From Atractiella rhizophila (taxonomy: Eukaryota), in the NCBI GenBank assembly GCA_021432655.1, contig MU271354.1, positions 1 to 64,000 of the forward strand: a stretch of DNA of 64,000 nt, in the 5' to 3' direction. Below the pieces are notes generated by a model. It ran no database searches. It saw only the letters and a list, made by a program, of their open reading frames with translations, and had not been told where the DNA came from. Position numbers and translations under genes: made by a program. Of this stretch, positions 1-64,000 are shown piece by piece. Within the stretch, counting starts at the first letter, position 1; each line of letters opens with the position of its first letter.

Positions 1-468
1 TTGCCTTCCGCTTCGGCATTCTCGTCCATGCCTACTGGCACTTCTACTTCTTCTGCTTTCTCTTCCATGCCCACCGGTACCTCTGCCGCCTCTGCTTTCT
101 CTTCCATGCCCACTGGGACCTCTACCACCTCTGCTTTCTCCTCCGGGACAACCAATACATCGACCTTTTCTTCCTCAAATCCGATAGGCACCACGCCCGC
201 ACCTCTGCAACCCACCAAGACAGGGTTTGGAGGAAGCACCGTCAAGCCCTTCCAACCTTCTTCTAGCTTCGGAGCTTCCTTGTTCTCCTCGACTCCTACC
301 TCAACTCCCTCTGGAACCACCCCATTCTCTTCCTCTTTCTCCTCGGCTGGAACTGCGTCAGGAGCGTTCGCTTCGACTAATGGAGCTAGCGCTAATGGAT
401 CTTCACCTTTCCCTACTTCCTTTAATTCCGCTATCCCGCAGCCACAGGCTCAGGGCTCCTTGATTTAA
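1..468 (+). CDS. 3' end of a Ser/Thr/Phe-rich low-complexity protein, possibly FG-nucleoporin-like (5' truncated by window edge)
   Basis: Open frame from base 1 to TAA at 466-468. Spaced Phe motifs (SAFSS, GFGG, SFGAS, PFSS). No start codon visible. Confidence 0.5.
   Translation: MPSASAFSSMPTGTSTSSAFSSMPTGTSAASAFSSMPTGTSTTSAFSSGTTNTSTFSSSNPIGTTPAPLQPTKTGFGGSTVKPFQPSSSFGASLFSSTPTSTPSGTTPFSSSFSSAGTASGAFASTNGASANGSSPFPTSFNSAIPQPQAQGSLI
13..141 (+). repeat. Coding tandem repeat, 39-nt unit (SAFSSMPTGTSxx) x3 plus partial
   Basis: Three near-identical copies of tctgctttctcttccatgcccac.gg.acctct read directly. Confidence 0.85.
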
Positions 469-742
469 ATTGACTATTGACTCTTCTGGATTGGATGTGC
501 TACAATGTATATTTGAGTAATTGATATACCTCTGAACAACTGCCACAGCCCTGGAGTTCATTGAACGCCACGTGGGCATGTTTATATAAATTCTTTCACT
601 CTTATCATCACGATTATTCCGTTTAACCACCCACTTTTGCTCCAGTGCCACGTGACATATCTGCGGCCGGAAAAGTCACTGAGGAAAGCTGAGAATCAGT
701 CGTCGTCCAACATCTCTGATCGAAACAGTTTACATCTCTTTT

Positions 743-2592
743 ATGTCCAATCTCAAACCCTCTCTAGCAGGTATGTGCCTCCTTAGCCCATCAGCGACAT
801 CTGACAACAGTTTTCAGGTGTAAAGACAAAGGTAGCCATGGCTCTCGCATGCCAGTCCAGTTCTCTAATGGCACGGTTCAGACTCGCAAAAGCGCTCAAA
901 AAGCACAGGCAAAGTTTGAACCTGGTAATGATGTTGTTTTGAAGAGATTTGGGTTGGCATTAATGCCTGAAATGGCGGATTGTAGAGGTCTTCAGAGATC
1001 TATTGGTCCGTCATCTCCAGGCTTTACCAAATCAGCCTGCGACGCAAAACTCGAACGAATCTCGATATGCCTTTTTCGATGTGGTCGCAAAGAAGCTAGA
1101 TGAGCTTGAAGGGGAGACGTTGGACTTTCGTAGATATGAGCAACAGCTGTGGTACGCTCTCTGATCCAACCATCCCCTGATGTAGGAATGGGTGCTGAGG
1201 TTATGTGCGGGCATGTGCTTTAGGGAAATTCTGTTGTGTGGAAAACTCTTGACCCCGTCAGGCTCTTTCGTCGACGATGGAGCGGATGCCTCGCCGTTTT
1301 CCGTGTTCGCGAGCATGCAAGAACCTGTCGAGTTCAAGGATGCGTTGAAGGTCGTGGAGGTGTTCCATAAACTCATACGAAGGTACGCCGATTGTTCTTT
1401 CCATAATCTACGTTTAAGGGATGACGTAGATACAAATACCTCCAGAAGGGGTTTGAGGAGAACTCTCTTAAATCTATCTTGCAGCATGCGAACAAGTTCT
1501 CTGAGGTAGAGGTTGAGAAATTGGCGACTGCGGCAGCACTCTTCGTCTCTCTCGGCATCGCGAACCCAAAGTGCGCTTTCCCCAGAACATCCATATTTGT
1601 CGCTAATAGACTGATTCTGCAAGTGTGGTGTCTTATGTCAAGAAGGACTTTATAGTGAAGGACGGTACCGCGCTACGCTTCATCACTATTTACCTACGAA
1701 CATACTTGAAGCAAGAGACGCCTGAGCACATGGCTTCCTCTCTCAGACGGACGGGGAACCAGAACCTCCTTCAATTTTTCCCTCCAGCTCAACAGACGAG
1801 TAACGATGTTGCCACTCATTTCACCAATGAGAATTTGAAGCCGGTGGTCGACTTCAATCATAGCATTCTTACGAGCTTGGCGAGAGAGGAAATATCTACC
1901 CATTTGACGGAGATGTTTGAACATGAAGAACCGCACGAAGACGTGAGCTATTGCATCTCCTGCTCTAATTCGAGAGTGACGTCCATGGCAACACAGGTTA
2001 TCAACTATATCAAGACGTCGAAGGCAAAAGGGCCATTGACGGATAACGAACTCCTTCCTTTGATTTGGAAAGCGTTAGTCAACAATGTAGACTTACAGGC
2101 CAAGCCGGAACAAGCTAGCGATGCTGTATGTGACAATCTTGTTAACTGGTGATGAGCAACTGATCTCTCCTCCAAGATCGTGAAGCAAGTCAGCGTAAGT
2201 TTTCTCCTTCTCAAAAGCGAGTGCGTTTCTGACCAGCTTTTGAACGCAGACTCACGCTGAAGTGCTTGAGAGCGCTTGCCAGACAGCACGCACCGAGATT
2301 TTACTGATCAACGTGATCCAGCAATGGCATTATGAGAATACGAAGGTGATGACCGCTTTCCCTAAGGTCCTTCGCACTCTCTACTCCAAAGACGTGGTTT
2401 CCATCGAAGCTGTTCTGTATTGGCATTCTAAAGGTAAGCTTTTCGTTGATTTCCAGTCCACGGGCAAGTTTAGCATGCTCTATGGTTATAGGCGCCTCAC
2501 CTCACGGGAAACAATCCTTTTTGGCGTCGACTCAGAAGCTCGTCGACTTTCTTAAGGAGCAGCAAGCAGAGGAGGATAGCGATGAAGAATGA
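743..2592 (+). CDS. BZW: eIF5-mimic protein (5MP / BZW1-2 family, C-terminal W2 domain), multi-exon
   Basis: Spliced N-terminus MSNLKPSLAGVKTKTRKSAQKAQAKFEP resembles the 5MP N-terminus. Also LDFRRYEQQL, KLIRRY, LYSKDVVSIEAVLYWHSKG (W2) and acidic end EEDSDEE*. Exon 2 is 14 nt. Confidence 0.85.
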
Positions 2593-3369
2593 AAGAAGAA
2601 ATAAGGAACCAGTGTCTAAATCACCTGTTCAATGTGCTCTCTCTGAGTGTTCGTCAGCTGTTTCGCAGTATATCAATCACGATGCAATATACAATGTAGC
2701 ACATCTAACGTTCAAATTCAGACGAACCAATCTGTGTCGATGAGCTTTGTGCCTGGTGTCTGTCGTGCATTCAACCTACCAACCTACCAAAGCCAGTTGA
2801 GTAGTAGTAACGTGACAAGACGCAGCCTCGCGTCGCATCCATATCCATCGGTTCCTTGACGCGTCTTGATGAACATCCATCCCTACATCTCTGGCCGAGC
2901 TCTACAGAATGTCAAATAATACAGGAATCTAACAGATATGAGCCATATGAGATGGAGGTGTCCTTTTGGGATGATGACAAAGACAACGAGAAGTTCTGTG
3001 CTGCAAAGAATTTGTGCTCCCAGCAAGTCTGCACGGCAGTTGCTAGTATTCGCGAAATTGTCCATTTGTCTGTCTCTGTTTTCGTACCATAGGACACAAT
3101 GGCAGGTTTTGCTCACTCCCCCATTTCAGCCTACAAGCCACAGTATTGAAAGACGTCCATGTCGAATCGTGCGTGCTGATCCTAGCATTCGACCTCTGAG
3201 AGTTTCTGAAGTAAGGTAGTTGAGAGACAGATCGGGAGAGATCATATGAAAACAGCACACGGTCGAGAGGAAATATATGTGTTGCTATTCTCTGACATAT
3301 ACTACTTTATACAACAGACAGTCAATCAAACTCGAATTCGAAGTCGCACAATGGCAGGAAAGCAGAAAT

Positions 3370-4192
3370 TTAGAGGAAGGGCAGCGAGTGTAGAAGCGAG
3401 GGTGAGATAAGAGCGCTGAAGAGAAAAGTCGAGAGAACGGCAGAAAGAGAGACCATTAAAGTTAGATATACCATATTGTCCCCGACCATAAGCGCAGATC
3501 TGTTCGCCTCACATAGCGGCAGGCAAGACGAAGACATGCTCCGCCGCTTCATGCTCCCATTCTTGGGTATCCTCTGTTTTGATCGACTCGTCCTGAGGAG
3601 TTTGCGGGAGGGACCAGCTATGGTCATCGTCACTCTCGTCGTTGGTGAGGCCAGGAGTAGGCAGAAACTCAAAGTGCTGGATCGAAACGCTTCTGGAAAT
3701 GGGCTCAGGAATCTTGACATCCTTGCCCGACAAGTCGCCAGTCGAGGTATCGGCAGTCGTGTTTCCGTCCTCGGATGCTTCGTCACTAGAGAGGGATGTA
3801 TCCCCTTAACAATCCTTCCTCAGCCCCACTCTGAACGCGAAAAGAGTAAAGACGTACCACTCTGCGCCTGCGTATCAGCACTGTCATTCAATACGTGACC
3901 CCCCTTCGCCAGAAACAATTGAAGGAGCGAGTTGACTTTATTAAGCCAGGCCGCATCAAGTTTCCCTGTACCCTCCAGCGTTAGCACAGAAAGTAGCGGG
4001 AGCGACTGTATGCGCACCGTCGGCTTGGGCAGGATGGCTTTCCACTTCAGAGTCAGAGGACAAAGTTGATCGCATCGCCTGCAATTTAATCCAAGAATGG
4101 GCAAGCAATGGCTGGGATGAGACAAAGTAGCGTACCTGGACGTATGCACCACTTCCAGGCTCAGGAGTCTGCTCCTCCGCGATCTTTGTCAT
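3370..4192 (-). CDS. Hypothetical protein with hydrophobic C-terminal segment
   Basis: ATG at 4192 followed by a GTACGC donor-like site. Downstream ORF ends in a TM-like stretch VYLTLMVSLSAVLSTFLFSALI. No recognisable family. Confidence 0.3.
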
Positions 4193-6291
4193 TTTGGTTA
4201 GAAGTATTAAAGAAGGGGAAGAAAGAAAGACTCACGGAGGCATAAAATTGGGCCGCTGTCATGTTACAGCAGCCTGGAGGATGGTGGTGAGCTGGCATGG
4301 ACGATGGGCAGTGGAAGCATCTGTCTGCGAAGTCGAAGTCCTTGATAGGACCCATTAGAGACAGAGGCACGCTGACGCTCATGATCGGTTGCTTATATTA
4401 GAAAGAAATAGCAAGGAATGGCGGTTTGGGCAGAATTCAGGCAGAAAGCAGTCACCAGTTGGTGGTTTGAAAGAGCAGGGAACGAGTTTCCCTTCCCGCC
4501 CTTATGACTCTGTGGTGGCTTGATCGGAGGACAACAACTCCTCAATTCAATGAAAAGCGGGATCAATACGGCACCGACCACCACGGTTCGACCCTCTTCG
4601 TCGCCATCAATAACTTCAATCATTTTCTTGCAGCTTACAGGCCTTTGACTGCCTCTTAATGATCTGTGAACTGTGGGCTAATGGTGACATGGAAAGCAGA
4701 TCAGAAGATTGAAAAATTAGGTAAGTGCTTCCGTAGTTTGTGCTGCTCCCTCTATCTGTCCTTTCATATGTCATTATATGGCCAAGGAGGGCACATTGTC
4801 CCTTTCACTATATATTGCGAGTTTCAATCACCCAGAGAACTGCATTTGCGAAATAAGGTCACATGATTTGTGCCATGCACACAATAGTAGTACCAAAGAG
4901 CGCGTTGCCTATTCACTATGACGAGTTGAACCTCAAGCTATGTCCAACTCCAGCTCATAAACACTGGGCATTACGTTAGTATTATCTCAGACTCCAGTGT
5001 TTCAAGCTCAAACAAGGCTATCCATCAATGTTGTTTCGATTGGAGAAGGTAGAAACATAGCGTCCCATAAAGCAATGTACAACTAATTTGTAAAGAAAGA
5101 ATGACTGGGATTCGAGAATGACAGCAAAGCTCTGAATGACTTGGCAGAATATTAGCCGAGAATGCTGTTCTACAAATTTTGAACTGCATGTCTCTTTCAA
5201 ACAAGTGATGTTGGTTGGCCTTTAAATATGCTGCATCAAGTAATACTGTTGAGTCGAAGCAGGATCAAGCTTCAGATGACTGAAGACTCGAATGGATACA
5301 GGACCTTGAGCTTGAATGCTTGTTTAACACCTTCGGCATTTGCCTTGAACGAATTGTGGCAGTATGACCGAGTGACAGGGTCAATAAAATAACCATAGTA
5401 CACTCCAGACGACACGAATGCTCAAACGCAGTCGTGACGATGGAATAGAAGGCACAGCTGTCTTCTATAAGGATTAGGAGTAGATTGAAGGATGAAAGTA
5501 GTGCCAAAGTTTTGGCTGAGTTGTGCGGTGGTCAACATTACCTTGAACACACCCAGCTCTGAACAGCTGTGACGTGAGACCAGGTGGTGATTTTGGGCCA
5601 AGTCAAATAAGCCTTTCGAACAAGATGTATCTGTATCTTGAAGATAAGATATATCAACAAGGAACTGATGTTCCTTCTCAGAGTCCAAGTGTATATATGA
5701 GGCAAGATTACAACGATAAAGGCTCAAATAGCGTTGAGCTGTCCTTGTCTGGTCTGTGTCTGGTTATCTCGGACGAGGCCATGCATGCCGAATCACAAAA
5801 GTATCGCTTACTTAGACCTCGAGCTTCCAAAATACATGGTGCTCCAAGGGGAAGAGCGACGGGATTTCATTCCCTGTATTCCGCTCATAATCAGACCTCA
5901 TGACAAGTGTGCAGGACGAAGAAGAAAGATGTTAAAGTAGTAGAGTTGTGTTGGGACTTGAAAAGGTGTGACCGCATGAGTCGGAGTTGATGCGCAGTTG
6001 AGGGACCAAGTGACAGGCTGAAACGGGACTGACGGTTGACTTTGACTTACCGCCTCACTGGCAAATTCAGGCTTCTCCCTTACACATTTATACCATCGCT
6101 CCTAAGAGATTTGTGAAGTATGCTGCCTAACCCAAAAATAAAAATGCAGAAATAAAAACGTGGAAAGAAACTGGTCCAAAACAACGGATAGGTGTGATCG
6201 AAAATGCGATGTTCGGTTCCGCACAAATTTTTTGTGAGCGTCAAGAAACGACGGACTTGCCTTTCTGCTGTCTCCCGCCAATTCCTTAAAC

Positions 6292-7938
6292 ATGTCGGCT
6301 GTTGCTCTATGGTGAGTCTTCGTTGACAATTTCTCTATTACTTGCAAACCATGGTTCTTTCAGGTCTCGCACTCTCAAAGCTGGTGAAAGCACCACTTTC
6401 GAACAGTCCATGCCTATTAGGATCACTTCAGCCTCTTTCGATGAGACGGTTGACGTGTCTAGCGATGCGTCGAAGAACAGGGGCGTGGTGAAAATCACTT
6501 ATCACCAAATTGCTTTCAATGAAGACTCTGATGAGGAGGATGAGGAATCCCCAAAGAAGGAGGAGGATGGAGAGACCACAGCTGTGTTGTGTCATCTGTT
6601 TGCCGGTCGAGTAAGTCCACTTCTTGTCTGAGGGAATGGGAATGAATGCGCCTCGCCTCGACAGGTTGAACACCAGGTGCTTGACTTTTACATTCCTGTG
6701 GAGACAGAAATCACACTGAAAAACACCGGTTCAAAGTGAGTCCCTAATTTCTCTGGTGATCTTGGCTGATTTTTTCCAGCACCATTTCCCTTCTCGGCAA
6801 TGTGATTGAAGAGGAAGACGTTGATCAACCTCCTTACGACTCTGATTTCGACGAAGAGGACGACGAGGATGCATTGATGGCCGATTTGGACGACGAAGAT
6901 GATGGTGGCCGTTTCGAGGAACTGGAGGACGAGATCGAAAAACTGCAGAAGCCAAAAGCCATCGAAGCGAAGAAAAGCAGCAAGCCAGAATCCAAGAAAG
7001 CCGACGCTGCGAAACCGACTTCCGCACCCGCCGCTGCTGCTGCTCCAGCTGCCAAACCCGAATCGAAGAAGCGACCTGCGCCAGAGAGCGATGGAGAAGG
7101 AAGCGGAAAAGCTGAAGGCGGCGCACTGAGCAAAAACCAGAGGAAGAAGCTGGCGAAGAAACTCAAGGCTGAAGGTGGAGAGGCTGCTGCTCCACCGGCA
7201 GGAGCTGCCAAGGCGGCGACGAACGGAGGGGAGAAGAAGGACGGTGGGAAGAAAAATAAAAATAAAGGGGTGCGGCCTTAATCTCCTTCCTTCTTTTCTA
7301 CTTCCGCCTCAAAAGCCCAGTCCGCATAGTTGGCGGATGTCGTGGCAGATATCAAAAGTATTCATACCCAAATGAAATATTATCCAGCCTTGCAAATTGA
7401 TTTTGTCCCATGTCTGCCTCGTGAACCTCTCTCTGACTGCTCTGTGAAGGAATCAGAAAAAACTCTTCCCTCCGGTTTAAAAATCATCGATTCAAAGGAA
7501 GGTGATGGAGAACCAGCTCGTAAAGGTCTGTCTTTGATTGTCGTCAGATCTCCATCTCCCATTAAAAAAGCATGAAAGGCAAAATGATTCACGTCAGATA
7601 CATTGGGAAGCTCGATAACGGAAAAGTCTTTGACAAGAACACTGCTGGAGAGCCTTTTAAGTTCCGTTTAGGAGCAGGAGAGGTTATCAAGGGTTGGGAT
7701 ACCGGGTTTGAGGGAATGAAAGTTGGTGGGGAGAGGAAACTAGTGATTCCTCCTCAGCTTGCGTAAGCTCTGCCAATATCGACTATTCCTCTGTTGACTT
7801 GTCTCTTAAGATACGGCAAGAGGAAAACGGGGGATATCCCTGCAAACTCAACATTAACTTTTGGTCTGCTTTCTCTCCCTTTCCTTGAAACGACACTGAG
7901 TGTCCATATTAGATGTGAAACTCCTCAAAATCCGCTAA
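6292..7938 (+). CDS. FPR4: Nucleolar FKBP-type peptidyl-prolyl isomerase / histone chaperone (nucleoplasmin-like domain + acidic/basic linker + FKBP)
   Basis: N-terminal IRITSASFD...TAVLCHL, long acidic tract, K-rich NLS. FKBP motifs [53 protein letters not shown]3 vs FPR4 cannot be distinguished. Confidence 0.92.
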
Positions 7939-9210
7939 TATGCCGATCACGACATTTGTCTGCATCTTCTGCCCAGCCCGAAGAGCCAATTCATTCGAAA
8001 CACGACACATTATCTTTTTCTAGTCAACACTGATTAAATCTCATAACCAAGGGTCTGTTGCCAAATGTTGCGCTGTACGTATGATATTGGCATGACCTAA
8101 AGATTACAAGGGCATTCGATAAATCGGATCCGTCACCGTCATGAACATCTAATCCTGAACCCAACCTGAACCATCAAAGCTAACACTCAGAATCTTTGAA
8201 AGCACACATCCATCTTGATCAATCCAACACTCCAGTTTGACCGTATTCGTTTCATGTTCAAATGCGAAACTTTGAATCTGACAGCAAAAAAGGAAGAAAG
8301 GAGACAGTAGGTAGAAAGAATTAAGGAGATTGCTACGAGGAGAGTTGCCTGAGTAGTAGGCGGGTATAAAACGGAGCCAAGAAAATCTATATGAACACCA
8401 TACTAAACGAGAAGCTGAATTTTTTGGAAGTTTAGAGATCTAGCCGATTTTATTGAACAGAAGACGACGATGTGCTGCAAGGTTTCACTAAAGAGAGAGA
8501 CTACGAAAGGTTCCAATGGAACAGGAAGCATGGAACATCGGCTTGATTGATGTGAATACTGGAGAATTTACAAACAAAAAGGCTTTCAAATCACAACCAC
8601 AACACAGTAACGGTAAGTTTGTAGAAGGAAAACCAAAGACGCTGCGAGGGACCACTAAGATTGGTCTGGATACATTAATCTGGGCGGGATAGACTGGTTG
8701 AGCAGATTAGGTTCTGGTAGAAGTGCGTCGTTCCGAAGTGAGCGATAAAGCTAATCGGATCGTAAGTAGATGGTGGAGATATGTGGGCGTGAACTGAAAG
8801 AGGAATGCTGCGACGCGAAGTAGAACTAGGCAAGGCAGCATGAGGATGGAACTATGACAAGCACATCTTTAGGTATGGGATCGAAACACAGAACTATATA
8901 GGCAAGTAGTTGGCGATTCAGATGTTGAACCCAAACAGATCGTGGAGACGGAGAGGCGTGTGTCGTGAGAGGATGTGATGAGGAGGAGACAGTAAGTAGG
9001 CGTTGTCGACTGCAGTAAGGATGGTGAGGAATATAACGGTCGTATTCGTAATCATGCTTTGTATTTGGTCTCTGGTTCGTGAAAAACGAAGAACGAACGG
9101 CCTGCAGGACAAAATGGGGATGGAGAATGGACTGAAGATAGGCGATTTGAGGTTGCATCACTGATCGATCGATTAAAGCAAAAAGCAAAGACACCATTAG
9201 CCTTCTAAGG

Positions 9211-11112
9211 TCAAGAATAAGGAGGCATCGGATTCGTCTGCGTTGGCCCATTCCGTCCAGCATGTCCTTGAGGCATTACGGCCCCTGCGTTAGTCAAATG
9301 AGGATGGGGATACGCCTGCACTGCAACTCCAACACCAAGAGGATACTGATGCTGAGTCTGTTGAAACGCCTCGAACTCTCCCGTCGGTCTCTCCTCCAAC
9401 GAGTTTCTCCTCATCGCCATCTCCAAACCGGCGCCGTCAGGGATCGAATTCATCGCCTGCCCGGGGGACGCGAACATCTGCCCACCACCCTGGGCTGTGT
9501 GTGGGTGGGTGGGAAGGACGGGGAGGGATTGTCGGCGTATGAACTCTTGCCCAGGATGCGGATGTTGGGGATGCGATGCGAGAGTGGTGTACTCTTGGGG
9601 TTGAGCGGAGGTCTGCACTGCAGCGTTGATGCCATTTTCATTGGGCATCAGAGGTGTGAAGCTGGGATAAGCCTGTGGCGTGAGGTATCGTAGAGTTTGT
9701 TGGGGATTTGGAGGCGGTTGAGGGTGCTGCTGGAAGGCATAGTTCGTTGACACGGGAGAGGCATGAGAATTGGCGTAGTTCGAAGGACCCGACATGCCAC
9801 TTGGGGAGAATTGCGCGTTGGAAGGAACCAGGGCAGGAGGTGGTGGCTTGGAATATGTCTGTTGCTGGATATCAATATTGGTCCTTAATGAGTAATAAAA
9901 CGAGTTCAAACCTCAACAGAAGTCGCACTCAAGCTTGCTACAAAGTAAGCGCGCTTCATGCTCTCCGGATCCTTCAAAGTAGCGCCGAAGAACCCTCCCA
10001 ACCACATTGTGACCTTGAAGGTATCTGTTAAGGCGTTCTTGACTCGGAATCTTATTGTTTCGGCTGGCGCTAGGGTGTCTGGAACCATGCAAGCCAGCTG
10101 AGTCAAGTCGTACGAGAACATGTCCTCCAAAGAGCAAGGGACCGGACCGCCAAATTCGATGTTCTCATGCAGATTTCGAAGGAAGGTGTAGAGATGAGAG
10201 AGTTTCTGCACGTCCGGTTCCTGAACAAAGTCACCGAGCAATTTCTCATGCATTTGTTGTGGCGCCTGCATGAACATCCTCATTATCGTCAGCCATCGAT
10301 TCATTCATGATGAAGATGGAAGGACTAAGAAATAAGCGCACATATCCGAGAGCTGCCGCGCCTTCTGGGGAAATTCTTGCAATCCTCTGACTGAGTGAAA
10401 TGATGACTGTATGTGGGCCATTCGGAATATTAGAGCGATGGGCTTGTGTTCTAGCGTTAGCGGCAGAGGATGAGGCGGAGTTGTTGTTGTTCGGGTTGGT
10501 AGCCGTTTTGGACTTTTGCTTGGAAGAGCCGCCGGAATCGTGGAGCTTTGGTCTCCCTCTCTTTCGATGCTGTTGCGTAGCGATCCCAGTCAGTCATAGC
10601 CAGACCGAGAGTGAATTGGGAGAGGATAGGCGGAAAAGGAAGGGAAAGAAAGAATGCTCGCCTGTGCATCGACGCATGTTTCCGGTTTACCGGTCATTAC
10701 ACATCTCCTACACGGCCTACCCACTGCAATCAAGTGCACCGTCAGTAATCACGCTTTGCGCGTGGTTGGTAGGCTGGAGAGGGGGAAGTAGGGACAAACC
10801 ATCGCAGGCAAGATGTGACTTCCGACAATTCAGGCAAGCAGAAGCTACTGCGGCTCTGGATCTTGGAACACTCGCGTGCTCGTACCAGTCAGCGAGACCG
10901 CTGTCCCTGTTTCTGAGCTCGTTGGGGGTGAGTCCCAGAGATGCGATTCTCTCCAGAGTGGGTCTTGTCGGGAGAGGGTTGAGATTCGGATCGAGGGAAG
11001 GCTGGGAGCTGGAATCTTGGGTGGGTTCGTTGGTCAGCAGTGTTCCGACGCCAGCGATGGATCTGAGGGGAGGTAAAGTGGTGAGCCTCTGCTGATCTGG
11101 CGCGTTATCCAT
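9211..11112 (-). CDS. Zn(II)2Cys6 transcription factor with PAS-like central domain and Q/P-rich C-terminus
   Basis: Spliced ACLNCRKSHLACD-x-RPCRRCVMTGKPETCVDAQ-HRKRGRPK. PAS-like TVIISLSQRIARISPEGAAALGY...LLGDFVQEPD. Confidence 0.85.
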
Positions 11113-11841
11113 GATCGTGAGGATATTTTTTGGAGAGGTCGAGAAGAGTTGGTGGTCGAGTTCTGTGAAAGGGATTTAAGTTCTGAGGCATTCAAGTTCG
11201 GAGATCTTCACGTGCCAATTCGATCCTCGTTATATCCCAGTGCTGGCTTCACAGCGTCACTAAGTCGCCCCGTAGAGCCGTCGCTGCGAAGTTAAAGCTC
11301 AGAGGCTTAGGCTTTGGACGGTGGAGAAGGAGAAGCCGATGTCGGTTTGGCTAAGTTGACGGCAGGTGCTCAAATCTCAAATTCACCATCCATGCTGATC
11401 ATTTCTCCTTCAATACTTTACCATTCAGCCTCCCCGAAAGCCTATCTCAGGACCCAGCATCTCGAGATCAAATCATTGATCGATGGCTCAAGGCAGCAAG
11501 GCTGCCATGATTACGAATGCAGGAAAACCAACCAACCCAGTGTATTATTCATGACTACATGCAAGCAAAGCCAACGGCGAAATGCCTAAGAACGACGATA
11601 AGTATAGCTGAAAAGGCCGAAAGAAGAGTTAGGGAACCAGCACCAACACTGTGGTGACAACCAGATAGAATACAGCCCCGTCATCTTGAAAGGATGAATG
11701 CAAATGGGTGAGAGTTTCAAGGAGTGTGTCCGTAGTCAAAAGAATGGAAGTGTCCCTTTACACACCAAAGGAAAGAGACGAAACAAACAATCTATTATTC
11801 CCTATGCAAGAAGCGTCATCGAAGTGAAAGAGAGGAAAGGA

Positions 11842-13673
11842 TCAACGGTCGGGAGCCCAACGCCATCCTTTCCCCCTCGCCTTGGCAAAATCGAAGCTCC
11901 CCTCCTGTCTCCGCTCAAACGAAGATGAATCGTCGACGGGTCGACCCTCTCGTTCGCGCCGTGCAGCCTCCTCCTTTGCCCGCCACTCCTTCCAGAGCTT
12001 ATCCTGTTTCTTCTTCGCTTCTTTCGCAGCCCAGGTCGCCTCCAGTGCCGCTTCGGGCGGCCTAAATTTCGTCGCTGGATCTTGGTATTTCGACCAATCC
12101 TTGATCTCCTTTCCCTCGCTCCTATCAATCCTCTCAAGCGTAGAATCCATAAGAACTCCGCGCCAAGGAGACCCAATGCCGGTTTGGATGTCGGACGAGA
12201 TGTCTTTCGATTGGATGATCAACGAGGGCTCGACAGAATACGATTTGATCATATTCTTTCGAACAAGGTTAGGTAGGAGGGTATCCACCGCGGTGGTGTA
12301 GGCGACCAGAGGATCGGAATAAAGGTCGAGGAGGTGATTGTAGCCTTTCTTTGACAGAGCATAACCATGAAGACAACGCGGTTCGGCAGACGGGTGAAGG
12401 AGAGGGTGCAGCTTCGCCGGGTCTGTATTACACACCATCAGCACAAGAGTGAAAGGAGAGCGAAAGGCGCACTAGTAACTTCCCGTCCCCAACAATGACC
12501 AAGCATGACCACTTCCCAGTTCTTATCCCCAAATGGCCCCGTAAGTTTGGCTTCGATACCTCCCCAAATCCTTTCGATGTCCCATTCAAGGTCCACGTCG
12601 TCTTCAAGGACGAGAGCGGTCTCATCCCCGAGCGCTTTCATAAGCTGCCAAACCCGCGTCTGGCTCCACCAAGTGGCGATGACGTTGCCCCGGATCTGCC
12701 TGAAGTCGTTGGTCTCCTTGAAGTCCCACAAATATTCCGTGACATTCATGTCCTTCTTCCGCGGCTTGAGAGAATGGGGATCAGGATGAGATTCGAGGTA
12801 TTGAACCCATGTGAGCTGCTTTCCGTCCACTATCCAGCGCTCGTCATGTTGTAAGGAATCCCCAAACCGCAACGGCCCCACGATGGCATCCCCGTAATAA
12901 AATGCATCGCCCTCCCTCGTCAGCCAGATACTGTCCACCCCCATACCGCCCACTTTTTCAGGCTTGATTCCCATAGCCTCAGCCAATACAGGACGCTTCA
13001 GGTCCTTGACCTCCTTGACACGTTCAGCGATCCAGCCCATCAGCCCATCGTCGTCCCCTACGCTCGCATCCACAAAGGTGATTCGTAGTCCGAGCGCAGA
13101 CGCAAGCTTCGTCATGCGTTCGCGACGGTCGGTGCGATGAGGGAGGGAAAGAACATAAATTCGAGAGAATGTGAGAGTGGACGAATGAGTGGTGTGTGAT
13201 AGAGGAGAGGTGGAAGAAGAGAGGTAAGATCGATAACTCGATTCTTGAGATCCTCGAGGTACAGATGGATAGTACTCTTTGGGAGGGAGAGAGTGGCCAG
13301 GCAGATTCCCCTTTGCCTCTCCACCGAACGATGGTTTCCCTTCCGCCACAGCAGGCTTTCCCGAACTCACAGCAGCCTTCTCAGCCTCGAGATACTCCTT
13401 CATCTCCTCCTCTGATTCCTGCTCCTCGAACAACCCCGCCTCCCCAAAGTCATATCCTTCCACCACTCTCCCCTCCTGCTCAGGACCAGTAAAAACCCAA
13501 GGCCCCTTCCAACCCGTCCTTTCGAGCGACTTTTTCAGGTACTCGACGTTCGAATTCGAATAAGGGAGAGTGGTGAGGACGAAGACGGTGACGATGAAGA
13601 CACAGCTGACGAGGAGGCAACGACGATTAGAGAAAACTGAACGGGAAGAGGCCATCTCGAATGCCCTGCTCAT
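11842..13673 (-). CDS. Glycosyltransferase family 25-like type II membrane protein
   Basis: N-terminal TM anchor. RIYVLSLPHRTDRRERM, LVLEDDVD (ExD motif), VMLGHCW, PRCLHGYALS. One intron near 12430-12490. Confidence 0.8.
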
Positions 13674-14053
13674 TCGTTGTTTTGGACTTCTTTGAACTCT
13701 AGATACTAATAAGATATGTGACTGTAATGAAAGACTGGGGACAGCGTTGGTGAGCTAAGTAGTGCCTTCGTTGTTCCTACTTGCTGTTGCTAAAGTCGGA
13801 ATTGCTGTCGACCGAATTCCCGACAGTAAGAGCATGCTCAGCAAGCATTCTCAATGGGAAGGTAATGACACTGGACACTCAGAATTGATACGCATCGTAT
13901 ATATTACGAGAGCATAACTATCACACTGAAGAAACGTATAGGTTGAAAAGAAAGCTAGTCCAATCGATCCATGTTTCAATCACGTCGTATCCGGTCCAAG
14001 CCAAACAATACTCAGGAGACTTCTCCTCAACAACCCGTCAGAAAGGAACGTAT

Positions 14054-15176
14054 TTAAAGCTCGAGTCCGATGAGAACATAGTCGGACTGAGACGGAAACT
14101 TGGGGTGGTTGGGAGGCAAGATGGAACCGCCAACATACATGAGCGAGTGAATCAATTCGGCTACACGAATCTTAGGTCAGGTGCCGCTGCAATGCCAGGG
14201 GGAAGGGAGGATAACGCACAGATTCCAGGGAGTCTCTTCTCCAAACAAATAACGACCATGTCACAGCTGAACGCTTCGTCGGCAGCCTCCAACAATCGAA
14301 GGACTTTATCCCTCAGGTCTCCCTTCTCCAAATCCCTTCCGGTAACAACCATTATCTTCTCATCTTCAGTTTCTACTGCAACTCCAGTCCAGGAATCATC
14401 TTCAAAGTTGTCAGTAATGGTCCCGGTCACGACCTTTGAGGACTGTGCGAAAACGGTATGGAGCAGTTCGTCGTCACTGGAAGACGTGGAAACAGAAGAG
14501 CAGGACTCGAGAGAGTGGGAAGATAGAGAAAGAGAATCGATGGAAGAGACGGGAGAGGACGAGGCGAGAATGGGAAAATGAGAGGCGGGATTGGATACCG
14601 GTACGGGGATAGGATCGACGGTATTGGAGATAGGGAAAGTGGCGGAAGAATTGTTGTTACAAATTGAATTATACGAAGGCGGATCGAAAGCAATGGCGAG
14701 GTCGTCTCTTTTCTCGTCTTTGGCAACGAGAGATTCGAGGTCCCCACCGACTTGAAGATCATGGACGCCGCAAAAGATATCACACTCGTTCCCTCTCACA
14801 GAATCGAGTGACCTTCCATCCCCGACCGGGTCTGGAGGGCATTTATCTTTGGCGATGTCAGGACCACCACTTGCCCTTGATTACGAGGGTATTAAAGTGT
14901 TGGCTCCTTCCGTCCTTCGTGGACGTGCCGAGAGGGACAGATTCACTGCCTCCTTCGACGGAGGAAGCAGCGACGGTGGCAGGTACAGGAGCCGCTCCAT
15001 CGAATGCAAGGGTGACCATGCCAACACCGTTGCTGGAGCGCAGACTGTTTCCCAACAAGCCGAAAGTGGTTAGTGGCAAATTTTCCAGACGACCCCCTGG
15101 TGCTCTTTCGTTGTTGCAAAGAGAAAAAAGCGTACCTAGATGGTTCTGTTAACAAAGGATTGGTTATCGACGCCAT
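14054..15176 (-). CDS. OAZ1: Ornithine decarboxylase antizyme, decoded by +1 programmed frameshift (ORF1 75 aa + ORF2)
   Basis: ATG 15176, intron 15135-15045 (GTACGC..CTAAC..CAG), ORF1 ends KGKWWS-TGA at 14858. The +1 frame is open through RDKVLRLLEAADEAFSCDMVVICLEK, intron 14219-14161, then ELIHSLMYVGG...VLIGLEL* (antizyme-domain signatures). Confidence 0.93.
14858..14869 (-). promoter_or_regulatory. +1 ribosomal frameshift site TGG TGG TCC TGA (shift at UCC-UGA)
   Basis: Minus strand reads GGC AAG TGG TGG TCC TGA C. Skipping one base gives GAC ATC GCC AAA..., in frame with the antizyme domain and with no intervening stop. Confidence 0.92.
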
Positions 15177-15377
15177 TGGCAATCAGTTTCGAAATGAATC
15201 TTTGCGACTTGTCGGGAGAGTAGAAACGTTGGTCGTTGAGTTCCAAGGAGAGTCGTCTAGCATCAATTGGCGTCATCAACGCTCATTAAACCTTAACTAA
15301 GGTCCAACTTAGGGTTTTGGCTTTGTGTTTTTTTGACGATTCAACAGGACCGACACTTCTCTTCATTCAGGCACGAG

Positions 15378-16024
15378 ATGGGAACTAAAGTCTATAAGCA
15401 AGGCAAGGTGGGTAGATTCTCAGCTTTCTGTTTGATAGCTGGGCGAATGAGATGCATGTCAGGTCGCCGTCGTTCTTAACGGTCGCTACGCTGGCCGGAA
15501 GGTGGTTGTGATTAGGGGTAACGATGAGGGTACCAGGGAGAAGCGTACGTGCCTCTTTCTAGGTGCAGTTGGGTTGTAGGATTTATGATTGGCGGTGTGG
15601 CCGTTAGGTTACCCTCATGCGCTCGTTGCAGGTGTGGAGAGGTATCCACGAAAAATAACCCGTGGAATGGGTGCTAAACTCGTCGCAAAGAGGTCGAAGA
15701 TCAAGCCCTTCATCAAGGTGCGCTCTCTTAGCTTCACTCTTCCATCTTGCTAAAGTTCAATTTGACAGACCATCAACTACTCCCACCTTCTCCCTACCCG
15801 TTACGCACTCGAACTGGAATCACTCAAAGGCGTCATCACCCAGGAGACTTTCAAGGAGCCATCGCAAAAGGAGGAGAGTAAGAAAGTCATCAAGAAGGCT
15901 TTCGAGGAGAGGTACCTTGCAGGGAAGAACAAGTGGTTCTTCACCAAGCTAAGGGTGCGTCGTCCTTTTTCCCAACCCATGCAGCCGCAAGTAGTGATGG
16001 ATCTTGTGTACTGGGTAGTTTTGA
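15378..16024 (+). CDS. RPL27: 60S ribosomal protein eL27
   Basis: [81 protein letters not shown]. Four introns. Confidence 0.96.
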
Positions 16025-16467
16025 GCTCCCTTATATCGGAGACCGCTGTGTGATCTGTATGCATTTTCCTCGACCCATGATCAATCAATGCAACCTATGC
16101 TTGACATCTCTACCTTCATTCGTGTTCATACCTATTTGAAAATGGGAATGGTTTGACCCAAATCCTCCTCTCAGATCACTATAAGACGGTTCTGCATCGT
16201 TTTCATATCTGATACTTTTGATCGAAGTCCTTTTGGCCAACTAAAGAGCGACCATGGGCTTAAAACGTTGTTTTAGAGCATTCTCAAGGCCGAGCTGTTG
16301 ACTTAAGCCTCACCTGCACCTGAGCAGTCCGGACACGCATGAAGCCAGTCGAAATGATGAAGACGCATTTGCGCTACAGGCATTTAGTGCTCGAGTCTTC
16401 GAGACGAGCTATCGATATGTACAAACTTTACTGCTCAGCAGGAATTGTTTGTCTCCCCCAAAGGCAT

Positions 16468-18559
16468 CTACGCTGTCCTCCCCGTGTGAATGGCGACGGC
16501 GGTCTTTCCAGGAATGGTGACTGTAGCCTTGCCGTTACTGACCGTGACTTTGTTGTCGCAACCATACATTCCGCCATTGTAGACATCGCTGTTCCTATTT
16601 CAGAGTCACTCCGGTGGACAGAGAGGAGCCTCACCAGTACGTGTTGTCTGGCAGAGAAGTGGTGAATTCTTTGGTCCAATCGCCGGATTCGTTGTTGATA
16701 CCGACCCATCCAGCTCCATCTGATGACATTCTGTCAGCAATCATTTGCTCGTTAGATCAGATGATACTCTACCTCTTGCAAAGGCAATCTGTTGAGCCAA
16801 ACCAGTCTCCCAATTGCTAAGTGAAGCAGAACCCGCGTTGTTCCTGAATCCCACCTGTTTTTTAGATCAGTTGCCTTGTTTCCTCAACCGCAGCGATGAC
16901 CAATTCCAATTCATACCATTCCTGCGACCTGCACCCAACGGTGTTGACAGATCCATCCGTTCTCTCCACCAGTGTCATTGCAGGTTCCAGTGTCTAGGTT
17001 TCGTCAGACAATACCTTGGAGGACAGTAGACGAAGAAACGTACTCCCGTTTGGTGCTCCTGCGTCCTTGTTGTCGAACTCATAGGACGACAAAATGGTGG
17101 GAAGGCCATACGGATGAGCGAGCGAGAAAGTCATTGCGAGCGTGTAGAGAGCGCCGTCATTGTAGTTCAACGATAAACCGTTCTGCAGGAAAGCTTAGCC
17201 GCTTGCCTTGAAAAAGAGACCGCGCACCCTTTCAGTATCGTGATTAGAAACAAAAACCTAGTCACTGCTTCAGTGACTACTGAGAAATAATGAAATGTCG
17301 CACATTGGCCCCAGAGCTGTCAACCCAGCCTCTAGAATCGATATCCTTCAACGTTTGAATGCCTGAGTTTTGGAAGGCATCTTTGATGGCATATGTATAA
17401 CGGAACCTACGACAATGATAAGTTCGAGGATTAATTTACGTTTAGGCCTTACTCCTGCACATCTCCATTCTGGGTATACATCTATCTCATACACTGTTAT
17501 TTGTTGGAGGTTATTGACGAGCTGAATACAAACCGAGGGAGTCACAGGCTCTCCTTCACCAAAGATCACTTCTTGCGTGATGTATACCATCCGATCGAGT
17601 CTGGACAAAATGCTGGCAATATCGGCCGTTGGGATGTGCTGCTCCAACAGTTGAGTGGAAAGCACAAGTTGGTTAAGCCAATTCGTGCATTACCTTGGCA
17701 GCGTCCAATCTAAGACCAGAAACTCCCAAAGACAGGAGGTCGTTCGCATAACCAGCGAGCTGAGACCTGACGTATTCGGTATCCGTAGCCAAATCAGACA
17801 AACCATCTAGTTCGCAAGTCTGAACCTGGGCTTGGTTATAATAGCTTTCGATGTCGCCGGAGCTTGTCAGAGTGCAATGATGAAAGTCATTTGTCGAATA
17901 AACCGGATATTGGTACTTCTGGTATTCTGTAGCGCAGCTCAGACGTCAGCAGATGCCTGTTCTAGAGCGGAATACTTACCAGTTCCTCCAAAACCGGTGC
18001 CGCTGCCACTGCTCATGTGATTAAAGATGGTATCCGCAATAATCCCAACCCCAGCGTCTTTGCAAGTTGAAACCATGTTCCCGAAAGATTGGCGGTCGCC
18101 GCGTTTCGAGTTTATGTTATACGAAACGGGCTGGTATGCAGTCCACCATGTTCCGCCTTGGATCTCTTCTTGGGCAGGAGACGCTGTCGTACTCTTTCAG
18201 CAGTCGTACATGCCTGAAAAAGGATGTGAAGACCTTGGACGAATTTAAAACCTAGTAGGATATTCATGTCAGACATTCAAATTTGCGCGAAAGATTAGGA
18301 GCCATCCTACCTGCAGGTCCCAAATAATCCGTGCATTCTTGAGCAATAGAATCATAGCTCCATTCGAACATTTGTGCGATGACTCCTGTTACCATCTCCT
18401 CTGAACAACCTTCCTTTAGCAAACAACAGCCATACCTCCAGTGTTTGGATCACGCTTATGCAGTCGACCAAAAGGTCGTGAATGAAGGGATTTGTTGTGA
18501 GAAGCACCTTGTGCGATCGAAGTACCGAAAGCGGCAGCGAGGACGAAAGAAGATAGCAT
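16468..18559 (-). CDS. Secreted alpha-amylase, GH13, bacterial/actinobacterial-like (probably subfamily 32), heavily interrupted by introns
   Basis: Signal peptide [18 protein letters not shown] and a KR site. [41 protein letters not shown], catalytic [33 protein letters not shown]-terminal AVAIHTG. Confidence 0.9.
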
Positions 18560-19182
18560 GTTGGTCTTGCCAGGTAGTCGATGCAAATAAAGAAGGAATG
18601 AAAGAATGTCAAAGCAAGACTGTCGCTTAGGAGAAAGAGTGGGTCGAACCAAAGGTAAGAGCTAACATAAACACCATATCTCTCTCTTTATAGCTGCAGA
18701 TATTGTCTCAGTATCAGGACAAACGTCAAGGATGGTTGCCAACAATCCGGAGCGTGTCTCGCGTCGCATCAGGGCGGAAGCAGATAGTAACATGTAGCAG
18801 ACTTTGACTGCGCTCAGGCTCCTGTAGCTGGCGATCTATCCAAGGCGACGCTTCAATATCTCGGTCTTCATAAAGGACAGGATCGTTATGTTCGTTGGAA
18901 CAGGGCATAGGACAGCACATATGGGATGGGCCAGAGGGGGCCAGAAGACGCAGACCGGATAATATGTTAACTCAAGAATCAGAAATCGCGGCCCGGCGAG
19001 GGAAGCAGGCAAACCAGCTGAGTTTAAGATTGTCCTTCTCAGCGGCGCCGAATTTCCAGGAGCAAGAGGCGAATGCTAGTAAAAGCAAATTCTATTTTCA
19101 AGGCTCAGACCCCATGTACACGTCGGGAGAATGAGAGGAAGGCGGCAGGATACTAAAGTGTCCGTTTCACAAGTCAAAAGCT

Positions 19183-20439
19183 CTAAAATTTTTGAGCAGT
19201 GATCGTAAACCTGCGAACTTTTCGTTCATAAGCCGCTGCTCAGCAATCCCAATTAGTTATCCTCTCAAATGAGGTAAGGAGTTTGGCACACCTTCGCCTT
19301 CACCCTCAACAGCTATTTCAAGCATCGAGAGAACATCATCAGCTTGAGGAAGGCAATCAACAGAAATGGATAGCGCACCTTCGACTTTGCCTTCTGCTGC
19401 TGCAGCTTCACCTACATCAATCATTTGTTAATACTGGGCAAGCCAACACCGAGAGAAGGAATAAAACAACCTTCACCCTCAGTGGCACCTTCAAAAAAAA
19501 AAAGCCTCCGAAAGAAACAAGAGAGTGAAGAAACGGACCTTCTCCTTCAGCATTCGCTTCCGCGCCAGCCTCACCTTCTCCTGCGGCAGCTGCTTCGCCT
19601 TCACCTCCTGCGGCTTCTCCTTCACCTTCGGCGGCTGCACCTTCGCCTTCACCTCCTGCAGCTTCTCCTTCACCTTCGGCGGCTGCACCTTCCCCTTCCC
19701 CTTCTGCCGCTGCTCCTTCACCTTCGGCCGCTGCACCTTCCCCTTCCCCTTCTGCTGCTGCTCCTTCGCCTTCACCTTCACCTGCTGCTGCCTCGCCTTT
19801 GCCTTCACCTTCTGCAGCTGCACCTTCGCCTTCCGCGGCACCTTCTTCAGCAGCACCTGTGGTTATGTCACATTAGTTACTCCATCGAGAGGGGCCAGAA
19901 TTGCGAACCTTCTTCTCCTCCAGTGAGCGCAACGTTAACGATAACCCCAATGGCACCAGATCGTAACCTGTCACATTCAGGTCCCAAAGGTTTAACACCT
20001 ACCTACCAATCTTGAAACTAGAAGAGACGCACTGCGTAACTGAAGAAGCGATGGTACCTGCTTCTGCCTCTTGCCTCTTCATAAGCCTAGCACCAGAGGA
20101 TTTACCACCCAGCTCGAAGAAAATGTCGACCTAACAATTCTCAGTATTCTGTTGTTCAGGAAGATGGGACACAAACCATTTGGCTGCCGACGTTCGACTC
20201 TGCCACCTTTTGAATGTTCCCATCCGCCGACGGACCTGTCGCAGTTGTAAGGACCGGACCTGTTCTCGCGATTAGTTTAGTCTGAATAGCAAAGCCGTCG
20301 AGTGAGAAGACGTACCGGGAGTCAAAGGGTTCAACCCAAGATCTTGCCGCTTCCTATTCCGGACAGCATGGGGGAGCGGAGCAGCAGTGACGAGGAGGGA
20401 GAGGGAGGAAACAAGCGAAGCGACTTTGAGGAAGTGCAT
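19183..20439 (-). CDS. Secreted low-complexity Glu/Gly/Ala-repeat protein (orphan), multi-exon; 3' end approximate
   Basis: Signal peptide MHFLKVASLVSSLSLLVTAAP, two KR|Q dibasic sites, several short exons, long (EGEGAAA)n tract. Confidence 0.7.
19537..19858 (-). repeat. Imperfect coding tandem repeat encoding EG(EG)n-AAA units
   Basis: Recurrent gaaggtgaagg / gcagc units on the minus strand (ccttcaccttc / gctgc on plus). Confidence 0.85.
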
Positions 20440-22539
20440 GTTGTTTATCTTGAGAGTCAGGAATCTGGAGTGGAGCTGGGGCTAGTCTTTGGCGCGTTGA
20501 TGATTGTCGAATAAAGAAGCGAAGACAACGAAGGTGTCGCGAAAGCCTGCCTGAGGTGGATATGGAGAAAGAACAAAGAACGAGAGGTCTAGCCTGGGGG
20601 AATATTCCTTCATGCATCCCGCTTTTATACGCGTTCTCCATCCTCCATTGCACATCCTTTAAACTCCTCTTCTCCCACATCTCTTCCAGAGGTTAATTTC
20701 GCAGCAGCAACCTCACCACGGCCCAGGCCGCCCAGCTCCTTGGAAGTGGAGATATATATACGCTCCGCTGCTTTAATTCGTTCTAGGAGAGTTCTAAATA
20801 GCAACTTCGTGTTGATGGTGAGAACAAACGCTTCCATCGTTCTTCCATCTGTCAAGAGGTAGAGAAGGGAAAGTAGCTAAAATAGGAGCGTCACGAGTGC
20901 TAAGGGGAAGAAAAAGTGCATTGTATTGCCACTTCCATGGCCAAGGAACACGATGGATGAGCAGAGTAATTGGTCTTTCATGGCCGTAACAAGCCGCAAC
21001 CCGTAACCAAGGTCGAGACATTCCAGAGACATCCACCAGCAAGGACGTCTTGATGAATGCACTAGCTCACTTCATTCTTCCGCGGGAGGATCGCAGAAAG
21101 CGTCACAACGCAGGCAACAACGCAGGCTGGAACCCTGCTGGTACAGTAGGCTGTAGCAAGGAGATCGATGGCACAGCCAACTCAAACTTTAGCATCTCCT
21201 CAAATCACGTGATGTCATCGTGGAAGTTTGTGAATCCTTTTTTTTGTGTGTGCCTGTGGCGAGCTATCGGCCATCTCTGCACTGGTCGAATCCTTCAACT
21301 CACGTTCCTCGTATTTACAGGGCAAGTGTCTTAGCACAGTTATCCAGCTTTGTTCAGCGCTATTACCTCAAGCTCCAGAATGAAATCTGCCTAGTTTTGA
21401 CGCAAGAATAAAGCCCTTCTCTGTGACTGCCATGCATCTAGCGGTGACTGATCTCAGTGCTAGACGTCTTGTATGGGACTTTTTACTACATGGAAAGGCA
21501 GGGATGTTTTACATGTCCTGCTTTTAAATAGTTTCGGGCTTTGATCTACCCCAGGCGAACAAGTCGCTCTTCTGTTCCCTATCTTGATTTAAGAAACATC
21601 CAAGTCTATCGCTATTGACAATTACTCTTCCCTTAAACAACACCAGAAGTCCGAGAAGAGTCCATCCAATCTACGGGTACCTTTGTTTCTAAAGTTTGCT
21701 TTTGTTTCCTTGCCGTTCGTTTATCAGAGAGCGTTGCCACCACTCGTAACCGCACTCCAGAAGTGATCAAGATGATAAGAATAAGGAGTTGAAGGCATCA
21801 AGGCCAAGGGTTTGTAAGCCTCAGACAGAGATAAAAGACCTCTTCAGACATGTTTGGCAGGATTAGAGTCAAATCGTGATGTGTGTCCCTGACGTCCTTG
21901 CCTCACCTCCCACCTTGCCTGAAGGTTCCATTGCTGACAATACTATAAACATCTCTCCACGCCTTCAGCGTCGAAACGCCTTTTCCGATTCTTCCGAACG
22001 AGCGATTAACATTCTTTCAGACGATCACGAATGGTTGCTTTCCATCACTTGGCTCGATGTCATCGATATCGGCGACGGATTTGTGCCCGTCAAGCTCTTC
22101 AAAGTCCCAATAGATGTTTATTGCTCTCTGCATGGTGGCAGTATCAACCTTCAGCTCGATATTAGAAAACGAACTTGCTGGATCCCTTCGAGGATCGTGA
22201 GGAAGTGGTTCCGGGATGAAGGATTGAGGTGAAGTGCCGACCGCTAAGCGTCTGTTTCGTCAGCTCTTCCGGATTTGATTTCTACGAGCGGGACTCCAAT
22301 ATCACTCGAGTTCTCAAGGCGTCGTTTCTGGACATTTACCGTATTTTTCCATTCAGTACTTGATCGCAGCTTCTCCCAAAATGTGCAAAGTCTTTCAACT
22401 GGGAGCAATGGTTTTAAGGCTGATGTTCTACTTCGCAGGTCTCAATAATGCTTCCCAATTAAACGAACTCGTAGCATCTCTACATCGACCAACAGGCACA
22501 GAAAAATGCAGCCAAAAGGAAAAATGAAAATGATGTTGA

Positions 22540-23660
<1,121 letters not shown>

Positions 23661-23875
23661 TCAAAGAAGCGCGTCGTGGATGGTCACCAAATAAAGTTAC
23701 GGAGTGCCGGAGTGTGAATGAATTCCGGTACGGTATTGGAGGGAGTGGACGATTCGAGAAGCTCGATCGAGGAGAACATCGAGATATCAAAAAGCAGTAA
23801 AGCGCGTGAGTTTCCTTTCGGGTTATATACGCGTTCTCTAATCGCGACTTCATAGCAGCACATTACACTGCGATC

Positions 23876-25301
23876 ATGGTTACTTGCACCCGACATGGAT
23901 GTGGTCAAGAATTCGACCCAGACGACGTTTCATCCTCCAATTCTGGCACGGGTAAGCCATCCAGAATGCAAAAAGGACGAAGCTTGAATCTGACAGTTTA
24001 TTCAGCATGTACCTTTCATCCTGGCAATCCAATCTTTCATGAAGGTCTGAAAAGCTGGAGCTGCTGTAAGGAGGTAAACAAACGTACGTGCCTCGACCTT
24101 GCATGTTCAAACCAAATTTGCTACATCAAGAATTGCTAATTTTCTTTGATGTTACAGCCGTCCTAGATTTCGACGAATTTATGGCGATCAAAGGATGTGT
24201 GGTAGGCTCTCACTCCTCCGATCCATCGACTGTGCTGCCGAATCTCCCCAAGCCTGCTGCAACAGCAGACAAGCCAACTATGGTATCTCAAAACGGAACA
24301 GAGGTGTATGGCGCTCTTCCGCCTCCCCCAAAAATCGTCTCGGAGCTGAAGGTCGAACCGAAAGCGGAGCCGCCGCCAGCACAGGAGATTGTGATTGAAG
24401 AAGACCCAGTGGACGTGAAGGTTGATAAGGGAATGAAGTGCAAGAGAAAGCCATGTGGGAAGGCGTATGAAGGAGAAGAGAGGAAGGATGATGAATGTCG
24501 CTTTCATCCTGGTGTTGTGAGTGCAGAAACCAAGCATAGGGAAATGACTGAGTGCCCTGCAGCCCATTTTCCATGAGGGTTCAAAAGGATATTCGTGTTG
24601 CAAGAGGAAGGTTCTGGAGTTTGACGAGTTTCTAAAAATCGAGGTCTGTCATCTTTGCTTTTAATCTGAGTTCACTGACCAGCAATGTGCAAAGGGTTGT
24701 CGAAGGGGGAAGCATCTTTTTGTAGGACAACCAAAGGAGGAGTCAGAGCTGGCACGTCTACTTCCTTCACTTCCTTAGACACACATCACTGATTGCGAAT
24801 ATAAGGATGAACTTATCACCCTTCGAACAGACCATTATCAAACCCCTAATCAAGTCATTGTAAGCGTATTTGGGAAGGGAGCAGATAAGGAAAAATCGAA
24901 AATCGAGTTTACAGAAGAACAAGTATGCCATCCCTTTCTCACTGAAACCTAGACACTTCATGCTGATGCGCATTAACAGATGCACATTCAACTCTTCCTT
25001 CCAAACAATAAGAAATACGTCAAATCTTTCAATCTTTTTGGACCAATCGTTCCCGATAAATGTTCATGGAAGATCATGAGCACGGTTCGTGTTTCCCTCA
25101 TTCTCGTTGGCTATTACCGTCACTAATATGGGCGTACAGAAAGCAGAAATTGTTCTTCAAAAAGAAGATCTCCGCTCTTGGCCAGCACTGGACAATGGCA
25201 CATTTGCCAATTCTCCATTCGTCCCTAATTTGACCTTCGGGGTGGGAGGCAAGAGGGGCACGTTTGGGGCGAAGGAGATGGTTCTCCCTGAAACGTTTTA
25301 A
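23876..25301 (+). CDS. CHORDC1: CHORD-containing Hsp90 co-chaperone (two CHORD Zn domains + CS domain)
   Basis: [33 protein letters not shown], second [37 protein letters not shown]-like KAEIVLQK...SWPAL. Confidence 0.9.
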
Positions 25302-25667
25302 ATCCTGTTTTCTTGCCTAAGGTGCCAAAGTTGTGAGCAAGTAATAGAAGCATGTACAAGTGTAAGAAACAGTTAGCAAAGTCAACAGCAATTCAGTTTC
25401 ATCATTCCTTCGTAGTGACTTGCTTCTCAGCTCTTAACCGCTTCCCACCCAACATTGTTGCGAGGGGACAGTAATAAGGGAATATACCACTATACATTGA
25501 ATGTTGAATGAGATCTCTCTTATTCAATACAATGATCCAAAGCCTAGACTCAGAGCGCAAATGATCAGAATTTTAGAATAAGAGAAATGCGACGGAAAAT
25601 GCACGAAAATGACCAAAGAAGTAGAAGCCCAGAATTGATTCTTTCAAGAGTGGAGTCCATCAACCAC

Positions 25668-27843
25668 TTAAAACTTAGGTCCGGCAGCGCAAACCTCAGG
25701 GGAGCAGTCAGAAGCATATTTCTTGAAAGCTATGTCACAAACTCATGTTAGTGTGTGGATACATTTGAGAAAGGAGACCCACCATCAGTGAACATGTTGG
25801 CGAGTTTGGTTCGCTCAGCCTCGAACTTCTCCGAATCCTTCCAAGCCTTCTTAGGGTCGAGAAGTTCATCAGGGACATTCTCAAGGCTCTTGGGGATGGC
25901 GAGATCGAAAATGGGGAAGGTCTCGAACTCTCCCTTGGCGAGAGTACCATCATGAATGGCGTCGATGATCTTCCTGGTGTACTTGAGAGGGCATCGCTTC
26001 CCTTGTCCGAACTTGCCACCGACCCAACCGGTGTTGATGAGCCAGACGTTAGCCTTGGTCTCGTCCATCCTCTCAGCCAACATGGTCGCGTAGCGCGAAG
26101 GATGAAGAACGATGAAGGGTTGACCGAAGCAGGTCGAAAAGGTGGGAGAGGGTTCGACGACTCCATCCTCCGTTCCGGGAGTCTTGGAGGTGTATCCAAG
26201 AATGAACCAGTATTGGGCTTGTTCGCGAGTCAATTTGCTGACGGGAGGAAGGATACCATAAGCATCGCAGGTCAACTGAAAAGATGTCAGCGAACTGATC
26301 GGAACCTGCGAAAGGAACAGTGACTTACGTAGACGACGTTGGTAGGAGGATGGCTGGTCAAGCAAGGAATCTTAGCGTTGGGAATGAACTCGATGGGATA
26401 AGCGCTGTCGTTTCGTTAGCTCGATGCCTTCTGACAAGGGACGGTAAAAGCTCACCAGCGAGTATTTTCAGTGATGGTGTCGAGATCATAATCGGCAATT
26501 CGGGTTGCGGGATCATAAACGACGTTCTCGAGAATAGAACCGAATCGGATGGCGCTGAAGATCTCTGGCTCTTTTTCTTTCGACAAACCAATAGTCTTGG
26601 CATAGCATCCTCCTTCAATGTTAAAGACGCCCTTGTCGGACCAGACATGTTCATCATCTCCAATGAGCGCTCGGTTCTGATCAGCGGACAAGGTCGTCTT
26701 CCCGGTTCCGGAAAGTCCAAAGAAGAGGGTAACATTGCCGCCCTCTTTCGCTTCGTTGGCAGAAGAGTGAAGAGAAAGCTGGCCAAACTTAACGGGTTGG
26801 AGATAGTGCTATGGCTTTCGTCAGTCTCTCTCCGCAACAGAAGTATAGGAAGACATACCATCACGGAAAAGACGCCCTTTTTCATCTCTCCAGCATATTC
26901 AGTGCCGAGAATGACCATTTCCTTTCGCTTAAAGTTGATCTCGACGGAAGTAGTGGAGGTCATGCCGGCGGTGAAACGGTTGGCGGGGAACTGTCCAGCG
27001 TTGTAGATGGTGAAGTCAGGCTCGCCGAAGTTCTTCAGCTCATCCTCAGTCGGGCGAATCAACACTACACTCTCGTCGTCAGTTGGAGATCACAGCGGGA
27101 CATGCGAACGCACTGTTGTGCATGAAGAGAGCGTGATATGCCCTAGCGCAGATAACTCTGACTTTGATCCGATAAGCTGGCTCCCACTAGGATAATCATT
27201 TAGCACAGTGCGCTAGGGTTGGAGGAATAGAAGCTTACGCCTGCGAATCCGTCGAAGACATAGACATTGTCTCGCGTGTTCAAATAATCGATGGCCCTTT
27301 CTCTGTTGATTTCGAAAGTGTGCTCGTCCATCTTGATGTTAACAGATCCCCACTGCATACCATGGAAGGACCATAAACCGCAAGCCCCTACAATCATGCA
27401 AAGGAAAGACGGACCCATATGTCATCCTTCGACGTCTCCTCATAGACAATTCGTTTATCTTTAGGGCTCCTACCCGTCTTCTTTCCGCTGAAGTTGATCA
27501 GGGCTCCGCTGGATGAGATGACGGCTCCTTCGTATTTGATCGCATCTTCATATAACTGGGCGACAGGAGCATTGCGTTTCAGATGAATCTTCTCCATGTC
27601 GAACCCAGCATCAGAGAAGAGCTTGAGATCCTTCCCCAGAAGGGTATAGGCAGCATCTGGTCCATGACTGTGATCGAGATCATCAGCATGTCAGGATGGT
27701 GTTGAGAGAACAAGTAGAGCTCACTGATCGTAGTGGGAGCTATCCTCTTCATAGTGGACCATGGGAGTATGAGTCCTGGAGAGATGAGAAGGGAGGAAAG
27801 GCATTTTTGATGGTTGCGGGGATAGAATTTCTGGGTGCTGCAT
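25668..27843 (-). CDS. PCK1: Phosphoenolpyruvate carboxykinase (ATP)
   Basis: [70 protein letters not shown]. Confidence 0.97.
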
Positions 27844-28686
27844 GATGATTCTTGTCAGTTTATCGTTTCTAGTCGATGTCTGGGAGAGAAATCTGGTTCT
27901 AAAGACGACTCTAGAGAGCTTATATAGCCCCAAAGATCTGTTTGGTCGGTTGATGCCGTGTCTTATCATGCAACTGCAAGATCAAAGCGGGCGGGCGATA
28001 TCGGGCAATGGCAAGCAGATGTAGCCCCCGATGGGCTAATTAAATCTATGACGTACAACGAACGCGGGGTGCGGGGTCCGCAAGTTGAGCGGGAGAAGGG
28101 AAGCCGCTCACACGACTGGAAGCAGCGATCCAAGGAGCAACAAAATGAGCATTTCGCACCAGGCTGCAACTTGGAAGCGTGCAGCGTCGCGCAGCAAGAT
28201 AGAGAGCAGTCAAGAATAGCCCATTGTACCAACTCCTGCGCAGAAAGCAGCTTCGCGAAAGATCGGACGCAGGAAAAAGAATATGAAGAATGCAACAAGA
28301 AACACTCACTTTCTGCGATTTTAACAGCTCGGAATTGACTGAACAAAGCAGCTGGAGTCTGATTGAGAGGTGAGCTGGATGGAGAAGCAAAAGTGTCAAG
28401 TAATTTGAAGATGGGAGTCGTTTGAGCAAAGACGAGTTTACCTTTTAACCGCTGAGTGTGAAAACAAAGGTTCCGGGATTTTTCGAATCCGGGAGAATCA
28501 GGAGACTTTCCAGAGCAAGAATTGCCTTCTCGCTCACAGAGTCATTCGCCTGCCTTTTGGCGTGACGACAAAATGTTTTGCCCCAGTAAAACCCCGGAAT
28601 GCACCGAACGGGAGTCGGCCTTTTCCGGGTCTCGCATATGTGTGAAAAGTGGTCCGTGTGCAAGGGTGCTGGTAAATGAGCCCAAA

Positions 28687-29523
28687 ATGAGCTATGGAGG
28701 TTCTCCACCTTCCCACGGTGCTGCCTCTCAAATCGAAAGCCAACGTATCAAGCTGGCTCCCTCTCGTTCCTCTTATCCCTACGATTTTACCATCTCTTGC
28801 AAGGGATGACAAACAGTCTCGCTTCGTTTATCCTTCTCCTCGTGAGCTTCTCATCGAGAACGCTCACGGGACGCCGATGAAGCTCGAGATGAGAGGACTA
28901 TGTAGTGCAGACATCCCTGGGTTGATGGAGCATCATGTAGGCATCTCTTTGTAAACACCGCAACAACCAACCGAGCGGGCTTGGGGACCAGGCTCAAGAA
29001 CTAGGCTCCAAAGGATCGAAACCGCCTTATCCACGGACTTTCTACTTCACTATCCTCCATTCGATTCTTTCGCTCTCCCTGGTCCTCATAGACAAAAGCA
29101 GAAATGAGATAGTCGGAGAGATATCCGGCAAGCTGCTGTCTTCCGGCCCGCTTCCATCACTCTACCTTCAAACAATCTCCCTACGATCTGACATACGCGG
29201 ACAAGGGCTTGCTATCAAGCTATTAAATGCTCTCATTCAGCCTAGATACCTTTCGCGAACGACGAGGGAAGTCAGGGATGGGTGCAACAGAAAGAACATC
29301 ATTCATGCCCTTCCTCTTCATCAACTCTCTTCCTTCGCCGCCAGATCGTAGGATCAACGTCTCGCTACACTTGCACACAAAAAATACCACCGCAAAGAAG
29401 TTCTATGAGAGGTTAGGCCTGGAGGAGAAGGAAAGAATTGGTGGTTATTATACCAGCAACGGTGGTCTTGATTCGGAAGCTATAGTAATGCAAGGTGTGC
29501 TAAAGTTCCCTCTCATTGTATAA
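28687..29523 (+). CDS. GNAT-family N-acetyltransferase (NAA50/RimI-like)
   Basis: PYPRTFY, LYLQTISLRSDIRGQGLAIKLL (acetyl-CoA motif A), VSLHLHTKNTTAKKFYERLG...GGYY. Confidence 0.75.
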
Positions 29524-30060
29524 TTAATTCGTCTTTCTCTCTAATGTACTTTCGCATTTGATTGCTTCTCTTTTTGGTTGTAACGGCTAAAACTCAACAT
29601 GACGATATTGTTGTAATTCAGCTTGTGTATGAATGAATTGGTTCTTTTACTTCAGCATCCTATGAATGGAATGAATGAACGATCATACTCCCACACAGAA
29701 TGTGTATGGTATGAAAAAATCGTTTAATCCCAGATATCCAGCGCGTTTGACGGGCTCACCGAAAGCTTTTGAGCAACCTCCTAGCCATGCTTGCTCCATT
29801 AATTCTGTAATGTCGAAATCACCAGTCCCCTCTCCTCACAAGCACCTTCCACTGTGCTGCTGACGCAGCCTCCTGCGACGTGGCATCTGTCGAAACTGGT
29901 CGAAAATTCTGTCGGAGAAAGATAAGAGCTTGTATCTTATCTTCGCAGCAAGAGTGATGCAACCTTATCTTATTACCGAAATTTTTGGTCCACAACAAGA
30001 CATCTTCCTCCTGGCCTTTCCAGTTCTTTAGCCTGGAACCAGTGGCAGCAGCAAAGCAAC

Positions 30061-33000
30061 ATGACTTCTGATTTCATTATGACTATCGATTCAGACGTAG
30101 AGGCTTCCCCTCCACCTGTCGAAAAATCGAAGAAACGAAAGCGTGCGCAGGAGGGAGAGGCAGACGAGATGCCGATGCAGTTAGACAAGAGATTTCACTT
30201 TGATGGGTTTATAAGTAGGGAGGAGGAGGTGAAAGACAACTATGAGGAAAAGGTGCGCCGTCTTATATGATGATTTTGGGTAGGACGAGCGTCTTATTGG
30301 ATTGCATGGATGGTAGCTCATCGTTGCGAGACCAAATGCCCTGGTGGGTTTTCAGGCGCTCTGTATAGATGCATCTTATGATTTGTAGCCGAGAGTGTCA
30401 ATAGATGATATCATTGCTCGGAGACTGGAGGCGAATAACGAGCAAGAAGCAGACTCAAAGTTGGATGAGGAAGAAGGTGAGCTGGAGCTGGAGGATGTAG
30501 GAAGTGATGAGGAGGATGAGGATGAAGAAGGAGTTGGAGAGGATAGTGGGATTGAAGAGGATGAGGGACTTAGTGACAGCGGCAGCGATGGCGTGGGTGG
30601 AGAGGAGGAGAAGCAGAAGGAAGACGGTAGCAGCAGCGGCAGCGCTTCTGAAGCAGACAAAGATGAGCAGGAGGATGATGACAATGAGGAGGTGGAGGGC
30701 GCAAGTGAGCATAGGTTCTCTTTCCTGTTTTTGAAACCGACGATGAGGAACCTAGACTTCAATTCCAACACCTTTGCTCTACTTGAACAGGTGGAAGATG
30801 AATCGGACTCCGAAGCTGTTCCATTGATCGACCCCTCTCTTCAAGATGCACCAAAGCGACTCAAAGGACCCAATCCGGCCAAATATTTCTCCTCTCAGAT
30901 TTCCAAATCGTCTGAAGCTCCTGCCAAAACCAATGCTGCCGACCAGGCCACATTCCAGAAACTTGGACTCTCTCGAACTCTCCTTGTGGCTCTCAAAGCT
31001 GCAGGGTTGGAAGTCCCGACTCTAATTCAGCAAGAGGTTATTCCAGTGGCCATGACTCGGAGTGATATCGTTGGGAGCTCGCAGACGGGAAGTGGAAAAA
31101 CAGCTGCTTTTGTAATTCCTATCCTGGAAAGGTTGGTTCCTTCATACGTCTCCGTTCAAAGACATCTGGTTGAGATGTGTTGTGTATAGGTTACTGCATC
31201 GCCCTAGACATCCACCTCAAACGAGAACGCTTATACTAGCCCCGACGAGGGAGCTTGCAGTGCAGATTCACGGAGTTGTTGAGAGCCTGGGCAGGTTTAC
31301 AGATGTGAAATCCGTTCTGTGTGTTGGTGTGTTCCTCTACGTCTACTCAAGAATATTCTCTTAACTGTACCACAGGTGGCCTGAGTCTAAGCGTCCAAGC
31401 TGCTGCTCTCAAGCAGAAGCCAGAAGTTGTAGTGTCTACCCCTGGGCGATTGATCGATCATATGCGAAATAGCGCTGGTTTTGAGATTGAAGAGATCGAG
31501 ATTCTTGTCATCGATGAGGCTGACCGAATGATGGAAGAAGGATTTAAGGATGAACTGGAAGAGATAGTGAAGTCTTGTCCGAGGAATCGACAAACAATGC
31601 TTTTCAGTGCTACAATTTCTGAGGACGTTGTACGTCTCCTCCCTATTCTCTCTTGCTTACCACTGACTGACGGTGATTCAGTCTGAACTCGCTCGACTCT
31701 CATTACAAAAACCGGTACGAATCAAGATCGATCATACAGCCTACATGTCCCGAAAACTAGCCCAAGAATTCATTCGAGTCCGTGCACCTAGAGGCGATGA
31801 TGCTTCTGCTGCTCTTACACGTTCCCGCGAAGCCATCCTCCTGGCACTTTGTCTGAAAGACCCTACTTTTCCGTCTGGTCGCACTCTAATCTTCTTCCGT
31901 TCCAAGGCTCAAGCACATCGAATGAAGATCATCTTCTCCCTCCTGCGGTATAAAACCAAACGCTTGCAGAAGGCAGAGGAATTACATGGGGATTTAACAC
32001 AAGATCAACGACTCAAGAGCTTGAAGGACTTCAAGGATGGGAAGTGTGGATATTTGTTGTGTACCGATTTAGCAAGTCGAGGTTTGGATATCAAGGGGGT
32101 GGAGAATGTCATCAACTTCGAAGTACCTAAAGTGTGGGAGGTCTACCTTCATCGCGTCGGACGAACAGCGCGAGCAGGGAGGGAGGGACGGTAAGTTTGC
32201 CGCCTTCCCAGCTGACCTCAGGTCTGAAAGGTGGAACAGTGCAGTGACCCTTGTGGGAGAGAGCGACAGAAAGCTTGTTAAGGCAGCCATCAAGAACAGT
32301 TCATCAGAAAGCGTCAAGCATCGGACCGTCCCGATTGCAACACTGAAAGAACTATCGTCTCAGCTGGCAGCTCTCGAAGACGAGATTGCCTCCGTACTTG
32401 TAGATGAGAAGGAGGAGAAAGAAGTTTGCTCATTTCTTCATTGTAAAGACCGAGACCTCATGCTTTGGTACAGCTGCGGCGCGCAGAGATGGAGCTGAAG
32501 AAAGGAGAGAATTTGATCATTCATCAAGAAGAAATTGCTTCCCGACCCGCACGGACTTGGTTTCAGTCGAAAAAGGAGAAAGCAGAGTCTAAAGGTCTGT
32601 CTCGCCTCCTCCGTCCATTCAACTCCAGACACTTGTTGATATGGACAATGCATGTAGGGGCTGGCAAACGCACACACAACATAGCCTTCGACGGTCCCTC
32701 AGCCGCTAAAGACCTGAAAAAGGAGAAAGAGAAGAAGTACCTGACACACAAGGAGCGAAGGAAGAAGGAGGCGTTGGATGAACTGAAGGCTGATAAAGTG
32801 AAAGGCAAAGGCAAAGGAGTCGGAGCTTCGATTAAAGCCGCTAAGAAGGCACAGCGACCAGAGAAAGTGGGAATGTTGGGTAGTCACGGAGGAGTGGATT
32901 TGAGGGCCTTGAAGAAAGCTGAGAAGGGGAAGGGGAAAAAGAAAGAGGGGAAGGAAAGGGGAGAGATGGGAAATAGTACCAAGAAGATGGATATTGCTCG

Positions 33001-33103
33001 TTCTGGGAAAGGAGCTGAGCGGAAGAAGGGGAATATGGCAAAATCACTGAAAGCGGATTCACGTAAAGGAGCGGGCAAGAACAAGAGCAAGGGACGACGA
33101 TAA
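30061..33103 (+). CDS. DRS1: DEAD-box rRNA helicase DRS1/DDX27
   Basis: [13 protein letters not shown]-terminus, acidic tract, Q motif [55 protein letters not shown]. Confidence 0.93.
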
Positions 33104-33172
33104 TCTGCCACTCTTGCTTGATTTATGGAATATATTGTATTTCCTTGGCATCCCTCCAGAATGAGAGTGTGT

Positions 33173-34573
33173 TCACAAAGAACTTGAAGCGGTAGCCTCT
33201 TTGACAGCCTCTAAGACTTTCGCATGGACATCACGATGTGCAGCAATCACACCCTTATTGTTCTTCAACGTGCGACCAACTCCAAAATCCAGCTCTTTGC
33301 CGAACATATCACTCACTCTCCCTCCAGCCTCTTCGACTAGGACCACCCCAGATGCATGATCCTATCCAGTACCAACTTGATTAGCTCCGCTTGAAAAGCT
33401 GACAGGAGGGAAGTAGATATCGAGACAAACCCAGATTTTTTCCTCATAAGTTTTTGAAGTCGGAAGGCGGAGGTAAATGTCCCCATCTCCTCTCGAGATG
33501 GAGCAATATTTCGCCTGCGAGTCCATCCTCACGCTTGGGCGGGTTATACCGAGGATCGATGCGATGCGAGAATTCGTGCCCTATACATCGTAACAAGGTC
33601 AGGCATTGGACAAACCAAGAAACAGAAGGAGAGAGAGCGACTGACTTGATCTGAGTGTCCGGATTCGACGGACTCACAGAACGTAGCATTGGAGAGGTCA
33701 ATTGATTGAATGGGGTTCATTTTTATAGGTCTCAGTTCAGCATTTGTCAAGCTTCTCTGAAGATCATTAAGTCAGCGTAGGTGGCCTATTGCGAGAGAAA
33801 CAAAGTCTACCTGATGCGCACCCTCGCCTCTTGTAGCCGTAAAAATCACACCTTTTTCCCCGTCTGGAGAAGTGGGAAGGACTGGAAGGTTTGGACAGCC
33901 CATTACCCCCATTATTGGTTTTCCGTCTCGGATCAAGGCGAGACAAATAGCATATTGCCCGCGGCGGAGAAAACCCGTGCTTCCAAAAAGGATAAGAACT
34001 GGTCAGATTGAGTAGAATGGAGAAGACTTATTTCGTGCCGTCAATAGGGTCGAGTGCCCACTGTACTTCTTCCAATTGTCAGCATAATTAAAAGATGCAA
34101 GGGAAAAGGAAAGGCTCACATCCGGACCTTCCCACACCCTCTCCGCCAGCTTTGTCCAGTAATTGCTTGCAGCTCTCCTCATCCATCTCTCCTTTCGGCC
34201 ACAGTCCAGCCTCTTCCTTCTCGCCTCTCAAAGCTTCATTCACCAATTCCTTCACTTGCCTCAACATAGACGGATCGATGTCCGCGCTACTTTCTTCACC
34301 GATCATGGGGATGTTAGGGAGGTGGGTAAAAAGCAGGCGAGAGACGAGAAGTTGGCAGGCATAGTCGGCCACTGTCATCCATCCAGCCAATCAGACAATC
34401 TCTCGCGTTGATAACCTAGATAAACCAATAGATGAAAGCTCACCTGTAACTGGGCTGTTATCCGATTTCGTCAGGCCTTGCGAGGGGACAAGAGTCGCTT
34501 GCACCCTCCGTGCAACTTGGGAACAGAGGGAAACGGCTGAAATGGCCAGCCGTCGGTGCATCGTAAGATCCAT
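33173..34573 (-). CDS. MET22: 3'(2'),5'-bisphosphate (PAP) nucleotidase
   Basis: KSDNSPVT/VADYACQ, IGEESS, LDPIDGTK, FCESVESGHS, EKIWDHASGVVLVEEAGGRVSD, LDFGVGRTLKNNKGVIAA. Confidence 0.93.
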
Positions 34574-34740
34574 TTTGTACCTTGCGCTGAGCACCTCTCT
34601 TTTCAACCTTCAGGCAATTTCAGCTGCTTTCAACGTGATTGTGAGTCAATATAATGCAACGAAAGAATAAGCTTCAAAATTAACCATCCGAGATTGAGTT
34701 TGCTGCGACTTTTCCTGTCTTCAAGCGAGATTGTGTATGA

Positions 34741-37700
34741 ATGGGGTTTAATCACCTCACACTCTCGTGTCCCGTGACAGCCCTCGTATACCTGCAAGAC
34801 GATTCTCTTTTACACTCTGAAGGGCCTTATTTGCGCGGTCAAAAGATCCTTTCACAAGGCAACAGAATTCACAAAATCATCGAAGACGTTGAGAACGGGC
34901 AGCTGCTCGTGATCGGAGGACGAGAGGCGTGTATTTTGCGTTCTCAAGACTATGCTGAAGAGATAGCCCGTGTGGAAAGTCGCGATTGGCTGCTAGACGG
35001 GTGCTTTATCCGTGTCTGTCCCCCACCGTTCTGACTCTGTCTAATTCTGTCTAATGGTCAAAGGTATTTAGGAAGGAAAGCAAGTCTGCCTTGTCACAGC
35101 TAACTTTTGCCTCGAATTTTACTATCTGGATGAAAATTCGAAAACTTTGCTACATTCCAGAACACAGCAAAGCCCCAAACACTCCTTGTTGTGGGCTGCG
35201 ACTTTCTCGCATCGTGTCTACGACTCCATTTTTTCTCTCTATGTCGCTGCGGGAACTATTCTTTGTGAAGCGATTTTATGGCGCCCAGGCACATCCGTCA
35301 CGGATGACAATCATTTGTTATCCATTAAAGCCCACAACGTTCGTATTTCTCTGCTGCTCACCATAATTCCAACCAGAAACGTACAGAGCTCCATTTTCGA
35401 CCTCTCCTTCTCTCCCGATCGCAAATCAATCGCTACAGTATCAGACGACCGTTCCCTTCTAGTCCATAAACTCTCAGAAACAGGCAACGCTATTACATCT
35501 TCCCCACCATGTTGGGAACACACCTCCCGGATCTGGAGAGTTACGTGGCTCTCTTCCTCCCGCATCGTTACAGCAGGAGAGGTATTGTGGCCCTTTTCGG
35601 ATCTTCAAGATTGATGCTGATGTGCCATAGTGCAGGACAACCTTGTTGTTGTGTGGAAGAAAGACGAGAGTGGGAACTGGAAAGTGGAGCGAAAGGAAGA
35701 GGTGCATGAGGGCCGTGGAATTTGGGCACTTGCGGTCTCGAAAAACGGCGAGAGATGGGCGGCGGGAGGATCCGATGGCGCTGTTCTCGAATGGGATATG
35801 AATGGAGGTCCGTAACTCCCTCTAGCATTGCTTGCTTTTGACAATCTACAGGAACACGGCTCGTTGACGATATGTATCATCTACGTGGGTTCGCCGTCAA
35901 CGAGGCGGAAGACGTGCTCGCTGTCACCAAAAACGGGTCTGTTGTCTTTCTTTCCGTTTGTACAGATTTACCGAGAATGTGGCAGAGGCATCCTCCTGTG
36001 TCGGCATGGAGAGCAGCCTCGTCTGATCTACGAGAGCGCAAGCCTAAAGGGTAGCTTTTGCATCACACTTTGTGATCTTTGGGGCATTATAGCACCGAGT
36101 GGTACGGCTAACGCTGAAGTGCTGATCGTGGACATCAAGGCAGAAGGTAAGCTTAAGCTATTTGGACCTTGATGACTTGTATAATTCAACCATGGCCGAG
36201 TAGGTGTGAATACAATACCCGTGCAAACGACCTATTGTTTTTCGTACCTCCATGTTCAGACATTAGGTAGTAAATCAATTCTTTCACTATCTACTCCTGA
36301 CCATCGCGAAGCAACCCGTTCTCGATCTCTGGCCATATACGACCGACGTGCTAATGCTGTGCACATTACCCAGCTGCCTGATCTCTCCCAGGTGAGTGTC
36401 CGTCTCCATGCCACGCCCTGTCTGACTGCATGCACAGACAAGAACTATTACTTGCCCACTTCCTGTCACTTGCCTTCGTTTGGACGACACCGGTGCGCAT
36501 TATGCAGGCACAAGAACTGGGCTTGTTTTCTGCCTCACTCATCTGGAAGAGAGTTGGGAAAGGCACACAGATGGTGTTCGAGATCTTTCCTTTCGGGGGA
36601 AGGAGGTTTGGAGTGTAGGAAGAGATGGAACCATTGTTTTTGATGAGAAGACGAAAGTCAAATTGAGGGGAGGATGGGTGGAGCAAGTTCGTTCCCCGGG
36701 TTGCACCTGACGATGGAGCTGAGGGAGTGGAGTTAGATCATAGGTGATAATGAGGTCGTTGTCTGGGGCGAGTTCGGGTGCGAGATCGTCAGGATGAACG
36801 GAGAGTGTGTCGGGAGATTCAAATACGCGTTAGTTCCCCTCGCTTCCTCCTACGACTAAGCTCAAATACAACAGTGGGAATCAACCTCCGTCCTGGCGCG
36901 TACTCAAAACCGATTCCAGTACCTATAAGCTATACTTCATCCTCCGCTCCAGGTTGTACGTTGAAACACTATATCCACCACGTCAACATCAGTATCCAAC
37001 ACTGGGTCGCGAAATTCGCTCCATTTCCCTCTTTCCCACCTCCTCTTCCTGTGGGGTCCACTTTCTTGCGTCCGTCTCAGAGTCCGGGATACTCCTACTA
37101 TCCTCCCTCTCCCAGTCAGATGGCAAACTCAAAACACTTCATCGAACATGTGAAGTAGCCCAGGGAGCACTAAAGGCGGTTCGCTTCTTCCAGGGATGGT
37201 TGATTCTCGGCGGAAACCGAGGGACAATACAGTCAGTTCGAGTTTTGGGCTCAGGCAAAGGTGTATGGGAGCACGCACGGTGGAGTACAGATGGGGAAGA
37301 GAGGCTGATGGATTTGGACATCGACCATTCCGGCAAAGTCATAGCGGGTTACTCGGACGGTATGGTGCGAGAATTTACTTTCAAGACATCTTCAGGGCAA
37401 TTTGAATTATTGCGATTCTGGAAAGCACATCAGAACGCTGTGCTGCAAGTCGGACGCGTCGGAAGATTTGCCTTTACATCATCGAGCGGAGGGGAAGTGG
37501 CACTCTGGGATGCAGAAGGAGGAGAGATGTGGAAGCGTCGCGTTCTAACGGCGGGTGTAGATGTTGTTGACTCCTACTGTCTACAAGATGGGTTCTTGTT
37601 AGCTGTTGCTGGTGACAGCGGGGACCTTGTCGCTTTGAAGTTCAATGAAAATGGGGAAGAGAGATGGGAAGTGCGCGAGGAGGGAGCGCACGGAGCAGCA

Positions 37701-38002
37701 ATTCATGGTTCGTCCCTTTCGTCTTCTTCTCGAAATAATCAGAAATGACAGGGACATATGGAGGCTTGAGGCTCCTCACCGCTAGAGATATCTTAACCTG
37801 TTCCATTGATCAACGTCTCTCCCACTGGGTGCTTTCAGGAGGTACGGAGTTCACGCTCAAAGATCAGGTAATGATAAACGTTGCGGACGTGGGTTGCATG
37901 GAGGTATCCCCTCTTCCCGCAAGAGACAAAAATGAGAAGACTTGGCTCGTCGCAATTGGTGGAGTAGGGATTGAGAACCTACATTTTACACTGACATCAT
38001 AA
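34741..38002 (+). CDS. WD40-repeat protein of the WDR6/Trm734 (Rtt10) family
   Basis: HSLLWAA, VAAGTILCEAILW, SIFDLSFSPDRKSIATVSDDRS, HTSRIWRV, HEGRGIWALA, LGREIRS, SIDQRL, INVADV, IGGVGIE. Confidence 0.82.
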
Positions 38003-38262
38003 AAAGGAACTGTACAGTCTGTAGAAGTCAATCCTAGGTCGATCACCTCAATTGAGCGAAATCGACATATTGGTAATACCATCAATTACCTGTGTCAAAA
38101 AGGGTACTCCGACGATCAATGGAGTTATTCCATCAGCCGTCTAATATGGATACCAACGCCACAAGCAACCAGGCTTGACCGCAATATAAGTAGACATCAG
38201 ATTGGTATACTATCACTGCATACATGCGATACCGCAATTCGCTTGGTTTTGAATGCAGAGCA

Positions 38263-39415
38263 TTACAGCCTCGCCTTCTTGCCTTTGGACTCTTCCACCT
38301 TCTCGTCCCTTCTCCTTTGAGCCATTTTAATGAGAGCATACAGAGTCTGCAAGCGAGGCATCTGAACGCCTTTCTCTCTCGCCAGCCTATCCATACATGT
38401 ATGCCACGCATCATCAGCATTCTGATATCCTGAATAAAAGAAAGTCAAGGAAAAGCCCACCGAATCGGATTGCCTAAAATGACCTCGAGCTCCATAGCGG
38501 CACCCCTCTCCCAATCTCCCCACATGCTAGGCATTCCGCCTTCATTCCTCTCGCTGCTCCTCAGAATCCTTTCCGCGTTAGCATATTTTTCAAAGTCCAT
38601 TTTCTTCCCCGTCACTTTCTCCGCAGCATAGAATATCTCCTCCATCACTCCTTTGAGGTGTTCACGAAGCTCTGGATCCTTCGACATCCGTGCGTTGGGG
38701 GTGCCGTTCGAGAGTACGGAGGATGGATTCATGCTCGAATTGATGGCGAGCTTGTGCCACCGAAGTAACTGAAAATCCGCCTCAGATTCGTACACCTCGG
38801 CGTCCTTGATTCCTCCCGTCTTCAACAGTGCCTCCAGGGTCCGAATAGACGAGACAGTGTTTCTATCGCCTCCGTATGGACCAAGAGATATGCGCGTCCA
38901 CCGATTCTGTACGATCCTACCGTGAGATGGCTGGGAGGCAGAAACTACTGTCACTGCTGAGATGATTGGGTTGCGCGGGAACCTCTTCCTATATGGTTCC
39001 TCGATGCCAATTCCGTTCTGAATGAGCACGATGGCCGTCTTCTCGCCTACCAACGGCTCGATAGCTTCTGACCCGTCCTCGACGTCAGGAAGGGCTTTGG
39101 AGGTGACCAGGAGGTAATCCCACTCTTTCCCCCCTCTGGCCGTTGAAGCATCTTCGATAGAGGGATAAATGGAGGCGGGAGAGAAGTGGTATGATCCAAA
39201 CGAATGTGTCTGCAGCGTCAATCCATTCGCCTCCTTTACGGCACGATAGTTGGACCTGCAGACGAGCGAGACTGACGAGGACGGCGGATGCTGGAGTCGC
39301 GAACCATAGAAACCACCGACAGCTCCAGTGCCGACTGTTTTGAAGAACAATGGGGATCACGAGTGAGGAAGAGAGAAGGAGATGGAGACGAGCCTACGAG
39401 GATGCTCAGCGTCAT
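38263..39415 (-). CDS. Ketopantoate reductase (ApbA/PanE) family oxidoreductase
   Basis: MTLSILV/VGTGAVGGFYGSRL (GxGxxG), IVLIQNGIG, RWHKLAINSSMNP, PSMWGDWERGAAMELEVILGNPIR. Ends KKARL*. Confidence 0.9.
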
Positions 39416-40127
39416 TTGTGACTGTTCACTCGAGTTGAGCAGTACGGCTATGTTACACAGCGATGTTATTGCTGGCTTTTTAGAATGAGAATGCCAGAAT
39501 TTATAGAAGTGAAGTTGCCCCGTTCAGCGGAATGACGCGATAACTTGAACCGCTTCTCCGCCCGTCGAGCATGAGCATTTACGGGATAATTGGGGAAGGA
39601 GTTAGTTTTATAACTATGATATTGTTGTATTCTCTTTCAATCTTGCAAGCTTCAAATTGTGGCCCGCATGAAAGGAATTCTCTTTCCAGCAGAAAGATAG
39701 ACTTTCACACTTTTTTTCCCAATGATCTTGTTGCTGCACATTTGAGTTCTGATATGCAATTCATGATGCGAAGATAAATGAAGGGGCGTCGCGCACATTT
39801 TGTGCATGCAGCAGTGTCCAGACTTGTAGTACATCGAATATTTCACCCCTGAGGAATAGAGGGAAGTGTTCCTGTCTCTATCATACCGAACCTTTTGGGC
39901 CCTAAGGTTTAAGTTTAGTCTCTCATCTTCACCAACCTCAGCCTCTTTGATTATACGTGGAGTCAGTCTTGATAGACTGCCAGAGTCAACTCTCCCTTCG
40001 TCGTATCAATTGAAGACTGTTGTTTCATGGTGGAGTCAGCCTTTTCTCTGGTAAAACCTGAAGTGGACTCAGTGAGAGAATAGAATACAATACATAAGCA
40101 TTCGATTGAGCAGCTATTGAGCAGCTA

Positions 40128-43100
40128 TTAAATAAAAAGTTGAAGTATATCTCGCTCATAGTAATTTCGCTCGTCCGAAAGTTGCAGAGAAGGATAGAAG
40201 GCGACAAGCGCATCCTGAGATCCCAGATACAGCGAGTTGTAAATCCTGTTACATTCTGTTGTCAAGACTTGAAATAGTTAAAGCAGGAAAGGAACGGACC
40301 TCCAATATGTTTCGCGCACTCGGCGAGCAGGATGGAAGAGACCTTGGAGGACATAAGAAAGGACTATCCCAGGTCCCAACGCCACACGCATTCCCTCAAT
40401 CGCATCAAAGACGTTTCCAACCACATGTGGTGACTAAGAAGAGGTTAGAGCTTGCGACTGGTCAGCAGAACTGCAAATACTCACAGTTTCGAAGACATTC
40501 TATACCCGCACACAAATGGATATGAGTTTATAGATTCGGCATGCAGGAAAGACAAAGGACATACCGGCCAAGTGAGGTTCATAAGATGCATCAATGCATC
40601 CTCTGTACCCAAACCGGCAGTTCCAAGAGCCAGATGTTTAACGATAGCGGCCGCTGTTTGTCGATGAACAAGGTCTCGATCCGTAAGGGCATCCTCAAGA
40701 CAAGTGACGACGCTGTGGATGTAATCTTTTCCCATCTCGCCGATATACTCGAATAGGAAGGACATTGCCTTCAAACAACCATTTCGAACATTGAGCTCGG
40801 GGGTTCGATACTCGTTCAAGATGGCAGGAATGCAGGTGAAAGGTCCACACGTTTCGGCAACAATCGCTAACACGGGCGACAGGATTCAGAGCAGTCTTAC
40901 AGATGAAGGAAAGGGAAACACACCAATAGCGACAGTACTGCAAACACGACTTTGCCGCTCCTGAACTCGTAAGTTGGTCAACAGGACGCTGAGAACATCT
41001 TGAGGTCCAATGGCTTTAGCAATGTAACCGAAGGAGTTGACAGCTGCTCGTCGTATAGCTTTCTTGTGTGCTTTGAGTAAATCTAGGAGCTCAAAACATA
41101 TTCGCATCCATTCCCTGGCGGAAACAAACTCCGCGCCACGATCAGCTAAAATTATTGAGTAAGCGCAGGTTAGGATTGAAGTGCGAAATGACAGACCTAT
41201 GCGCCCAATCAAATTGATGCAGGCCTCTTGCACCTTCTCATGTCGATTCCTCAAGATCGGAGTCATTCGAGGAACTGTCAGAAAATGAGCTTGTGATCTC
41301 ACGTTGTAATGAAATTCAACGTACGCAGATCTTTCACAGGGGGACTCATCTGGGTCATGCCCACTACGTTGGCGATGGCGGCCTCAGCAGCAATGATACT
41401 AAGAGCAGTTATCATGATGGGATCCGAGAATGGATAGGCGGAACTCTCACCTTCCCAAGGTGTCTGGATACTCTTCACCCAACTGTTCAAAAAGAACGAC
41501 TCCAAGCTTCGCAAGCGGACCATCTTCCCCACACTGCTTGATTACGACAGCAAGCTTGCTAACCAAGTCTGCAGCCTGTTGCCGAACCTTTGCACTTTTG
41601 TTATTTAGGCGCCAGAGGATGGTAGAAACAATCTGAGTGAGATAGGGCTTGATACGAAGGCCTGTTCGACAGATTAGCTTCAGGTTGTGAAAACAATGTG
41701 GACGAACCCAAGGCATTAACGACGGTCCCGAATCCATCCAACATGACCTGGTCTTCCACAGTCTGTTCTTGAAATGCGTGCAGGATACCATCCACAAGTT
41801 GTACTTCCAACCGTTCGTCGATATCGGAGGCTCCGAGGGACGTGATGACTTTCTGGATTGTCTCCATGACCATCTTCCTAAAAGGTTCACTCTCATCCTT
41901 CAAATCGACCACCACCCTTCCAACAATCTCTGCCACTCCTGCCTTCTGAGCGAGCTCCACCGTCGTTTCAACAACCTGGCGGTAATTCCTCCGGTCAAGA
42001 GCCATTCGTCGTATAAAGAAATGCCTGAAGAATTCGGGTAGGATTTTCTCCTTGACGTACGACGGTTGAACTCCCTCTGTACTCGCACATTGCTGAACCA
42101 CCTTCAGAACAATCTTTTTCATCTCCTCATCTGGAGTCTGAAACTCTCGGATCAGAATCTCCATCACCTCCTTCGTGTAATAATGCGAAAACTCGGCGTC
42201 CATAAGCGGGATGATGAACCCGATGGCCTTGAGGAAGGCAGCGAGACCCTTTCCCCGGTGCTTCCTGATACCGACCCAAAGAGGCTTGAGGACGCTGTCA
42301 AAACTTTCGATACCATATGGAGCTGCAGCTTCAGCCAAAGCAGCCAGACAAAGGGCAGTCATTGTTCGGACTTTTTGCTGCTCGTCCTCGAGACCATGTG
42401 CCACAGCTTCAACGAGATTCTTGAGGTGAGGAAGAACGGCGCAACCCATCATGATAGCAATCTGTTGCACAATCTTGATACCTGTATGCCGAGCTTGCCA
42501 GGACTTTTTCGACTTGCAAACCGCTTTCAGGAATGGTAGGAGGGATGGGATACCCAGGGCTGACGCAACCACCGAAAAGGCACGAGCAGTCGTGTTTCGT
42601 ACATATTCGTCAACATGATCAATATCGGGTCGCATCGTCGAGATCATGTGCGCTAGACCGGCAGCCTTTGAAAGGTTGGAAATGATTTCACGACCTTCCA
42701 CTCTGGCGTAGTAGTCTTCATCGATGAGAAGAGGCTCCATGACGACTAATATCTTGTGAACATAGGGACGGACGAGGTCGTCAAGCTTGTAGAGAACACG
42801 ATCAATGACCTTGACAAGGAGGTGTCGTTCTTGATCTTCCAGACTTCTTTCCATAAGCAGGGGGAGAATTTTGTCAAAAAGTGGACCAGCTCCGAACTCT
42901 CTAGCCTTGTCGGTGATCTGTCGAAGAGCCGTTTTCCTCATAGGCGGCGTTCCATTTTTTATTTTCAACAACAGACGCATGATTTTTCGTTCTTTCATCT
43001 CCTCAACCGTCAATCCGCTGTCGTCCTGGTCCCCGAGAATCTTGCTGAAGTAAGTCGCATCCTCAGGCTTGAAGAAAGCGAGCTGCCCAACTCCTTCAAT

Positions 43101-44223
43101 TTCTGATGGAAGATCAGGAGTGAGACCTGAAAGCATTCCGGTGGCCGAATCATCAGGCATGAGAAAGCCTTGTCCTTCAATAGCAGGTGCAGACTGGAGC
43201 TTTCTCGAGGGGGTTCGAATAGCAGCATAGCCAGGAGGAGGTTCAACGATCTCGTAGCCTTCGGCAGGGAGCATCTGGTTGAGCTCCTCGTCGGAAAGAT
43301 AGCGGTTTCGTTTGTCAAGGTCAGTAGGGATCGCAAGACTGCCGTCTGGCATAATTATCCCTCCTCCAAACATGAGTGGTTGAGGAGTGAGACTAGCGCC
43401 ACTGATCGGCGCGACAGGAGTCTGATCCCATCGACTCCTTTTCGGCGTAGCTTCCACCGAACTCTCTCCACTGAGGGCAGGCGTCTCGTCCCATCGACTC
43501 CGCTTCTTTTTTGGCTTCTGCTCCCCCTGGTCATCCCAAGCCGAAGTTTCGTTTCGATTGGTGACATCCATCATGGCAGTATCCGAACTTTGATCCCACC
43601 TAGAGCGCTTTGGAGTCGCATCCGGAGCTTCAAGCGCCATAGCGCTCTCCTTCCCCTCTCGCATGAGCTCCTCAATCTTGTCCTTCACCCGCTTTTCCTC
43701 CCGCTCCAAGTTTTGGCGCCGCATCCTCTCAGCATAAGACGAACCATCTTCCTCCGCGCCATCCCCAGTAAAGGCATCCTTCTGGACCAATCCTTCATCA
43801 CGGTCAAAGCGGCGGAGTTGATACTCGGATTGACGCGAGGCAACTTGCTTCTTCTTCGCCGTTGCGGCAAAGGGGTCTTCCGCATCCTCATCCGCGAATT
43901 CGTTAAGTAAATGCTTCGGAGCGGTAACTAGTCGTCAGAACAATAAGCACTCATAACCCAAATCTTGACCAGAAGAACAAAGACGCAAACTCACAAGAAT
44001 CTAGAAGTCTCTGAGGCTGCTCGTCTTCATCCATAGCATCTTCGTCTCTTTCCGCAGGACGAGCAGCAATGGAGGTGTCGTACCTATCGAACCTCGACTT
44101 CTTCTTGCTTGCATCCACTGAGTCAGCACTCGCTGCTGTCCCAACAGTCTTCGCAAGTGCAGACGCCTTCCTAGCCCTTTGCTGTGCCTCAATCTCAGAT
44201 TCTATGCCCTCCATCGGCTCCAT
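40128..44223 (-). CDS. SF3B1: U2 snRNP splicing factor 3B subunit 1 (Hsh155/Prp10)
   Basis: RSRWD repeats, [69 protein letters not shown]. Confidence 0.97.
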
Positions 44224-44506
44224 AACTATCCCACGTATCGTCGTTTTTGCCACTCGGGTTGAACGTTGACTAAACTCACGGCCCTGGTTATGTTCTAGTC
44301 TTGAGTTTCTCGTGCCCGCCTTTGCTTGCCTTCATGCCGTTATGTATGCCTTGCCTCTTCGCTCTGTCGCTAGTTGGATTTCGACTTGGCCGGCTATTTT
44401 TGTTGTGTCGTGGCCTTCAAATCCACGGCAAGGACGCGTTGTGATGACTCCATCGATGACATAAAGGCGGAAGACTCGGAAGAGGCACCAGCTCACTGAA
44501 ACGACG

Positions 44507-46525
44507 ATGTCTCAAGCTCAAGCAGAGGTTCAGAAAGACGAACAGCTTGACGATGTGAAAGGAGAGGCTGCGCCGAGCTCTCCTAAAATCCCAGAAAAGC
44601 AGGAGAGACCATACTCTGTTTACAACCATCGAGAGAAGACACTCCTAGTTGCCCTGGCTTCATTCGGCGCATTTTTTTCGCCTCTTACTGCCAACATTTA
44701 CTTTCCAGCAATCCCGAATATCGCCAATGCACTCCATAAGACTATCCAAGATATCAATCTTACGGTAACCATTTACCAAGTTGGTCAAGGAGTTGCACCT
44801 ATGTTCTGGGGTACAATCTCTGTTCGTCCACTTTCCCTCTGGTTTCTCGCATTCTCAGCTGAGTGCTCCATAGGATACCTCCGGAAGACGACTGATGTTC
44901 ATTGCCAACCTTATTGTGCTCATGCTTGCATGTATTGGCCTCGCCTTGACCCCAACCAGCGATTACTGGCTCTTGCTCGTCCTTCGTCTCTTGCAAGCCT
45001 TCGGCTCAGGTGTGCTCTCTCTTCCCCATAACGTATATGGACATACTTATTTTGTCCTTCTACAGCTAGCACAGTTGCCTTGTCCAGCGGCGTAGTCAGC
45101 GATGTAACGGAGCCTCATGAGCGGGGAGGCTTTGTGGGCCTTTCGACTCTAGGGCCAATGGCTGGACCAGCGATCGGGCCTGTCATTTCTGGCCTTCTAA
45201 CGGAGAATCTGGGCTGGCGGTGCGTCCTTTGACATACAATCAACCCAGGCTCATTTAGGGGAATGCACAGGTCGATTTTTTGGTTTCTGTGCATATTTAC
45301 TGGCGCAGGGATCCTCATCCTCGTTTTGTTCCTGCCCGAAACTCTGAGGGCCATGGTTGACGATGGGAGCGTCCCGCCGCCTCGTTTACATCGTCCTCTC
45401 ATTCCAGTACTGCTGAAGAGCGACTCAACCAGACAACACGATCGCCCCCCTCCTCCGAAACACAAGACAAATCCTTTCAGGGCTTTTACGCTTTTTAAAT
45501 ACCCAGACTGCGTGCTCACTCTAATATGTTGTGGGGTCCGTGGCCTCGTTAAGGGAAGCATTTGTGTACTGACATGCAAGACAGGTGGTGACTGGGGCTA
45601 TGTATTGATTTGGCGCTGGATTTATCACAACTGTTACTCATTTACTTCCTCAGGTACTCTATCTTAGCCACCATATCGCCGCTGTTTGAGGATGCATATC
45701 CCTACCTCAACAGTGAGTTTTCTCCTGAGCTTCGTGTTATCATGTCCATACTCTTCCTGCATTTAGCAACAACGATTGGACTATGCTTCCTTTCCATTGG
45801 GACTGGCCAAATCTTGGGGAGTCTCTACACCGGTTTGTTACCCATCGCTCACCTCTCCCATGGTCGCTGATGTTGGGGGCAGGAAAGCTGGCAGATCGCT
45901 CGTTTCAATCAGTAAAAGCGGACTTCATAAAGCGTCAAGAACAGGATGGCGAGAATCCCGTGAACATGGATGACTTCCCCCTTGAATACGCCAGATTCAA
46001 GATGATGCCCTACTACCTAATAATTTATACCGGTGTAATGTTGGGTTACGGTTGGTGCATCGAGAAGAGAGTTCATCTGTCCGTAACGTTGATCTTACAT
46101 TTCATCTGTAAGTTATTTCCTAACAAGGCTGTAGCTTTGAAAGTTGAATATGGGATGTAGTTGGCTTTGTCACGATTGGAATGTTCAACGCACTCACGAT
46201 AATCAATCTGGATGCTCTGCCCGGTTTTGGCTCCTCTATTACAGCATGTGAGCAAAAGACCCCGAGAAGTTCTCTGTGCATATTTCCATGCTGACGGGCC
46301 GCCTGTCAAACAGGCAATAACCTCGTTCGTTGTGCATTCTCGGCAGGAACTGTAGCATTCGTCGACCCTCTTACAACCGCTCTCAAACCTGGAAAAGCGT
46401 ACACAGTGCTCGCGGGCATCTCCATCGTTCTCATCGTGCCTTGCTGCCTAATCATCATTGGAATAGGGGGCAAGTGGCGGAAGAGGCGAAGAGACAGAGA
46501 TGGAATTGTCGCACGTATCCGTTGA
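44507..46525 (+). CDS. Major facilitator superfamily transporter (DHA1/QDR-like)
   Basis: FSPLTANIYFPAIP, INLTVTIYQVGQGVAPMFWG, LRLLQAFGS, HERGGFVG, GPAIGPVISG, FLPETLR, DFPLEYAR, NLVRCAF. Confidence 0.9.
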
Positions 46526-47311
46526 GTGAGGAGAAACGAGATTCTGGGACCTCGTCAATGCTAGGTTCGGGATAGAGATATAGTGCCTGTTGGACTGGAA
46601 TATCAGGTTCCTTCTCAGCAGGCAGCATCTGTCGGTAAAACTAGCTGCTCAGACGCTGAACAACTAACTTCCAAATCATTTTAATTTAGATACTTTCATG
46701 CAATCCAATTGCTAACGTACTCCCAATCCATGTGAGCACACACAGCCGGCTCGTTTGGATGGCAAAGGACTGCGCGCGATATTGTAATGTTGATGCAGGA
46801 CTGTTTTAGTAATTTCACAATGAGCACGACCAACCTTTAGAGAACAGGTAGTATGACTAGCATAAGAAGCGACAATAAACAAAAACCAATGCTTTGGTCG
46901 CAGAGGAGAAATGAGGATGATAAGGAGTTATTTTAAAGGATTGATAGTACCTGATGGTTGTTCAGTCGATTGAAACCGAAAACTCTGACGACAGGGTATG
47001 GGAGGCAACGATTGAAAGGAATTGTTATAAGCTAAAAACTACAAGGTTTTAATAGGATACAATCCACAAACAGAAGACCTCTACGACTGGAGGGTATACC
47101 AAAAGGCAAAGCGAACGCGCTCAAGACGAGACCACTAGTGACAGGAAAGATGAAACAAGACTCCTTAGAAAGCCTAGCAAGGAAACGACAACGAAAGTGA
47201 TGGTCAACGAAGTGCGTCAACAAGTACTATATGGCGTAGAAGGGCTAAATGATCTTTAAAACAATCAAGAAAGTTGAACTTTTGATCCTTTTTACTTAAA
47301 CCCATGTATAA

Positions 47312-50300
47312 TTATACCAATACGCCGCGAGAACCCGAAGGAGCACTCTGAGATTGTTGCTGCAGAGGGAGCTGCAGCGGTAGGGAGGGAATTTGGGGTA
47401 CTGAAGCGATCTCAACAACGCTGTTTGACAGCGTCCCATCAGGGTTCATCGACCATCCTCGGGATTGTAATATCTGAACACATTGTTGACCATTCTCAGA
47501 TTTATCTGCGATGCAACAGAGTCAGCAAGGAAGCAGAAGAATAGAAAGTGCCATACGATGTCGCTGAAGAGCATCCAACCGAACGAAAGCAGTTTGACAA
47601 ACGTCACACTTGTACTTCTTCTCCCCTGTGTGCAACAACTGATGTCTCTTGCGATCGTGAGCTCTTGCAAAAGCCTTCTCGCAACCCGGGAACTCGCAAA
47701 CGAATGGTCTTTCGTTTTTGTGCGCACGGATGTGGCCTGTTCAATCGTTCACCTCACTTTGGTCAGGGAACGAGGAAAAGCAGACATACCTTTGAGGTTG
47801 TAATGCCGAGTAAATGTCTCGCCACAATACTCGCACTTGAACCTCGCTGTCGTTCCTGGTTTCCTCCTATCCATGGCTGCCTTCTTCGTTGCCGCCGTTG
47901 TCTTGCTGATAGGGTCCACAAACCCATCCCCCGTCCGAATCAAAGCGCTGTTTGCACTTCCTGGACTGCTACCACGAGACGAGCTTGTTCCTGGACGTCC
48001 AACTCCAAACGGAGGAGAATGACCAGAGGAGCCAATGGAGGTCGGCGACGAGTGAGGGGATGTGTTGTTAAAGCTCCCGTCCATAACTGGTCCGACTCCA
48101 AACAAGGGAAATTGCCCCTGAAACTGGGCAGGAAATCCAGCACCGAATGCCGCCATATCACCTCCTAGCCCATTGAAGCCGTTGGGAACACCGGTGAATC
48201 CAGGATTCATTCCTAGTTCGATCGTCCTCCTCATCCCTGGCGGTGCAAGAAAACCACCAGCAGTCGTAGGCTGTCCCATCAACCCGTATCCAAGTCCACC
48301 AAGACCCAAATCTGACCTCGTCCTCGCATGCCTCCTTGCAGCATCTGCATGGCCTGTAGAACGGCTGCGACGAATCGAGGTGGAACCTCCGGATGGCGCA
48401 AACTCATCCGCTTCAGCGGTAGGAAGGAAGGTATCGTAGGGACTTGCTCGACGAGAGGCAGTCGGATTGCTTTTCCTTCTGTGCAGAGACGACGGAACGC
48501 TGCTCTCCAGCTCACCCTCGGAGTGATCCGTGAGCGCTGAATCCAGTCCTCCCACGTTCAAAAACTGGTTCCTCGCAGCCAAAGCATCCATCTGACCAAA
48601 TAGATTTCCGTTCGCCGTGCCATCGAGTCCAGCGTACGCCAATATATCTCTTGGGTTAATAGCCGGCATCATTGGGTTAACAAGTCCACCACCGAAGAGC
48701 CCAGTGGCAGGATCAAAACCGTAGCCAGCCGCCAGAAGAGCAGCATTGTTTGGCGCAATGGGGATCCCCATATCGGGGTTGTTGTACCAAAGATCAGGAC
48801 GAGGCATGGGTAGAGCGGTTTCAGATTTGGATCGTTGACGTTTTGTGTTGTCGTTCAGGAAGTTGGCAGCGAGGGAGTTCCGCACGTCTTGTTCGGAAGG
48901 GCCGCCCTGAGAAGTGGGAAAGAAAGTATTTGGACCTCCGGGGGACGAAGCTTCTCCTTCGAACTATTTGTATGAACCGAGATGAGTAAACCGAAGCCGG
49001 TCAATGTCAACGTCATCGTCAGTCCTCATATCAGATGAAAGGGGATCATACGCACAGCCTGTGGATCCGGCACCAAACCTGCAAGCATCCTCTCCATCTC
49101 CAGCGTTCCCTTCCCTTTAGGCCGTCTCTCTCCCTTTATTGGATCCCCTCTCATTCCTGGAGGGAACCCTTCGATCTCTTCCTCCTTGGGCTTGGCGGTC
49201 AACGGAGACGGACTCGTGAGTTGGATCTCCGGACTGCTGCTGTTCGGGATCGAAAGTGTAAGCGGTGGCGAAGTCTGGTTCGATGGATGGGAGGGAAAGA
49301 CCGGTAGATTGCCAGAGGAAGTCAGGCTCATATGAGATTCGAAGTCCATAGCAATATCGAGCTCAGGAATTCCGTCTGTCCCAGAGAAAGAGAGGAGTGG
49401 AGAGTTGTGAGTGGATGCGAGGAATGGAGTACCAGGGTGCGAAGAGGGATTAGAGATTGCAGAAGATATAGGAGACGATGAGAGGATTGCGTCAAGCTCA
49501 GAGTTCTGCTGGTTAATCGCTGAAAAAATCTGCTGAGGCGTCGAGGCGGAGGCAGCAGAGGTCGTCGGGTTGATAGAGGTGTAAGAGTCTTCAGCAGAAG
49601 GATCGTAGAAGTTCAATGAGCCTTGTCTCCTGTTGTTGCTGTTTCCAAACCCAAGGTTCAACTCGTTCTGGGCGTAGGCGCTGGGGTATGAGAGAGAATT
49701 CGAGCCGTTGAGAAATTCAAGTTCGTCTCCTCCAGAAGCTGATCTGGAATGCAGTTGTTGACGAAGCTGCCTCTGCCTCGCGGCTTCCTTGTTGGTCAAC
49801 TGGGTGATGAGAGCTGTGGTGAAAGGGTTAGAGAGAGGGTCGGAGAGGTCAAATTGCTGTTGTTGAAGCTGTGCGGCGGTAGGTAAAGAGGCGTTAATGG
49901 AGTTCGACCTGGAATGATGAGCTGAAGTCGGTCTGGAATGGTGTGCAGCAGGAGAGGGAGCTGAGTTACGAGGGGAGGAAGAAAGGATATCGCCACCGTT
50001 CTGGTAATTGGGAGAGCCGATATTGACCAAGTTTTCAATGCTGAGGTGAGGGCTATGACCTGGGGAAGTCCCAAGCGAGTTGGAGGGATATCGTGGTCCA
50101 CGGAGGTTTGCGTTTGAGGGGGAAGGTATACCGATTGGGATGGAGGCTGAGTTGAGAGAGGAAGAAGAGGGAGAGCGTAATAAGGAGCCAGTAACGTTAG
50201 AAGGTGATGAGCCAAAGTATGCTGTGTTGGTGTTCACTTCAGGCGATGTCGTTGGAGACAAAGATGCTGTGCCCATCAGTTGTCAGACCTGATTTCTTCG

Positions 50301-50533
50301 AGCCCAGCCTTTCTATCCTCTCCCCACAGCTTCTACAATGCAGCTCTAGTTGGAACAAGATGACAAGATAGCACGATGGGTTCTCGTTCCACGCCGATGC
50401 CGATAGACAACCCCAATGTCTGGAACACACAGCGAGGAGACTCACAAAGGCTATTTGCTTGACCTGCGTTAATAACTTTTGCCAACTGCTGCTTCTGACC
50501 CTCTGTGAGGCTGTTGAGAGCAGCGATATCCAT
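47312..50533 (-). CDS. C2H2 zinc-finger transcription factor, CRZ1/Sp1-like
   Basis: C-terminal fingers FKCEYCGETFTRHYNLKGHIRAH, FVCEFPGCEKAFARAHDRKRHQLLH, YKCDVCQTAFVRLDALQRH. Long Ser/Pro-rich N-terminus with PEIQLT. Confidence 0.85.
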
Positions 50534-51856
50534 CTATCGAAAACGTTATCCGCTGAGCTGAGACGTTCCGTTGTGAGTCGACCGCGGAGTGGCTGTTTGG
50601 TGGCTGTGCAAGAACAATCTTGAATTATCCCAAGATCTTGTGATTTATCAGCAAGTGCTGCTCAAAAGAAATTGGACTGGATTTTGAGCTGACTGAGCTG
50701 TAGTGGGAGTGGGTCAAAAGAAGGGCGAGGGACTTTAAAAAGCGAGACTGGTGCCGTTAGGTCCGAGAGTGTATTTCCAGTATGCGACGATCTCACTTGA
50801 AAGCTTGGTGCGCTTGATTGCTTTGCAGGAGTTCCACATAGGCAGAAAGTCCTGTTAAACCTCGGAGTAGCACCTGCGAGTGTTGTACCAGCTTTCAGGC
50901 TGCTCAAAGAGTAAATCTCAAAAGCAATTAGCCCAAAATCAGATGGAATCCTTGTTGTCCCTCGTACCACCTCTGTTCCGTTCCGCCGCGATCATTGTGG
51001 TCCGCAGCAGGAGGGCAAGAAGTCAGGATTTGGAGAAATAGCGGCTTGCTGATCCATCAAAAGAGAGCACCATGGCTGATGGAATGTTAGCCGGGCGTTT
51101 CACTACGTGATTAGACGTCTTTGGACGCCTGGCCAAGAAACTGATGCTCATTATTTAGATAGAGTACCAGCCAAACTCCCGCTCTAGGCTGTCTTTACAA
51201 GCTGATCGTCGCTGACCAACTCGGTGAAGACCTCGCACAGGAGCTCTGCTTTATGTTGAGCACATAATTATGCCTCCGCAGTTCAGAATCTGATTTCATT
51301 ATCATTTGTTTGTAACTTGTCGTTTTCATTCAACTTGCAGCGTAAAGTGCTGACTGGTCTCCATGTCGAAGACAGCACCTATCCAATGATTCTATTGCGA
51401 AAGGCAAACGAGTTCTTTCATTGAAAGAGCGCGAGACTATGGTGCATATTACTAGCACGTGAGTTTCGCCGAACTACTGCGATAATTGGACTGGCGTACG
51501 TGTTCCTCGATCAAAATATTGTTCTCACAAAGCGTTCCGTGGCTGCCACCGATGTGAGTAATCAGTAGACGGATAGACCGAGCAGGAGTAGGTTAGGAGG
51601 TCAAGACCAAGTTTTATCATGGTCGCTTAATGCCTTCGACTAGACCTTGGCCCCTTGCAATCGTGAAGGCCAGTTACAAGCTCCAAGCAGCGTCAAAGCA
51701 AGTCAAAGCGTCAATGAGACAAAAAAAACCCCAGAAAAAAACTCAAATGTAAAATGGAGATGGCAGTTTCAATTTGACACAATATGAACTAGCACTTCCA
51801 TATGTACATACAGCATCGCATAGAATTACATCTGTCTTAATGTTGCCGCCAAGTCA

Positions 51857-52688
51857 CTACCTCTGATACATGCATCCATCTGAGAATTCAAAGCTGGGTC
51901 CCGTAGGTTCTGTTCCTCTTTGCCAGGAGAGCGAAAAGGGCCCTGTGTATCTTGTCAAAGTTGACGGGTTGTGCAATGAAGAAGCATACATGCTGGTCAC
52001 AAAAAACCATGCGAACCACGAAAGAATTACAGTGTCCACGACAAGAGGAAAGTCCTTGTAAGCAGTCTTGACGTCTGCAGCCTCAAGTATCTGGTCAATG
52101 AACCACTGTGTCACGTCATCATCTGCGAGTACTCGAGCCGAGCGGTTCGCAACGATAACCTGGCGGTGAAGGGTTAGTATGGGTGATTGCGATGTAAACG
52201 GGGAAGGCAACGCACTGTGTTCGAGACAACAGCCGCCAGGAAGAATATTGGCCATATCACATGCGCGGAAGAGCGGAGGCCAGAACCACACCTCCTTAGT
52301 GACGACTTATGTGAGTTAACTCCTGAAAACGAGTACCAAACGAGAAGAATCAGCTCCAGTACCTGTGCCAAAAGACCATGAGTAAGCTGAATGTACTCAT
52401 CAAGGACAGAGAAGTTACCGCCAAAGCAACGGCTACCCCAGCTCCAACCACGATGAGCGCCATGGTAGCAGTTATGTCTCCAGCCGCAATACGTAAAGAC
52501 GGAATGAAGCGTCTCGCTTTATCAACTTTCTTTTCTTGCTCGTTAAAATCATCGTAAGATTTGGAAACCAGAACGAATATTGGGATTGCGAAGGCGATGA
52601 CCAAAAGGGCAGATGCCAGGAGGTAAAGGCCAACACTTTTTCTATTCGGCTGAGGGTGGCTAGGAGAAGAGGAGGTTCCTTGCACCAT
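51857..52688 (-). CDS. Hypothetical multi-pass membrane protein; 3' end approximate
   Basis: ATG ORF with several hydrophobic helices continuing across GT-AG introns. No family recognised. Confidence 0.55.
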
Positions 52689-53140
52689 TACTGCAACGCT
52701 TACCGTGACAGCTGTCTAAATCGTTGCGAAGGGTCGCTTGTGTACTCTGAGCTGCTCTGTGGGATCGGATTATGTTGGCCCTTTGTGACGCCAGAGAGGA
52801 TCTGACTCAGATTTGAACTCCTTGTTTCGCCGCAGCAGCGGATGCATTAAATAATCATTCAAACTGCCCTCGAACTTGTTCATTCCTGGGAGTGCAGGAT
52901 GGAGGAGGGTTCATAAAACATAAAAGCATCCCACATTGAAAGACTGTTGTGGTGTAGGGCAGACCGATGCCGTGAGTTAGTTCCAATCCAAGTCTTTGAT
53001 TCTCGTCTGTCCAGCAGCTCCGCGTCCATTCGTGTCTATTGGAGAATACAGCCTTGGAGTCTGATCAGAATGTGTGCATGACAATATGATATTCTCTCGA
53101 GATTGCAAGACTGGGAATAATGCTCACCTCCCATTTGCAG

Positions 53141-54089
53141 GCGAACTCTGCCGTTTAGACCAATAGTCAACATAGCTTCTTGCCGTCAAAAATTCTTGCG
53201 TCGCTTGCTTCGACAGTCACAGCGTGTCTCTCCGTCTCTCTCTTTTGAGGAGCATCGCGAGTCGGCAAAATCCCACCTACGTTGGTTGTCAGAGGGTCTC
53301 ACGTCCAACCAGATTGGCAGCTTGAAAAAACGAGTTGACGAATATGTTATTTTCGACAAACCTCTCGCATACATCTTAGGCAACACCCCATTTTACCCTC
53401 TTCCCGACATTTTGACCACTCGACCTCCCATTCTCATCCCTCGTTGGGAAACCGAGGAATGGGCAAATCGACTAGCAGACTTGCTCGAGGAGAAATTCAG
53501 AAATTCAGTGCATTCCGACAATGTCAACATTTTGGAGATAGGAAGTGGGACAGGATGCATCCCTCTTCTCCTTGCTTTTCGTCTGCGTCAATATACTGGA
53601 CGCCTGCGAATTCTGTCGGTGGACAAGAACCCCGAGGCGACCAACCTTGCAAACGAAAATTTGCACAAGTTTTCGAGCTACGGTTTATCCGATATCGTAC
53701 AGTTTATTCAGTCTGATATCTTCGCTCCCAATTTCAAAACCCAGGTTTCTGCATTTGGAGGAGGATATTGGAACATAATTGTTTCCAATCCGCCATACAT
53801 AAGTCGAAAAGACTACGATGAGTTAGATAACAGCGTTAAGGTGTGGGAGGATCCCTCAGCTCTCATAGGGTCGGAAGCAGGAGAGGACGACGGACTGCAA
53901 TTCTATCGCAGGATCGCCAAACTGGTGGTGAATCAGGACTTTTTCAAATCAAAGGAGGGTTGGCCGAACATCGTCGTGGAAGTGGGTGAGCGGCAGAGCA
54001 GACAAGTATGCCAAATCTTCGATGCGGTATCTTTTCGGTCTACTTGTTGGAAAGACGGTGCTGGGATAGAGAGAGTAGTCATTGCTTGA
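53141..54089 (+). CDS. HemK/PrmC-family N5-glutamine methyltransferase (MTQ1-like); start codon likely in an unresolved upstream exon
   Basis: KPLAYILG, ILIPRWETEEW, ILEIGSGTGCI (SAM motif I), IVSNPPYI, DGLQFYRRI, VEVG, KDGAGIERVV. Confidence 0.88.
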
Positions 54090-54247
54090 ATGATTATGCC
54101 GTTTCAGAGTTACCTCAACATGCCATAGGAACCTTGCTCAACTTCTCAGCAAAATAGAATCTTCGCTATGAACCCCCAGTTAACCTCCTGAACCTCCTGC
54201 GACTCCCAATGCACTTTTATCCAGTACGATCATCAATTCATCCAGGA

Positions 54248-57200
54248 CTATTTATGCTCTCCACTAGCATCTCTTGTGAACAACCGGCTTCCTATTCTCT
54301 GTCCCATAAACCTCTTGAACCCTGCCACTCCCCCATCTGTTTCGGCCGGCTTTGGCAGATTTGGGCTAGGCACTCGAGATGTATCCCTACTACCAGTCGG
54401 CAAAGGAAGCGTGGTTAACCCAAAAATGCTGGTGGTAGTTGCGGTTGGCACTGGCGTGTTAGTACCAGTCGAAGAAGCGACAGCTTGGTATGCGTTCGGA
54501 TCCATATCGAGTGAGGAGAGGAAAGAAGAGTCCGAGAGGTCGGGAAGAACTGACGTTTTAGATAGAAAGACATCGAGAAGATTGTTTTGCTCGGCTTTTT
54601 TGACACCCTAGGAAGCTATTAGCGACGCAATTAGCGATGTAGACGAGGTTACTTTTAAGTCCAAAATCTTCTGGAAATCGCTAAAGGACTGGCATGGTAT
54701 TAGTGTTAAATAGTTACCAACGAAGGCTTCTGGTGGCGTTTCTGGTGACATGATCGCTTTGAGGATTGTGTCTATTCGACCAACGCTCTTATTTACGTAT
54801 CGCGTGTACCTGGAATCACCTCAGCTTTGCAGAAGGCCTCGATTTTGCTTACGACAATGGGATGTTCGAATCATCCTCTTGGGTTTGTGGAAATTGGAGA
54901 AAGGAGTTTTTGAGCGATTGTATGTCCAACAGCATCTGAAGTGGCATCAAGAATTGCGGTGAGGTGATCTAGATACGTACCTGCTCTGCTCCGATTTGAT
55001 TGATAGGACGGCAACGCACCATTGTCTGGGTGAACTTTGTGCATAGAACTCTTTCACGGTTGATCAGCACTTCGCTATCAGGGAAGTTGAGCATAACATG
55101 ACATACCCCACTGCTTTATCACAAAAGCTTCGGAAGTATTTCTTCGCTTGCAGTCCATCTCGCACAACATCGATGACGGCATACATGCCTTTATTAAAAT
55201 CGGCCACGTAACTTGACTCTGAAGATACAAGCTCCACGTCCTTCCACGGAGACTTTGCCATGATGCTGAACACTGGTTCCACTGTGAACTCTAATTCTCG
55301 TAAAAGCACAAGAAGAGCGGATGAGATCGTGCTGAACCACGAAACTTGTCAACACATTCGTGGAAACTAAGCGGAACAAAACCTGCCTAAGGAAAACTTC
55401 CTTCTCACTTTCCAGAGAAACTTTGAGCTGTAGGTCAGGATGGATTCGTTCTTTGAGTCGCTCCTCAAGCTGGCCACTAGTTCAACAAAGCCATCTAGGT
55501 TGTAAGGGCTCACGAACCTGAGAAGAGGTCAGAAGGCAATAGTCCGCCGTGTTGATGACCTGACACGCGTTCTGTAGCACTTCTACATTGGGACGCCCTT
55601 CGCTACTCTTCCTATCTTGCTTGTTGAGGTAGGTCGCAACTAAAATATCTTCGGCATAAGTTTTGAGCCATTTCTTGAAGACGCCACATAAGTCCAGGAA
55701 CGGCAGCTTGTTTGTGAGCTTGGCGAGCGACTCCAATGTTTCTCCATAAAAGTAGAAGACTTCTGTCGAAGACGGCAGCACAAGAGAGTCTATAGAAGTC
55801 GACTCTGATTGTGTGGCCAGTTTGGGAGTCTTGAAAGTTTGCATCATATCAGCCAGTTTTCTGTTTGGCGTTTAACAAGGATATCCACCATAAACAGGAG
55901 CACGAAAGGAGCGTACTTGTCTTGAGCATCAACAAAGATGACCAGATAACTCTCGAAGACACTCTCAATCGTGCCACCTTCGATGACCAAATCCGAAATG
56001 CTCTTGACTTCCGCAAAGGTTTTCGTTTTAAACTTCTTACACATTTCTCTCTGGAAATCCGCGGTTGTCTGTATTGCCTCCAGTAACGAAGTAACAGTGA
56101 GTGGTTGGAATGGTGGACCAGGGGGCGGATTGGCTGATGACCTCGCAAGAACGGATCTTAGGTCCTCTTTTGTCGAATCTGCAAAACCGCGTACGAGGCC
56201 TTCAGTCACTTTCCACTCAGAGGGGAAAACGGATTCGTTCTCTTCTTCGTGCGACTTGAGTACACGGCGGAACCATGCATAGCGGCGCGGTAGGTTGTCA
56301 AGCTGTCCTGCCTGAGCCAACATTAGAGAACCATTGAAGAAGTAGAACATGTTGAATACGAACCTCATCCTCTGGGCGGAAGATACGGCGATATTCACGT
56401 AACTGAAAAGCAATATACCAGTCGAGAAGCCCTTTCCTTGCCACTATCTTGAGATGATATATGGAGGAGAAGATAAGTAAATATACCGTGAGTCCTCTCC
56501 AAGCGCATCAATGACTGGACACGCGTCTACTAGTTGATTTTTGGTTGCAGGTGTCAACCGACCAGGTTCTGTGATCCTACAAATTCGTTGGTCAGTTTCA
56601 ACAGAAAGCAGATTACATACGCTGTTTCAAACTCGCGAAAAATCTGTGCTCTTAGCACTCCTTGTACAGATTGTATCCCACGGGAAAGAGCTGATATTCG
56701 CTCCACAGACTGAAAAGATGAAAATGTTGCAGCCAGACCTTTGACTGCCTTTAAATCGCGACTCAGATTACGCGGCACAATGAAAAATCACTGACGAGTA
56801 GCGACGAAGCAGTTTCTCGGTAACGCTTGGCTTTAGCGAGCCTTGTGAGCTGGTCAAAAGCGTTCACTTTTGCTGCATGTCAACCCTCTTACCCAAGAAT
56901 CGCAGATAGAGATGCTCACCAAGCATTTGGAACCTCTTCAGTCCTCTCATAGACTCCGTCAGATTGCTTTTAGCCTTATCCAAGGTACTAATCTCTTCAG
57001 TAATCTCTTTGACGACCTCCTGGCTCTCTTTGCTTCCTCCCACCAATTTGTTTGTTAATTCCAAAAGTTGACCTATTTCCGTTTGAATTTTTGACATCTG
57101 TTGCTCTGAATTCGACGGAGAGGACTTCTCAGCGAGCGAGGCTTGAAGTTGCGTTGCCTGGGTGCGAGACTGGGATATGGACTGGGACAGGAGAAGGAGG

Positions 57201-57292
57201 AGGAGTGGAATACTGGGAAGTGCGGGCGAGTCCGGCAAAAGGGAGTTGATAGAGTCGTATACATAGTCGTCTTCTTCTTTTGCTAAGGCCAT
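54248..57292 (-). CDS. VPS53: GARP complex subunit Vps53
   Basis: EISTLDKAKSNLTESMRGLKRFQML, AGQLDNLPRRYAWFRR, LPSSTEVFYFY, INTADYCLLTSSQ, KYFRSFCDK, GAEQ, FQKILDLK. Confidence 0.93.
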
Positions 57293-57565
57293 TGCCTGAA
57301 GGATGTTGCTCTTGCCCGTTTTAATCCTGCTCTAATCTCTCTCTGTAATGAAGCTTAATTTGAGGGACGGAACCGAAGGATCATCTGTAGTCACCATGAC
57401 GTTAGACCCAAAATACTGGGCGAGAGGGAGGTGTATAAAACATCAATGGTGTCCTGTTTCCTTCACCTCTCAACTTATTTACGACCTTAGATAATAATCA
57501 TCTTCTGCTTGTGAGCGCCTTTCCAATGAGTTGAAAATCCTAATCACTGTTGCAGGACGAGTTTC

Positions 57566-58918
57566 ATGACGCGATTCCAACGACTCTTCCTCCTTGTAAC
57601 GATCACTTATGCTTTCCCTTTCCACAACCTAGTGCCAAGGCAGGATGACACCGGCTGCGTTATGAGCCCAGACAGTGATTTGATGGAATGCTTAGGTGAG
57701 AGCCAATGTATTAACAACTCGTATGACTATTCTTACTTGGCAGAGCAGGTGTCTACGCCTCAATTCCTCCAACTACACCAACTTCGTTAGTTTACTCTTT
57801 TAATCACTTCCTCTCCTTCACCACCAAGTAGTGAAGAATTTTGTGGATTTTGAAGGAATCCGACGGTGGAACAAGCGAAATACTACTGTGACTTATATTC
57901 TCAATTGGCCGACTGTTGGAGTTTCGGACGATAGTACGCTTCCCTGTTTCAGTGTTGTGGCGTGAGCTGAGACGCCTCAAGCTGTTTGGAATGGAGACCG
58001 CTCGAAATTGAAGGCATGTCTCTTTCAAGCAGTCCTGCAGGCTTGCTCACCTTTGTGGTTTAAAAGCCCAGAAATTCTGTGCACTTGCTGCCCAGGAAGA
58101 ACCAGCTTATCCTACGTTGACGTCTGTTATTATTGAAGCTTCGAACGTAGTGTCCAGCATCTGGCACAACGATGGTACAGCCTCTCACTTTTTTAAGCAT
58201 TCGGCATTGAATCATGGGTGACCTTCTTTTCTTTGTCACAGTGGGTACCGCCATCCCAAGTCCTCCAGTGGACAACCTGGTTACCACCTCGCTGCCTACT
58301 TGGACCTCTGTTCCACGCGATGGCGCCAGCGTCACAGCTGCGACCGACAATTCAATCACGCCTGCCCAAATCTTCGTTACTCCAGGCGGAAGTGACGGTC
58401 CTGCTCCTCCCGAACTTACTGCCACTGCATCCTCTGCTTCATTCGATCCCACCGGCATCATCGTTCCCCCTCCGAGCTTACTACCTCACAGTTCCGACTC
58501 TGACGCTACAGAAACAACGTGCAGCTGCTCCTCAGACGATCCGACTGCGACGGGCTCGCCAGTTATCGTTGTTGGCGGTGCCAGTAATAATGGCGAGGAG
58601 AATGGGGCTGTAAAGAAGATAACGATTTCACTTCTTGCATCGTTGGTCTCTACTTCAGGGTGTTGTCAACCGCTAATTGTACTTGTAGCTCGGCTGTTCT
58701 GCTCACAATGTTGGCTGCATAGACGCAAAATAAACGCCGAAATCGAAAAATCCGTACTTGCGGTCTATCTCCACCAAATGGCAACGCAGGATGAATGCAC
58801 AACTGTTAGTTAGCGTACAGTGTAACAATTTCAGGCAACCCGTTTCGCTCCAAAGGATCAAACACGGACAACACTTGGAGGAAGAGGACTTTATACTTCT
58901 CACATTCTTTGTAAACTA
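57566..58918 (+). CDS. Hypothetical secreted/cell-surface Ser/Thr-rich protein; 3' end approximate
   Basis: Signal peptide MTRFQRLFLLVTITYAFP, Cys-containing N-terminal region, S/T/P-rich stalk, hydrophobic segment near 58620-58700. Confidence 0.5.
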
Positions 58919-59161
58919 GCCCTGCTCGCTTCCCACACACGATCTTTGGTTTCTTGCTGAATGCTGTTTATAGCTTTGCTTTCTTTGCCCAATATTTCAA
59001 ACAAATGGAAGAATGAAGCTTTGTATTATCAGAGTAATGGTGACATTGACATGAGATAAGAACAAATATAATGATGCGAGTGGATGCGACGAATAAACCG
59101 TTTTTAACAGTAACCGAACAGCAAGGGTAAGTCATTCTGCAATATCAACGTGAGAAACGAG

Positions 59162-61109
59162 TCATAGCTCCTCCTTCTCCCTTCTATCTCCTAGAATGAG
59201 CGCCCAGCAGCTCTTCCATCCTTCCACACAGAGCTGCACAAGGGATCGAAGCAATCCCTCATCCTCCACTTCTGATGAGTTTCCAGCCCTCTGGCGTATG
59301 AAAACGTTGGGTTTCTTCTGCTGTTCCGGAGGGTCGAAAAGGAACTGACTACCTCTGATCCTCATGTATTCCGCTGCCTCCCGCTGCTGCTCATATCTTC
59401 GTTGCCTTCGGTCCTTCCAATCTTCGACCTCCGTCCCGTCATCTTCTTCCTCATCTTCGTCCATCTTCCCCCCAGACTGCACCGATTTCTCAGTCCGCTC
59501 GCGCTCGACCTCCCCCATCGAAGCCCACATCTCTCGGAATTTCTCAACAGCATCCAAGCTCTCACTAAACCGGTTTAATGTCCACACGAACGCCACAACC
59601 TCAGCACGAGAGAGGGTTGGTCGCGCTGTTTGTGAGAAAGAGGAGGAAAAATCTCTTGAGGCAGAAGTTGGATCGTCATCAAACGAGAAGAGGAGCTTCA
59701 GTGCAGTCGCAAGGCCGGTTACTTGTAGACGTCCCCATAAACGGCACTTGTCGCAACCCACGCAATCCATGATCTGCGACACGTTGCGGAAGTGCATTTT
59801 GAATTCTTCTTTCAAGACTTCCGCTTCGGGACCAGCGAACATGGACTTCTCGTCAAAGGTATTCGGACATGTGTTGGCTATGGAGACTAGGGATTCGAGA
59901 GATGATTTCGTCTGAGCGTCAAGAGAGGGGTTGGATGTTTGGATGTCGAAGGAGGCAAGATAAGCGGAGGCTTTGGAGAGAGCACGGAGGAAGACAACGT
60001 AGTCGAAATAAATGTTTTGGAGGCGCTCCGGGTGTTGTGCTATTCGAGTGATGAAACATTCGAGGTTTGGTCCCTTTTAATATCGCACAGTTTACAAACG
60101 AGTAGATGATACATGCAATGACGTACCCAATCGCCGGTTTTTTGATTTAAGTATTCGCTGCAAATGTGCATGCTGATACTAGCGTGAAGACCACTAATCA
60201 ATCGATAATAAACCCTCTTTTCTAAACAAGTATCCTGATCAGGAGGGTCTCTAGGTGCCGCCACGCCGCTTATAAAGCTCCCGAAGTTCAGTGAGGTCGT
60301 TTCATCCCACACTTTGAGGTTTCGAATGTCAGAAGATGAAACGAATGTTTTCGATGAGTCCATAAAAGGAACTGGATCGAAGCAGTTCTCCTCGTATATT
60401 GACTTCCAGATCTTGTTCGCTGACGGCCCAGAATAACCCGTAAACCGTTCCGGATTGGAAAGAAGGTCGACATAGAGACCATTTGATACTTGCTCGTCTT
60501 CGAGGACGCAGAAGTCTGAGTCGCGCACAAAACATCCATCCGCTAAAATTTGCCGCGCCTGCTCATGCGTGAAGTGAGTCCGGCTGGTTGTAAAATAAAC
60601 AGTAGAAGGATGCCCACCTCCTCATGTTCAGTAGTCTCAATCTCGCTCAATGCTTTCCAACGCCAATTAGGCGGAATTTCGTCTTCCTCTTTGGTTTCTA
60701 CAGCACAGTCGCGCATCATACAGCTACCATCGTCATCCCAGAAAGGACAGTCGCGATAAAGATCGACCTAGTCGCGCCACGTCGACTTTTGTCCCATTAC
60801 ATAATGAAGGAGAGCACACCTTGTGGTAACGAAAGAAAGGAAGTTGGATTATTTCCTGCAACTTGTCTCTAAGCCTTCTATTAACATCTTCTACGCTTTC
60901 AAAATCGCAACATGAATCCTGGATGCGCCCGCTCGGCTGTTTCCTTGGCTGAGCAAGACGGTGGCTGAAGCATGGAAGGTGATGCTTACGCGGCAATGCT
61001 CCTGATCAGCGGTTGTCAGCACAGTCTGAAAGAAGTCTGCGCGAGGTTTCTCTAGCTGTGACAGCGAAGCTCTTGCCAGCTGGATGAGCAAGAGTAGAAG
61101 CAATCGCAT
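59162..61109 (-). CDS. ERO1: ER oxidoreductin 1
   Basis: Signal peptide, FFRYHK.DLYRDCPFWDDDGSCMMRDCAV, YVDLLSNPERFTGYSG, CLEKRVYYRLISGLHASIS, FRNVSQIMDCVGCDKCRLWG (CxxCxxC). Confidence 0.96.
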
Positions 61110-61249
61110 TTTGGTCGTTGGAATATTTGCTGTCGTGTCCAACCACCATGAATCCGTCCGCCTCGATCAAGGCCCAAACGCATGCAAGCTTCACATAAAC
61201 ACCAACCATTCTTTCCGTCTGACACCTCAAAAAGTCACCGATAAGCACC

Positions 61250-63530
<2,281 letters not shown>

Positions 63531-64000
63531 GTATTTTGGTTGCAGCTAGAAGGTAGAACCAAACAGAATCCTGCTAAAAACGGGGCATCCAAACACTCAG
63601 TTTTCTTGTAATTTCGGTTCACCTTTGGGACTGAGGCTCCGCAACAGAGCTCACTTGTTTACGTCTCGTTAATCAACCAGTTCCCATCTTCTAGTGTATT
63701 GTCCCTGTTATCGCGGCGAAATCCAAACTCAATCCTTGTCAGACAGGATCACCCTTGAAAGATCATTTATAGAGACCAATAAGAATTGGATAAGATGCTG
63801 GGAAGCTGGAAGCATGTTTGCATTTGCTTAGTTGGACATTGTTCAATATTACACACTTTTAGAAACACATGAACATGGTTTCTTAATTTGTTGTCGTCTA
63901 TGCCGTTACGTGAGAATCACAGCACTGAATGAGGAAAGGGAGGAGCATACTTCAACTCGTTCCCCGTAATGCATCCACTGATTCATTCAGAAGTTCTTGC

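Follow-up and report, generated by a model that had tools for sequence, protein, structure and literature searches.

Results

Organization of the locus

The window analyzed here is a 64,000-nt stretch of the genome of Atractiella rhizophila, a root-associated basidiomycete fungus. Its minus strand carries two overlapping reading frames interrupted by two introns. ORF1 begins with an ATG at 15176-15174, and its first coding exon (15136..15176) contributes MASITNPLLTEPS plus 2 nt. A 91-nt GT..AG intron follows (15045..15135) with a CTAAC branch-like motif at 15073-15069, and its removal, seen as a 15044/15136 joint in all three spliced runs (X3, X5 and X15), leaves a stop-free ORF1 of 75 codons. 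Codons 14-75 (14861..15044) end ...NTLVIKGKWWS; the C-terminal end reads ...SQHFNTLVIKGKWWS, with UCC-UGA as its last codon and stop. The ORF1 peptide matches nothing in Pfam at E values up to 0.1. TCC followed by T is present in frame at an earlier ORF1 position as well.

ORF2 lies in the +1 frame, which is open from stop to stop between 14880 and 14161. Its main exon (14220..14859, 213 codons plus 1 nt), translated from the GAC at 14859, reads DIAKDK...LLEAADEAFSCDMVVICLEK. A second intron of 59 nt, GTGCGT..TAG (14161..14219; joint 14160/14220 in X3, X5 and X15), separates it from the last coding exon (14054..14160; ...S ELIHSLMYVGGSILPPNHPKFPSQSDYVLIGLEL), which resumes ORF2 with ELIHSLMYVGG... 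and ends in a TAA at 14056-14054. An earlier note on this DNA had not spelled out this intron. Spliced ORF2 is a stop-free run of 248 codons, and its first Met is residue 170, within the Pfam-matched core. The locus has the layout of a frameshift-dependent gene: ORF1 is short, has an AUG and is overlapped by a longer +1 ORF2 with no usable start. For the gene to yield a single full protein, the ribosome has to skip one base at the internal stop. The earlier note had already described the 91-nt intron, the 75-codon ORF1 ending KGKWWS at TCC-TGA, the +1 frame open past the first base of the stop and the lack of an ATG in that frame before the conserved core; every one of its coordinates holds in the sequence and translation.

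The transcript extends upstream over at least 15177..15239 (the X3 contig ends at 15239, X15 at 15227), a 5′ UTR stretch whose sequence contains no ATG, and downstream over a 3′ UTR of at least 13900..14053 (X3 reaches 13900; X5 and X15 end at 13962 and 13986). Two antisense ORFs, 13889-14581 and 14634-15152 on the plus strand, were rejected as genes; neither of them matches a Pfam family at E values up to 0.1.

ORF2 encodes an antizyme domain, as the earlier note had proposed. The Pfam ODC_AZ profile (PF02100; gathering cut-off 24.2 bits) matches the main ORF2 exon unspliced at 29.2 bits (E 9.5e-7) and the spliced ORF2, as in the public protein model P0004, at 45.8 bits (E 6.6e-12). The domain spans intron 2 and occupies 14093..14397, coordinates obtained by arithmetic from P0004 residues 192-273, which align to profile positions 14-97 of 114; the last coding exon accounts for positions 73-98. 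A profile of 24 relatives matches rat antizyme (1zo0_A, E 0.0077). The exons match Atractiella rhizophila protein BT69DRAFT_1334732 without any difference in sequence, and the sole close database protein found by protein search is an Atractiella rhizophila 'hypothetical protein'.

The internal stop is retained in the mRNA

Spliced contigs from three studies (X3, X5 and X15) contain no joints other than those of the 91-nt and 59-nt introns, and in each of them a single piece spans position 14858 (14220-15044 in X3 and X5, 14220-14947 in X15). X3 and X5 are treated as RNA because of the spliced forms in them, the kinds of these runs being guesses. The DNA run X1 has neither intron joint (15044/15136, 14160/14220); it is an independent contig at depth 302. 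No letters are lost or gained in any of the four runs, X1 included, so the mRNA keeps both the stop and the frame break. All runs were available as contigs, which show the presence of a form and not its absence. The three points that could have undone the earlier note, an intron removing the TGA, an assembly indel at the shift site and an ORF2 that does not match the antizyme profile, all came out in its favor.

Strain variants carry the coding signature of the +1 frame. Over both ORFs, seven of nine variant alleles are synonymous: the sole one in ORF1 (14939) and six of the eight in the ORF2 frame. In the main ORF2 exon, five of seven alleles are synonymous in the +1 frame, against 2/7 and 0/7 in the other frames.

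Predicted shift site and 5′ element

The frames meet at UCC-UGA (14858..14863), with the UCC (14863-14861) as the P-site codon and the UGA (14860-14858) as the ORF1 stop; the stop is present in the RNA contigs. The complete string is UGG-UGG-UCC-UGA-C (14869-14857). Among antizyme shift sites UCC-UGA is the most frequent, and Table 1 of Ivanov & Atkins 2007 (PMC1874602) names Basidiomycota among the lineages that use it. The UGG-UGG that abuts the shift codon (14864..14869) resembles the 5′ stimulator known as module A, an assignment based on comparison with printed strings and not on statistics: the same source gives UGG-UGC-UCC-UGA as conserved from human to S. pombe and ...VVKWWS as the end of Ustilago antizyme ORF1, and Yordanova et al. 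2015 (PMC4505036) describe a UGG at codon -2 in non-Agaricomycete basidiomycetes.

A two-hairpin 3′ RNA element

Downstream of the stop, a 17-nt spacer (14841..14857) ending in AAAU (14844-14841) leads directly into stem-loop 1 (14811..14840; GCC-C-UCCA / UGGA-A-GGU), which has seven pairs, one C.A mismatch and a 14-nt loop, and which is found in the MFE fold, the relatives' alignment and the covariance-model alignment. Stem-loop 2 (14783..14810; CACUCG-(A)-UUCU [GUGAGAG] GGAA-CGAGUG), present in the MFE fold and the covariance model, adjoins it without a spacer and has its 7-nt loop at 14799-14793. The lower six pairs of stem 2 need a one-base bulge in the window copy and are broken in the register of the family. 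AAAU abutting stem 1, a distance of about 17 nt, two hairpins without a spacer and a conserved 7-nt loop 2 are the features of the Basidiomycota 3′ structure, and the window copy has them all. Yordanova et al. report the AAAU abutting stem 1 as invariant, and the AAAU with its two-hairpin element as present in Pucciniomycotina and Ustilaginomycotina.

The fold of the single sequence beats shuffles only modestly (z = -1.97; 7 of 200 shuffles are as good), so the claim of a structure rests on comparison. Relatives were gathered by an exhaustive protein search. Across 57 distinct sequences, 94.7% of cells pair, compared with 36-52% in slid controls; 11 of 17 pairs have changed on both sides, and in stem 2 of the family 10 of 11 pairs show such changes. 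None of 500 shuffle controls reaches any of five measures, and RNAalifold recovers the same two hairpins. A covariance model was built from 55 relatives with the window excluded, using 55 of 56 aligned sequences; L070, which has a 19-nt spacer and was misaligned by MAFFT, was dropped from the model alignment and kept in the pair counts. In the 64 kb, both strands searched, this model has a single match, at 14783-14863 on the minus strand (44.5 bits, E about 6e-10), spanning model positions 1-70 of 70. The shift cassette of the window is a member of this family. In the Atractiella copy stem-loop 1 is enlarged, and the lower half of stem 2 is fully compensated.

Related loci

Among 80 metagenome loci that encode relatives, 71 have stop-C...AAAU...GUGA(G/C)AG. 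These were chosen by a motif expression that fixes the stop, the AAAU and the loop, and only their stems and spacing are free observations; the stop-to-stem spacing is 17 nt in 70 of the 71, as in the window. Loop 2 is GUGAGAG in 8 and GUGACAG in 63, and the shift codon is UUU in 65 and GUU, CUU and CCC in two each. Twenty-five related loci have an uninterrupted ORF1 (55-86 codons) and an uninterrupted +1 ORF2 (197-271 codons) with the HSLMYVGG motif, and they retain the in-frame stop. The +1 frame of L020 stops after 83 codons.

The strict cassette is missing in 9 of the 80 loci. In L074 it is present with a shortened stem-loop 1, and L022 has AAAU...GUGAGAG without a TGA-C at the expected distance; no cassette was found in L008, L032, L036, L038, L039, L047 and L069. 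The closest relatives in public collections are mostly unnamed ORF fragments, and a word-seeded protein search of near lengths returned nothing beyond the gene's own public model.

Discussion

The gene is very probably a Pucciniomycotina ornithine decarboxylase (ODC) antizyme expressed by canonical programmed +1 ribosomal frameshifting. Four other ways of accounting for the two frames have to be weighed against this. In the public model P0004, translation begins at an internal Met (15019), and the two frames are connected by a 49-nt 'intron' (14876..14924, minus strand), placed by mapping its ...VPLGT and ASGGPDIAK... sides on the sequence; the earlier note had foreseen that gene callers would truncate the gene or bridge it with a false intron, and P0004 does both. 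Were this model correct, the 14924-14876 intron would join the frames and no frameshift would be needed. The stretch does begin with GT and end with AG, its removal restores the frame, and the contigs are compatible with a rare isoform spliced there. However, all three spliced contigs cross 14876-14924 without a joint in the same pieces from which both real introns have been removed. Splicing at this place would also remove the conserved ...KWWS end of ORF1, yet keep a shift cassette that had become useless. That this cassette scores 44.5 bits against a model made from other species, and that the in-frame stop is kept in 25 related loci with uninterrupted frames, likewise speak against such a splice. 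We consider the 49-nt intron not to be real, and the public model to be very improbable. The view that the frames were separated by an error in the assembly, or by a recent mutation that inactivated the gene and left a pseudogene, has even less to recommend it and is extremely improbable. An indel error would resemble a one-base frame break, but the four runs are free of indels, the independent DNA contig at depth 302 among them, and 71 of the 80 related loci share the break. It falls exactly on UCC-UGA with conserved flanking elements, and the synonymous state of seven of nine variant alleles in the two ORFs argues against a pseudogene.

It is also conceivable that ORF1 is only an upstream ORF and that ORF2 is translated by reinitiation, or from a non-AUG or internal start, with no frameshift; several polyamine-pathway mRNAs are regulated by short upstream ORFs, according to PMC2811004. 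ORF2 has its first AUG only at codon 170, inside the antizyme domain, so that an independent AUG start would yield a truncated product. The antizyme-style overlap of the ORFs, and a KWWS end with UGG-UGG-UCC-UGA that matches published antizyme shift sites, also count against this reading, which we hold to be highly unlikely. Finally, the frames could be joined by a -2 slip, which leads into the same frame with one extra residue at the junction. In S. cerevisiae a mammalian UCC-UGA cassette does shift by -2 more often than by +1, as related by Ivanov & Atkins; in S. pombe, by the same account, +1 predominates, and the natural antizyme cases described in the passages considered here are all +1. 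There is very little chance that the frames are joined by a -2 slip here.

With +1 frameshifting as the preferred reading, expression of the gene can be sketched as follows. Ribosomes would initiate at the AUG at 15176, translate the 75 codons of ORF1 and pause when UCC (Ser75) occupies the P site and the UGA stop has entered the A site. Some would terminate and release a 75-aa peptide. Others would skip the U at 14860, read GAC (14859-14857) next and continue through 248 +1-frame codons; their product would be 323 aa long, with the frames joined at ...KWWS-DIAK... and the antizyme domain at the C-terminal end. The 5′ UGG-UGG element probably promotes the slip, as would the 3′ element, with its AAAU and two adjoining hairpins starting 17 nt past the stop. 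By homology, free polyamines are expected to raise the frequency of the slip, and the antizyme would bind ODC monomers and deliver them for proteasomal breakdown, which would complete a negative feedback loop. We infer the slip, the polyamine response and the action on ODC from the family. In Coprinopsis cinerea, deletion of the 3′ structure cuts frameshifting 1.7- to 3.75-fold and complementation of module A cuts it 25- to 38-fold; an increase of frameshift efficiency with spermidine is demonstrated in that report for C. cinerea only (PMC4505036).

The closest known systems are the antizymes of Pucciniomycotina and Ustilaginomycotina (Puccinia, Melampsora, Phakopsora, Sporobolomyces, Microbotryum and Ustilago), as presented in PMC4505036 and PMC1874602. 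Atractiella does not occur in the main text or in supplement files 2 and 3 of PMC4505036, and the sequences of that supplement were compared by eye only. ORF1 ends in ...KWWS as it does in Ustilago, ORF2 begins with GAC in both, and the AAAU, a stem 1 starting GCC... and an adjoining stem 2 with a GUGAGAG loop are shared by eye. Bulges and mismatches in stem 2 are also reported for both subphyla in PMC4505036. The Atractiella gene differs from this set in its longer stem 1 (seven pairs plus the C.A mismatch), its 14-nt loop and its 248-codon ORF2. By eye, its AAAU is one base closer to the stop than in the Puccinia sequences and is therefore in a different codon phase.

The Agaricomycete antizymes (C. 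cinerea and the 71 metagenome loci) share the two-ORF layout, the 17-nt spacer, the AAAU and two stacked hairpins with a 7-nt loop, and the window scores 44.5 bits on a model derived from them. The shift codon is UCC here and UUU in 65 of 71 there, codon -2 is UGG here and CGN there, and loop 2 is GUGAGAG here, whereas it is GUGACAG in 63 of 71 there. The Agaricomycete nascent-peptide stimulator, YYYSTTFSGGP(G/E)WRF, is absent from Atractiella ORF1, and the sequences outside Agaricomycotina treated in PMC4505036 are reported to be without it. Since the gene has neither this nascent peptide nor UUU-UGA, but UCC-UGA, we keep it out of the Agaricomycete subtype.

More distant systems share the principle. 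Mammalian OAZ1 and the S. pombe antizyme also have UCC-UGA after UGG-UGN, a +1 ORF2 and an ODC_AZ domain. The described 3′ stimulator of mammalian OAZ1 is a pseudoknot 3 nt after the stop, in contrast to two hairpins 17 nt after it in Atractiella, and the C after the stop is a further difference from mammalian OAZ1 and S. pombe. Typical antizyme ORFs, put at 60 and 160 codons in PMC1874602, compare with 75 and 248 here. S. cerevisiae OAZ1, also a fungal antizyme, likewise depends on a +1 shift, and the stop at its site is UGA-C; its shift codon is GCG (or CCG), not UCC, a choice that PMC1874602 ties to tRNA scarcity in that lineage, and the passages considered here describe no 3′ element of the basidiomycete type for it. 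Bacterial prfB offers an analogy only: it regulates itself through a +1 shift at an in-frame UGA, aided by a 5′ stimulator. Its site is CUU-UGA with a Shine-Dalgarno-like stimulator, it senses RF2 and not polyamines (PMC1874602), and its protein is unrelated.

The Atractiella cassette combines a UCC-UGA site with a KWWS end, presumed to be the ancestral site, with the basidiomycete double hairpin and, downstream, the coding sequence ...NECDIFC... (14770-14787). Pezizomycotina antizymes contain a conserved 27-nt element described by Ivanov & Atkins as 'without obvious secondary structure'. In the element as printed there, by eye, the loop 2 heptamer GUGAGAG also occurs, the flanking arms are able to pair (GGAAGA / UCUUUY), and the encoded peptide is EECER(L/F)FC. 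It is possible, though doubtful on these resemblances between sequences, that stem-loop 2 is one ancient 3′ stimulator common to Ascomycota and Basidiomycota, with Atractiella as a bridging form. If that homology is true, stem-loop 2 would not be a basidiomycete invention.

It has been established for decades that +1 frameshifting in antizyme mRNA serves as a polyamine sensor. As the mechanism and the basidiomycete 3′ structure are already published, the scientific weight of this case is small: the Atractiella gene is a further, mis-annotated case of the published antizyme device, the Pucciniomycotina variant of which is included in PMC4505036. Its value lies in annotation, where the only public protein is called a 'hypothetical protein', has lost its true N-terminus and contains an invented 49-nt intron, a case that illustrates the systematic mis-modelling of recoded genes. 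The comparative set of 3′ stimulators also gains a sequence from the Atractiellomycetes.

Gene structure and transcripts

The antizyme gene lies on the minus strand, where every coordinate that the earlier note assigned to it holds on re-reading; the note's layout lacked explicit mention of a second intron. ORF1 starts at the ATG at 15176-15174 and its frame runs for 41 nt up to the GT at 15135, the beginning of a 91-nt GT..AG intron (15135-15045) with CTAAC at 15073-15069. Once this intron is removed, ORF1 translates as exactly 75 stop-free codons ending ...NTLVIKGKWWS, at TCC (14863-14861), TGA (14860-14858) and a following C. The +1 frame of the window is open from stop to stop between 14880 and 14161. 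Read from GAC at 14859, ORF2 begins DIAKDKCPPD...LLEAADEAFSCDMVVICLEKRLPGI, is interrupted by the second intron (14219-14161, 59 nt, GTGCGT..TAG) and continues as ELIHSLMYVGGSILPPNHPKFPSQSDYVLIGLEL up to TAA at 14056-14054. It has 248 stop-free codons, and its earliest Met is residue 170.

Twenty public sequencing runs carry the stretch or part of it, and contigs from four of the 24 listed (X1, X3, X5 and X15) were aligned to the locus. X1, a DNA contig of depth 302, aligned in one piece over all 1501 bases compared, with three substitutions and no joint. The other three each derive from a separate study; X15 is recorded as a metatranscriptome, and X3 and X5, of guessed kind, are taken as RNA because they are spliced. 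Over the gene, each of the three has two joints and no others: 15044/15136, which skips 91 nt with GT..AG on the gene strand, and 14160/14220, which skips 59. The pieces 14220-15044 (X3, X5) and 14220-14947 (X15) span 14858, so all three cross the TGA uninterrupted, and no base is left out or put in at the locus in any of the four runs. Two of the three findings that the earlier note said would undo its reading, an intron removing the TGA and an assembly indel at the shift site, are thus absent from these contigs, the second from the DNA contig as well. The stop codon and the one-base offset are therefore in the transcript and are retained in the mRNA, as represented by assembled contigs, which a rare isoform may escape.

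Eleven variants occur among the runs: one at 14018 in the 3′ UTR, one at 15110 in intron 1, and nine alleles in the ORFs. Of the eight alleles in the ORF2 frame, six alter a third position without altering the residue and two, D14N and P91T, are non-synonymous; the one allele in ORF1 is synonymous. When the seven main-exon ORF2 alleles are translated in the two alternative frames, 2/7 and 0/7 are synonymous, and those frames of the exon contain 5 and 13 stops. Small as the allele numbers are, they point to a coding frame of 0 before the stop and +1 after it.

A separate X15 RNA contig begins at 15362 and heads away from the antizyme gene. Within 15362-15579, a plus-strand ORF (15451-15579) has a weak KOW-motif match below the cut-off (E 0.0091), and a 15-residue stretch of it resembles ribosomal protein eL27. 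If that identity is right, it would be a divergently transcribed neighbor of the antizyme gene.

The ORF2 product and its public gene model

The earlier note expected the +1 product to match the antizyme profile, and it does. With 29.2 bits (E 9.5e-7) against Pfam ODC_AZ (PF02100), the main ORF2 exon by itself exceeds the curated cut-off of 24.2, and the last exon takes the match onward through profile positions 73-98 (13.3 bits, E 0.08). Spliced as in the public protein model P0004, ORF2 covers positions 14-97 of the 114 in the profile and reaches 45.8 bits (E 6.6e-12). Among solved structures, a profile built from 24 relatives picks out one, rat antizyme (1zo0_A, E 0.0077). Neither the ORF1 peptide nor the two long antisense ORFs match any Pfam family.

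P0004, [quoted passage not shown] at NCBI (285 aa), was the one protein returned at E up to 1e-3 in a word-seeded protein search with 767 candidates. It is identical to ORF2 across the 213 residues preceding intron 2. Its N-terminus, MVTLAFDG, is an internal Met at 15019, and its junction, ...ESVPLGT|ASGGPDIAKDK..., needs a 49-nt GT..AG "intron" (14924-14876) that, once taken out, changes the frame by one. The corresponding joint is absent from all three spliced contigs. The A. rhizophila gene is mis-annotated in the public model, truncated and bridged by a false intron just as the earlier note had anticipated for standard gene callers.

Relatives and their shift sites

An exhaustive search of 1.84 billion protein representatives yielded 134 proteins with E no higher than 1e-3, of which 24 also passed 1e-10. 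Nothing but the query passed 1e-30; the next best match has E 1.9e-23 and 39% identity. For ten clusters of relatives that were looked up, the sources are Logan and JGI/IMG contigs about 0.9-2.1 kb long, and no name goes beyond "hypothetical protein". In the alignment of the 24 proteins, 13 rows begin downstream of the junction and 11 reach upstream over it, with ...PD... in five and ...FD... in six; these are the residues that the +1 frame of xCC-UGA-C and UUU-UGA-C gives.

Used to scan metagenome contigs, this alignment hit 152 stretches; relatives are encoded in 114, and the 80 best of these formed the set of loci. Upstream of the antizyme match, TGA-C is followed in 71 of these 80 by a short spacer, AAAT and GTGA(G/C)AG, a count for which the search pattern selected stop, AAAT and loop and left spacing, stems and ORF layout free. 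The P-site codon in these 71 loci from the best 80 is TTT in 65, GTT in 2, CTT in 2 and CCC in 2, and in 70 of them the first stem begins 17 nt from the stop, as in the window. The 25 uninterrupted loci among the best 80 have an ATG-started ORF1 of 55-86 codons and a +1 ORF2 of 197-271 codons that holds an HSLMYVGG-type motif.

Several single loci were also noted. CTT-TGA-C stands as the antizyme shift site in L045 (near 570) and L072 (near 1408); of CUU-UGA, the bacterial RF2 site, the text of a 2007 survey says that no natural antizyme gene had yet been seen to use it (PMC1874602). L074 (about 1446-1540) has a cassette with a much shortened stem-loop 1, and L020 (from 251) has a normal cassette whose +1 frame stops after 83 codons, perhaps through an error or because an intron was retained. 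TAG or CAG directly precedes TGGCG(N)TTTTGAC in 35 of the 71 cassette loci (best 80 of 114); reading upstream, the frame is closed there within 3-21 codons (for example L025, L027, L046 and L058, about 2000-2012). The pattern is consistent with an intron that, in many Agaricomycete genomes, ends 9 nt ahead of the shift codon; the gene in the window has none at that place.

The 3′ RNA element

A spacer of 17 nt, with AAAU as its last bases, separates the ORF1 stop codon in the window from two predicted hairpins, hairpin 1 (GCC-C-UCCA / UGGA-A-GGU, 14-nt loop) and, with no spacer, hairpin 2 (CACUCG-(A)-UUCU, loop GUGAGAG, GGAA-CGAGUG). The minimum free energy (MFE) fold of 14770-14863 contains both adjacent hairpins at -32 kcal/mol, with a z-score of just -1.97; 7 of 200 shuffles fold as well. 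Comparative support for the two-hairpin structure is stronger than this single-sequence fold. On an alignment of the window and 56 distinct relatives, 94.7% of 969 cells are paired (slid controls, 36-52%), pairs are changed on both sides at 11 of 17 positions (10 of 11 in stem 2), and none of 500 shuffles reaches any of five measures. RNAalifold gives the same structure, with 16 pairs.

A covariance model of 55 relatives, from which the window and the misaligned L070 were omitted, was searched against both strands of all 64 kb. Its one match at E up to 10 was 14783-14863 on the minus strand (44.5 bits, E about 6e-10 on a rough calibration), spanning model positions 1-70 of 70. Against the model, the window copy has a C.A mismatch in stem 1, its loop 1 is longer by 13 bases, and its stem 2 lacks one base. 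Once that one-base shift is allowed for, stem 2 has Watson-Crick pairing at all six of its lower pairs (CACUCG/CGAGUG), whose sequence is wholly unlike the family consensus CGUCGG/CCGGCG. The D14N variant, G to A at 14820 (minus strand) in X3 and X15, falls inside the enlarged loop 1; this base is unpaired in the MFE fold, so the variant leaves both stems intact.

Discussion

The layout agrees with published descriptions. UCC-UGA, which among antizyme shift sites is the most widespread and probably the ancestral one, occurs in Basidiomycota; UGG-UGC-UCC-UGA is common to human and S. pombe, and Ustilago maydis ORF1 terminates in QQQSTTLSTVVKWWS (Ivanov & Atkins 2007, PMC1874602). That text describes AAAU in mushroom antizymes, then two spacer-less stem-loops, the first from 17 nt past the stop. 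The structure is also reported for Pucciniomycotina and Ustilaginomycotina, where stem 2 contains bulges and mismatches; AAAU and six of seven loop-2 bases are invariant, and outside Agaricomycetes codon -2 is UGG (Yordanova et al. 2015, PMC4505036). For Coprinopsis cinerea, the same paper reports that frameshifting was spermidine-dependent, fell 1.7- to 3.75-fold when the 3′ structure was deleted, and fell 25- to 38-fold when module A, the 5′ element directly before the shift codon, was complemented.

By eye, the PMC4505036 supplement shows the window's element order (GAC..., AAAU, GCC-stem, GUGAGAG) in Puccinia, Phakopsora, Melampsora, Ustilago and Sporobolomyces. The Puccinia AAAU lies one base further from the stop, hence in another codon phase, which argues for conservation of the element at the RNA level. 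Loop 2 and the ...NECDIFC... stretch (14770-14799, minus strand) also resemble by eye a conserved 27-nt Pezizomycotina antizyme element encoding EECER(L/F)FC, which the text of PMC1874602 describes as having no obvious secondary structure; the arms on either side of it (GGAAGA / UCUUUY) could form pairs that enclose the same heptamer, GUGAGAG.

A canonical antizyme +1 frameshift is the best explanation of the gene and very probably the right one. A real 49-nt intron joining the frames, as P0004 has it, is highly improbable, and no more credit goes to an independently initiated ORF2; an assembly error or pseudogene is the least probable of all. The run contigs, the ORF and variant analysis, the related loci and the covariance-model match contradict all three. 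That the ribosome slips by -2 in place of +1 is likewise given very little chance.

Under the +1 frameshift, we infer that ribosomes with UCC in the P site would either terminate at UGA or slip past U 14860, the two outcomes competing. The slip would be stimulated by the UGG-UGG element and the double hairpin and, by homology, by polyamines. The 323-aa product would be an antizyme that binds ODC and sends it to the proteasome. The hidden gene proposed earlier is present as described, and its structure, the contigs, the ODC_AZ match and the cassette of shift site, stop, AAAU spacer and hairpins support the reading placed on it.

The antizyme frameshift system is well known, and this subtype is already described for Pucciniomycotina; PMC4505036 was the only paper in the literature searched to join "antizyme" and "Pucciniomycotina". 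Atractiella is absent from its main text and supplement files 2 and 3, and no paper in the literature searched joined "Atractiella" and "antizyme". A. rhizophila belongs to the Atractiellomycetes within Pucciniomycotina. What the case offers is a corrected model for this gene and, for the 3′ stimulator, a variant from the Atractiellomycetes.
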